64,000 nucleotides of DNA from Oikopleura dioica (lineage: Eukaryota > Animalia > Chordata), in assembly GCA_907165135.1 (NCBI GenBank), contig OU015566.1, positions 3,968,001 to 4,032,000 of the forward strand, written 5' to 3'. Below are positions 1-64,000 of this stretch, in pieces (position 1 is the stretch's first letter; each line of letters begins with the position of its first letter). The position numbers were made by a program, and so were the translations under genes. The notes under the pieces are model-generated. The model saw only the letters and a list, made by a program, of their open reading frames with translations. It had not been told where the DNA came from and searched no databases.

Positions 1-45
1 TTGAGAACCTGACACAGGCTTTCTACACAGGTCGCCGAGCCTAGA
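1..45. mobile_element. Right end of a CTGGGC/CCTGAGTCAGG-family MITE, running in from the previous window
   Basis: CCTGACACAGGCTTTCTACACAGGTCGCCGAGCCTAG matches the right TIR of the complete copies at 6419-6523 and 9600-9844. Confidence 0.7.
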
Positions 46-614
46 AAACACCTTTTGAATTATTACTCATACCTTCACAGGAGCATATCCCCTTAGTACT
101 GTAGTTTTTTTGAAGACGTAAAAATGGAAAAGTTCGAAAAAGCGCGTTAGAGATGTAGAGTTTTTTGATTATTTTAGAAAAGAATCTACTCACGTCAGTT
201 TGCGACCGCAAACACGTGTTAGGAATGTGCTAATGCCAAAGTCGTAGTTAAACCTTTCGAAAGCCTCGATTCAGCGAATTTTGCGCGATATTTTCAGCCG
301 CGGTCGGGAAAAAAAATCGGCCGAGTAAGCAAAGACCAGAACCTGTCATAATTCTAAAATGCGCGATTGCGCGCTTATCATTGAAGGATTCAGGAAAAAC
401 GAGATGGTAAATTGTTCTGTAAAATGATTTACGGTTGACGATGGTGACGGTTGAAAACGGAGATTTCTGTAATTCGAAAATGACGAAAAAATTACGTCGC
501 CCGATTTTCCGGCTTCCGCTGTACTTGAAAATCATTTTTCTCTGAGGAAACCTAAAAAATCGCTCCGCTATGGATCAAATTTAAACAAAAATGCGTGAAA
601 AGAACGATGATATC

Positions 615-1110
615 CGCCGATGTCTTTCAATGTCAATAAAAAGTCTGTATACAAAAAGTAATGTCCATTTTCGTCTTCTGATGTTAATTGATGTCAAACA
701 CTGCCTTAATGTTTCATAATGTCCAATGATGTCCTTTGATGCTCATAGATGTTTGCAGATGTGTGAAGATGTCTTCAGATGTCTTAAGATGTCTTCAGAT
801 GATTTCAGATTTATTCAAATGTCTTCAAATTAATTCAGATGTCTTCAGATGACTTTAGATTTCTTAAAATGTCATCAAATGTCTTCAAATGTTTTCAAAT
901 GTCTTTAAATGTCTTCAAATGTATTCAAATGTCTTCAAATGTCTTCAAATGTCTTCAGATGTCTTATGATGTTATATGAAACTAATTTTTGCCTGTGGAT
1001 CTTTTTTTAATCGAAAATGTCTTGTAATCTCTGCAGATGTCTGTAAGATTCTTAGATGTCTGTTAGTCTTTTTAGATTTAGTTGTAATTGGATTTAATAT
1101 AAGATCTCAG
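615..1110 (+). repeat. 10-bp minisatellite, unit ATGTCTTCA(A/G)
   Basis: Dozens of tandem, imperfect AATGTCTTCA/GATGTCTTCA units, cleanest at about 760-970. Confidence 0.9.
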
Positions 1111-2789
1111 ACAAAATATGATCTAATGAATCCGCGAAAAGGGCATTTTGAAAAAAAGATTATATGATGCCAAATCCTTATTCCGTTTATATAAAAACGT
1201 GATTTCGCGCGTTCTCTGCCTAATCCGACCTTTTCCCCGCTAAATACCGATATCCCCTTCGAGGACTGATTGCGCTACTTATCATCAAAACCGCCACTGT
1301 TGCGTAACCAAGAAAGAAATTCAAGAAAAAAAGGAAAAGCGCGATTATTTTTTCACACTTCTAAATCTCCAAGAAGCTTGTTTTTGCGAAAAAATGAAAC
1401 GAAAACAGGCCAAAGAAGGATTAAGCCATTAATTATTTCGGATAATTGACGGGACAACACTTTTCAATCCAAGTATTTCAGGGGCTCTCTCTCTGTCTTA
1501 GGTTTTTTAAAAAGTTTTTTTAGTCTAAGCAATACCCTTATCGTATACCTTACCCTTATTTATGGCTTACCCTATGTTAAGGTCCCTAACACTTATCTCC
1601 ACCTGTCTTATCTCAAATCAAAGGACATCTCCAAAGAGAAAAAGAGATTCTAGTTCAAGTACTGCTCTTGGCCTTGTCGATGTCTTTTCAAAACAAAAAA
1701 CTTGTAACGAGAAAACTCGCAATTTGCCCCTCAACGGCCTCTTAGAAACTCAATATCAAATCGACTTCCTAACCAGTAGCTGCGCGTTTTCTGGGTTTCG
1801 GAAATTTCGACTCAAAAACGTGGCGGACTCGTTGAACATGTCCGTTTTGAGCGGAAGACGTGGGAGATTTGAATAGATAGATTTTCAAGATTTTCAAGTC
1901 GCCTTCAGCTTATCAGTTTTTCGAGCGTTTGAGTCATCATTTTTTTGCCCGACAAAGACCTTGAAAGATAAACCCAAGCTTTTTCTCTTGTAGCGTTGTA
2001 AGTATTATTCCGGATTTAACCCGCTTTGTTAGGTATAAAACTGCATTAACCCGTTTTAGACCGCACTGTGAGGGACTCCTTATCGAAGATGATAAAGTAA
2101 TCATATGTTTTAAGGTCGAAAATGAGCAGAATTTTCATTGAACTTAAGGGGCTCCCCTTCGGTTTTTCGAAAATTCAGTGAGTCCTGTTAAAAGCAACGT
2201 TTTAATTCTTGGCCACCAAAATCCGCCCGCCAATCTCGCCCCAATTAAAAACGTCTCGCTTCGCGGAAAACGAAAAGGTTCATATCATTTCGTATATAAA
2301 ACATTGGCGGTTTTAAAAAGAGGTACCCGCGCACGGATTTACTGAAAACGTGCCACCAGTTCCACAAAAATGATCCACGGCAAACGTGCTCATTTGGCTC
2401 AAAGTGCTGGGCTCAATCTGCCAAATAGCTGGCTTCGGAGTTTTTTGATTGCGCAAGCAAAAAAATCGAAGCGGCCGAAACGGGCGAAAACTGAATTTTA
2501 ATCACGGTTGACGATGTTAACAGCAGTATTGTGACAATATACCGAAGTTCGCGATAGGCCGCGTATCAGTGTTTTTATTGGTTAATTACAATGTTCACAC
2601 GTGACCACAGTGGCCATGTAGCTGCGCCGACGGACGACAAGGAGAATTTGTAATTCTAGCAGAGCCGCATTATTCCCTGTCACTCCGGTTTTCTAAAGAA
2701 TCCAACTCGTGGAGCGACAACGATTTCGGCTAGAATACGCAGGTCAAGGGTTAACGATGTGGATAATCTCGATTTATTCTTTCCAAAAT

Positions 2790-3075
2790 TTTCAGATGAC
2801 ATCCGATGTCTTGAAATGTCTATTCATGTTTATTCATACCTCTTTGTTTTAAGAAACTAAGGCTGAAATGTCCGCAAATGTTTCAATTTTCCTGTGATTG
2901 CTTCAAATGTCCTCAAATGTCTCGAAATGTCTAATTTTTTTTTACCAACCTAGAATTTTTCAGAAAGCTGGAAATGTTTAGAGATAAGAGATCTCAGATG
3001 ACTGTATTTGTTTCTTGATGAATGACGTATAAATGTAATCGGATGTCTTACGATGTCATCAGATGTGTCCGAAAA
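2790..3075 (+). repeat. Degenerate copy of the ATGTC 10-bp minisatellite
   Basis: Repeated (A/G)ATGTC at about 10-bp spacing; shares AAGATCTCAGA with the array near 1100. Confidence 0.65.
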
Positions 3076-4212
3076 TGTCGATCGTAAGAATTTTTATTTG
3101 AAGAAGAAAAAATTCATTTTCATTTTCATCTAAAAACTTTGAATAAAGAGCAGAAAACAATTTTTTTTTCATTCGAACTTGATAAAAAATTCAAGAGTCA
3201 AATTAAAAATTCGAGCTGGACAAGGCCAAGAGCGCAGATTCACTCTTGCCGCTTCCCATGCCGCTGACTCGATTTGAATAATTTAGAATAATGAAATCCA
3301 CCCGATCCCAAAAAAACGTTTTTCGCCTTGCTTCTTTTTTTATCAACCCCGCGTTTGACATTTTCAAAAGCGACATTTTCAATTTTCACACTTTGAAATA
3401 ATTTCAAAGAAATTTACAAGATTATCAAAATATTCGAAAAAATTAAAAAGGAAAATTCTAATTGCCAATTTCGTCAGCGACGTCCGGTCACTAGAAGTCC
3501 GGCTTAGAGGGTTGAATTATTTTCTGAAGATATAAGACGCGTTTTAATCCCCCGCCGAGCTCGAGTTCCACCAGACGCCCGCTTTTCTGATCTACCGATT
3601 TCGTCAGAATTTCTATTTTTCAAGCTAAATCGACCATTTTAGAATTCATCAACTTGGCAATTTTCTTGGGTTCATTTTTCTCGTCAAATAATAATTCATT
3701 TTTTTTATTTTTTTAAATAATTTTTCTTTTTTTAATTTTAAAAATTTTTTCTTGAAATAATTATTTTTTTTTTTAATTTTTCATTATTAGAAAAAAATAA
3801 TTGCTTTTGAGGAAAAAAAATAAAATTAGAAGTCAAGTCCTTTTTGACGAGTTCAGATTCCCTCGAAAAGAGTTGAAAAAAAGAGCCCGTGTCCCTCTAA
3901 ACAAGCTGTTTCCTCATGTTTGCTCGATCCAAACGTGAGACTGTCGGAATTCTGGATTTTCGTTTTTCAACTCGAAAAACAAGAGTCGGAAGAATGGTGT
4001 TTCCATTTGTTCCGGTCGCGTACCGAGCTGCTGGACAGGCGGCGATGAGATAAGACAAATTGGGCTGGAATTCGACGGCCAAATCGCGCGCCGAATGCCC
4101 AAGATGCGCAACTATGTCATATAATATGAGGTGGAGAGATGCGGCACATTTTCGAAGATAAGGAAGTAGTCATTTAAGAAATTATATTTTCTTAATATTG
4201 TTATTCTTTATC

Positions 4213-4256
4213 CGAGCTTGGCAGCCTTTGTAGAAAACCTGTGTCAAGGTCTCAAT
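4213..4256. mobile_element. Solo left end of the CTGGGC-family MITE
   Basis: GAGCTTGGCAGCCTTTGTAGAAAACCTGTGTCAAGG resembles the left TIR of the complete copies. Confidence 0.55.
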
Positions 4257-4562
4257 GAGGCAAAATGAATTCAAAGAACAATATTTTGAGAACAGCCACG
4301 CTGTTTTCATGCTGTTTTTTGCAAGAAATTGCATAAGAGGAAGTTCGACCGGAGTTCGATAAATTTACGACGTATGATTAATTAGAGGGAGATGAAATTA
4401 CGTGACGCTTTTTTTCCGAAAACTAAAAATATTTGCGTCAGAGTTATTTTCAATTAATTTGTCAATAATGCTTTGAAAACGAAAACGCAATTAGAATGCG
4501 TCTCAAAAGTGCTTGAAAAACAAGCTGACAAATGTAAAGCAAGCTGAAAAAGAAAAAAGTAA

Positions 4563-5393
4563 TTGCGTCAGCTTTTTCTCAAGGAAGAGCTCTTTTCATA
4601 CCGTTCTTTCGCTTCTTTTGAAAGTGCCATTCGGAAACGGATTAGAAACGACCGGGCAAGGGCAAAATACCACCTTGAAAAGGCAAATATTTACGACGAA
4701 TTAGAAATTTCCGCTTTGCAACAATTCCTCTCCCATGTGACCTCAGCGGTCAAACCGCGAAAATTTGTTTTGTCGTTTGTCTTAGCTTTCAGGGTTGGGG
4801 TTCAAGTAAGCCGCGGAGCGATTTCATGTTATACAGTATAAGTTATACTCTTAAGATTTTTTGAAAATTCTTCGTTAAAATGTAGCTCAGTAGAAAAAAA
4901 GCTCTAGTGAAAAAATTATTAATCCGTGATACCCTAAAGTTTTTATTCCTAAATTTGGACTTTGAAAATATCGACGGGAGACCCTTAAAAATCAGGTTCA
5001 AATGGAACTTTTTTCGTATCAGACATTGTCATGATTGTATCAAGATCGTTTTCTCTTGTTCGGTAGAAAAGATACTCTTCTCCCAAAATACTAGTCCAAA
5101 CTCTTGTTGATTCCAATCGCCTCGACTCAGCCTTTTCCAAAACTGGACCACACGAAAAGAAAAACACCCAATATTTTCGCTCCTTCCTTTCTTATCTTCC
5201 TGAGAAAGTTATCTTCCTTCTCACAATTTCTTGCGTGTCGAGGGAGTATTATTTCTTCAAATAATATGTTTGTGCCCGGTTGCTTGCTGGGCAAGGCGTT
5301 TTTTCTTTATTTTGAGAAACAATATCGCGTACCTCACCATTTTTTACGACGGCTATCATATTAACGCACCTGCGCCTAACCCCGACGATCTGT
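4563..5393 (+). CDS. Possible small spliced gene, product unknown
   Basis: Protein-like open stretches (FLKEELFSYRSF... and ...LRNNIAYLTIFYDGYHINAPAPNPDDL*), but I could not build a coherent exon chain. Confidence 0.2.
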
Positions 5394-5522
5394 AACGGGT
5401 ACTCGCCACGTCCTTTTTCTTTTTCTTCTTACCTTTTCTTTTTTCCTTATTTTTGACAAATTTGGTTAATCGAAGATTAATTTATCTTGGGACAAGGGTA
5501 ATATCCGCGGAATTCTTTCCAA

Positions 5523-5886
5523 ATGGACTCGGCAACCTGTGTTTAAAAACCTGAGTCAGGATATGAAAGATTACAAATGAAAAGCCGCGCAGCGGCTTTT
5601 TTTCAAACGAAGCCGCGGAGCGGCTTAACCATAATCTTAATATTGACTCTCAAGGCAGATAAGCGAAGCCGCTTTGCGGCTTTGTTTAATTAATCTCTTA
5701 TGAAAAGCCGCAAAGCGGCTTTTAAAACGAAGCCGCCGAGCGGCTTCGCTCAATTTATTTACGTGTCGATATTTAAATTCTGGCAAAGCCGCTTCGCGGC
5801 TTCGTTTTTAAAAACCGCTACGCGGCTTTTCATCAGAGATTTTTCAGACCCTGAGTCAGGTTTTCAAGAGAGGTTTCTGAGCCCAG
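5523..5886. mobile_element. hAT-like MITE (CTGGGC TIR family) with internal AAGCCGC/GCGGCTT repeats
   Basis: Ends GGACTCGGCAACCTGTG...CTGAGCCCAG, subterminal CCTGAGTCAGG, many AAGCCGC repeats; flanks match 5/8 as a possible TSD. Confidence 0.8.
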
Positions 5887-6418
5887 GTATCTAAGGTTTT
5901 TTCAGAAAGATTTTCTGAGTAAGAAAAAAAGGGCGTCTTTGAATTGCTTATCTTTTTTTGAAATTTGCAAGTGAAAAAGGGAGGTCGATGATTTCGTAAC
6001 AAGCCGCGCGTACGAGACATTCTGAACAAAATACCGCTATCTTAGCATGTGGCTTAGCATCGCTGCTAATATCGCCATAATTCTGGTATGTCCACGTCTT
6101 TCTCCCAGCCTCGGCAAGAAATTTATCTCCGATCGAACATGCGAAAAAGTAGAGCAAAAAGAAAGCAATTTATTATTCCTGAAATCGCTTCTGTCGATAA
6201 AACAAAGGGGGTCAAAAATTGACCATTATTTAGACCCTTCAAGGTTTCAAAATTTGTCTTTTGGAGTATAAAATGGCAGGATCAGCGAAAGCCGACTAAA
6301 ATGATCATTTTTGGAGTCGAGCATGAAGTTGAGTGGGAATATGTTTTCATTTTTTCATGGGGCTTATTACGGTCATCTTTATTGATGTCCTCTACAGAGT
6401 CGTTACTGGCGTCAGTTT

Positions 6419-6523
6419 CTGGGCTCGGCAAGTTGTGTAGAGACCCTGAGTCAGGACCTGAAGACCTGAAATAACAGATTTCAGACCCTGACTCAGGTTT
6501 TCTACACAGGTTGCCGAGACCAG
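6419..6523. mobile_element. 105-bp hAT-like MITE with 8-bp TSD
   Basis: TIR CTGGGCTCGGCAA / TTGCCGAGACCAG; flanking direct repeat GTCAGTTT (6411-6418) / CTCAGTTT (6524-6531). Confidence 0.9.
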
Positions 6524-7739
6524 CTCAGTTTTATGCATCTCCCGTTTATTCTCGTGAAGTAGGAAATAAGCTTAATTTTTGATTCGAAGATCTGCGATTT
6601 TTAGATTTCTCGATGAAGAAGAGAGGATTCAAGAGACCTATGGAAGCTCGTCGAATTCGTCTCGAAAGAAGAGTAAGAAATCCTCCACAGAAACCTCCTC
6701 AGTTACTTCAACAAAACTGTAAATAAAAAAGAGAAAAATTGTCCAATCAAAATTCGATTTTTTCGAAATTTTTTTTCTTAAATCTGATTGGTCTACTGGC
6801 TGAATGGGAAGATTTGATGAGTCAATGATTGAATTTATTCGATTAAAATTGCGTGAAAATCGATTTTATCGCGAAATTGAAAAATTAAGACTGTTCGCGC
6901 TACAGTGACGTACAGCTCAGTACGCGCCGTGGCGGTGGTGGTGCCGGATTCGTCGCCATAATCCGATAGTTATGGTGGCTCATAGAATGTTCCTTCGTGA
7001 AATCGACTTCGCCCTTTTCGCGCCGCCGCTAATCCGCTTCACTCTTCCAAGTGCACAAAAATAACGTACAGATTTTAATCCAATAAGATTCAATTTATTG
7101 ATGAATCCAAAATTATACAGTCAAAATGTTCTATTTCACCATCCGCTCTGGTCTTTTCCGCCATGTTTGAGAAACGTCACTACCGCATAGTTCCTGGATC
7201 TGGCCTTTTGTTTTGGCCCATCCCAATTCGGCGGAAGAAACGACTATTTCCGACGAACATCCTATTTTCTCTCGCAACACGTGATCAGAGCGCTTACCAA
7301 GCGAAAATCCATGTTTTCGTTCCAAAAGAGAATGTCGATGAATCTTTTCGACGTTCTGTATTCAACAATCCTGTCTTGATTATTTTTCGTTGAAGTCCGT
7401 AGCAGCGCGAATTAATTTGCACTCAACGGCTTTTGTTTTAATTAAGAACAAATATTTCTGTCCGCAATTGAAACAGAGCAACGTGTTGATTTTCACAATG
7501 TATATTGAAAATTTATCTCAAAGATGGAAATGAGGCAATTTTTTCGAAAAGTTAATTTAGTGACACCCTTATTTAAAAAAATCATTTAAAAAAATATTTT
7601 CATAATTAATTAATTATTAATTAATTGTTAAAAAATTCAATTATTAAATAAGACTTTTAAATAAATCAAAAATAATTAATTGAAAAAAAATATTATCAGA
7701 TTTATGAAAAAAATTTAAATTTCAATTGTTTTTTATTAA

Positions 7740-8010
7740 GGCCCCCCCCCCGTCAACAATTTTCAAAAATTTATTTTTTGGAATTTCAGAATTTTGACCC
7801 CGGAAATGGATTCTACAGGTCAAGAAACGATTTTGAGGCTTCTTTTTTTGGGGGTCTATCTCGACTTTAACACCCTCAAAATCGCGTTTGAAAATCGGAC
7901 TTTTGCCGAAAAAGTTTTTATGTTAAATTGAATTTTCAGGCACGCTAGGAAGCCAAAATATGGCTTTTTGAAATTTTCCATTTTTCGAGGAAAATTGTTG
8001 ACGGGGGTCC
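7740..8010. mobile_element. MITE with GG(C/A)CCCCCGTCAACAATTTT TIRs (PIF/Harbinger-like ends)
   Basis: Left GGCCCCCCCCCCGTCAACAATTTT and right AAAATTGTTGACGGGGGTCC; internal segment shared with 52791-53720. Confidence 0.75.
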
Positions 8011-9162
8011 ATAATAATTTAAATTATTTATAAAAATGAATAATTTAAATTAATAAATTTAAAAATAAATGAATTATTCAATTAATTAAGTATAATAATA
8101 GGATAAATTAAAAATAAATAAAAAAATTCAAAATTCAAATTTGAATACAGAGAAAATGATCAAAAATCTCTTATCTAGCTAAAAAAATCAGTAAAAGATA
8201 CTCGGCGATGTCGTTTCTGAAGACGTCTTCCCAATCTCTACCGCCAAAAAAGTGAGCCTCAAGTACACGCTTGAAAATTCACCAACAGCGGGGGTGTCTT
8301 GTTCCTCTGACTCTTGTACCTGCCACGGCGCGTGCTACTGATGATGTTGCGTTTTAGCTTTGATTGAGCACTTGAATCGCCGCTGCCACGGAGCTTGTCC
8401 TCTGCGGCGCGATTTTATTTTTTTCATTTTCACAGAGTACCCGCGAGTAATTACGGATTCAAGAGCGGAGGAAGATCCAATCAGCATTTTTTCTTTGATA
8501 GAAGGGTCAAAATTGTTGATTTCTTAAGGAGCCCCAAAACTTTTGAAATTCCGAAATTTGATTTTCGAAAAAAGGGAGGGGGGTCCCTTACGAAATTTAA
8601 AGAAAAAATTGAAAAAATAAACAGAAAAAGGGCTATAAAAAGAAAAAAAAGAAAGAGCATTATTTGAAAAGCCGAATTAAAAGCATGAGCAGTGCTTCTA
8701 ATTTTATTATTTTTGCTGAAGCTCGTGACAAGTTTTGAAATCTTGTTCATTTTCTGGAGCGACAGCATATTCAGTGCGCGACACGTACCTCAACTTCCTT
8801 AGTTTCCTAGCTCTTTTTTGGCTTTTATAGAGTTTTGACGAATCGAAGGTTTACTTATAAAATTTCCAATAAAAGAGGACTTCTCATCCAAAAGTCCTCT
8901 TTTTTGAAGATTTCAGATTTGCTCTGAAGATGAAATATAAAAAGCTTTGGATATAATTAAAGCATGAAAAATGAAAAATTTGCGAAGTTTGGAAAGTTTT
9001 CAATTTTGTCGGAAGAAAGTTAGAAGCGGAAAATCAGGGATGAAATCGACCGTCACCGCCGAACTAACCAGGAATTATACAATCGTGACCTTGGAACATC
9101 GTCTCCAGAGAACAGAATGGTTAATTTAATAAACAAAGAAAAGCTAGAAAATACCGAAAAAA

Positions 9163-9250
9163 ATTCGAAAAAATTTTGCGTGGGCGGTTTCTCGCCTTCT
9201 GATTTGCCTGTTCGCCGAATCAAAGTTTCTGATTGGTCGAAAATTTCCAA
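9163..9250. mobile_element. Partial CCAAT/GC-box MITE (TTTTGCGTGGGCGG family)
   Basis: AAAATTTTGCGTGGGCGG...TTCTGATTGGTCGAAAATTTCC, same as the arms at 20659 and 62915. Confidence 0.7.
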
Positions 9251-9599
9251 GTAATTTCTGATCATTTTTTTGGGAACGAAAACTTGGATCTTTTGAAAAA
9301 CCATTCTTTTTTGTTCTCAATAAACCGGATCAGGCGATTAATTTTCTGCAAGCAAGGACGTGCAGTCTTGAATCAGCTTCGTATCGATTTCGCTAAATCG
9401 GATTTTTCTAAATAAGTTTCTCGGAAGCGCTCTGAACACGTGTGTAAACGTGTGTCTGCAGCTGCGTTCAGTTAGCTTTTTCGGCTGATTTCAACTTTCA
9501 AAAAATCTCTTTTCGACTTTCTAAAATTTAATTTATTACATCATCTTTAATTTGTTAAGGATTCTCGTCAATTTGTTCTCACCATTCATTTAAATCTGT

Positions 9600-9844
9600 A
9601 AGGGCTTGGCAACCTGTGTGAAAAACCTGAGTCAGGGTCCGAAAGAACTGAAATAAAAAGCCGCACAGCCGCTTTTTCGATGACGGAGCCGCGAAGCGGC
9701 TACGCCTATGCTATCATTTAAATCTTTGTAAAATTCTGGCAAAGCTGCTCCGCGGCTTCATTTTTTAAAAAACCCCGGCGCGGCTTTTCAATTCAGCTCT
9801 TTGAGACCCTGACTAAGGTTTTCTACACAGGTTGCCAAGCACAG
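9600..9844. mobile_element. hAT-like MITE (CTGGGC family)
   Basis: GGGCTTGGCAACCTGTGTGAAAAACCTGAGTCAGGG ... CCCTGACTAAGGTTTTCTACACAGGTTGCCAAGCACAG. Confidence 0.85.
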
Positions 9845-10365
9845 TAATCAGACAAATAATCTATTTGTAATAAAAGATATGGCTTTGAAAAAACCGTTTT
9901 TTGGTTTTTATCAGCCAATCAGATGGGAAAATTTTTTTATCCAATCATAGGCGAGCAAACAGCGCCCTCCAATGGACTCTCTTTTTTTTTAAAAAAATTC
10001 TTTAGGAAAAAGAATGAAAAATCAGCGATTTCTTGGGAAATCGGATTTCCTGCTCAGGCTCCTCGCGGTCATTGTTTATTGCCTGACGCTTTTTTATGCG
10101 AGCTCGCTCAGATACTGTTACAGCTCATTTCTGCGCGGCTTTATCTGCTCCATTCTAAAACATAACAGGAATTTAACGGCGATGACGAGGTGTCAGAATT
10201 TTTTTTGAAACTCAATATTCCTAAGAATTGACAAAGGCTCTTTATCGTCATGCTTATTATCATGATTTTAATTGTCCAACAAAACCTTAACGAGCTAATC
10301 AATGACATAAAGGAACTGATGAAAAAAAGATTTGAAAAGAAAAATTTTGTGAAGAAATTTTGTCA

Positions 10366-10545
10366 AAGGCTCAGAAACCTGTGTACGAAACCTGAGTCAG
10401 GATGTAAAAAAGCTTTCAAGAAAAGCCGCACCGCGGCTTTTGAAAACAAAGCCGAAAAACGGCTTCGCCATAGAAAAATTCTCAACTAATTGGAAGTCTT
10501 GGCGAAGCCGCTCCGCGGCTTTACAAGAAAAGCTGCGCGCGCTTT
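10366..10545. mobile_element. Truncated CTGGGC-family MITE
   Basis: Left-end motif GGCTCAGAAACCTGTG..CCTGAGTCAGG followed by AAGCCGC repeats; no right TIR found. Confidence 0.65.
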
Positions 10546-11423
10546 TGATAAATTTTTTCAAAGCCAAATTGGGTCTTTTTGTTGACAATTATGATCAATG
10601 TCTTGTTCAAAAAATACTGTCTTTGTGCTCCAGATCCAGCTGTTTATGCTTTAAACTTGCAATTAAAAATAGCGTGATGCTAAACAAACGAGTTCCCGCG
10701 AAGCGAACACAAGATGTATTCGTTTTTATGCTGATGATTGCGATTTCTCGCGGCTTTTCTTTCTGAAGAGCCGGGCCTTGGCTCTTTACTGCCACCTGAT
10801 TCAACACTGCTTGCATCGACCTTGCTTGTGCTCGGCTCGTGAAAACTCGCAGGGGCAACTCGCGTGCGCCACCGCCTTCGCCACGAAAGCAGCTCTTCGC
10901 TCCTGGTTGCTCTAGCTCGAAACCGACCAGTCCAGCGGGAAAAGAAAAAAGAGAAATAACGAAGCTCTACGCTTTTTTCGGACACGGTCTTTTTTACCGA
11001 AGAGAACTCAGATAAAGCCACCAATTAAAACGACAAGAATTGAAGGAGAAAACAGTCGAAAAAGGTACAGTAAGAAGAAGAATCATTACAGAAGAAAGAT
11101 GTTTATTAGAAAAAGAGGAGACAGAGATGATCATGTGACCATTTTTACGGAAAAATTTTTTCAAATTTTTCAGAATTTTTTTTGATAATAGATTTGAGGT
11201 TAGGGTTATGGAAAAAATGCGAAAATTTAATGCTTTCAAAAAATTTTTTTCTGAAAATTAGGGTTATTTAGGGTAGTCGAGCTTGATTTGCAATTTAAAT
11301 TTGATTTTTTTTAGACTTTGAATATGCATTTATTTTAATTTTTTTTTATTTATTATATGATTGAAAAACATAGAAAAAGTCACTGATATACGGTAGACTT
11401 AGTATGATCAGTTACTAAATTAA

Positions 11424-12020
11424 GGGTGTCATGATTTTATTCGAGAGTTTTTGAGTACAGAAAAGAGATCATTGATGATTCATAGTGCGTATTCTTGAAT
11501 TTCATGATAAGCTTTTTTCTGTGACTTAATTTTCTATTTCATATTTGTCCATTTTTTGTCGATTTATAATCTTGCTTTAAAAAAACTCTTCCGGAAATAC
11601 ACGTGTTGTCAGTCCAAACCCGCCGCCCGTCGTGCAGTTTGTTGACGGTTAAGCTGGCAACCTTCTAATCAGAAATCCAATGCACCTCGCCATTGCCTCA
11701 CAACAAACCCACGACTACCTTAAATTTGCATGGGCCCCCTTAAGAATTTATTTTTGTCGGCAACACGCGTTTTTACACTGTTATATAAGCTGCTACAAGC
11801 ACCAAATAAACACACCATTTTTTAGCAACGTCATACCTTCGCATTTCGCTTACGAAATAAAATCGTTTAACGCGATGACTCCCTTAAAATCAACTTCAAT
11901 ATCACTTCCAGTATTGAAAAAACTATTTTTATTAATAGTATCTTTTTGATAGCTTTATGTCAAATTGATAATGATTTCTTTTTAGATAAGGCATCTTTCC
12001 TTGATTTCACTGTGATACCC
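11424..12020. mobile_element. TTAA-flanked non-autonomous element with GGGTGTCA/TGATACCC ends (Kolobok-like)
   Basis: TTAA|GGGTGTCA at 11420-11431 and TGTGATACCC|TTAA at 12011-12024. Confidence 0.5.
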
Positions 12021-12024
12021 TTAA

Positions 12025-12480
12025 CGCCGGAACGCATAAAATTTTTTCAAGTTTGAACGCAGATCGTACCAATTAATTGGTATGCCCCTTTTACCACTTT
12101 TTAACAATGAAACTATTAAGTTAACTGTATAAATGATACAGATAAATAATTCTCAGACGCTTAGCTTCAATTTCATCCCCATATTATACCGATATCATAA
12201 CATGAATATGAGTAAATATGCATATTTCTAAATGTGTCGATTTTCATGTCACTAAAGAAATAACCTTTCAAAATGAAAAAAGTACCTGAGTTCAAAACTT
12301 CGTTCAATAGCTAAAATCTAAAATTTTCGAAGAAAATTTTTTTTGACACCGGAATCGAATACCTCGATAAAAAGTAGCTCCATAAGTGGGGGTTCATATA
12401 TTTCTAATGTTAAGTTAAAGTTGAGTTATGAGGCATTAAAGGGGCTTGTACCAATTAATTGGTCGCTCTGCGTTTCGGCG
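12025..12480. mobile_element. TTAA-flanked MITE
   Basis: TTAA|CGCCGGAACGCA ... TGCGTTTCGGCG|TTAA, with inner inverted GTACCAATTAATTGGT..GCCCCTTT arms. Confidence 0.8.
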
Positions 12481-14768
12481 TTAATTGAAAAATTGCTTTT
12501 CTCTTTCAAGATATATTTTTCTTTCAAAAAAACCTAATTTGAGAAAGAAAAACATTTTTAGTCGTTTTTTCGTTATTCTGAAATTTCAAACTTCCAACAA
12601 CACACCCTTAAGGAGGGAGTCGACGAGAAAAATTTTTTCACTTTTTCAAAATTTTGGTTATATTTTTGGATTCCTTAATAAAAAAGGAGCATTTTTGGTC
12701 TCCAGCTTTTTGTGCATTGGTTAACTTTTTTTAACAAAATTTACGATTTTGTGTCTGGAATTCGAGATTTTACAAAATTTAAAAGTTGGTTATTTGACCC
12801 AAAAACAATCTTAATCCGATTTTTATTTACTAGATATTGTTTTTTAATGGTTTTATTATTATTTTCTGTAAAAAATTCCGAGTCTCGGCGCTTTTGGTGA
12901 AATTCTCCGTGAAAAATGAGCAAAAATGACGATTTTTAGAAAAATCGCATATTTTTAGTTAACAGAAAAAAATTTTTTAACAATAGCAACCCGTTTTATA
13001 TTGTCGCCGCTGTATTTTTATGGGTTTCAACTTACTATTTATTTAATTTGATGAAGAAAAAAAAATCCTGTTTTTGAGATTTTTTGGTTACGAGTAACCC
13101 CCACTTTGACCCAATTTTCTGAAAATTTTTCCAAAAAAAATTTTTTCTAGTTTTCGCCGCTGTATTTTTCAAACACTTTTCTTTCCACCTGAAAAGTCAG
13201 AATTTGCCTATCTAAGCAGGTTTTTCCGGATTTTTGGTTACAGAAATCCCGATTCTCGTCGACCTCCCCCTTAAATATCAACTTTAAGCACTCCCTATAC
13301 GCCTTCTATTGGATTAACCCTTACGTCATCATTTGGCAAAAGTGCGAAGTGACCTTCACGGAGAATTAAAATCACGTGAAACCGTCAATTCAGCCTTTTG
13401 TTCTTCTCCTAAGGAGCATCCACTTACATTCTTCCAGGCGCCTTTGGAAGTGATACATCCTTAACATCTTTGAAGAGCTTCCTGAGCCCTCGTTCACGCC
13501 CTTCCTAGCCATTTCTTCAAGTTTTAAAATGCTTCTTATTACTTTCTTCAATTCTCATTTTAATTCACTAAAGAAAGCCTTCACTTTCTTAATTCATCCA
13601 CTCCACCCTTAAGGATCTTACATTATTTTAAGAGTTTAAGAATACGCCCTTCAATTCTTAAGGGTCCACCCTTCAAAGAAGTAAATCAGATTTATTCACT
13701 TGCTCTTTAGACGAAAATTCGCGTGTGTCACCCTTAATCCACTCAAATTAAAGACTGTCTATTCTTACGACTCGCTAAAATTGGATTCTTCAAGGCTTGT
13801 CAGGCAGTCTTCATCCGTGAATTTGAGGAGTTTTCGAGTCAAAATTCTTGATTTTCCCTTTTTCCTTGTTTTTTTCGCCAAAAAATCCTTGAGAATTTCA
13901 GGAGCTCGATTTTGCTTACCTAAACGAAAAGAGCGCGAAACTATCAAGTTCTTGAGCGCCTAAGCCGCGAAATTCGAGCCGTCGTTAGGTTGAGCCGAGC
14001 GCGAAAATCCCCGACTGGATCCACCGATCGTTAGTGCTCTCTAACGATGGTAGGTTCAAGACTCGTTCAAGAAGCATCATTTTCAAGAACTTCCCCAATT
14101 CAGTTTCAAATAAGAAGTGTACTCGTGGGAGGAATCGTAAGACGCTCTAAACGAAGGTCAAGTTCTGAGCTCGCCCGCGGGGGCGGATTTTTATTCCGGA
14201 AAAAAGTGCCGTCCGGAGGACTTTGACAGCTTTAACCAGCGAACTTCACCGCTGAAAAAGGCAAAGATTTTCGTGACAACTCCTTTTTATTAAATAAAAA
14301 TCGATATAGAAAGAGGTCCCCTCAATTCATCTTCGTCACAAAATTTTGAAAAAAAAGTCAAAGAAGAAGGCCACGTGGGCCACCTTAGAGCTGACCAAGA
14401 ACCCCGTCGGAGTGCGGTCGGAATTTCACCGGAGCTGTAAAAGAATGTGCAAATCTACACTTGACCGCGGGAAATTCCGATCGGCGCACTCGAAAATTCG
14501 CATCGTCGTTTTTTCCTTGACTTTGCTCTAGAACAAAAATTGACCCGTTTAGATCACGTTCCGTGCATGTTAAAATAACGTGTTCTGATAAGCTGCATCT
14601 ATCAGCTCCTGATAAGCATTTACAAAGCCAATTAGATGGCGCTATCAATTTTACAAATCCGAAAAAAAACGGTTGCTTGATCATCTTATTTTCTCTTATA
14701 GAAAAAACCATCGATTTCAAACTCCATCTGATAATTGCGTTTAGACTAATCCGAGAAGAAATACCGCA

Positions 14769-17700
14769 ATGGCCAAATTATTTGGCCTTGCTCTGGCCGC
14801 TACGGCTAGCTTGGCGACAGCCGCAACTCAAGGTAAATAACCGATTTCAAATCCTGATTCGAGGAGTCGAATTTATTGAAGAACCGATAAAAATATTTCG
14901 ACAAATTTTGCGTGGAAATTTTCAACCAATCAGAAGCCTAGATTCGGCTTACGGGCTAATCAGCAGCGGAGTAGCCGCCCACGCAAAATTTTTCGAAATT
15001 TTCAACCAATCAGAAGCCTGGATTCGGCTTAGCGGCCAATAAGCAGCCGAATTGCCGCCCACGCAAAATTTGTCGAAATTTCCTCGATTCGTGAAACCAA
15101 CCCTTATATTCGTAATCTAACTCGATATCCTAGCTGATCATGGTCTCTCCTGGGGCCAATGGGGCGAATGGTCCTACTGTGGCAGAGTCGGAAGCACAGT
15201 AAAGAGACGACGAATCTGCCAAGGCCAAATCACCAACAAAGCATTGAAAAAGACACGATGTCTTGAGGTTTTGGCCGATTCCAATATCGAAACAAAAATC
15301 TGCACAGAAGCGGATTCACCAACCGTTGCCCCACCAAGCAACATGGTTCTCGGTCGAACTCAGCGAGAAGTACAGCCAAACGTCGTCCAGTGGCAGGAGT
15401 GGCAGGAATGGAGCCGATGCAACAACGGCATGCAAAAGCGAACAAGATTCTGCGGCAAAGCTGTTGAGCGAGGCATCCGACCAAACTCCGATTGCAAAGA
15501 GAAGAACCACGACAGTAGAAATGTCGTCAAGAATAAAGAGACTCGATCGTGCATTGATGATGTTCTCCGAGGCGGTCAAGATACTGGCTACTCCGTGAGC
15601 AGCAGCAGAGCCGACGGCAGAATGATGAGCAACGCTGCTTTCGACAGATTGAACGTTGACTTGTCCGATCCTCGATGCATGTACCATCCCGGCACCCAGA
15701 AAACTGACCTTGGCAGAATCGTTGGTGGTAAAGTCGCTTGCAAGGGCTGCCATCCTCATATTGCTATGCTCTCTTACGTCGGATTTGGCGGCTACGGCCA
15801 GTTCTGTGACGGTTCGATCATCAACGAGAGATACATCCTGACAGCTGCTCATTGCTTTGTCGGCTGGGATGAGAGCCCATCGACATACGAAGTCCTCGTC
15901 GGCGCCCACACGAAAACATCCGAAGAAGAAAACCAAGCCACCTACCTTCTCGATGAAATTACGTGCCACAAAGAATACAAAGTCACTCAGCGACAAATCT
16001 TGTATGATATTTGCATCTTGAAAACATCTGAGCGAATCGAATTCCACGAAACCGTTTGGCCAATCTGCTTGCCAGACAAGATCGAGCCACCAAACTCTGA
16101 GGAGCTCGCTGGAATGTTTTGCACCGTCGCTGGTTGGGGTGACACTCGATGTAAGTACCAAATTGATTTTCTTCAGGATTTTTTTTGCGAGCCCTTATTT
16201 GGAACGCCCTTGTTATGTCTCAGAATGTCCCAAATGTCCCGAATGTCCGAATTCTAGAGACAGAAAAGTTGTTACTGAGCTCGTATTTTGCACTTTTTTT
16301 TCAAAATCCGACGAGGACATTCGGGATATTCTGGGACATTCGGGGACATTCGGGGACATTTGGGGACATTCGTGACATTCTAAGACATTCGAGACATTCG
16401 GGACATTCGGGGACATAACAAGCGTCTGATCCTTATTGACCTTGAAATTTAGTTACTGGCGATGACAGAATCCTCAATGAAGTCGATGTTCCTGTCCTCA
16501 CCCACAAGACATGCCAAGAATGGTATGAGGACAACAACATTCTCGTCGATGTCGATCAACATGTCTGCGCTGGATACGAAGAAGGAGGTCGTGATGCTTG
16601 CCAAGGAGACTCTGGTGGACCTTTCGGTAATTATTGATCATTCAAGTCATGAACTAATAATGAATTTTAGTCTGCAACCGAACTGACGTTGCCGGCCGTG
16701 AAGACCCAAGTGTAAACGGCAAAGTTCTCACAGGAATTGTCTCTTTTGGCGTTGGATGCGCTCAGGCAAAGAACCCAGGAGTCTACACAAATATCAATCA
16801 TTTCCTCCCATGGATCCACGAGCAAATTAGCAGTAAGTCGAAGTTCGAATTTTAACATTTTCAACAATTTTTGGCCGACTTTCCTGATTCTTTTATTTTT
16901 CAGAGCACGACGACTGTTACCCAGTGAATCCCTGCCAAAACGGCGGCCAGTGTTATGATACGATCGCCAGCCATACTTGCGAATGCACATCGGAGTGGAG
17001 CGGTGATAACTGCGAGATCCATGTTACAGGTAATTTCCTCCAAAACGATCGGATTCTTGAAAAATTGTCTTAGAGATCACAGCTTGCCATAACAACCAAT
17101 GTCAAAATGGAGCCGAGTGCATCCTAATCGACAGCTCCAGAGGATACGAATGCAAATGCAAAGATGGTTATGGTGGACCTTTCTGCACAATCGGTAAAAA
17201 ATTCTTGAAAACACCCCGAAAATTAGCCCGCGTTTAGTGACCGACAAATGTGTCTTGATCGATTGCAACTTCGGCGAATGCGAAGTCGACAGCAACGGGC
17301 AACCAAGATGCGTCTGCCCGAGCAACTGGACTGGAAGCTTCTGTAACGAAGACGTCAACGAGTGTTTGAGCAATCCATGCGCCGCTGGAGCTGGATGTGA
17401 CAATACCAAGGGTGGATTTGAATGCTCTTGCCCATTCGGATTCAAGGGTGACGGAACCATCCAAGGAACTGGCTGCTCTGGTAAAGATATCTCTCTTCTT
17501 TCATCCTCTAAAATGATCTAGATATCGATGAATGTGCTGAGGGAACTCACAACTGCGGACCTTCCAGCATCTGCACCAACAACCAGGGTGGATTCAAATG
17601 CTCTTGCCCCGCCGGCTACACTGGAAACCCACCAGCGGTCAAATGCCGACCCGCACAAAAGATGGAAGGTAAGAACTCAAGTTTTTCTCTTCCAAATTGA

Positions 17701-19563
17701 TTTCCAAAGTTTTTTGGCCCTTTTTGCAAAATTCTATTTTCTTTCTTTCTTAGATGATGATTCTTATGATGACGATAGTTCTTCATCCTTCGAGAATGAA
17801 TACGGTATAAAAAATCGACCTTGAAATACAATTGAAACTGCAGGGGAATTTCTCATCCCTAGAAATTTCCTTCCCTCAAATTTTTGATTTTATAAGAAAT
17901 TCTGGCCCTTGTTCTTATAAGCACTTTTTTTGTTTGAATCAATAGCTAACATGATTTTCATAGCTGATGACTGCGATATGCTCACCGAGGATTGTGGTAA
18001 TTTCTTTTTTTTTTCCTGTCAGATAATGTTCTTCTTTTGAAGACTTTTTCTGTTAAAATTTTTATCCATAATTTCTTTTCTAAATCATGGGTATCGTAAG
18101 AAAAACGATTTTTCGGGGGAAATAACTTTTTCATTTCCCGCGAGTTTCAGAAAAAATTAAGGTCATCTTCTTTTCTAATGTATTTTCTAGCTGGAGCCTC
18201 CTGCCCAAATATTGTCTACGAACTCTCGAAGGTCACCTCCAACTTCCTCAAGTACAACGATGGTACTCCACGATACGAGATTACTTGCGGAGTCAACGGA
18301 CAAGAACTGTAAAAAAACCCGCTTTATATTACTGTTTGTTTACTTGCTTTCTAGCTCTTTTGACGATCTTGTTGCTGACAAGAGCATCACTCATCCAATT
18401 TCTCCAATCAAGGGCGGTGCTCACACTGACAATTCTTGTCTTTTCAGGTAAAACTTTTTCGAAAATCATTCTCTTTGAGATTATTTTCTCTAAGATGAAA
18501 GATGCTAACTTGAATTTCAGATGCAAACCCGGCCAAATGATGTCCGCTCCAGCCTTCTCGAAAGTACCAGGGAGTCAAGCAAGAATCGATTGCGTCAACC
18601 GCGCCAAGGGAGTTGCTTTGAAACCAAACAGGAACCAGCTCCGATGTCACGGTAAGCAGAAATCACGTGGAGCCCCCTCCGTTTTATTTCCAACCATAAT
18701 AAAGAGCACTTTCGTGATTTTCAAATTGATCTTAACGTGAATTATGAAATCGTACTTTTCCGAAAAAAAAATCTATCAAGCCCAATTTTATCCAAAGCTA
18801 ATCTCTTTCTTTTCAGGCTGTAACCCAGTCCCTGGCGTTGATTTCTCCAATTGCCAAGTCAAAAACAAGAAGCTCATCGTCTGCCAGGCCAAGTGCTCAA
18901 GTAAGTCTTCCTTATTTTCCAAACAGAAATACATCTACAGTCGGAGTCCAAAAAAAGGGACTTTTTCTGCTCCAAAATTTTCGTAAAAAGTCCCTTAAAT
19001 TGGTACAATTTAGCATTAAAATCATACAAACCATGCCGCAGATTTTCGGCATTTTGGGCCAAAAAGTCCCTTATCTTGGTGTCCATTATCTTGAACTCTG
19101 ACTGTAATCCTAATCCTAAGGGTAAGGTCGGCAAGTGTACAAGCATCTTTTGAATTGAGCCAATCAGATGCCCTTATTTTTCAAGCAGCCAATCAGATCT
19201 CTCCATTTCAAAAAATGCTTGCACTATTGCCGATACTACCCGTAAGCGTAACCGCTTCTACAAGAGGCAATTCTGATCATGAAGCGTTATTCTGCGCTCT
19301 GATTGGTCAATCATGTAAAACCGCCCGGTCGTTGCTGAAAGACATCCTTGTAGCTGAAAACCTTAACACTGACCTTCCCTAAGATCTGAACAGTAAAACC
19401 CTTCATACCTCCCATATCAATCCCTAACCCTAACCCTAACAAAGACCGAAACAGGGAACATCAACCCTAACCTAAATTTTAAGGCGGCGGAAGCAGCGTC
19501 TCAGTCCGATGCCAGAAGAAGAAGGGCAAATTCATCTGGAGCGCAAGCTTGCCAAAATGCTGA
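14769..19563 (+). CDS. Secreted mosaic trypsin-like serine protease: signal peptide, 2x TSP1, trypsin, ~5-6 EGF, acidic linker, Cys-rich sushi-like C-terminus (multi-exon)
   Basis: Signal exon [21 protein letters not shown]; [10 protein letters not shown] and [13 protein letters not shown]1 motifs; activation site LGR|IVGG; triad ILTAAHC / YDICIL / [10 protein letters not shown]; canonical GT-AG exon chain ending ...[10 protein letters not shown]. Confidence 0.9.
14878..15085. mobile_element. CCAAT/GC-box MITE in intron 1 of the protease gene
   Basis: TTCGACAAATTTTGCGTGG ... GCCGCCCACGCAAAATTTGTCGAA with tandem CCAATCAGAAG units. Confidence 0.8.
16209..16422. repeat. Fold-back element made of inverted ATGTCCCGA / GGACATTCG arrays (intronic)
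   Basis: Ends CTTGTTATGTC / GACATAACAAG; about 4 forward and about 11 reverse 9-10-bp units. Confidence 0.85.
18938..19104. mobile_element. Tc1/mariner-like MITE (TA TSD) in an intron
   Basis: TA|CAGTCGGAGTC ... GAACTCTGACTG|TA with inner AAGGGACTTTTT/AAAAAGTCCCTT repeats. Confidence 0.7.
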
Positions 19564-20658
19564 GATGATGATGATCACCAATCATTTTAATTATTTTTTA
19601 AAAAAGTCGCGAAAAATTTTAAACGATTAATTTAAAATTTTAAGTTAAAATTGTTAAAGTACAAACAAACTGCCCTGCAATCATGTAAATAGAAACCGAA
19701 CCCCCGAAATTTTGAGAATTTTTTTCATTCAGCTTTAACCAAATAATTTTAACCAATTGAAGATAGACACACCATTTGATGGACCGACAACTTGGGCGCT
19801 TGGTGGCGTGGTTCTTTTATTATTTTTGCGTACTACTAGGCGATTGTCTGACCGGTCAATCGGCGCTTGTTGTTTTTTTTTGTCTCTAGGGGAGACCCTT
19901 AACCCTCGGCCAGCGTCGAGCTCTCACCAAACGGAGTGAAAGTGTCATATATTTTTTCTAGAGCTCGACTTTTCTTCTAGCTGCTCGAGATATTACGTAA
20001 CAACTCATATCATTATCAACAAACGTAATAAATCTATCAAAAATCCGCTAGGAAGCGCTCCTCATAAGCTTATTTACGCGCCAATTGATTTGAAAAACAT
20101 CAAAGGCGGCAATTTGCGTAGGTGCGTCACATTTTATTTCGACCAATCAAGAGACAGAACAATCGAGAACAACCGGTCAGACTTGCCGGACCACAGCCAC
20201 GCCCCTATTCTTAATTTTTGCTGTTTTTGCCACTTTTTGCGTTTGATTTTTACTCGATTAGCAGTCACACCCTTAAGGGCACTGCTAACCTGGCCTGAAG
20301 GAAAATCCCAAATTTGATGCAAAATTCAGCTCCCCACCACCTTTACACCAATTACTACAAAATATTTATTTCAAAAGTCCGATAAGAAGAAAATCAACCA
20401 CTCTTATCAGACAATCACCTGTATATAATTGTAAACATACTGTACCCTTAATTAACAAGGAAATGATCAATGTGACGCAGAAGATCAACTGGGTCCACAC
20501 TAACGCCAAGTGCGCATTTTCTGTAAATTTACTTTTTTCTGAACTTTGAATAAAAATACTATGAGGCCAGCTGCCCATCGATACAAAAAATAATGCCTTC
20601 TTCGATTTCTTTTCCATGAAAAATATTCATCAAAAAGTTTTGCCAAAAAATTAGGAAT

Positions 20659-20806
20659 GGTGTCTGGAACCGGCAAAAAATTTTCGACAAATTTTGCGTG
20701 GGCGGCTACTCGGCTGCTGATTGGCCGGTTTGCCGAATCCAGGCTCCTGATTGGTTGAAAATTTCCACGCAAAATTAGTCGAAATTTTTTGTCGGTTCCA
20801 GACACC
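20659..20806. mobile_element. Complete CCAAT/GC-box MITE
   Basis: About 45-bp arms GGTGTCTGGAACCGGCAAAAAATTTTCGACAAATTTTGCGTGG / CCACGCAAAATTAGTCGAAATTTTTTGTCGGTTCCAGACACC. Confidence 0.85.
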
Positions 20807-21340
20807 TACCCGAAAATTAAGGGGGTCCCCATGTAAACGATAATATCTGTTCATATAGTGACACCCTTAAAAAATAGGGATTTTTCATTCAAGAAATTTT
20901 GATTTTTATTTGGAATGAACTTTCGAAAATCGTTGTTGACACCCTTAACTGTTTTTTTTTTCAAAAGCGTAATTATGGAGGGAGTCGTATATTCATGAAA
21001 AAAGCCAGGTACCTTCCTCGTCAGGTCGCTGTAAGGCAATATTCACGATGAAATTGCAATAAAGAGGCTTCAAGTTCCAGCAAATTCGAAAAGGAAAAAC
21101 GCCTTAGGAGCTAAAAGTCCGCTCGGAGCATAGAAGTGCCCATGCGTTGAATGTAATTTAAGCATTTATTCTTTCTGAGGACATTTGCATGTCGCCCAGC
21201 GGTGAAATCTGTCAATCAAATGTCCAAACTGCGGATGGAGAGCTTCAGCTTGTCGCGTCATTGTTCGAGGAAAACGGGGCTCATAACACAGAAGGAGTTA
21301 AGTTTCTAAAAGAAAAGGAGAGAAAAAAGGAGAAGACTTT

Positions 21341-23615
21341 TTATTCATCAGATAAATGAGCAGGGACGTCGATTTCCTTCAAAAAGACATTCGATGGTTT
21401 TTCTCGGTCAGAAGCTCGCTCGAGTTTTTCAATGACTTTTTTGATCGCGTCCGTTGGTCGATTCATTCGTTTCATCAGCTTTTCCGTGTCGATTTGTTCC
21501 TAAGAAAAATTCAAGTTTTTCATTTTTCTGAATATTTTTTTACCTTGCAAGCATCACTGATATTCTGATCAAGGTACAAATCGGCCAAGAATTCGAGAAC
21601 TCCTGGGAAGTTCTTTTCCTCGGCGAGTTTTCGGACCTTTGATTGAATCGTTTGACCGGCTGTCTAGAAAGAGGGGAAAAAAGTTTGATGGATTCGCGAT
21701 TCTAGTGTACCTCGGAAGGATCTTTCTTCGTGTTGACGCAGTTTTTGCCTGCTTCTCGCTGAAGAAGAAGCTTGAGATTGTTGTGCTGGGTGCTGATGAC
21801 TCGGAGTATCTGTTTTCGGAGTGTTCTTTTGGCTCGGTTTTGAGCGCTCTAGAATATTTTATGCCCGAGCAAGCGCTCTAAAAATCTAGCTTTTGCTTTA
21901 CAGTTGTTTCTTGAACATTGAAAACTCATTCCTTGGAAAGATGGCCAGATCCACTCAAGTTTTCCACGGCCCAAGATGCATATGCTTCTCGGTTTCTCTC
22001 GATAAGTCCTTAGTTTTACATGGTGAAAATCATTTCCAACTTCGAGAGAAGTTCCAACTCTAGTTGAACTTACCAGCAGCATTTTCAGCTCTTGTTTTAC
22101 GCGTTTGAGAGGTTTGAACGTCCTTCATGAAGTTGTTCACGTGGGCATAATTGACACTTTTTTGACTCAAAAATCTGATCATGGAGTTTTGATTTAAAAA
22201 ATTCTAGTTTTGAGCCGTTCCAAGTGGAGCATTCGCAGTTGGTATGGCTCACGCATCGTCCATTATTACAGCAAGGCTAGAAAAAGGAATGATTGATAAT
22301 GACTGTACAAGGAACTTACAGTAGCGAATTCGTTGCCATTGACGGGCACAAGAGCACAGGGAGCAAAGTTGAATTTTCGCCCGCATCTGCCATCCGATCT
22401 GGCTCCAGTGACATCTGAATTTCGTTGATCACGATTTGGCTAATCAGAATTTCTCACCAATTACGACGCCAGCATTATTTTCAACCATTCTGTGCGGGAA
22501 AGCAAGCATGCTCATTCGCATCTGCTTTCCTCCCTTCTTCTTGGCTTTCTTTGCCTTTTTGGGTTTCTTGGTCTTCTTGGGTTTTGTTCCCTTTGGTTTT
22601 TTATCTTTCTTTGGTTTTTCTCCCTTTGGTTTTTTGTCCTTCTTTGGTTTCTTTGCCTTAAAAATGTAAAAATATGAGTAAAATATACGGAGTAACCTTG
22701 GATGGCTTTTGCTTTTTTGGAGTGTCGTCCTCTTCATCGTCATCTGATTGGTTTTTCTTTGGCTTTTTCTTTCCTACCTTTGATGGTTTTTTCTTTGGCG
22801 CTTTTGTTGCCTTTTTGGCTTTTTCTTTGGGCCAATTTTTCGATTTGTATCTTGCGCGATTTCTCCATTTTCTTGAGAATCATCATCATCTTCATCGTCG
22901 TCGTTGTTGTCATCATCAGAATCGAAGGAGGAGGAAGGAGCAAAGGAGTCGAAACTCCAACTCTTTTCTTCGAATTCTTCCTCTCCGCCTTCTTCTTCGA
23001 CCGAGTCGTAGAGGATTTCAGCCGTGGTCGTTTGTTTCTCTGTAGTAGTGGTTGTGGTGGTGGTTGTAGTAGTCGTGGTGGTGGTAGTCGTGGTGGGTGT
23101 GGTAGTAGTTGTTGTTGTCGAAGTGGTTGTCGTCGTCGTTGTTGTTGTAGTTGTGGTAGTAGTCGTTGTGGTAGTGGTTGTTGTGGTGGTGGTTGTTGTC
23201 GTGGTTGTTGTTGTTGTTGGTTTTGTAGATTTGGTTCTATCGCGCCCAACAAGACAAAAACTGCCCCTCAGACCTTATCTGGTTCTATTCAGTGTCAATT
23301 TGAAAAATGAACAAAGCTGGGCGGATATTCAAGCGAGAAAGAACCATGCTCTGCATTTTTGATTGTAAGGGCTTGCTTAAAGTTACAAGTTCCTCTTGGA
23401 GTATGACTGCAGCACATTGCCCCTGGACCACAGTCATCTTCACACGGGCCCCCATAATATCTATTAAGACGTGAAAAGGGTTGATTGAAGTTCTCTTACC
23501 TGTAGCCATTTCCACAAGTTTTCCAGCAATCTTTAGTGTTCTCTAAAACTGTATACTGAATATTTTTCAGTGAGGCCGAAGCCAGGCCCAGGAAAAAAGG
23601 AACCAAAAGGCGCAT
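21341..23615 (-). CDS. Secreted modular protein: Cys-rich N-domain, ~55-residue poly-Thr, Asp/Glu tract, Lys-Pro tract, hevein (ChtBD1)-like domain, helical C-terminus
   Basis: Signal MRLLVPFFLGLASAS; DCWKTCGNGYRYYGGPCEDDCGPGAMCCS; mixed-codon ACN run; DDDNNDDDEDDDD; (KKPKG)n; SDGRCGRKFNFAPC...PCCNNGRCVSHTNCECSTCVNY. The model needs one frameshift fix near 22815 and inferred GA-AG introns (22157-22220; about 21851-21931). Confidence 0.7.
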
Positions 23616-24475
23616 TTTTCCTATTGAATCGGCAAAATAAAAATTGAGCGTTTATTCAAAAACAGCAATATTCAGCGACCTTTTTTGGATTCTTTAGAAA
23701 AAATAAAAGTGATTCGTCTGATCGAAATGAAAACTGAATTTTTACTTTAAAACTTTTCAAAAGTTCTTATCAAAAAAATCGGTCGAGAACCATGTCATTT
23801 TCCTAAAATGTCTGCCAGACAATTTTCTTTCTTCTATGCCGCCTAATGTCTTATTTTCTAAAGTACAAAGAGGCGAAAAGAAGGCGCTACACGATCAGAT
23901 GAGGAGGAAAACACAACGCGGTCGGGGAAAATTGAACCCTGGCGTGTTAGACCCGTGAATTATTCAAGAAGTGTTTCAGGAAAAGTGCTGTTCCAAACGA
24001 CACTTGTCACTAGTCACGAGAATGAACACTTACGAGCAAGAGACGGGGTCACCAATTTCTATATTTTTTGTTGGGTTTCTTGAAAAATTAAGATTTTTCT
24101 TGCCAATTGATTGAGATTATCTTCTATGATCCCGCTAAAGTCGTCATCTACATCGCCTTCCTACCAACTCTTCTCATCTTTCCAAGCTTTTACATTTGCC
24201 TAAAAGCAGTGAAAGAATTCAAGTTCGGTTCGACAAGAGAAACAAGAAATTAAATCTCAGTACAAAAAAATCAACCAAAAACAGTACGAAAGTAAAATGC
24301 AAAAAGTTTACGCGCAAGCGGTCAATGAGGCGAGAACAAACGCAGCTAACAGGAAACCGGTTTCAGAGCCGATAAAGTCAAAGTGGAAAACTGCTGGGGC
24401 GTTTGGGGCGAAATCAGGATTGCTGCAGAAAATGCATTCGAAGGATCTACCGGTAGGATTTTTCGGTACAGGGAC

Positions 24476-24629
24476 GGCCTTGTTCATCTTTGAATTTGTG
24501 CATGTGTGACCTTGTTCGTTCCCTTACCTTATGTAGGTTTGTCCTTGTTCATCATGTGGATAAAACACCTGCATCAAGACAGGGGACGAACAAGGGCACA
24601 TATGCAGAAAGTCGAGGATGAACAAGGCC
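24476..24629. repeat. Imperfect palindrome / MITE remnant
   Basis: GGCCTTGTTCATC...CTTGTTCGTTCCC on the left pairs with GGGGACGAACAAGG...GATGAACAAGGCC on the right. Confidence 0.7.
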
Positions 24630-25147
24630 AACGCCCTTTTTTGAAACTGCTTCAAAACTTCACCATATTTCGCTCCTTTTGTAAAAATCAAATTGTAGAA
24701 TCCGAAAGTCGATCCTTTCCCCGTGTAGCAACCCGTGCCCGCCGACTTTAGATCAGCTACTTGATTTCTATTTGGAACTCCAGTTTCCATCGCCAGGAAA
24801 ATCGACAAGTACTCTAACCTGAACACATGCTTCTGTGAACAAATTACCTGTGTTCCACTCCAACTCGGGGGCCACCTCCTCGACTGTATAGATTATTCAG
24901 CGAAAGTCAGACAGATAAATACAAGACACATTACCGGTACAAAATCGTGTTCTCGGCGATTAAAAATTAAGGGGGAACCAATTTGCGGTTTCCTCTCTTT
25001 TTGTAAAACAATCTGGGGGTCATATGGAGGACATAAGGAATTATATAGAAGAAGATTTGTTGAAAGCAAAATTGATAGTTTATTGTCAAAAGTATACAGC
25101 TTGAGTTGAAGAGCAACTCAAAAAAGAAAAGTTGTAACTGAAGAAAA

Positions 25148-25835
25148 TTAAACTGAGCAATTTTGTCTGTAATTGTAGAAAGCTTTGATTTTTCGCGCTC
25201 TTCGGACAACCTGGCGATGAGTTTTGCCCCGACCGATGCAGGCCCAGTTCCGGGCGAAGCTAGAAAGGGCAGAGTTGATTTGGCTGTTGAGTTTGCAGAA
25301 GTCAGTGTCGCTGAAGACTTTCACATCTAAAAAGAGTTTGTTGAAAAAAATTTTTCAATTTTCCAATAACCTTCTTCCTCATCTTTTGCGCCGTAGCCAT
25401 TGATGGTGTGGCAGTTGTCTCCAGTCATAGAGTCTTTGGCAAGCGAGATGACTTTGTTGAGCCGATTGGTGTATCGTTGCTTGAACTGATTTGATTCAAC
25501 TGGAATCGAATCGATGAGGGTCTAAAAATAGAAATTTTAAAATTGAATTGTCTAAAAAATGGTCGGAATTTTCAAAAATCCTGGAAAAAAATCGTGAAAA
25601 TCTCCATTTTTGCAAAGAAATTTTGAAGAAAAAATCATATTTTTCAAAATTAAGGATCTCAAAATCAAAAAAATTTGAAAAAAAAAAACTGTCCGAAAAT
25701 TGAAATTCTTGATCTTGCCCTCATATTCTCTTTTCTTACCAGGACATGAGCTTCAATCTTTGCAATTCTGTCGTTGGGGTTTCCGTCTTGCTGGGCAGCG
25801 GCAAATCCGAGAAAAGCGAGGGAGAAAACTTTCAT
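25148..25835 (-). CDS. 141-aa secreted protein of unknown function (3 exons)
   Basis: Exons 25835-25740, 25521-25371 and 25326-25148 join in frame with GT-AG: MKVFSLAFLGFAAAQQDGNPNDR...DFCKLNSQINSALSSFARNWACIGRG...RKIKAFYNYRQNCSV*. Confidence 0.85.
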
Positions 25836-26026
25836 TTTTTTATTTGAAAAAGTGTTGTTGGATAACCTTAACTCTACTTTGTGAAGAAGAGTTATTGGAT
25901 TTTTGTGATGCTTTGGTCAGCTTTCGCGCGCTTTTTATAGCCCGGGATACTGATAAGAAAATGCGCGCAACAGCGCCACAGGAGACGAGAATATTGTTGG
26001 TTGGCGATTTATTTGTGCAGACAAAA

Positions 26027-27736
26027 TTACAGTTCTTCTTTTTGAGGAGCTTCGGCTTTTGCTCTTTCCCGCTCGATAGCGAGTTCCATCAGTCGTTCTT
26101 GTTCTTTGATCATGTTTTCGTAGTCGCGTTGTTTTTCCTTTTTTCGGCGGTCGTTTATTTCTTTCTGAAAAGCAAAAATTTCATTTTTTTTATATATATG
26201 ACTAAAATTTACAAAAAATTTTTTTATAAAATCATAAAAAAAAATATTTATTTTTGAATTTATTTTTTGAATATTTTTTTGAGATTTTTACGTGATTCAC
26301 ATTTAAATTTTTTCATCAATCAAGTTTTTGGTTATTACCTCGAAGGATTTGTACTCCTCCAAAATTTCCTTGGTCTTTGGCTGCTGCTTGACTTTCGATG
26401 GATTTCGGAACCTGTTACACTCGGCGTTCTTGCCTCGAAAACAGAACATGTCGTCAAGATCGGATGTTATTGGCTCCTCCGAGCTGTCCGCTGTGACGTC
26501 CTTCCAGAAACGATACAGCTCTTCTTCGCCGTGAGTTTCGACCAACTCCATGCACATTTTTGAAAATCGCGTTGGCCAAAGCTGACTAAAAAAAAGCAAA
26601 AAAATCATCAAAAATCAAACTGCACTATTTTACCTTGTTGCTGTCACTTCTCCGCGAATGTCCCAAGTTTCGAAACCCGGGCCGGTGAGTCGCCATTCGT
26701 CAAGAATAGGTTTTCCGTCTGTCTAAGAAAATTACAGCTAATTTCTTCGAAGTCGACTTACTTTGCTAAGTCCCAGGGCAGTTTGAGTGAGACCAACTCT
26801 TTCCCAATTTTTGACCTTACAAAATTCTTCCAATCTTTTTTCAGGATTTCTAGCTTTTCTTAGGCGATGGCGTCAGGAACCGACAAAAAAATTCGACGAA
26901 TTTCGCGTGGGCGGCTACTCGGTTGCTGATTGGCTGGTTGGCTAAATCTAGGCTTCTGATTGGTTTAAATTTGTCGAAATCTTTGTCGGTTCCTCCGCTT
27001 TATTTGGGATAAAAATGACCCCTTTTTATCCTTTCAAAAATGAGAAATCCTTGCCCGTCGTATAGAATATCTTCAGAAAGCTTTCTGGAATACCGAGAAT
27101 AAACCTCTTCCAGGCGCCAGAACTCCCGACCAAGATACAGAGCAATCAAACGACAAGCATCACATCGGTGACTTTTCATCATCACGGGCATATTCGCCAA
27201 GTCCGTAGTATCGTCAAGAAGCGCAAGATCCTGGCCAAGCTCAAAGTCTTTCCGGTGGTCTTCGAAAATAATCTTGAGTTCTTCAGGTGTCGCCTTGAGC
27301 ATGAAGTTTTTCTGCGCTTCTTTTTCCATTTTCGTTTGTTTGATTGTTTTCATATTGTAATTCAAGGCGTTTTTTGTTGGGTCTTCCTCGTTTGGGATGA
27401 ATTCGCGGGCCATGTTTCCGAAGTCGAATCGTTCCTCTTGAAAATGGCTCAAAAATCACTTTTTTCGGGCAGAACGAAAAAATGGAAGTGATTTTCTGAA
27501 TCAGGGTTTTGATTAGCCGGTAGGCAAAATACAGCAATCTTATTGGTTATTCAAAAACTCACTTCCATTTTTTTGTTTTGTCCGTTTTTTTTCATCAAAA
27601 AAAAATTTTAGTCGAATATTTTTTCTTTTTTTTTTTATTTTTTCTTCAATTTTAAGCCCTGCTCTGGTGGAATAAAACTGTCTTCATCATCTCTTTGCGC
27701 AGAAACAATAAAAGGAAGAAGCTTCAAAACTTTCAT
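26027..27736 (-). CDS. MZB1: MZB1/pERp1-like ER-lumenal saposin-fold chaperone (canopy-related)
   Basis: Signal peptide; HRCDACRLIA, WRLTGPGF, LWPTRFSKMC and HGEEELY parallel the MZB1 motifs LRCDACRAVA, RLTGPGL, WPTRLSRTC and GEDQIY (recalled, not searched); ends QKEEL* (ER retention). Two GC-AG introns. Confidence 0.8.
26842..27053. mobile_element. Inverted-repeat element filling MZB1 intron 2, with an internal CCAAT/GC-box module
   Basis: Ends CAGGATTTCT / AGAAATCCTTG; inner GGAACCGACAAAA...TTTGTCGGTTCC arms. Confidence 0.65.
27443..27661. mobile_element. Degenerate hAT-like MITE coextensive with MZB1 intron 1
   Basis: Minus-strand start CAGGGCTTAAAATT; other end AATGGCTCAAAAAT (10/14 match); flanks CTCTTGAA / CTCTGGTG (5/8); internal segment shared with 60205-60395. 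Confidence 0.55.
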
Positions 27737-28669
27737 TTTTTCCTTGTTCTTAAAATTTTTAAAATTTGACGTGAGTAATGTTTTCCTCCGGTTTTCGGCG
27801 ATTGACCGGGAGTTGAAGCACCGGTCAGTGCTGCGTCATATCAACTCAGGCAATTTTTTTTCCATGATAATTTTTTTAATGAATTGACAATCGACAATTG
27901 AACTCATTAATTTTATCTTGTTTGATTGAAAAGTGTTTGTTTATGTAGATTTTTCTCGTTTATCAAGGCCGGTCCGGACGCCGTTTAACTGGAACTCTTA
28001 TCGTTCCAGTAAAGAGCTTTATTTCCGTAAGCGGTTGATAAGATAGCTTCCGTCGGACCATTTTTATCGCCCTCTGTAGTTCACGCGAAAATATGTTTAC
28101 GCAGAATTTTTCTTTTGAACTTCGGTTTTCAAGCTATAGTATTTCGATTAGCAATAATTTTTGAAATTCAGCTTTAGTTATCAGAATGTTAACTCTTTGG
28201 GCGCGAGCCTGCCCCTATGCATTGGCAAACGCGTGGCGCTTTGAAACATAGTGAAAAAGTAGTGGTAGAATCAAAATAGTTTAGGCTATTTATAGATGCA
28301 AATTTTATCTTTTATCTCCGTCGGAAATATCTGTAAATAGCCACTGAAGATTGACCAAAAAACAGGAAGGCGGCGCGCGCTCTCCCTCTGCTTCCCCTTT
28401 TTGAAGGGAAAAGCGCGTGGATAACGACTATTTTGGCCGAGTCAGACTTTTTCTTTTTCATTTTAGAGCAAGTTATTGTAGCAAATTTAATACTTACGCT
28501 AGCCCAAAGGGTTAGAAAAGCGTAGAAATCGCTAAATACAGCGCTAAAGAGTCAGCGTTATACGCAATTAGCGCAGCTGCGGGGTCTTTCTTGAGAAAAA
28601 AAGCGCGATCTGGAGATGCACAAACGCGCTTTTGCCGGGAAGGGTGCTCCTGTGGCACTGTCGGGAGCT

Positions 28670-28873
28670 GTGACATTTGTCCTACACAAGCCGAGAGGCG
28701 CCCCACCACACAACGCATGACCAAGCTACTAGCCTTAGGGTTAGGTTAGGGTTAGGGTTAGGTTAGGGTTAGGTCAGGTTAGGGTTAGGTTAGGGTGTAG
28801 TAGCTTGCTGCAGCGCGGTGTGGTAGCGCGCCCCTCGGATAATCCGAGTCGGATTGTGTAGGACAAATGTCAC
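28670..28873. mobile_element. 204-bp palindromic MITE with a telomeric-repeat core, nested in the element above
   Basis: TIR GTGACATTTGTCCTACACAA / TTGTGTAGGACAAATGTCAC, arms extending about 60 bp; GCT direct repeat on both sides. Confidence 0.85.
28735..28795 (+). repeat. Interstitial telomere-like array mixing TTAGGG and TTAGG
   Basis: 11 units: 6x TTAGGG, 4x TTAGG, 1x TCAGG. Confidence 0.95.
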
Positions 28874-29964
28874 GCTACTCGGCACTGTCTCTCTTGTGGC
28901 ACTTTCTCTCCCGTGGCACTTGCGCCCGCTGTGGTATACCACTGGAGAGACGGTGCCATAAGAGAGACATTTTCAACTATCAGATTCTCGAAATGATAAT
29001 TTTAGGGAGCCAACCGACCTATCTCCATGTGCGCGCCTCGCTGTTTTCCATAAGATAACTTTTTTCGATTTACATGAATTTTTGGGTGGACGATTTCAAT
29101 AGACGATTGAGTTATGTAACAATGTAACAGTTACAAAAGTTCTGTATCCTTGATATCAAGAATCCAAATTTTTGGAAAAAACTCACCGTTAGTACGAGAT
29201 ATGATTAGTTGACGAAATGACAATGAAAGGTCAAGGAAAGTTTCGTCCACGTAGAAAAATAACTTTTAATCAGAAAAAGTTCTAACGGCAAAGATAGAAA
29301 CTAAAAACTGCGGGCCACGCGCGTGGAGCTTGACCGGCGGATTCCTTAGGAAGACTATCATTTTGAAAATCTGATAGGTTCGCTTTTGAAAATGTCTCTC
29401 TTGTGGCACTGTCTCTCCTGTGGTATGCCACAACAGGCGCAAGTGCCACAGGAGAGACAGTGCCACAGGAGGCAAATATGACGAAAGTGCCACAAGAGCA
29501 CCCTTTCCGCTTTTGCCGGCATTGACGCTTCTTGACCTTGCCGCTGCGCAAATCGCGCATAATTTGGGCTCTTAAGCGCTATATCTAGCGATTTCTGCGA
29601 TTTTTAGGCAAAATTGCGAAGTTTTGTTCAGATTTCGATTATTCAATCAGAAAAACTGTATCTCTTTATCTCTAAGATTTAATTGAAATCATAATCTAAC
29701 TATTACAATTCTTAACCAAATTTAAATTTCATCACCAAAGAGCTTTTTGAATGCGGGGTATTCTATCTCCAAAATCACGCAAAAACAATTCCTATGTCAT
29801 AAAAATTTTCGTATTGATCAAATACCAGCTATTCTACTTTTACGCGGAAAACGCGTTTACATTTACTCATCTTTGGCTTGACCTATTTGTAACATCCGAT
29901 TTGACGGTATTCTTATGTTATAATTAGACGTCCTTCACAAAATTCAAAAACTCGAAATATCAAA

Positions 29965-31389
29965 ATGATTCCAGTGTATCTTTTTCTGTCCTGGCAGCCG
30001 AGTTTCGGTGTAAATTTAACTACTGGAATCAAACAAAGCAATCAAGAGAAGATTTTTGCAGAGAAGGAAAAGCAAGAGAGCGCGCTTTTGCACGATACAA
30101 ATGACGAGAGAATTGAATTGACCAAACTGGCTTTAAACACCCATCGTCAGAAAATTTTGAGTCCGATCGGATGTGAGGATGAATGCCGAGCTATTTTCAA
30201 AGAATGTCGACTCGCTTGTGGAAGTACTTACTGTCACGCTATGTGCGACGTAGAATTCAAATGTAGGATTCTTTATGAAATTCATTTTTATTCTTACAAA
30301 TAAAGACTGCTCCGAGGAATGTTCGACTCAAACAACGACAACAACGGGTTCGACAACAATGACTATTTCTGAAAATATTCAGGTTTTCATCAGCCCGACA
30401 TTTATATACATAATTAATTTTTAAGCACATTCTAGTCATGGGGATGAGCTTGGACGCAGCATTCTTGTTTTCCTCCGATGGATCGATAATTACGGCAGCA
30501 AATATCAGTGCACCCTTAGACGACTATGTTGAAACCGCTCCACATGCTCTCATTAAAGGCGAGCTGTTTATATTTGGCGGCAACTCGGATAAACGGAAGG
30601 TATTGTGATTTTTTAATTCGACATAAATTTTTGAAGATTGCGATGCTCCAAGGCTGTGAATGGAGAGAGCAATCCGCAAGACTGATCCATAAAATGAATC
30701 ATTTGTCTGCTGCACTTGCAATCGAAAACGGTGATCAAGCGTTGATTTGCTTTCCTGCCGAATTGGAGCCGAAATACTGTGAAGTTTACGATACAATAAC
30801 ATCTGTTTCGACTCATTCCTCCAATTATTTTCATAATCATGGAAAGCTTGGCTTTTACAAGGGCCTGCCAACAACTGTGGGAAATGGTGGCACTACTTGG
30901 AAAAGTAATAATGTAGAGACTATGAGGTCGACTGGTTGGTCAAATTTAGAAGATTTTCCAAGGTATAAATAGTGAAAACTTCTCGTTATTTATCGACTCT
31001 TAGTAAGACGATAGCTGATCATGTTCTGATTGGCCTTCCAAGCGGGAGTCTTTTGCTTGCTGGGGGAAGAATATACGACTATGGTTCGATTGACCAGTTA
31101 GGAATCTGGCTTCTTCAAGATGATGTCTGGAATCAAATCGGAAATTTGCAAAACGTAAGCTTGAGAAATAATTGAGGTCAAATTTTGATTCAAGGCTCAA
31201 AAATATGGATCGGTGATAATGATTCATAATTCAATTTTCATCGTTGACGGCACTCATGATGCTTCTTCGATTGAACGTCTCGACTTCGAGGGAGATGAGC
31301 TAATCAATCATAACGTCATCGGAAAAACGATTCCAAGTATGATCCCTGTTCTTTTAGAATCGTCTTCTGGTTTCTGTGCACCGATTTAA
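29965..31389 (+). CDS. Secreted kelch-like beta-propeller protein with a Cys-rich N-terminal helical domain and Thr-rich linker (5-6 exons)
   Basis: CEDECRAIFKECRLACGSTYCHAMC...; kelch-type motifs ELFIFGGNSD, LLLAGGRIY, WNQIGNLQN, WSNLEDFP; GT-AG exon chain ending GFCAPI*. Confidence 0.75.
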
Positions 31390-31502
31390 AAGTAAAAAAA
31401 ATACAAAATTTTAAACATTGATCATGCACTTTGATTTATTCAAGGTGAAAGAATGACTGTACAAATGAGAAATATATGCATTTTGAATTTATTGGAAAAA
31501 GA

Positions 31503-34500
31503 TTATGGTTGGTAAGGTTCCGGCTTGACGCAAGGAAGTCTCATTTCGATCCTCTTGTTAGCCAAAACGACTCCGCAGTCTTCCGGTCGACAAGCGCACT
31601 CGTGGTAGCCGTCTTGGTTGAAGCAGTCTTGGATTTCGTCGCAAGCATGGTTGCCAGTGGCGCACTCGTCAATATCGATACAAGCTTGAGTTTCCTCCAC
31701 GTATTCGTATCCGCAGGGGCACACACAGACAAAGGTTCCGTAGAGGTTGCAACAAGCGATGTCGGCGCCACAGATGTCAGGATCGACGTCGCACTCGTTT
31801 ATGTCATCGCAGGTGTCGACACCGTCACCTAATATAAAGAATAGAAGAGAGTTTTTTTGCAAAATTTTCAGTTTAAATCGAGCTTACCTTCAAATCCATC
31901 GTTGCAAACGCAGTCAGCAGACAACATTTGTCCGAGAGCATTTTCAACTGTCTCACAGCTTGCTTCATCGTGGCAATCGCAAGGAATCTTCTCGCATTCG
32001 CCGAGAATATTTCGCTGGTACTTGTCTTTGCAGTAGCATTCTCCTTGGCGGCAGACTTCGTTTGGTCCGCAAATCGGGTCGCAGTACGGGTAGCATTCGC
32101 CGGTGAGGTAATCCTTGTAGTAGCCAGGTTTGCACTTGCACTCGCGGAAGAAGCAAGCCTGATTGCTGCCGCACTCCTCCTCGCAGCACTCGCCTTGGTA
32201 GCCCGTTCCGAAGAATGGGTCCACACAGCCGTCGCAGATGTAGCTTCCATCCGTGTTGACGCAGATTCCGTTGACATCGCAGTTGTGAGTTTCGTCCAAA
32301 CACTCGTCAATGTCCTCGCATTCCAAGGGATCAGAGTTTTCAACAGCGTAGTAGCCGGGTTTGCAAACACATTCGCCGTCCACATTTCGCTGCTTTTCTG
32401 GACAGATCTTTTCGCAATCCTTTCCGTTGCCTTCGTAGCCTTCTTTGCAGAAACAGTCGAAGCTGCCTTCAGTGTTTCTACAGATGGCATTTTCATGGCA
32501 GTCGTCCAGCTCGTCACCGCACTCGTCTGTATCGCAACAAGTTTCGCCAGTTCCGTAGTAGCCTGTTTTGCACTCGCATTCGAAAGGAATTCCATCCACT
32601 GAAGGATTTTTGTCGATGCATTTGGCGTTGTTACTGCACATATTTTCCTATTCAGAGTTGAAAATTTTGCCAGAGAAACGCGGAAATCGCTAGATAAGGC
32701 GCTAAAGAGTGAGCGTTATGCGCGATGCGCGCAGCGGCATTTTCTATCTAGAAAAAAATATGCACATTCTGAATCTGAAGAACCTTGCTTTTGCCGGCAT
32801 TGGCGCTTCTAGACCCCGCCGCTGCGCTAATTGCGCATAAAAACGGGCTCTCCAGCCCTTTATCTAGCGATTTCTTCGCTTTCAGACTTTTGCTTTCAAA
32901 ATTTCCAACTCTGTTCCTGTTCGCATTCGTTGACATTCCCACAGGAAATCTGCCCATTTGAGAGCTGAACCGGTGCAGATCCAGAAGCACAGAGGCACTG
33001 GTAGCTTCCTTGGAGATTTTTGCATTCCATGTTGTCAGAGCAGCCGATTGTCAGGCACTCATTTACATCGACGCAAACATCGTTGATGAGTTCGTATCCA
33101 TCAGCGCAGGTGCAAATGCCTTCCGGACCAGTTCCGTCGAGAATGCAAGTTTCGCCGTCAAGACAAGAAGGCTCGCAGATTGCTACTGATGGCTGGCATT
33201 CTGTGAAGCCATTTCCTTCCGTTCCTGGTGGGCATTTGCACTCGTAAAGCTCGTTGTTCGTATTCGTAATGTCGTCACAGATCGCGCTTGGGTCGCAAAG
33301 GTCAATGACGCCACATGCTGGGTCTTTGGTGCATTCGACTCCAGTGCCAGAATAGCCAGTATCGCAAGTGCAGACAAAGCTTCCTTCCAAGTTCTGACAG
33401 ATCGCATTTTCATCACAATTGTGGATCTTCTTCGCGCACTCGTCGTAGTCTTCACAGACATCGTTGATATTGACGTACCCATCAGGGCAATTACAGACGT
33501 AACCGCCGAAATAATTATGGCAGACAAAAAGGTCGCCACAGACAGATTCGAGACACTCGTTGACATCTTCGCAGACTCCGTTGTTGTCGACAAATCCGCT
33601 AGCGCATTTGCACACGAACTCGTCGATCGTTTCTTCATATACGCAGACTTCAGATGGCTCACAAACAACTGGACAGGTAGCCACAACGGTCTTGGCATAG
33701 CAGAAGTAGCCATCACCGTCGTATCCTGGGGGACAAGCGCAAGAGTACTCTCCATCGAGGTTGGTACACTCAGCGAGATCGTGACATAGATGGATATTTT
33801 CGGTACATTCATCGACATCCTCACAGATTCCTGTATCAGCGTTTCTAGCGTAGCCATCTGGGCAGACGCAGATGTATGTTCCTGGAATATTGACGCACTC
33901 ATCCTCAGTGAGCCAACAATCGTGCTGATCAGTGGCACATTCGTTGATGTCGAAACACTCGATCATTGGATCGCCGGCCGTATAGCCTTCTTTGCAATGG
34001 CAACTGGTGTCACCGACGCATTCAGCATTGATGCCGCAGATTGGGCATTGTGGAATGCAACAAGTTCCATCACCAGTGTATCCAGGTGGACAAGTGCAGG
34101 TAAAAGAGCCGCCAGTATTCAAGCAAATAGCGACTGGGTCACAAGGGGAGTAGGAACATTCGTTGACATCGATGCAAGCTCCATCAACGTCTACGTATCC
34201 CTCGGGACATTTGCACATGTGGCTACCGGATAAATTGATGCATTCAGCAAGAACACCGCAAACGAAAGGAGTATCACACTCGTCGATGTCTTCACATTCG
34301 CCAGTAACTGCATTTCTCGTGTAGCCGCTGATACACTCGCATCGAGTAGTAGCAGTTGACTTGCCATTTGGAAGCGAGATAAAGTCCATCACGCAGACTT
34401 CAGTTGGAGAGCAAGCTGGGCATTCTGGAAGACAGTCGAAACCATTACCAATGTAGCCATTGGTACAGCGACATTCGAAGGATCCTTCGGTATCGAAGCA

Positions 34501-37500
34501 ATCCGCATCGATGTGGCAGAGATCATTAGTGATAGTACATTCGTCGACGTTGACACATTGGCCATCATCGAACTCGTATCCTTCAGGACATTCACAGTGA
34601 AAACTTCCTATTGTGTTGATACAGAGGGATTGAGAGCAAAGCGTGATATCGTCCGTACACTCATCAATATCCTCGCATTCGACTGGATCAGATCCGGCAA
34701 TGAGCTTATATCCAGTTTGGCAGACACATTCGACATCTGATTTGCCAGCTTGAAGAGTGCAATACGTATTTGGTCCACAAGAATCGTCCATTGTTGGTGA
34801 GCATTCAGGGAAGCAGAAGCAGCCGTCTCCATGGAAGCCGGAATTACATTTGCATTCCCAAGAGCCGATTGTATTGATACAATCAGCGTTTGCATCGCAA
34901 TTATGTAAATCAAGATCGCACTCGTCAACATCATCGCAGAGCCAAGAAGTGGTGTTCCTTTCGTAGCCTTGTGGACATTCGCAGGTGTAGCTTCCGTAAG
35001 TATTGACGCAGATTTCGACGGGCGACTGAAGATGGCAAACATGTACTGTATCATCTTCGCATTCGTTGATATCGATACAGTCAACCAAAGGATCGCCAGT
35101 TGTTCCCGATGGACATTCGCAAAATGGCTCGTTGGTGTTATCATAGACGCAGAAAGCATTTCCAGCGCATGGTGGGCAGATCTTTGTGCATTTGAATCCA
35201 TCACCGAAGTAGTCCGCTGGACATGAACAGGTATAAGAGCCGATCGTATTGTCGCAAATTCCAACATCGCTGTCACAAAGATGTGTCTTATCATTGCATT
35301 CGTGGATGTCAAGGCAAGCATCATTGACAAGTTGATAGCCTTCAGGACAATAACAGTAATCACCATTTCCAATGAGATCCGCATCTCGGTTAGCAACTTG
35401 TGAACATTCGCAATCATAGCTTCCGATTGTGTTGACGCAGTCAGCATTTGTATCGCATTTGTGAGTTTGGTCATCACACTCATTTATGTCGATACAAATA
35501 TCACTAGTTCCCGCTTGATGTTCATATCCAGCTGGGCATTCGCAAATAAATGAGCCGATTGTATTGACGCACTCGGATTTTATCGCGTCGCAGTTGTTCA
35601 GAGTCTCATCTTCGCACTCATTGATATCAATGCAAATGTCGTTTTCCATGAAGAATCCATCCTTGCACTTGCAGTATGCTTGTCTTGATGAAGGATCAAT
35701 GAAGCAGTATCCGAAAGTGCCACAGTCAGGTGGGCAAATTTCGTGACAGAATTTACCATCTCCCTCCCAACCGGTTTCGCAGGTACAAGTGTGAGAGCCT
35801 TGGAGATTATCACAGATAGCATGTGAGTCGCATTCGTGAAGTTCTTGGTCTGCGCATTCATTAATGTCAATGCACACTCGAGAGCCGTCAGGTTCGTAGC
35901 CATTTCGACAGACGCAGTTGTAATCACCGTCGCAGTTTCGACACTCTTCTGTGATCGGATTGCAGGAGCTTGTTCCAGTAGTGCATTCGTTGATGTCAAT
36001 GCAGTTTCCGGGATTGGCAGGGTCAAACTCATAGCCTGGTAGACAAGTACACGCTCTTGAATTCAATGGAGCGTCTATATCGCAATCAGTATTAACGCCG
36101 CATGTGGAGCAATCCGGAATGCATTCGAATCCGGAAAGAATGAATCCAGCGTGGCAACCACATTCATATCCTCTGTTGAGAGTGAGATCGTAAAGTGTGT
36201 TAAGGCAGTCAGCATTGTTATCGCAGAGATGAGTCTGATCAGTACACTCGTCGACATCTTCGCAATCACCAGCAGCGTTTCTGAAGTAGCCGATGTCACA
36301 TTCGCATCGAACGCTTCCGATAGTGTTAACACATGACTCGTTTGGCAAAGTACACGTGAATGGAGGATTATCGGTACATTCATTCACATCGACACAGGTA
36401 AGATTAGTCGGCCAAATGCCAAGAGAGGCAAAGCCTGTGTCACAGATGCAACCCATGTTTCCACTTGCCAGCATACCGCAATGGGCGTCTTCTGGGCAAG
36501 AATCAGGGCAGTCCAAGCAGGTGTAACTTCCATCTACGTCGAGACAAGCTTCCTCACAGATGGATGCATCTGTACATTCATTGACATCGATGCAATCAAG
36601 TTTCTGTTGAGCCCTTTTAGCATCCGGAGAAAGAGCATCTCCATCTTCATAGCCAGGTAGACATTCACAGTCAGCAAATCCGCTCGTTTCGTTGACAAGG
36701 CACATGGTGTTAAAGCCGCAAAGATCGCACTCGAGAGCGCAGGGAAGCTCTGTTTCATTGAAGCAATTTCTGCCGTTTCCGAAAACAGTCGTATCAGGAG
36801 GACACTCGCACTCGTATGATCCTACAGTGTTGGTACATGTTGCGCGGATGTGGCAGTCGTGTACATCAATTGAATCTTCGCACTCATTAATGTCAACACA
36901 TTCATCAGTTGTTGAGTTATATCTGTAACCGGTGTTACAAATGCATGTGAAAGATCCTGCCGTATTGTAGCACTCTTCATTGTTGCCACAAGGGTCGGCA
37001 AGAACGCCATCGGTACATTCATTTGTATCTTCGCATAAGTCACCATTAGGGATCAAACCAATGTCACACTCGCATTCGAGCGCGGTTTTTGCTGGATTGA
37101 CAAGGCAATGTTGAGTCTGGTGGCAAAGTGGATCACATTCAATTACGACCCAATCGCAGTCGACACCGTTCCATTCGTATCCATAGGGACAATGGCAATC
37201 GTAGCTTCCCATAGTGTTCATACATTCCATGGTCAAATCTGGCTCGCCAGTGATACTTGCCGGAACGATGATTGATGAACAAGTGTGAGTACTCTCCTCA
37301 CACTCATGAATATCAATGCATGTTGAATTTGTCGCATCTTCCCATTTATATCCAACATCGCATTCACAAGCCGGCCTGTTATCTGTAATAATGCAATGAG
37401 AATTCTCAATGGCGCCACACTCTGCTTCGCAATCGACCTCGTAGCACATTTTTCCATTTCCAGCGAAATTGCCAGTTGCGCACTCGCACTCGTAAGAGCC

Positions 37501-40500
37501 AATCGTGTCAACGCAAGAAGCATTCGGATCGCAAACGAAAAGACCTTCGTCGCACTCGTTAATATTAATGCATTGTTCTGATTTGTCATCAATAGTATTG
37601 TCTCTTCTGTATCCCTCTGGACAGCAGCAAGAATATGAGCCGATCGTGTTGTGACATTTTCGATCAAGGAAAAGACCAGGATCATTCGGATCAACTTGGA
37701 CAGAACCGCAACCACCATTGTTTGTATTGCACTCGTTGATATCCACGCATTCGAGAGGATCGTTCAAAGCGGGCTCAAATCCTGGCCAACATTCACAGCT
37801 TGGCTCTCGTTTGCCATTGACAACGTTGTAGACACAATTTGAGTTGACGCAAACTGGACATTCTGGAATGCAGACAAAGCCATTGCCCATGAAGCCAGTG
37901 TCACATTGACAGGTATACGAGCCGACTGTATTCGTGCATATTCCATTTGTATGACAAAGATTTGTGTCGATCAAAGGATCACATTCGTCAATGTCTTCGC
38001 ATTGATTGAGGACATCATTGTAGGTGTATCCGTCTGGACAGCGACATTCATACGAGCCAATGGTATTGTAGCATTCCATCGGGCCAACAACGCCAGTACA
38101 GATGTGAGTATTTGTAGAACACTCATTAACGTCCTCGCAGCCCAAAGTATCATCAGTTGCATCTTTTCGCTGAAATCCGCTTGGACAATTGCATTCGCCA
38201 GACATCGAAATAGCATTCGTCTCGCAAGTCATCAATGGACCACATCGTCCATGGCAATCGCAATGCACGATATTCTCGCAATGATAATATGAAATTGGTT
38301 GATTCGCTGCATCGGTGTCAACAGCCGAGTCATAATTAACACACTTTTGGGTCAATGCATCGCAACTATGAGTAGATCCGGCACATTCGTCGATGTCAAC
38401 GCAGGTTGGCGTCTTTCCATCGGCACTCCAGCTGATCTCATGGCCATCATGGCTACATTCGCAGTTGAAACCGCCATAAACGTTCTCACAGAGAAGCCCA
38501 TTTTCCGAGCAAATGTTCGAAACAGAGCATTCGTCGAAATCTTTGCATGTTCGACCTGTTGCATCTGCTGGATCCGGTTCGAAACCGTCATCGCAGCTGC
38601 AGGTGAGATCAACAACTAGTCCAGTTCCAGCGTCAACTTCTGTCGTGCAATATTGGTGTGCGCCACAGACTCCGCAGGACATTGTACAGCGGTAATATGC
38701 TCCATCTGTCACGCAGAATTCATTCAAAATATCATGACCGACCATACAAGAGTGGAGATTATCAGCACAGTGATCGATCGACACGCAGCCAGCTCCGTCG
38801 TTAAAGTCTTTGAAGAGATGTTCAAGCTCGTCAGGAAGTTGTCCACAGAAGCAATGATATGATCCATCAGTATTGTAGCAAAGATCATTAACTCCACAAC
38901 TATTCGTAGCTGGAGCTCCAGGAGACGAAGGATCACATTCGTTGATATCGATACAACCAGAACCTGGGTTAAAATATCCCTCATCGCAGATACAAGTGCC
39001 GGGCCGATTCCATTTTGACTGATCTTGAGAGCAGTGAGAATTCGGACCGCAGAAAATGCAGTCTTCGCAGAAGTCTTCTTCTTCGCATGTATACGATCCA
39101 ATTGTGTTGACGCAGGTTTCTCGAGTGATTGAGGTGTCCGATGGATCATGCGTTCCAATATCGCATTGATGAAGTATCGAAATGTAGGCTTCACAATTTG
39201 CTGGGCAAAACTCTCCCCCATTGACGTATGTTACTGAGAGAACGCTTTGTGCTGTACCAGTGCTTGCATCGTGAACAGTTGTTTGCTTGCATAAACATGA
39301 CGTCATTCCGCATTCGTCAATATCGATGCATTTCTGCGTTGCTTCATCCAAGTAGAATCCAGTATCGCAGACGCATTTGAATGAGCCAACAGTATTGAGA
39401 CATTTTTCTGTATAAACAAGTTGCTCAACATTCTCTTCCGGGATGGCAAGAGCTCGAGTTTGTTCTTCGAACTTGACACAGTCCCATGAAGCGTCAATGT
39501 AAGGCTTGACATCATTCGAGCATCGTTCGGGAAGAGCTTGAGTACTGAAAACACAATCTTCTTTTCCATTGCAGCTCGAAGTCATAATTTCGAAAAGGTC
39601 CAAGTTCTCTTCCTCTGGACACGAGCCACATCCCTTTTTCGCGTAGCAGCATGCTTCACTATCGATTCTGCCGAACATGGCGCTAGTGATTTCGATTTCA
39701 GTTCCAGCAGGACATTTGAGAACAATATCTGGATTTTTCTTGTTGAAGCACATCGAGCCATCATTTGTTGGCGATTTGTCTTCGAGCTTTTTACTCTCGA
39801 CGATTTCTTTGATTGTCGATCTTTCTGTTCTTGATCCAGAAGGATAGAGCATGTCACATTGACTCGTAGCAGAGCTGAGACACTCATCAATATCGATACA
39901 GTCGCCGTTAGCGTCTTCTTTGAAGCCAGTTTTGCACCGGCACTCGTGAGTGTAGACAGTTTCCCATCTTGAGCTCGATTTTACTTTTTGAACACACTCG
40001 CTGTTTGGTTTTGTCGATGGGCAATCTTCGCAAGCACTGCATGAGCACAAGAAGGAGCCATCTTTATTGGTGCAGAGGGAGCTGTCAGGGCAAGCATTGA
40101 GGGCATTATCATTGCATTCGTTGATGTCAAGGCAGACAACGGAACTTCTGTCGTTAACACCAGCTGCGAAGGTGGCGGCGAAACCATCATCGCAGTCGCA
40201 TACATATGAGCCTGGAGTGTTTTCACAAATAGTTGGATCGAGTGGATTGTTGTCGTAAGTGTTGGTGAACACATTTGTTCCGCATTTAGCAACAGTCTCC
40301 GTACACTCATCAATATCAACGCAGATAGCAAGGCTCGCTGTTTCGGCATCAGTATTTGTGAAGAAATCACAATTGCAAGTTGCACCTGATCCAGTATCCT
40401 CCTTGAAGCAAATATCAACCAAGTTCTCACAGTAGTCCTCAAGTGTATCATCAGTATTTTGACAGTAACAAGGGTCAGCTGGATCCAAACTTGTCGGATC

Positions 40501-42873
40501 AAAAGTCAAGTCGATCATTCGATAGCCAGAGTCACATTCGCAAACTGGTCTCAGCGAACTCTCAGTTCCTGATTCGCCTTCTTCAAGAACTTTAAGTTTG
40601 CATTCGGAATTGACACACTCGCGCCAGTACTCGCCGTTGCCGATTGATTGGTCGCATTCCCAGATGCACTCGTATGATCCAACAGTGTTAATGCAGTGGT
40701 TTTCGGTGGAACAAGAATGAATGTTCGCGGAACACTCATTTATATCAATACAATGGATTCCAAGAACATCATTGCCCGGTGAGCTCCCGCCCGAGTGGAT
40801 CATTTCGAATCCAAGGGGACAGTCACACCAGTAGCCGCCATCAGTATTGTGGCAGACAAGAGTCTCAGAAGTCGTGGCAAACATGGTGCCACCAGTGCCA
40901 GAAACGCTAGCGTCTATAAGAGAAGAGCCGCAGACAGAAGGATTATCAGTACACTCATCGACATCTTCGCATTTGAACTGGAATGTTGTGCCATCAGGAA
41001 CGACAAGATATCCATTTTCCGCGCATTTACATTCCTCGGTACCAGTTGTCAAGTCGAAATCGCACCAGACACCGTTAATAGGAGCAAAGAAGGTTCCCGC
41101 CGTTGTGCCATCTCCATTGCAAGACTCTTTATTACATCCCCATGTACACTCATACGGATTGCCGCTTCCGGATACGTTTTCAGTGCAGTGAGAAGATGTG
41201 TAGCACTGATGAGCTCCAGAAGCCGGTGGGTCGATGCTGCACTCATCGATGACTAGGCACACGATCGGTCGCACGGGATCTCCGTTTGCATCCAGTTGGA
41301 CTTCGGAGCCATGAGGGCAGTAGCAATAGTATGATCCGTCAGTATCGACGCAAAGGGGAGTGTCATGATCAGTCGTTCCCGTGCCGCAGATATTGTCAGT
41401 TCGATCGCACTCATCAATGTTGATGCAGTTGATAGTCTGGGGGACGTCTAAGTCATAACTAGTGTCTTCGTAGCCAACTGGGCAGGAGCAAATTTGCTGA
41501 CCATAACGATTTTCTAGAGCTGCGTCGTATCTCGGATCACCAGCACCGATGTCTTCATGTTTTAGATTGACTCTTGAGCAGAGGGCATTTGGGTCTGAGC
41601 AAAAATCTGCCTCACAATCCCAGTTACAAGTAAAGGTTCCTGATGTATCGTCAGTGCAATCAGCTGTCAAGTAGCACGAATGCATTTCATACCCGAGAAC
41701 GAAGTTGCCTGGAGGATCTGGACGAGTGAGAGTGGTGGAGCATTCGTTGATGTTGACACATTCACAGTTTGTTCGATCCGGGTCAGTTGCATTGCAAGCA
41801 GCATCATCAAGCAAATATCCGTTTGGACAATAGCAATCGTATGAGCCAACAGTATTTTCGCAAATTGAGCTCACATGACATTTATGGATGGTGTTTGGAT
41901 CCGTAGATAAACATTCATTTATATCGTAGCATTCATAGTAAGGATCGGCAAGAGGGTCGGCAACTGTGTTCGTGACAGTATCGAAACCGTCGAGACAGGA
42001 ACAAGCTTCATCTCCTGTCGAAGTATCAATGTAGCAGGTACTTGTGGTAAGATCGCATGTATCGGCGCCCCCATTAGCGCACTCAGAAGTACAGGTGAAC
42101 GATCCGACAGTGTTGACACAAACTGCTCCTCCATCACAAGCACTTTTGGTGCGTCGCATTCATTGATGTCTTCGCAGACGATCAAGTCAGGATCAGTTTC
42201 CGTTGGATTGGCTTTTTGATAACCGTGCGCGCAGACTGTCGTGTATGAGCCGAAAGTGTTGACGCACTGGATCAAGCTGTTGGTCGTGTCGTAGGCTGGG
42301 CAATTGAAGTAATCTTGGTAAGTGATCGCGACGTTTTGGCAATCGTTAGTGACCAGCTCGTCGCATTCGTCGATGTCTTCACAGCTGATTCCATCAACAG
42401 AGTCGTCTGTATCCCGGAAGCCGTACATACAAAGATTGTAAGGAGAAATCGGGTATTCTTCTGGGCTGCCATCGTAGAGTCGCTGGCCCATTCCCGGGAA
42501 ATGAGATTGTTTGGCCTTCGTTTTTGCATTTCGCTGTATTTGGTCAAGTTTCCTTTGAAATTATCGTTGTTTGTGAGGCAGATTTGCTGCGCCCTTGGGT
42601 CGGCATATGGAATCGTTCCATTGAAATTAGTCGGGTTGTTTTGGAAACTTCCGCAAAGTCGAGGCATGCATTCTTTTGGGTAGCAGTTTTCCTGGAGATA
42701 ATCGATCGTGTTTTCTTTACACTCTCCGTTGGGATCGAACCAGCATCGGAAAGACTCGTCGTAGACCTTGGCACAGTCCAATGGATCGGGAGGACCAGTG
42801 CAGTCGTCAATAGTCGAGCAAATTCCATCTACGGCATCGCATGTGTGGAAGTCAGGACAAACGCAGCCAGGCT
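31503..42873 (-). CDS. Giant (~3,700 aa) secreted fibrillin-like protein of calcium-binding EGF repeats with one SUEL (rhamnose/galactose lectin) domain; 5' exon(s) unresolved, probably to about 43380 or beyond
   Basis: 3087-aa ORF at 32896-42159 plus downstream exons 32647-31890 and 31831-31503; about 47 D(I/V)(N/D)EC cbEGF signatures by manual count; SUEL motif LKCPAGTEIEITSAMFGR...CNGKEDC; no TB domains or TM segment seen; two frameshifts near 42146 and 42500. Confidence 0.9.
32653..32913. mobile_element. 261-bp hAT-like MITE with 8-bp TSD forming a GA-AG intron (32648-32916)
   Basis: TIR CAGAGTTGAAAATTTTG / CAAAATTTCCAACTCTG; TSD TTCCTATT (32645-32652) / TTCCTGTT (32914-32921). Confidence 0.9.
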
Positions 42874-43144
42874 CTGTTTTTTGGATAAACTCTTTTTTAT
42901 TTAATTTATTCAAAAAACAGCCCAAAAAAGGGAAAAATTAAAAAAAGAACGGACTTGAAAAAAATGAAAAAAAATGCCCAAAAAAGGGAAAATGAACGGA
43001 AAAAAAAAACCAAAAAAGGACGAAAAAAAAAACAAAAAAAAAAATCTTTTTTTTTTCCTGAAGCAACCAAGAACCATCAGAGAAGCGTTTTCGTATGGTC
43101 CATTTTTTTCAAGAGCCATTTCAGGAGAGAAAGAGCATCCAAAC

Positions 43145-43310
43145 AGAACTCAGGATTCCTGAGTCAGGCACACTTAATCCACCATCCAAGCATAAGTCAG
43201 GAATCCTGAGTTAGCCACACAATCCAACGGAACACTCAGGGTTCTTGAGTCAGGCCAACAGAATCCAACATTTGAGGAAACTCAGGAGTCCAAAGTCAGG
43301 CACGCAGGAT
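43145..43310. repeat. Tandem degenerate ACTCAGG..CCTGAGTCAGGCA array
   Basis: About 5 units related to the subterminal motif of the CTGGGC MITE family. Confidence 0.7.
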
Positions 43311-43863
43311 CCAAAATTTTTGTTGCCTGTCATCAGTCGATTTTCCATTTGTTCTCTTTGTCTCTCTTTCTTCGTTCTGAAAGCAAAATTTGAGCATAAA
43401 ACTCGAACATTTTACATTTGAAAAAAAAAATTATTTTAACGAGATATTGCTCAAATCTCAAATGAAGAACCGCGTTTCTTTCTCTCCGAAGAAGATCCGA
43501 ATTCGCGATTTTGATCTCCGGCAATTTTTATCAAAACGCGTTTTCTGTGTAAAAACGCTCAGATTCTTGAAATGCCCGAGATTTTTCTCGAAAGCGTTCT
43601 TTTACGTCCTCATAATTTAATGAAGAGGATGTTTGATGCTGTCAATTTCCACGTGATCGGTTCAAAAGTGCCTCAGGCATGTTCCCAATCAAGGCTCAGC
43701 CGCTAAGTCTGATGAGGTCATGATTTATTGCCCCTTTTAGAACTGACGCGGGGCCTATTTCAGAGAAGCTAAATATACAAACAGAACTTACTTGATTACT
43801 TACCTTTACTCGTCAAATAGAAAGAGCAAATGACCAGAAGGGATGAAAACTGACCTTTCAATC

Positions 43864-44919
43864 ATGACTCTCTTCTACTCGCTTATTTTGCTTTTTGCCG
43901 TTTCGGGATCGAGAGCGCAGGAAACTAACTACGATTACAATTTCAACCCGGACGAAAGTTACGATCCTGGAGAGCCTCAAGATCCTACTGTAAGTCGATT
44001 TTATCTTTAAAAAAAACTTTTCAAAAAAAATTTCAGGAAAAAGACCCTAGTATAATTTATACCCTTCCGTTTTTTCCCCTGCCAATCAGAATTCTCTATT
44101 TTCTCTGTTGACCAATCAGAAGCCATTATTCTTTGGTCTCTTATAAGAGCCTTACACTTTCTTCAAAGACCTAAGTATAATGGCCTGATTGGTCAAAAAG
44201 GAAAATAGAGAATTTTGATTGGTTGAAATGCCACGAAGATCGAAAGAGGAAATTGCCTTATACACCCTTAATTGTTTCCCTTTCTGATTTCTTTTAGGTT
44301 TACGATTCAGAAGAAAGCTCCCCAGAATCATATTCTTACCTTGATGTCAGTTCTGATAGCTCATCCTCAGAATCAGACGATTATGACTACACAGGTTTTT
44401 TTCAAATTCTTCTGCTCAAAAATATGTCGTTTTAGATTCATCTGGAGACCAAAGTATTCTTAGCCCTGAAGAATCCTACGATCAAATCGTTGAATCTTTG
44501 TAAGAAACGACTTCACGATGTCAAAAAAATCATTTTTAGGAACACGACAACGACGGAATATCAAGATGATGGATTTTTCGGCGATAAATTTATTCAAATC
44601 GCCATTTGCGTTGGCACTGTTTTCGGAGGTAGAGGATCATTTTGCCATTTTTGATCATTTTTTAGTAACTCTTGCCGTCATTTTCGTCTATTTCATCGTC
44701 CGCACCGTCCAAAGTGACGACAAGAAATGCGAAGAAGTCCTCAACGAGTACAACAACAATAACCAAGACGACCCCGAAAATCCTCCTGAACCTCAAGAAG
44801 AGGAGAGCCCTCGAGAAGCCAATTCCGAAACGAAAATCGACGACCCTTTGCTGAAAAATTCTGAAAGTGCTCCGAAAAATCCTTTTGGTGATAGCAAAGA
44901 AGACCTGCTAGAAACATGA
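43864..44919 (+). CDS. Type-I single-pass membrane protein with acidic Ser/Tyr-rich ectodomain; function unknown
   Basis: Signal MTLFYSLILLFAVSGSRA; exons give YDYNFNPDESYDP..., SSDSSSSESDDYDY..., TM IAICVGTVFGVTLAVIFVYFIV; tail carries DPLL, NPF and EDLL motifs. Confidence 0.7.
44075..44228. repeat. Palindromic CCAAT-rich element (intronic)
   Basis: CCAATCAGAATTCTCTATTTT..GACCAATCAG mirrored by CTGATTGGTC..AAAATAGAGAATTTTGATTGG. Confidence 0.75.
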
Positions 44920-45551
44920 ATTTTCTTTATACAAACAAATTTCAAATAAAAGAAGCGAAAAATCTTTCTCTTTAATTTTCTCTTAGCATTTCTAGAGATG
45001 CTTACGTAATAAAAATTTTATTTTGATAAGAAAATCAGGAGCTATTGGCTCTTTAGTTTTAAAAAAATGGACAAAATATTTTGACTCGAAAAATAATTTC
45101 CAGGAAATTGACAAAAAGAGACTCATCAATTTTATTTTTCGAGAAAAAATTACCAATATAGCCTATATTATATAGGGTGTTTTTAATTAAAAAATTGCCA
45201 AAAAACTGGGATAAATGAAGCTTTTTTCCGTCATTTTGGCAGCTTCTGATCCAGTTTTGACCAGAAATAACATCAGAAAATCAAGGCGTGGCATCACATG
45301 ATGTCTTCATAAAATCGCGAAAACGCCCAAGTTCATAGATGAGCGGAACCTGCTAACCTAATTGTGATTATTAACTCGCATCGGAGCTTTGATCTTAAAA
45401 TAACCACATTTATGTCAGTCGAGTAAGCAATTATACGAGGTATCGGGCGTGTCTAGATTTGTCCTGCCAAGTGAAGATCTGACGATTTTCCCCCGGCATT
45501 TACGATTCATTATTACCAGCACACAGATAAGAAAGGAAAATTAACGAGAAA

Positions 45552-48004
45552 ATGACGGAAAAGAAAAAGGAGATAAAACAACAACGATGGGGAAATCAAA
45601 TCGAGTATTTTCTCGCACTCGCCGGAGGCGCAATCGGGCTCGGGAACGTCTGGCGATTTCCGTTTTCGGGTCGAAAATCGTCTTTTTGGATCATTTTATG
45701 CAGTTTTAGGGCTCAAACTGGCCATTTTGTTGAAAATAATTTTTGACCCGAAATTAAGTACCTTTGTTATAAAAACGGAGGCGGCGCCTTTCTCATCCCT
45801 TATTTCACCTTCATGTTCTTGGGCGGGGTGCCCATGTTCTTGATGGAATCAGCACTCGGCCAGTTCATGCAATCCGCAGGCATGGCAGCTTGGAACATAA
45901 TTCCAGCCTTCAAAGGCGTTGGCTGGTGCTCTTGTGTGATCATTTTTGGCTCAATTGTTATTACATTGTTATCCTTGGTAAGTTTTTTCTTCAATTTTGA
46001 AGATTTATTTTATTCATGGAGAAAAATTTTTTTTAATTCAAAAATTTCAAAAAAAGAAATTTTTTTTTATTATTCATTTTATTCTTCTTCATTAATCCTA
46101 TCTAAGGATGGGCGCTTTTCTACCTGTTCAACAGTTTCATCTCGCCTCTTCCCTGGACAACATGCGGCAACGCCTGGAACTCCGACTGCTGCACCACCAA
46201 CATTCAAACTAGCGACAACGGTTCGAGCTTTCTCGTCAAGCCAGCCAACTGCAGCGAAAACGTCACCTACCCCGAGTTAGAATTCTGGAAGCGGAGAAGT
46301 CTTCAAGTTCATGAGTCGCCCGGGATCGATGATTTGGGAGAAATGCGATGGGAGCTCATTGGACTCGTTTTTCTCGCCTGGGTGATCACCTTTTTCTGCA
46401 TTTTTCGGGGAACGAAGAGTACTGGAAAGTCGGTTTATGTGACTTCTACGTTTCCATTGGTGATGATGATTATTTTGATCATAAGAGGAGTCACGCTCGA
46501 TGGCGCCATGCAAGGGATTGAGTTCTATCTCAAGGTAGGTCATAAGAGCCTTAAAAACCAGCAAAAAATAGACAATTTCATAATTTTGAAAACTTTCCAT
46601 TGCTCAACCGGAAAGACCGCTTATCATAAACGATGGTTCGATGGCCGTAAAAATTGATCTTATAATTGACGATTTTCACGATTTTCCTTTTTTACGATTG
46701 TCGGTTTTCCTGAAGTGACTATTTTTGATGAAGTTTCTTTCAGCCGGATTTCTCGAAGCTCAATTCGATTGATGTTTGGATCGATGCTGGTACTCAGGTC
46801 TTTTTCAGCTTCATGATTGGCTTCGGGAGTTGCACTGCGATGGCGTCTTATAATGACTTTCAGTACAATAGCTTCAAGTGGTCCATTATTCTTTGCATCT
46901 TGAACGGTAAGTCTTTTCAAAAAAAAAAGAGAACCGCAACTTTTCTAGCTTCGGCATCATTTTTCTCCGGTTTCGCGATCTTCTCTATTTTGGGCTACAT
47001 GTCGAAACAGACGGGAATCGGCGTCGCAGACATTGCTGAAAGTGGACCTGGCTTGGCCTTCATCGTTTATCCTCGAGCAGTGAGCTTGATGGCGGGATCG
47101 AATTTCTGGGCGGTCTTGTTTTTTGGCATGTTGTTGATGCTCGGCCTCGCTAGCCAGTAAGTAGCTTCTTTGATGTTCAAAGACACATTCTCCTAGCTAC
47201 ATTGGAGTCGATGGAATGGTCGCTATGCTTGCTGATATCTACCCAAGCGTCTTCAAAACCTCGAAAAAGGGTCGACCAATTCTTGTCGCCGCGATTTCCA
47301 TCATCTGCTTTCTCATTGGAATTCCCATGCTGACCCAAGTATTTTTCCACCGCTCTTCTTTCCTCATCCTTTTCAGGGAGGAATCTACGTCTTCCAATTA
47401 TTCGACAAATACGGCGCTTCCGGAATGGCAGTTCTTTGGTTTTCCTACTTCTCTTCCACCGCCATTTCTTGGTTTCATGGAATTGGACCGTTTTATCAAA
47501 AACTCGATAAAATGTACAAAAAGGTCGGTCCGAAAATAGAAGGAAAAGGGTCAATTTTGCTTCAGGAAATTAATGTTTTCGCCTTCCCATGGACGATGTT
47601 TGGCTTTGTGTTGAAATACTTGACTCCTTTGGTTTGCGCTTTGGTCTTTTTCGGAAAACTTTCGGATATGGGAAGAACGACGTATGACAAAGTCTACGAA
47701 TACCCTGCTTGGGCCGATGCTATCGGCGTTTTTATGGCTCTCACGAGGTAATAATTGATGAAAACAAAACAATCAGCAGTTCTTTAGCATGATTTGCGTG
47801 CCGCTCGTCCTCGGATACGAACTGTGCAACGCCACTGGAGAAACTTTGAAAGAAAAATGGCAATTTGCACTAAAAGAACGGCTTCCAGAGCAAACTCTAA
47901 AAGCTCTATCGAAAATCGAAGAAGAAGATCGGGAAGAATCAGAAAACAGCAATTCTGCAATAATAAAACCAGCGCTTGATTCAAAGACTGATTTTATTAA
48001 TTGA
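45552..48004 (+). CDS. SLC6: SLC6 Na+/Cl- dependent transporter, GABA/taurine/creatine-like subfamily
   Basis: [61 protein letters not shown], YPAWA motifs; about 8 exons; needs 1-bp fixes at 45662 and about 45945. Confidence 0.93.
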
Positions 48005-48115
48005 TCGAAAAAACTGCTCTTCATTCGAAAAAGCGCTGTTCATAGTTTATATAAGAAGTAAATAAATAAAATTTTTTCAAAAAAATTTTCAGATTTATTT
48101 TTTCAAGCGAATGAA

Positions 48116-49499
48116 TCAATGCATGTCTCGATATTTGAGCATTCTCGGCTGCAATTCCGTCGGTCTTTCATGAAGTGGGACAATGAAATTCGCCAAATTC
48201 TAGAGTTGATGTTAAAAAACGATTTTTCTAGCAATATTCAGACCTGATTCAAAGTTGCCATGTATCTCATTCCATCCATCATCAATTGAATTTTGAACTT
48301 TCTTCTTTTGATCGTTGTTTGATATTCTTCGTCTAGAAACTCTTCATCGTCATTTTCAACTTTTTCTTTGTCCAATTCGGCGCATGCTTCCTTGATCATT
48401 TCAGCAATTTGATTGAAATTGTCGGCAACTCGCTCGATGAGCTCTCCGAATTGAATTACAGTCGGCTCGTTTTCTTGCCAGTCGTAATATTCGTGCTTGA
48501 AGTTGATATCCGCGAGCAAATCTAGAATTGTTTTACTTTTTTGGGAGCTTCTAGCAAGTACCTTCTGGATTGATGAATCGTCGATTTTGAGACTCCCACT
48601 GCGCTTGTTCTGGATTTTTGAAATTTTCAAAGCATTCAACCACATTTTGGTAGAGAGCGTAGCAAAGAATGAATTTTCGTTTGACGAGAGTAAAGTCCAT
48701 CAAGCTTCGCTCTCTTTCAGACGCTTCAGAAGTCACTTTTTGTCTTTGATTTTGTTCAATACCGATGAAAGTAGGATGAAATTAGCGACACCGTGCGAGC
48801 AAATTCGCTTTTTCAAGCAGGTCGGAGGACCCCGCCTGCTGGAAGACTTCCTCTGTATGAGAAGAAATCTCTTCTCACTGAAATCTTTCATTTTTTAATA
48901 TTTTATGAAAATAGTTGTGATTGAACAAGTTCCTGGTTGTTAGATAAATATTCAAAGCCGGAGCTCCTGCGTAAAGAAAATTTTTCTTTCTTTCAAAAAG
49001 CTCTTCTTCTGAAATTGTTTGAGGTCTTTGATCAGCGGTCTCTTCGTACTCCTTGAATCGGCTTTCAAGATGCGGCTCGATGAAATTTTTTAGATGTGTT
49101 TGCAAAATGTCTCTGAAACAACGGTGAGAAGGGGGATATTGAGGGAAGAGAGGGTACCTGTACTTCGCTGGAGTGGCGACGAAAAAGCCGTTGTGGATGA
49201 ATCTTTGTTCATATGGATCTAAGGCGGCGTGGAAAACATCAGGAGTATTGGCGGTTCTGAAATTTTAGATCAATTTGAAATTTACCTTATTTATAGTATT
49301 AAAAAAATTTTCAATTAAAAATGCCTTACTTGTGATGAATCATGTCCTGAAATCCGGCAAAATTGTCATCTTCGCTTACATTCAGCACAAATCGATAATC
49401 CGGTATTTTTGCGAAATCGCAAATAACATAAATCGGAATCATAATTTTATCATATTCTTCATCATCAAAATATCGTCGATTTTCTCGATTCTCTGTCAT
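48116..49499 (-). CDS. Uncharacterised intracellular protein (multi-exon), convergent with the SLC6 gene
   Basis: Open, splice-compatible segments MTENRENRRYF..., ...DILQTHLKNFIEPHLE..., ...LKIDDSSIQKVL...ENDDEEFLDEEY..., ...PRMLKYRDMH*; no family recognised. Confidence 0.6.
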
Positions 49500-49968
49500 T
49501 TCAGGACAGCTTTTGTCTCTCTATTGAATTTCCTTTTTCAAGATGGAGAAAAGGCAAAAAGGGAAAAATAAAAAAGGGAAAGGATAAAGACCAGAGTTGT
49601 AACAGAAGCCGTTTTTACGTTATTTACTCAAAATCGACTATTTGCTCGATTACACTAGAAAAAGTGAGAGTCTTCTCTCACTCATCTCGATTTATCAAAG
49701 TCGATTTTTTAAATGAATAAGACCGAGAATCAATCGTAAATGGTTGCCATGAGTCAGAAGGGTCACACTAAACCAAGTCATAAAAACAATGAATGGATAA
49801 CAAAAACAAGGAACTTTATTCATCAGTTCAAATATTTGATTTTACACGTTGACAACACCATTCTTGAAATTCTTGTTTCGCTTTAATCGGAGTAAATAGG
49901 AGAATCTTTTGGAAAGATCTGAGTCTTTCAAACACTCATTCTTATTTATAACGGTGTCGCCATCCTAT

Positions 49969-52404
49969 TTACTCTGTCTTTTCATTATCGTTCAAATCCG
50001 GCGAAACAAACTCTTCGACAGTTATGTCCGAAACGATTGGCCCACTGATGAATACAGTAGATTCTTGAGCGAAAAGAAATAGTAGTGTACCTGATCTTGT
50101 TATCATCAAAGTCGGAAAAATTCGGACCAAGGACAAATTCCTTCATCTTTTCTCAGGATAAAAAATGAAAAGCTTGCGTCTTCTGGGAACAAACCGCGCC
50201 GCGGTTTCTTATTTATCAATAAAGAAATTATCCAAATCATAATTTTTAATTCGATTAATTTGAAAATTTGTTATTTTATCCTGCCTTTTGGAGTCTTCCC
50301 TTTATATTGCATTCTACCAGGAATCGTTTGGTCCTGAATTTTTTAAACAACGAATCAGGGGAGAAGAATCGTACCTCTGGCAGAAATCGATGATAATTTG
50401 CAAGATTTTCACGACGCTAAGCCCTAGAATCAACCCTAAAGAGCCGCCAATATCAGCAAGCATAGCATTGAAGGTGTAAACTGCTTGTTCTTTTTTGACT
50501 GTAACTCGTTCTGAAAAAAGGAGCTTTCAAAATTTTCATAAGAGATGAAATTCCTACCAGCGGTGGTTCTCAAAACCCCAGTCATGTAGTAAAATTCTTC
50601 GGTTTCTGACGCAGAGGGAGCGATTCGGTACTAAAAAGCTTCAGAAATATTTTTAGGGGAAATTTTTTCGAAAATTTTTTTTTGGAAATTTTATGAAGAA
50701 TCTTTTTCCTGGATGTTTTCTTGATGAAATTCGTAGCTCTGGCATGCCGGTTTGCAGGAAACGGTATTTTTCGTCAATCCTAGATTTCGGGAAAAATTGG
50801 GAAAAGGAACATTTTCCTACCTTTTCGCTCGATCACGTGAGCGACGCATTTGACCTGGTCGTAGAAATTGCATTTTCGAACTTCTGGCTTGTCCCTTGAA
50901 TAGCTGTGATATTTGATTTTTCGAAAAAAGGGCGTACACGATGAGAAAATTATGAAGATAGTCGGGTCTGCAGTTGCACAGCGCCACCACCTGGTCGATG
51001 AGCTGTCGCATCTCGCAAGTGCTCTTCTTGTAAATATCCTTTTTGCTGTTTTTAAAGTGCATTATTCTGAATAATTTATTCAGCATTGAAAACAGGGTCT
51101 GAAACGCTCCCTGTTGTCGATAAATCTTGTATTTTCCCTCCAAATGAGACTTGTTGCACGCTCGGTATGGTTTTCCAAGATAAATATTTTTCACCAATTT
51201 GAAATTCACAATCGGAGTCAGTTGCGAGCTAAATTTTGATGCAAATTTTTCACTAAAAAGCTCGTTTTTGAATCAAAAAAATGCCTAAGAGAAATCGCTT
51301 TTGATTCTTCTTCCACTTTATCCTGGGCTCAGCATTTTGACCTGAGTAAAAAACTGACTCAGGACCTGTTTCCTGAGTTTTCGCACCTATTTGAGGAAAA
51401 ATTATCCTAGAATTCTAGATCTTAGATGTTCTAGATCTAGATCTTCTGATCCTTTCTCCTAACCCTGACTCAGGGTCCCTGAGTATGACCTCCAGCCTGA
51501 GTCAGGTTGCCGAGCCCAGACTTGATCTGTATAATAATTGTAATACAAATGGATCCCAAGCATTTGCCCATACCAGCCATAAGTCGAATCAGATTTATTC
51601 AACCCTGAAAATTAGCGATTTCTTCGTCTATTTTCTTACCGATGACGAAGCCCAGGTTATGTTCGGAAGAATTAAGATCAATCCTCGAAAGATGTAAGAA
51701 ATGCTCGCCCTCCACTTCATGGTACAAGTCGAACTCTTCCAATGAGTGTTTTTCTTACATTCATTTTCCCTCTTTTTCCTATAAAAACACCCCCGTTTCC
51801 TAGGCAAATGCCAAGCTTAGTCTTTCGCTGCTTCCAAATATGCGTGCAGTTCAAACTGTCAAACAAGCAATGAAAAATTTTCACATCGGGCATCGTTCTT
51901 CGAAAAAACTCGTCGAGGTCGATTTTGTTGAATTCGTCCCACGAGTTTTTGTCCCAATTCAATGTCGGGTCGGCCGAACCGTAGAAGGCGCGGAGGATGG
52001 TGGTGTTGATCTGGGGGTAGTACTTTTGCAGCTTCCACATTGAATGCATTTGGTAGGAGCACAGGGCGATTTTGGGAAAGGTGGAGACAGCGTCATCTTC
52101 GCGCTGGGTGAAAATGGACGGGTAGTCGTGGTATTTTTTCTAGAGATAGACACATATTTTTTGAGTATTAAGCATAAGTCTGTGAATAATGAAGCAAACA
52201 CAGAGTTTCATTAATCGAATTAGACTTGAGCGGATAAACATAAGGTAATCTTTAATGGTAACCATAGCTGGCTCGTAATCTGTCCAGTACACTGACAATT
52301 CCATACATGTTCTTCGAGGACTCCGTCAACACTTTCATCAAAAAATCGAAAAGTTCAAAACAGCCAAATTTTGTCATCTTCTTGTGCCTGGGAGTGTAAT
52401 TCAT
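49969..52404 (-). CDS. DEG/ENaC (ASIC-like) ion channel subunit
   Basis: Post-TM1 YHDYPS...FPKIALC; FHCLFDSLNC..W......GIC; YLGKPYRAC; CNCRPDYL; CKPACQSY; TM2 MLADIGGSLGLILGLSVV (GxS filter). The N-terminus is only approximate. Confidence 0.85.
51323..51519. mobile_element. 197-bp hAT-like MITE (CTGGGC family) with 8-bp TSD, forming an intron (51323-51521) in the DEG/ENaC gene
   Basis: TIR CTGGGCTCAGCA / TGCCGAGCCCAG; TSD ACTTTATC (51315-51322) / ACTTGATC (51520-51527). Confidence 0.9.
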
Positions 52405-52519
52405 CAGAATAACTTGTCCGGAGCCATTTTGTCCGATAAAAATCAAAAAATTAAGCAAAATTGGCACTGTTTCGTCAAAAAAGTCGAATTTTTAAATGCG
52501 ATTTGAATATGTTAGAGTC

Positions 52520-52789
52520 TGGGGACGGTCGGACTCATTACCAAAATTTTTAGTAGCCCATTATAAAATTTTTGGTCGTCCATTATCAATTAATTTTTTC
52601 TTTTCGCCAAGTTAATAAATAAAACACCCCGAAAGTTTTCTATTATATAGGCGCGGAGCGCACACTCGCTCTTTGAATTAAAAATGTCGACACTTTTTTG
52701 ACGAATTTGGTTATGCATTACCAAAATTGGTAATGGGTTACCAAAATTGGTAATGGGTCACCAATTGGTAATGAGTCCGACCGTTTCCC
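52520..52789. mobile_element. 270-bp MITE with a perfect 8-bp TSD
   Basis: TIR TGGGGACGGTCGGACTCATTACCAA / TTGGTAATGAGTCCGACCGTTTCCC; TTAGAGTC on both sides (52512-52519, 52790-52797); internal TTACCAAAATTGGTAATGG repeats. Confidence 0.88.
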
Positions 52790-52790
52790 T

Positions 52791-53720
52791 TAGAGTCGAG
52801 ATAGACCCCCAAAAAATCTCAAAATTTTGGAAGTCCGAAAATCGATTTTTCGAAAAATGTTGCCTTGGGGCAACAATATTTTTTGAGGAATTCTATAAAT
52901 TAAAAATAGTGGTGTTTCAATAAATTCAATCATGACTTACGATATTGTCAATAATGACTGTCGCGGAGTAGTAAAACCCTCCGACGTAAAACGAAAAAAT
53001 CACAACTAGAAAGAGCTTATTTCGACTCTTGAAAATCATCCCTTAAAATCGCTCTTTTTACATCTCTACATCGAAAGAAATACGCGGCAATCATCTTATA
53101 CGCGTTTTCGATGTAATGGTGCGAAAATGATGGTGAATGATATCGCGCGCTAATTTTGCAGAATAAGTGCTTTCGAAATTCAGAGAAAATGAAACGCGTT
53201 TTCAAAGTTCAAAAGCAGACAGATTGCTTGGAATCCTATTTTGTCCCTTCAAAGTATTAATCGACTAAGCTTTCAAAAATCTGAAAATAAGGCTTACCGC
53301 TAATCTGACATGACCTGGATCGAGCACAAAAGGGGGCTCATTTTTGATCATTCACTCGAGAAACGAGAGAAACAAAATTAAAACAAAAAAATATGCTCGA
53401 TTACATCGTTTTTTATACGTTTGTGTGTATATTTCTTTCTGCTTGCGTTTTTGGTAAGAGCTTTTTTGAGAAATCTTAGTTTAAAAGGCTTTATAAAGCT
53501 CTTTTTGCTGTTTTTGGGGGTTTATCTAACCCCAAAATCGCACTTGAAAATTGTTTTTTCGCCGAAAATTGACGATTTCGCCCTAATTTTGGCAAACATA
53601 TGATTTTTCTTTGTCAAATATTTTTTTAACCTGTTTAACCTGCGAACGCATTAATAACCAAAAATGTGGTGCTTTTAAAAATCTCCATTTTTCGAAGGAA
53701 AAAGCTGACGGGGGTCCTAA
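52791..53720. mobile_element. Probable degenerate larger relative of the 7740-8010 element
   Basis: AGAGTCGAGATAGACCCCCAAAAAA is the reverse complement of part of about 7845-7868; 53520-53570 resembles 7870-7915; ends TGACGGGGGTCC|TAA. Confidence 0.45.
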
Positions 53721-54112
53721 GGTAATTTTTTATTAAATATGATTTTAGTCGTGATGATGCTATTCTTCACCGGTGCCCTTCTTTCCCGCCTTGGAATCGC
53801 CAAAAATCGCGATTACAACGAAGAAATCTCCATCGAAATTTAACCGTTTTCCTTCTTCGAAATCAAATTTGCCTTTTGAAATTAAAAATAAAATGAGTGA
53901 CATAACTGCTGATGTGTTAATCGACCGCGTTGTTGTTTACGCATTCCAGTGCTCATTTTCACGAAATCTTTCCATCTGCTGTTTTCATTGTTTTCAAACA
54001 AATTCCTCAAGCCAACCGCAAGCGAGCGCTGACAAAGACCATTTATATCTCGCCCAGTCGCTGATTTCTCCATCAAACTCAAACTCGAGAATAAAAAAAC
54101 ACACACAGCAAG

Positions 54113-54969
54113 ATGAAACTGACATCCGGACTTCTCTTCGCTTTCGCCGCCGCCCAAGGTGAAGAAGAGCGAAAGAAGAACAACGCCTACGGAGGAAACA
54201 ACAACTACAACAACAACAATTACAACAACAACTACAACAACAACAACAACTACGGATCCGCCTACGGCGATCCCCACTTCATGATCAGCTCCTCCACCCA
54301 GCCCAGCATCTGCTTCGACTACACCCCGGAAGCCGACGCTGAGTTCACCCTTCTCTCCGACGCCTCCTCTGGCCTCCTCATCGAAGCCCACTCCGCCCTC
54401 CGATTGAAGCACGAGACCCACCGACACATCATCATGGACGAGATCAAATTCACCTCCCCCGAAGGCCGAGTCATCTCCTTCGACATCGACGGTGTCCATC
54501 TCAGCGGCTCCGAAGAGAACGCCTCCGACCGACACCCATTCACCGGCGTCCAGACCTTCGGAGACATCTCTTTCGTCACTCACACCGACGCCCACGGTAA
54601 CCACCAGCGAACCCACGTCGAGGTCGGCGATGCCGTCTTCATGGTCCGAGGAAACGCCCGAAAGGTAATCAAAACAAAAATCTTCGATGATTTTTTGGAA
54701 AATCTAAAGAAAAAATCCTCAACCCCCTTTTTCAGGAATCCATGGCTGTCGCCGTTGTCGAGCCAACTGGCCTCTCCGCCGAATCCACCGGCATCATCGG
54801 TCAATTCCTCCGATCCGACGCCTACACCGTCGAAGAGACCTCCAACCTCCACGCCACCGTCACCGCCGGCGGCATGTCCGTCGAGGCCGAGAAGAAGCCC
54901 TTCCATCAGCAACTCGCCTGCTGGGTCGTTGAAGAGGATGCCATGCTCAACATGATCGCCAACATCTAA
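54113..54969 (+). CDS. 261-aa secreted protein: short Asn/Tyr-rich peptide fused to a stand-alone inter-alpha-trypsin-inhibitor heavy-chain C-terminal (ITI_HC_C-like) domain
   Basis: Exons 54113-54664 and 54736-54969; signal MKLTSGLLFAFAAA; GD|PHFMI...ICFDY, TGIIGQF and CWVV motifs; strongly C-ending codons. Confidence 0.85.
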
Positions 54970-55206
54970 ATTCGAAAACAAACAAATCGCGATTGTTCTT
55001 CTTCCCTGTTTCTTTTTCTCCTTTCGTGGTGCAATATATAACCTTGGGATTTCAAAAATAATAAATGTGTCACCCACAGGTCATCAAAATTGAAGTCTTC
55101 TATTCAAAAATCAAGGAAATCGCAGGAAAATTATGAAAATATAGACATTTTTTATTTACTTGAAAGAGTGATTGAGCTTTTGTCGGTTTTCAGAAGCAAG
55201 CAGAAT

Positions 55207-58200
55207 TTATGAACAATGAGGGTTGAGAGCGTTGATATCGCGATTTCGAATTTGCCACTGGCACTTTCCATTTTACAGGAGCAGCTTACGCCGCTCGTTA
55301 TTCTAGAAAAAGCGATTAATTATGGCTCTCCTTATTTACTCACAATTTCGGCCGAATTCGCTGATTGCTGGCCTTGCACTTCCATCTGCAAAAAGAGCCG
55401 TGTTCGTAATTTGGCCCCCTACTTCTCAGAAACGCTATTCTTCCTTGATAACTCTGATCAAAGTACGTACTCTCGCCCCACTTGACCTTTTCCTCTTCAT
55501 AAATGATCGGCCTGCCGTAACGATCAATGCACTCCATTTCGATATTTGACGCGTTGTAAGTGTAGAAGAAATCGCCTGGATTTGGGCAAGCGCCCTCGTC
55601 GGCGCAATACGCACCTGTCAGGGGTTTATTTCGAAGTGGCTCCTTCCAGCGGCATTGTTGACGGGTGCAGTAACACTTTCAAGTGGCTCAACCAGCGAAC
55701 AAGAGTTCAAATAGTATGACTCAGTTAGATAAGACTGACTAGGATTAGGGGACTTGGGATACTCATAAGGGGATCCCTAGGGGATCCTAGAGGATTAGCC
55801 GTAAGGGGGTCCCGGGGGTCGGAGCCCCCTTTGCTTTGGGGGTGGGGGTTCGTAGATGGGCCCTTCTTTTCAGCCTTTGAAAGAAAATGGCATATTGTTG
55901 AGCCAATCCTTTAATTTGATTGAATAGCTTAGTGTTCCATAATTCGAGGTATGAATCACATGACCAGGTTGAGAGCACTGTAAGTTGCAGGAATTGTCAT
56001 TACTGATGTCATCACAATTCTACAATGCAAAAATTAACGGATTTCTATTTGAAAAAAGCTCACAATTGGAATGATGTCTTTTGCCAGTCGGATGGATTCA
56101 CGTGGGTTGGGGCAGTATTTGATGCACTCGCATTCGGAGTCGGTGTCCCAGTCCATCGTTCCGAATTTATTCAAAGTGCATTTTGCTGAATTTCCTTTCG
56201 TGCACTGGAGAATCGCATCATCAGGGCACGAAGCGGTTACTATCGAATTCAAGCCGAATCGGGTCGTTTCCTCAAAAATCGATTCTAGAGAAGATGACGA
56301 TAAAAAGCTACCTGGGAGTAGATTAATTCGCCTCCAAGTCGTCTTTCCTTCAAGCTGAAGAGTTTTGGTTCCCCACATGTATTTTTTGAGCAGTGGCAGT
56401 TGGGACGATTCGACCAGCTCCCGTCTGCCAGACAAGTGCTCGAAGAAATTTGACCAATACAAATTGCGATGAGTTCTGTATCTTCTCGATTTTCGCAGAC
56501 TGCTCGGCAGGTCGCTCCCGTTGGAACTTGATAAGCACTAGAAAGAGTCATGTTTTGTTTTTGTTTTTTCTATAATACCTAGCCATTTCATCGCAGTGCC
56601 AATGGTAAGCAGGCTTCTGGGCTTTCTGAGGTAGCTGATTTACATTGCACAACTCAGGTAGACATTTGCATCCTGCGTCGTAGCCAACTTGATCCCAACT
56701 TGAGCCGGCTTGATCCAAAGCGCATTTTAGCGAAAGCTCGTCGCAGCTCAATGCGTAGCCAGGATTACATTTTCCACTGCATCTTTGGCCTTTTTGAGGG
56801 TACTTTTTCGAAAACGCTACTTTTCAATGACGCAGCCTGGCCAAAACTGTCTGCTAGACATTGCCGTTCGTGGCGAAATAAACGGGGCTCCCTGGGAAAG
56901 TCGTCAAATGTCGCCGAATGTCGCCGAACGTCGCCAAATGTCGCTGAATGTTGCCGAATGTCGCCGAATGTCGCTGAATGTCGTCGAATGTCGCCACTTA
57001 TTCTTGAAAAGATGTCGACATTTGGCGACATTCGACGACATTTGGCGACATTTGGCGACTTTCCCAGCGTCGCCAAAATATACAAAAATCATGTTTACCC
57101 TAAACCTTGATCATCACACTCCCAAAAGCCATTGTTTATCTTCGGCTTCTTCGAGCAATCGCCATTATTCCCCTCAATTGGGAACAAAGGAGTTTCTGTC
57201 GATAACGATGTCAAAGACACGGTTGTTGTCTCAGGCGTTGATGAAGTTTGAATCGACGTGGTGACCTCTTCTTCCACGCAAATCGGACTTTTGTCGCCTT
57301 TTGAGAGTAACGATGAATTATTCCGATTTCTCTGTTGAGGAGCTTACGTCTCTTGTTCTTCAAGTTCAAGAAAAGAGGGAAAGAGATGAGCAATTTTTAT
57401 GCATTTTCTTTATTTTAATTGGAGCTTTCTGTAAGTATTTTTTTCTGTCAAAATTCTTTGGAAACCAAAATTCTCGAAATTTCATGGATTTGAAGAAAAG
57501 GGCTCTTTTAGCCAATCAGAAGCAAGTATGGCTCGCTTCAGCCAATTAAAAACGAGAACGACCCCCATCAGATACCCTCTATTCTTCCATTTTTGCTTAT
57601 TATTCATGTGACATTCTATTTATTCAGTCTTCCTGGCGATCTGGATTTTCATCCTCCGAGTCGTTTTCTTCAACCCAAAAAGCGACAAAACAGCAGAATT
57701 CGAAGCAAAAAAGCGATCAACCCTAAAAGGCAGAAGTCGCCAAAATACGATCTGTGTCCAACTTGAAAGCTCAACCAACCCTGAAAAATGAAAAGAATGT
57801 TTCATCCTTAAATGTTACTTTTCCTGAAATATAAATTTCCAAGTCGTAGTCGTACTCCATGAATCCAGGAATGTTCTCAGGGCAGATTTCGCTCGAAATC
57901 GCGTAAGAAATCAGCTGATGAGAGCCGAGAATTCGCGAAATATACCAATGATTCGTCATGTAGTAGAGGTACAGTCCGGAGTTCGACTTGTAAGCGTCTT
58001 TTCCATTGAATTTCGAGTGGAAGGAGTAAAAATCGTTTTCGAGAAAACGACTTGCAGCAACTAAAATCGCAGTCTTCCTCGTCGGATTTATCGGAGCAAT
58101 CAAATTCGCCGTCGCAAATCCGATGTTTGAAAATTCTCTCGCGAGAAATTGGACACGTGACCAACTCGTGGCCGCAGTTTTCTTCGCAGTGGTATTGTTT

Positions 58201-60561
58201 GCAGGTTTGAATGATGTCGAGCGTTGTTGGTCGGAGCCGCTGGGTTTGGATCGGCAGATCGGTTTTGCGATCGGTGATTGTTGGGTAGTTGTAGTTTTTC
58301 GGGTCGCGGGAGAAGTCCCACGAACCGTAGTGCATCACGGAATTGAGTTCGTATTGATCGTTCGTGTCTAGCCAGGCTTCTTCGACAAGAAGCTAGGGAA
58401 AATGAAATGAAAATAAAGAAGCGAAAAAGGACGAATTTTGGGTCGAAAAATGGATACAGCGGCTCGAAGCGACAAATAATCGCGACAAAATTTTGCGTGG
58501 GCGGAAAAACGGCTTCTGATTGGCCGTTAAACGGAATCCAGGCTGCTGATTGGCTGAAAATTCCCAAAATTTTGTCGCGAATTTTTGTCGCTTCGAGCGG
58601 TTATATCCATTTTTCGACCCAAAATTCGTCCTTTTTTCGCTTCTTATTTCTTGTCGAAGATACCTTGAAATTTTTGGCCTTTCCATCAGTAATCCTGTCC
58701 CAATGAATCTTTACATATTCATTCCGATCTGGTCGATTTTGTTCATGATCTCTCCCGAGCGCATGAAATATCTCGTGCAGCGTCACTCCCCTCGTGTAGC
58801 AAGTATCATCGAGCGAAAGCCGCTGGCCAGTTGCTTCGGCTTGTTGAGCGCCGAGAAAGCTCCAACAGCCGCCGCCGTCGACGATGTGGATCTTGTGCTC
58901 GAGTCGCTGCGCTGCGAGACGAGAAATCGGGTCGATTTGAATGCAATTGTTGAATTCCTTATTTATCCAAGCAAAATGCCCGATCACAGTATTTCGATTC
59001 GCGCGAGAAATCGAATGCCGATTGTCGAAATAAACCGGAACCACGTATTTGGAAGTGCTGTGTTTGTAGCCATTTTTATCACTCGTCCCGTTTTTTCCAT
59101 AAAAATCCATCGCTGGCCCATTGGAAATTTATTTTCAACAAGAAGAGCTCGAGAATTTTCGATCGGCTTTCGTCTACTTGATTGTGAGTTTTCTTCGAAT
59201 TTGATGATGTTTTTCGAAGGGAGGAGGATTCCGCGGGAAGCGAATTCGCGATATGTTGCCTTTTTCAAGGCTTTTTGAATGACACAAAAATTATTGAATT
59301 TTTTTTTTTTGTAATTTTTTAAGTAATTTTTGGATAATTTAGTTGATCTGAAAATTTTTTTAATAATTTTTAAATAATTTTTTTAATAATTTTTCTTTCA
59401 ATTAATTTTTTCATTTTTTTAATTTTTAAAAATTATTTATTTATATTTTTTTCCTTGAAAAGAAATTTGAATGAAGCCATTCCTTCGTATAAACAATATC
59501 ATCACTCGTCATCCTAAACTTCGCCAAATATGAAATTCCTCTCGGCCTCGGTCGAAAATACTCCAACCCCTCCACTTGTCGCCCTTTGTAAGATGAAGAA
59601 GAACTCGTCAATCGTTTCTTCGGTTTGCCGTAGCATTTGACTGTCTGTATCTTTTTATTCGGCGACCATTTGCAGGAAACATAGTGGTTGTTGATTTCTG
59701 TACATTCGCAAATGACCTGATCGACGGTGGACTTCATCCCAGGGGGCAACGGACCTGGCATTTTGAATGATTGTCGTATTTTTTGAAACTTTGTTTTCTT
59801 CAAAAGGTTCTTTTTGAGAAAAAAGGGGTCGCGAAAAACGTGAAATTCAGAGAATCTACTAGACATTAAAAACTTTCTAAGGCGTTTAAGAAATTCGAGC
59901 CGGCCAGGAAATCCTTCTCAAGCTAAAAGTATTAAGCATTTGAGAAAATTGATCACTGCCCGAGCAAGGCCTTTTGCTGCATTAAATTAAGGGAGGGGTC
60001 TTTCAAAGGGCTTTGGATTATTTTTAAAGTGAACCTTGATCCTGAGCAGCTGACGAAATTTACAGCGCTTTCGAAGCGGAGACGGTACCAGATTATTGGG
60101 TCAGGGCAGCCAGAACTGAAAAATCAGCCTTTTAGGCAGAAGAAGAAGAAAAATGAAAAAGGCGAAAGTTTGAAAGATTTCCGGGCAGAACCAAAAATTG
60201 AAGCGATTTTCTGAATCTGGATTTTCATTGGCCGGTGAGCAAATACAGCAATCTTATTGGTTATCCGAAAATTCACTTCAAATTGTTGGTTAAGCTCAGG
60301 TTTACGGGACTAAACCAATTGGAAGTGTATTTTTAGATAACCAATAAGATTGCTGTATTTGGCCTATCGGCCAATCAAAACCCTAATCCATTAAATCAAT
60401 TTCATTAATTGGTTTAATCCGATTTCAAGCGAAATCGTATTTCAAAGAACACCAAAATTAAATTAAATAAAGATGGTTCATCAAAATCAAGTTTTCTCCA
60501 AAAATTACCTTGATGCTTCCACACCAAGAAAAGCGCCGAGCAGAATTTTTCTTAGTCTCAT
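55207..60561 (-). CDS. Astacin (M12A) metalloprotease mosaic: signal, sushi-like, pro-region, astacin, LDLa, Ser/Thr linker, several sushi-like domains
   Basis: Signal MRLRKILLGAFLGVEAS; HEIFHALGRDHEQNRPDR zinc motif; SVMHYG Met-turn; CDGEFDCSDKSDEEDC LDLa; Cys/Trp-patterned C-terminal modules; frameshifts near 59744, 58045 and 55272. Confidence 0.85.
56892..57067. repeat. Fold-back element of inverted ATGTCGCCGA 10-bp arrays with CTGGGAAAGTCG TIRs (intronic)
   Basis: About 9 forward and about 4 reverse units; ends CTGGGAAAGTCG / CGACTTTCCCAG. Confidence 0.85.
58379..58660. mobile_element. Long-armed CCAAT/GC-box palindrome filling an astacin intron (58393-58663)
   Basis: About 90-bp near-perfect inverted arms; the outermost 13-mer TCTTCGACAAGAA pairs intron sequence with exon sequence. 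Confidence 0.85.
60205..60395. mobile_element. Two inverted copies of the CAAATACAGCAATCTTATTGGTTAT repeat family (intronic)
   Basis: Same ~80-bp unit as at 27485-27570. Confidence 0.75.
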
Positions 60562-61170
60562 CTCATCGATACGTTCTCGCAAAAACCCTTCTTCTATCTC
60601 TGTTTTAGATTTTTCTTTCTCTCTATGTTCGAAAAAATAATCACGAAAATGCTCGTCACTTTTAGTTCTTTCAAGTTCTCGTTTTTCTTGAAAAAGTTGA
60701 TTTACAGAAAGCCCCGGTCGGAGCGAATTTTGGTGTCGCAGCGCCACCGCCTTTCATTCTCCGATAACTTATCGGTCAGCCATGAGCCGCGGGAGATTAC
60801 GCGATTAGCATTTATTGTGTTTTAGGGTTTCAGTTTCGATAGATACCAAGCTCAGAAATTTAGACCTTGTTTTCTTTATTCAAGTACTGTAGTGCTTCGG
60901 TCAAAGCGAACTTAGAATGAAGGATTTTAAGGGTTCCTCTCATCCAATAAGAAGCCAGTATTTCCTCCGTCAGCCAATAAGAAGCCCAGTTTTGCTCACC
61001 CTATTTCTCGGGTCGTAAAATTGGCCAATCAGAGCCAACGAAGGGCCCTTTTCTGATTGGCTTATTGACAAAATTAAGGCCTATGATTGGTTGATTTGAA
61101 AAGATGCTGGCCCTGTTGTCGACCCAAGCCAAAGTTCATTTTATAGCTCTTCAAGTAATAAGAGTTCGAA

Positions 61171-62900
61171 CTATCTTTTAATAATTAACTTTCTCAACCT
61201 CTTTCGGGGATATTCTTTTTCTCGATTGTCTACGGTAGAGCTTAGCGTCTGTCGACTTTTTGATAATTCTCCAATTTGGGCGATATTCTCCGAGTTAGAC
61301 CGTATGTTTCGAGGTGATAGTCTAACCGTTTTTTTAATAAACGATGATCTGGAATCACTGTCTGCTAGCCCTTCTAATTTGTTATAGATTCTTACAGATC
61401 GAGGACACATGTTCGTTGGTGTAAGCTTCTTACAGTTTTTTGCCTGAATTGAGACTGTTATTTACAATACAACTTCAATACGAAGCTAATTTTGTTCATT
61501 TTTGTATTGACAAAAATGTTCAATAAAACGAGAAAAACGATAATTATCGACGGCCAATGACAGTAAGTTTACTTTATTTTTATTAATATTACAGTTTCGG
61601 GATGACCTTTCGGAAGATTCTAGGAGAATATGACCACGTGGGTAAGATGACTTGGCCATATAAATAAGCAAAAGGACGATTCCAATTTCACCGCATTTCG
61701 TGTCGAATTCAGCATGGCGGACGCAAATAAATATGGAATGACGAATCGTGTCTCTCGTACTTGCCTTTCTTCCAGAAGCAACCAGGTGAAAATAAGGTCA
61801 AGTCTTGAAAGAGCAGTCTCGTAGGGCTTCGCTAAACGGATGAACTTACGAGTTGATCTGTCTCTTCGGAAGCCGGAGGATGATTCTTTCGCGCATACTC
61901 AACTTGAAACCAGGTAATAGCGCGATCTGATCAAACTAATCCGCCAAACGTCATTTGAGCTAACCAAAGCAAGAAGCCATCTTTCTAAAAATGGACTCAA
62001 CGAACCTAAAAGCGATTCTTCTATTACTCTGAACTTATTCAATTATTGTCAAAACTAGATTAATTTATTCCCCAAAAATTTTCCTCGTTGATATCAATTT
62101 TTTGAACAATTAGTATGATCAATCTTTTGGCTCGAAAACCTGAGTTAAAATGGCAATTTAATTTGTCTCGATGAGTTACAGTCAGGGTTGGGGCTCAGAC
62201 CTGAGTCAGGGAATGAAGAGATACGAGAACCCTGACTCAGGTCTGAGCCCCCAAATGGCCCCTGACTGCAACTCATGGAGACAAATTAAATTGCCATTGA
62301 AAATTTATCAAGATATCGATCGTTACTGTATTTTCTCAATTGAAGGCTATCAAGATCATTTTTTGCCGCCGAAATTGAAGTGGTGTTCAGCCGACGAAAT
62401 TATCAGATGTTTGGAGAACACTTTTTGTTTTCGAAAACTAAAATTGACTTTTCCCGTCGCCTTCTCGTCGGTATTCGAATCATCGTCAATTAACTGTATC
62501 TCGGTTTCGCTTGCTGTTTCGTTCCAAGGTGCTGACAAGTCAAGTTCGAGAAAATGAAAGGCGATCAGCCCCATCCGAAATGCATTTGGTTCAAGACATT
62601 CATTAATTTCTTATTACGGTATTGAATCAATGAAACCATTATACCATTATATTTAATCGACTCGTGATTCTCAAATGAAGTCAATAATTAACAATTTTTT
62701 GCATGTTCATTGTCACAAAAATTTTTGACTGCTAATGATCTTGAATGACGGAAAGACATTGTCAGATCGAAGGGATGAAAGATAAGCCGCATTTTTGGCA
62801 TCAAAAACCAGTGGATTATTGAGCCAATAAGGAGGTTTTATCGAGTTTACTCGTAAGAGTGGGACTCGGACCGACGGCCTTGCACACTCCTCCACACTCG
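61171..62900 (-). CDS. Possible uncharacterised spliced gene
   Basis: Open segments (RVNSIKPPYWLNNPLVFD..., LDLSAPWNETASETEIQL..., AITWFQVEYARK..., LSRLDLIFTWLLLEEK...) with plausible splice sites; no full model. Confidence 0.3.
62149..62298. repeat. 150-bp near-perfect palindrome with CCTGAGTCAGG core
   Basis: AATGGCAATTTAATTTGTCTC...GGGGCTCAGACCTGAGTCAGG / CCTGACTCAGGTCTGAGCCCC...GAGACAAATTAAATTGCCATT. Confidence 0.85.
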
Positions 62901-62914
62901 CGAATAAGAGGGTT

Positions 62915-63145
62915 GCGTCAGGAAACCAAAAAAATAAAATTCGAAAAATTTTGCGTGGGCGGCAGCTCAGCTGCTGATTGGCCGGTTAGTCTAATCAAGT
63001 CTTTTGATTTGTTGAAACGAACACAAAAATGTCGAGAATTTCGCGTTGAAATTTTCAACCAATCAGAAGCCTTGATTCGTCTCACCGGCCAATCAGCAGC
63101 CGAGTAGCCGCCCACGCAATATTTTTGAAATTTTTTTCGGTTCCC
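62915..63145. mobile_element. CCAAT/GC-box MITE
   Basis: AATTTTGCGTGGGCGGCAGCTCAGCTGCTGATTGGCCGGT ... ACCGGCCAATCAGCAGCCGAGTAGCCGCCCACGCAA. Confidence 0.85.
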
Positions 63146-63177
63146 GACCCCATCCCCTTTTATTTGAGATTTTTCAG

Positions 63178-63214
63178 ATCCTGACTCAGGTTTTCTTTAC
63201 AGGTTGCCCAGCCA
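63178..63214. mobile_element. Right end of a CTGGGC-family MITE
   Basis: CCTGACTCAGGTTTTCTTTACAGGTTGCCCAGCC. Confidence 0.65.
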
Positions 63215-64000
63215 AGAGCAATGAAACTGTCCCCGTCATTTTCCAGCCCTAGCTTTCAAACTATCCAAAGCCGGGGACGATCCTCATAAGAAATATATGA
63301 AGATCCTCGTCAATATGCGCTTAGGGAAGCTTACAGTATTAACAGTATCTTCCCTAACGTGGAAACAACGTGTTAAACTCTCGAGCGCTATCGGCTGTTT
63401 TGCGGTTTAAAGTAAGCGGCCGATTGAATTTAAATTGAAAAGCTCTTGCGAATTTCGCAAAATATTTTGTTTTTCAAAAAAAGTGTAAGAAGATGAGAAT
63501 TATCAAGATCCTGCTGAGTCTTATTTATGCGGCTTCAGGCATTGGTTAACAAAAAATGAGAAGGGAAGGGAAGTGATAGCTTCACGATGAAATTTGGTGA
63601 TGATGAGGGTAAGTTATCAAGTTATTTTTCCTTCTTTAGGAAGACTTATTTGGCAAGCGAGAAAATATAATTTTAGCTCTTTTGAACGATTTTGAAACTC
63701 GAAAAATCGTCGAAATTTTGGATTTTTGCATCAAAAATAGATTTTTTAATTGATTGTTTTCGAAAATTTGATCATTTTGAGTCAAAATCTAGCCGATTTT
63801 TGCTGAGTAACCAAAAAACGGCTCTGACAGATTCGAGATCTAAGATAGATCTACTTAAAGACCTCTTAAAAAAAGCCTTAGCATTTGCAGCTTCGGGGTT
63901 TTTCAAGACTAAAGTTGGGGTAATCGAAGGGAGTACCCTTTAAATCTTTTTGGCTTCTTCGTGATTTACTTGAAGGTAAAAGTTCATGAAACAATATCAT

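Follow-up and report, generated by a model that had tools for sequence, protein, structure and literature searches.

The window, a 64,000-nt stretch of the Oikopleura dioica genome, carries on its forward strand a gene of two exons (positions 54113–54969) whose product is 261 aa long (Table 1). The splice junction NARK/ESMAV (RK/ES) was supported by intron-less contigs of an orthologue (L046–L048, from two JGI samples and one SRA run) and by a public protein, CAG5104040.1 (P0158; OKI2018_I69 chr1.g1063, 261 aa), which was 100% identical to exon 1 and exon 2. The three orthologous contigs showed 84–85% DNA identity to the window, were polyadenylated and skipped exactly the intron at 54665–54735; being short and ending in poly(A), they look like transcripts. 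They align from window position 54096 at their own base 10, which places their 5' end near 54087, 26 nt before the ATG, and poly(A) follows a 3' UTR of ~130 nt. The gene model is already publicly annotated under CAG5104040.1, unnamed and uncharacterised.

A preliminary description of the locus had seen neither a VIT nor a VWA domain and had named additional upstream exons for these domains as a point to be checked in cDNA. The exons were searched separately, and P0158 or the orthologue P0001 served as full-length queries. Pfam returned no match to VIT or VWA for either exon, P0158 or the orthologues, and since the orthologous transcripts start so shortly before the ATG, upstream exons for VIT or VWA are excluded; the orthologue's polyadenylated contigs contained none. 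[quoted passage not shown] No other gene overlaps the locus. A 244-aa antisense ORF (53882–54616, minus strand), with poly-Val opposite the AAC (Asn) runs, was dismissed as a by-product of the extreme C-ending bias of the sense codons, and the remaining ORFs overlapping 54113–54969 were rejected as genes on the same grounds.

The protein starts with residues that are signal-peptide-like by direct reading (residues 1–14/15), as described before, and the pattern, ending in A-x-A-Q, recurs in paralogues and orthologues. It is followed by a cargo that has no Cys and consists of 45% Asn and 16% Tyr. The preliminary description had given this peptide 39 aa; its Asn/Tyr-rich nature stands, and its length is 38 aa (residues 16–53), or 39 aa with signal-peptide cleavage behind A14. 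The PHFMI noted behind the cargo belongs to a GDPHFMI at residues 52–58, in which D53 precedes P54. The remaining 208 aa form a domain that holds the only two Cys of the protein (C67 and C246), one N-glycosylation sequon (N136) and 13 His. Both Cys are located downstream of D53 and none upstream, so that no disulfide is possible across a cut at this position.

With 6.3% of its residues being His, the domain (54272–54966) is His-rich, and its clusters include H-E-T-H-R-H and H-T-D-A-H-G-N-H-Q-R-T-H. The N-H-[QE]-x-[TV] part of these clusters is common to the paralogues and does not occur in the aligned ITIH tails. The His clusters may act as a pH sensor or a metal site.

In the window gene, 66.7% of third codon positions were C, while the window's other long ORFs had 33–37% and the genome's actin and EF1A-like genes 40–52%; these values bear out the strong preference for C-ending codons noticed earlier. 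Among the paralogues, this value ranged from 25% to 66%. The bias is compatible with very high expression and is not proof of it. Comparison of the window gene with the orthologous transcripts gave dN/dS values of 0.16–0.23 for the domain, which is therefore under purifying selection.

Table 1 Features of the window gene, and related loci grouped by cargo type (loci given as contig and position)
Feature	Position	Strand	Remarks
TATA-like element (putative)	54044–54048	+	~40 nt 5' of the inferred transcript start; read in sequence
ATG	54113	+	start of 184-codon frame to 54664
Signal-peptide-like N-terminus, codons 1–15	54113–54157	+	Met-Lys, hydrophobic core, Ala-Ala-Ala-Gln; read directly
Asn/Tyr-rich cargo, codons 16–53	54158–54271	+	38 aa, ending in ...YGSAYGD; 17 N, 6 Y, 5 G
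Gly52-Asp53-Pro54-His55, predicted autocleavage site D53/P54	54266–54277	+	D, P and H invariant in 55 aligned members
Exon 1 portion of ITIH-type C-terminal domain, P54–K184	54272–54664	+	Cys67; N-A-S sequon N136
Intron, 71 nt, GT..AG, phase 0, K184/E185	54665–54735	+	missing from transcript contigs L046–L048 and from P0158
Exon 2, remainder of domain, E185–I261	54736–54969	+	77 codons + stop; G..GQF motif, Cys246-Trp247
Stop codon	54967–54969	+	end of exon 2
AATAAA polyadenylation signal (putative)	55060–55065	+	read in sequence
Loci with Asn/Tyr-rich cargo	window gene; C1:2.87 Mb; C2:11.25 Mb		
Loci with Lys/Asn-rich start, then Thr/Pro-rich stretches	C1:6.92 Mb; C5:3.75 Mb (tandem pair); C1:14.96 Mb		
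Loci with long Thr-rich or Gly/Ser/Thr/Tyr-rich mucin-like cargo	C4:10.54 Mb; C5:10.09 Mb		
Loci with EGF-module cargo	C5:9.41 Mb; C1:13.48 Mb		

Identity of the C-terminal domain

The preliminary description had called the domain complete and ITI_HC_C-like and had proposed a HMMER search as a check. The outcome of this search depended on the model. The gathering cut-off of the Pfam model PF06668 (ITI_HC_C), an operational threshold, is 27 bits; both P0158 (15.4 bits) and exon 2 by itself (19.1 bits) fell below it. PF06668 was nevertheless the top or sole real match for exon 2, P0158, the orthologues and four of the five paralogues scanned. Its matches covered the G..GQF region only, with 14–23 bits in the paralogues, and one family member (P0024) passed the cut-off at 30.7 bits. 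A Pfam match to Apis_Csd on the Asn/Tyr run (16–17 bits) was taken as a low-complexity artefact.

A profile of the family itself recovered the relationship. Built from an alignment of eight family members (A1) and searched against 1.84 billion representative proteins, it yielded 295 matches at E ≤ 1e-3, including six proteins that are complete for VIT, VWA and ITI_HC_C in Pfam (E 4e-9 to 5e-7). Two of these were ITIH3-like proteins of Styela (P0110, 4e-9) and Ptychodera (P0115, E 1e-8), and the others were P0122, P0141, P0148 and P0155. In each heavy-chain match, the alignment already starts at the cleavage-site segment, ~35 residues upstream of the Pfam model. Alignment of A1 with 12 ITIH tails by hhalign gave a probability of 99.7% and an E value of 5.4e-26 over 200 of 210 columns, that is, homology over the whole domain, with GDPHF in register. 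In the sequence alignments described next, the GDPHF, the cysteine of xCF[DN] (C67), L..D, G..GQF and C246-W matched the ITIH proteins column for column.

Two larger alignments were made, one of 13 sequences (A2) and one of 55 (A3), the latter including true ITIH proteins. Besides the D, P and H of the motif, one Cys and two Gly were invariant across the 55 sequences, and the F of D-P-H-F was nearly invariant in both A2 and A3; the motif is in register with the ITIH cleavage site. C67 and C246 each fall in conserved columns, and the G..GQF motif is present. The profile results override the single-sequence miss in Pfam: the domain is a genuine and complete, but divergent, ITIH-type C-terminal domain. 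Compared to ITIH, the only missing part is ~20–35 residues after the Cys-Trp. The earlier claim of completeness, sub-threshold in Pfam, is made firm by the profile search, the alignments, hhalign and the predicted fold, and the reading as a minimal ITIH-type protein agrees with the signal-peptide-like start, the short low-complexity cargo, the complete C-terminal domain and the D-P-H in register.

For the fold, residues 16–258 of the orthologue P0001 were modelled with AlphaFold2 on the 55-row alignment; over residues 50–184, this orthologue and the window protein share 92% identity. The model was a beta-sandwich with a mean pLDDT of 88.7 and a pTM of 0.84. The first ~22 residues of the cargo had pLDDT values below 50 and are predicted to be disordered, while the last five cargo residues before the GD (YGSAY; strand E29–33 of the P0001 model) form strand 1 of the predicted sandwich. 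GD/PH is modelled as the turn between strands 1 and 2, and HFMIS as strand 2. The same arrangement has been described for GDPH-cleaving VWD domains and noted for ITIH3/5/6, whose GDPH is placed between strands 1 and 2 of a VWD-like sandwich (PMC10880436). The structure prediction suggested in the preliminary description thus returned an ITIH-tail-like beta-sandwich with the motif in the strand 1–2 turn.

In the ESM-Atlas shape search, with predicted models on both sides, an ITIH1-like cluster ranked first (TM 0.77 over 220 residues), followed by ITI_HC_C clusters (0.62–0.63) and by the VWD proteins SUSD2, mesh and BMPER (0.55–0.61). Foldseek against the PDB matched the VWD assemblies of MUC2, MUC5AC, VWF, MUC5B and FCGBP with a probability of 1.0 and a best E of 1.6e-5, at 11–17% identity over ~172 aligned columns. 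The predicted fold is therefore closest to ITIH tails, with VWD domains next. A sequence search of the PDB with the family profile gave nothing credible, and we know of no solved structure that contains an ITIH propeptide. Neither the exons, P0158, the orthologues nor the paralogues had a Pfam match to VWD (PF00094) at E values up to 1–10. The GDPH-cleaving VWD proteins (MUC2, MUC5AC, FCGBP, SUSD2, RGM, BMPER) share with the window protein the predicted sandwich topology, the GD/PH in the strand 1–2 turn and, by analogy, the proposed Asp-anhydride chemistry. Unlike them, the window protein has no C8 or TIL modules and no fragment-holding disulfide.

The window protein resembles ITIH also in that the part upstream of the domain has no Cys bridge to it. 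It differs from ITIH in the size and nature of this part, which is a low-complexity peptide of 38 aa compared to a VIT-VWA heavy chain of ~650 aa, in the absence of the tail after Cys-Trp and in its His-rich loops, which are missing from ITIH. We know of no bikunin-type acceptor in larvaceans.

The domain with different cargoes

A search of the genome (64.3 Mb, 19 contigs) gave 35 matching segments, which were grouped into ~20–23 loci. All loci with a visible junction read (A/G)(Y)GD/PHF[MH][VI], and the sequence upstream of the junction differs among them. The count of paralogues with different cargoes that had been proposed therefore found several cargo types: Asn/Tyr-rich, Lys/Asn-rich with Thr/Pro-rich, mucin-like and EGF (Table 1). 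Members compared with the window protein (e.g., CBY37716.1, CAG5083252.1, L003, L004 and L006) have the same tail and the (A/G)YGD/PHF[MH][VI] junction, and they are secreted proteins wherever the N-terminus is visible. They differ from it in their cargoes, which are Lys/Asn-rich and Thr/Pro-rich peptides, EGF arrays or Thr-rich mucin-like repeats of ~330 aa, and their domains are 25–46% identical to that of the window protein.

Two family members with unlike cargoes lie in tandem on the minus strand at G000:C5:3749500-3751750. One has a cargo that is Lys/Asn-rich and Thr/Asp/Ala/Pro-rich, and that of the other is Gly/Asn/Tyr-rich. In the latter, the first exon meets a stop soon after PHFMV, and this member may have an intron here or may be a pseudogene.

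In the wider protein search, D-P-H was present at the start of the domain in 51 of the 54 matches inspected, and the other three were N-terminally truncated fragments or had no such motif. The cargoes across the matches were VIT-VWA, EGF arrays, mucin-like regions and short low-complexity peptides, all of them of matrix type. Their sizes ranged from peptides of 25–60 aa that follow a signal peptide up to EGF arrays of 943 aa and, in the O. dioica protein CBY37716.1, 1784 aa.

The cargo is poorly conserved between lineages, and the domain is the better-conserved part. The orthologues of the Bergen type (North-Atlantic type), CBY24947.1 and CBY06787.1 (P0002/P0003), have domains 84–86% identical to that of the window protein, and in place of the Asn/Tyr run they have a Lys/Pro/Ser/Tyr-rich cargo (residues ~20–60) with repeats of the type K-P-[PS]-[SG]-Y, which we take to be reminiscent of mussel-foot adhesive repeats. 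Kept across lineages were only Tyr and the last ~7 residues of the cargo (...YGSAYGD or ...YASGYDD). The preliminary description had imagined the peptide as a prion-like or di-tyrosine-linkable tag, and the persistence of Tyr despite the change of cargo can be read, speculatively, as a supporting detail for these ideas.

A protein of the sponge Dysidea avara (XP_065899976.1, P0145, 344 aa), automatically named ITIH5-like, has an ITIH-type tail with Q-D-P-H-F. It resembles the window protein in its tail and its D-P-H-F motif, and no VIT or VWA match was found in the part inspected; it differs in that its N-terminal part is Cys-rich and contains no low-complexity peptide, and its name is automatic only. 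Judged from its sequence, this protein suggests that the stand-alone ITIH-type tail occurs outside chordates and is old in animals.

An outright loss of canonical ITIH in Oikopleura was considered and rejected, since at C1:3.118 Mb there is a gene with hemicentin-GBD, VIT and VWA that still has an ITIH-type tail, though a weak one. This gene consists of the ORF 4077–7085 of segment L049 (G000:C1:3113000-3122999, minus strand) and downstream exons. Against the family profile, its tail scored 27.8 and 16 bits. Because G-L-P-A-L-F replaces G-D-P-H-F there, this heavy-chain-like protein has probably lost self-cleavage, while the small family members keep the motif.

Possible fates of the Asn/Tyr-rich peptide

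Motifs of the GDPH type undergo autocatalytic cleavage between Asp and Pro, which leaves a reactive C-terminal Asp anhydride (PMC8267560). In ITIH, low pH triggers cleavage, the propeptide is needed for coupling and not just for cleavage, and the Asp of ITIH3 is ester-linked to C6 of GalNAc in the chondroitin sulfate of bikunin (PMC8267560 and references therein). Ester bonds of this type are cut by 50 mM NaOH (PMC3320993).

By analogy with ITIH1–3, the product of the window gene would be a secreted two-part precursor of cargo and ITIH-type domain, in which the side chain of Asp53 would attack the peptide bond of this same residue late in the secretory pathway, where conditions are acidic. The cut at D53/P54 would leave the 38-aa peptide with an activated (anhydride) C-terminal Asp, and as no Cys ties it to the domain, the peptide would be free to leave. 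Its most likely fate would be the transfer of Asp53 to a hydroxyl of a matrix polysaccharide, with an ester as in the linkage of ITIH to chondroitin sulfate. The matrix, plausibly that of the house, would thereby be decorated with Tyr-rich tags, and the same module would serve ~20 paralogous genes with other cargoes. We infer the acceptor, the tissue and the house location, like the chemistry itself, from this analogy.

We tentatively rank self-cleavage followed by ester transfer first, at somewhat less than an even chance, because the nearest homologues do so and a "cut-off" tail would be odd on matrix-type cargoes. The location of both Cys downstream of the cut is what would be expected for release and not for a disulfide-held nick. 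The house contains cellulose, and sulfated proteoglycans are needed for its inflation (PMC3390340). Speaking against ester transfer, the functional product could be the better-conserved domain and not the cargo. The sub-threshold Pfam scores, the restriction of known ester coupling to vertebrate ITIH, the hydrolysis seen in FCGBP and the lack of an oikosin name in the clusters examined also count against it. A broader claim, in which the ITIH-type tail serves larvaceans as a portable, self-contained protein-to-polysaccharide ligation tag, with the cargoes of ~20 genes, from the 38-aa Asn/Tyr peptide to EGF arrays and mucins, esterified through their new C-terminal Asp to glycosaminoglycan or cellulose of the house, is conceivable, though we would sooner doubt than assert it.

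The motif, the fold and the missing tethering Cys fit equally well with release of the peptide alone, where the domain would be a self-removing pro-domain or solubility chaperone, the anhydride would be hydrolysed, and the free peptide would self-assemble as an amyloid-like Asn/Tyr zipper, or else matrix peroxidases would cross-link it at its Tyr residues, and no glycan ester would form. Plain hydrolysis of the anhydride after cleavage is the observed fate in the VWD domain of FCGBP, the sole case examined (PMC8267560), and oikosins with peroxidase domains exist (PMC3390340). The composition of the cargo and its predicted disorder are consistent with this reading, as is the retention of Tyr when the composition shifts between lineages. 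However, a conserved throwaway domain of 208 aa is hard to square with EGF arrays and mucin-like regions that need no solubilising, and the requirement of the homologous ITIH domain for coupling also argues against it, so that release alone appears rather unlikely. The better conservation of the domain would be more at home if the cut left a nick without separation. The cut would then stabilise the sandwich, with strand 1 (YGSAY) held non-covalently, the domain would be a functional matrix component, e.g., a binding module, and the Asn/Tyr stretch would be its flexible N-terminal tail. Strand 1 does belong to the predicted sandwich, the unusual His content may hint at a function of the domain's own, and cleavage raises the stability and protease resistance of the FCGBP VWD domain (PMC10880436). 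We consider such a nick unlikely: the cleaved VWD proteins all retain an interfragment disulfide (PMC8267560), which the window protein does not have, and the closest homologues, the ITIH tails, do part from the heavy chain.

GDPH could also be no more than a structural turn; the secreted 25-kDa protein would then stay intact and have no connection with the house, acting e.g. in gut or gonad. The VIT-VWA protein of the same genome, which lost the motif in its tail, indicates that the fold does not need it. Yet D, P and H are invariant in 55 diverse members even though the fold tolerates their loss elsewhere, which argues that the motif is kept for its chemistry, and cleavage of a VWD domain depends on the Asp and His (PMC10880436). 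An uncleaved protein is accordingly the least credible reading and highly improbable.

At this locus, a known autoprocessing module is cut down to its smallest natural context, and it is expanded into a larvacean cargo-swapping family; no paper describing this family was found in the literature searched. Few covalent cross-links between protein and glycosaminoglycan are known, and the ester that joins ITIH heavy chains to chondroitin sulfate or hyaluronan is one of them. To our knowledge, the reaction has been studied only in the large vertebrate heavy chains, and ester coupling has been demonstrated only for vertebrate ITIH with bikunin. With a natural protein of one peptide and one domain, the reaction could be dissected in its simplest form, from the cleavage and its dependence on pH to the specificity for an acceptor, and such a protein could become a compact tag for attaching peptides to polysaccharides. 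If the ligation-tag reading were true, the window gene would encode the minimal natural substrate, the ~210-aa domain alone would suffice for the reaction, and the chemistry would predate the vertebrate bikunin/TSG-6 system and be independent of it. The family may explain part of the stitching of the rapidly rebuilt cellulose/proteoglycan house. If only cleavage and hydrolysis occur, the family would still be a clear case of the modular reuse of an autoprocessing domain.

None of the members of the protein clusters examined carried an oikosin name, and the text and 11 supplements of Hosp et al. 2012 (PMC3390340), where oikosins are listed by nucleotide accessions only, contained no peptides or accessions of the family. 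A 2026 single-cell preprint made no relevant mention of the ITIH-type family. Roughly one in two proteins of the house proteome lacks any recognised domain (PMC3390340). A neighbour gene downstream of the window gene (57877–59110, minus strand) has an exon of an astacin-type metalloprotease at a distance of ~3.6 kb (58601–59110, Pfam E 6.5e-25), and its next ORF contains an LDLa-like Cys/Asp-rich stretch (C-D-G-E-F-D-C-S-D-K-S-D-E); a mix of astacin and LDLa domains has been reported for the oikosin-24 family of house proteins (PMC3390340).
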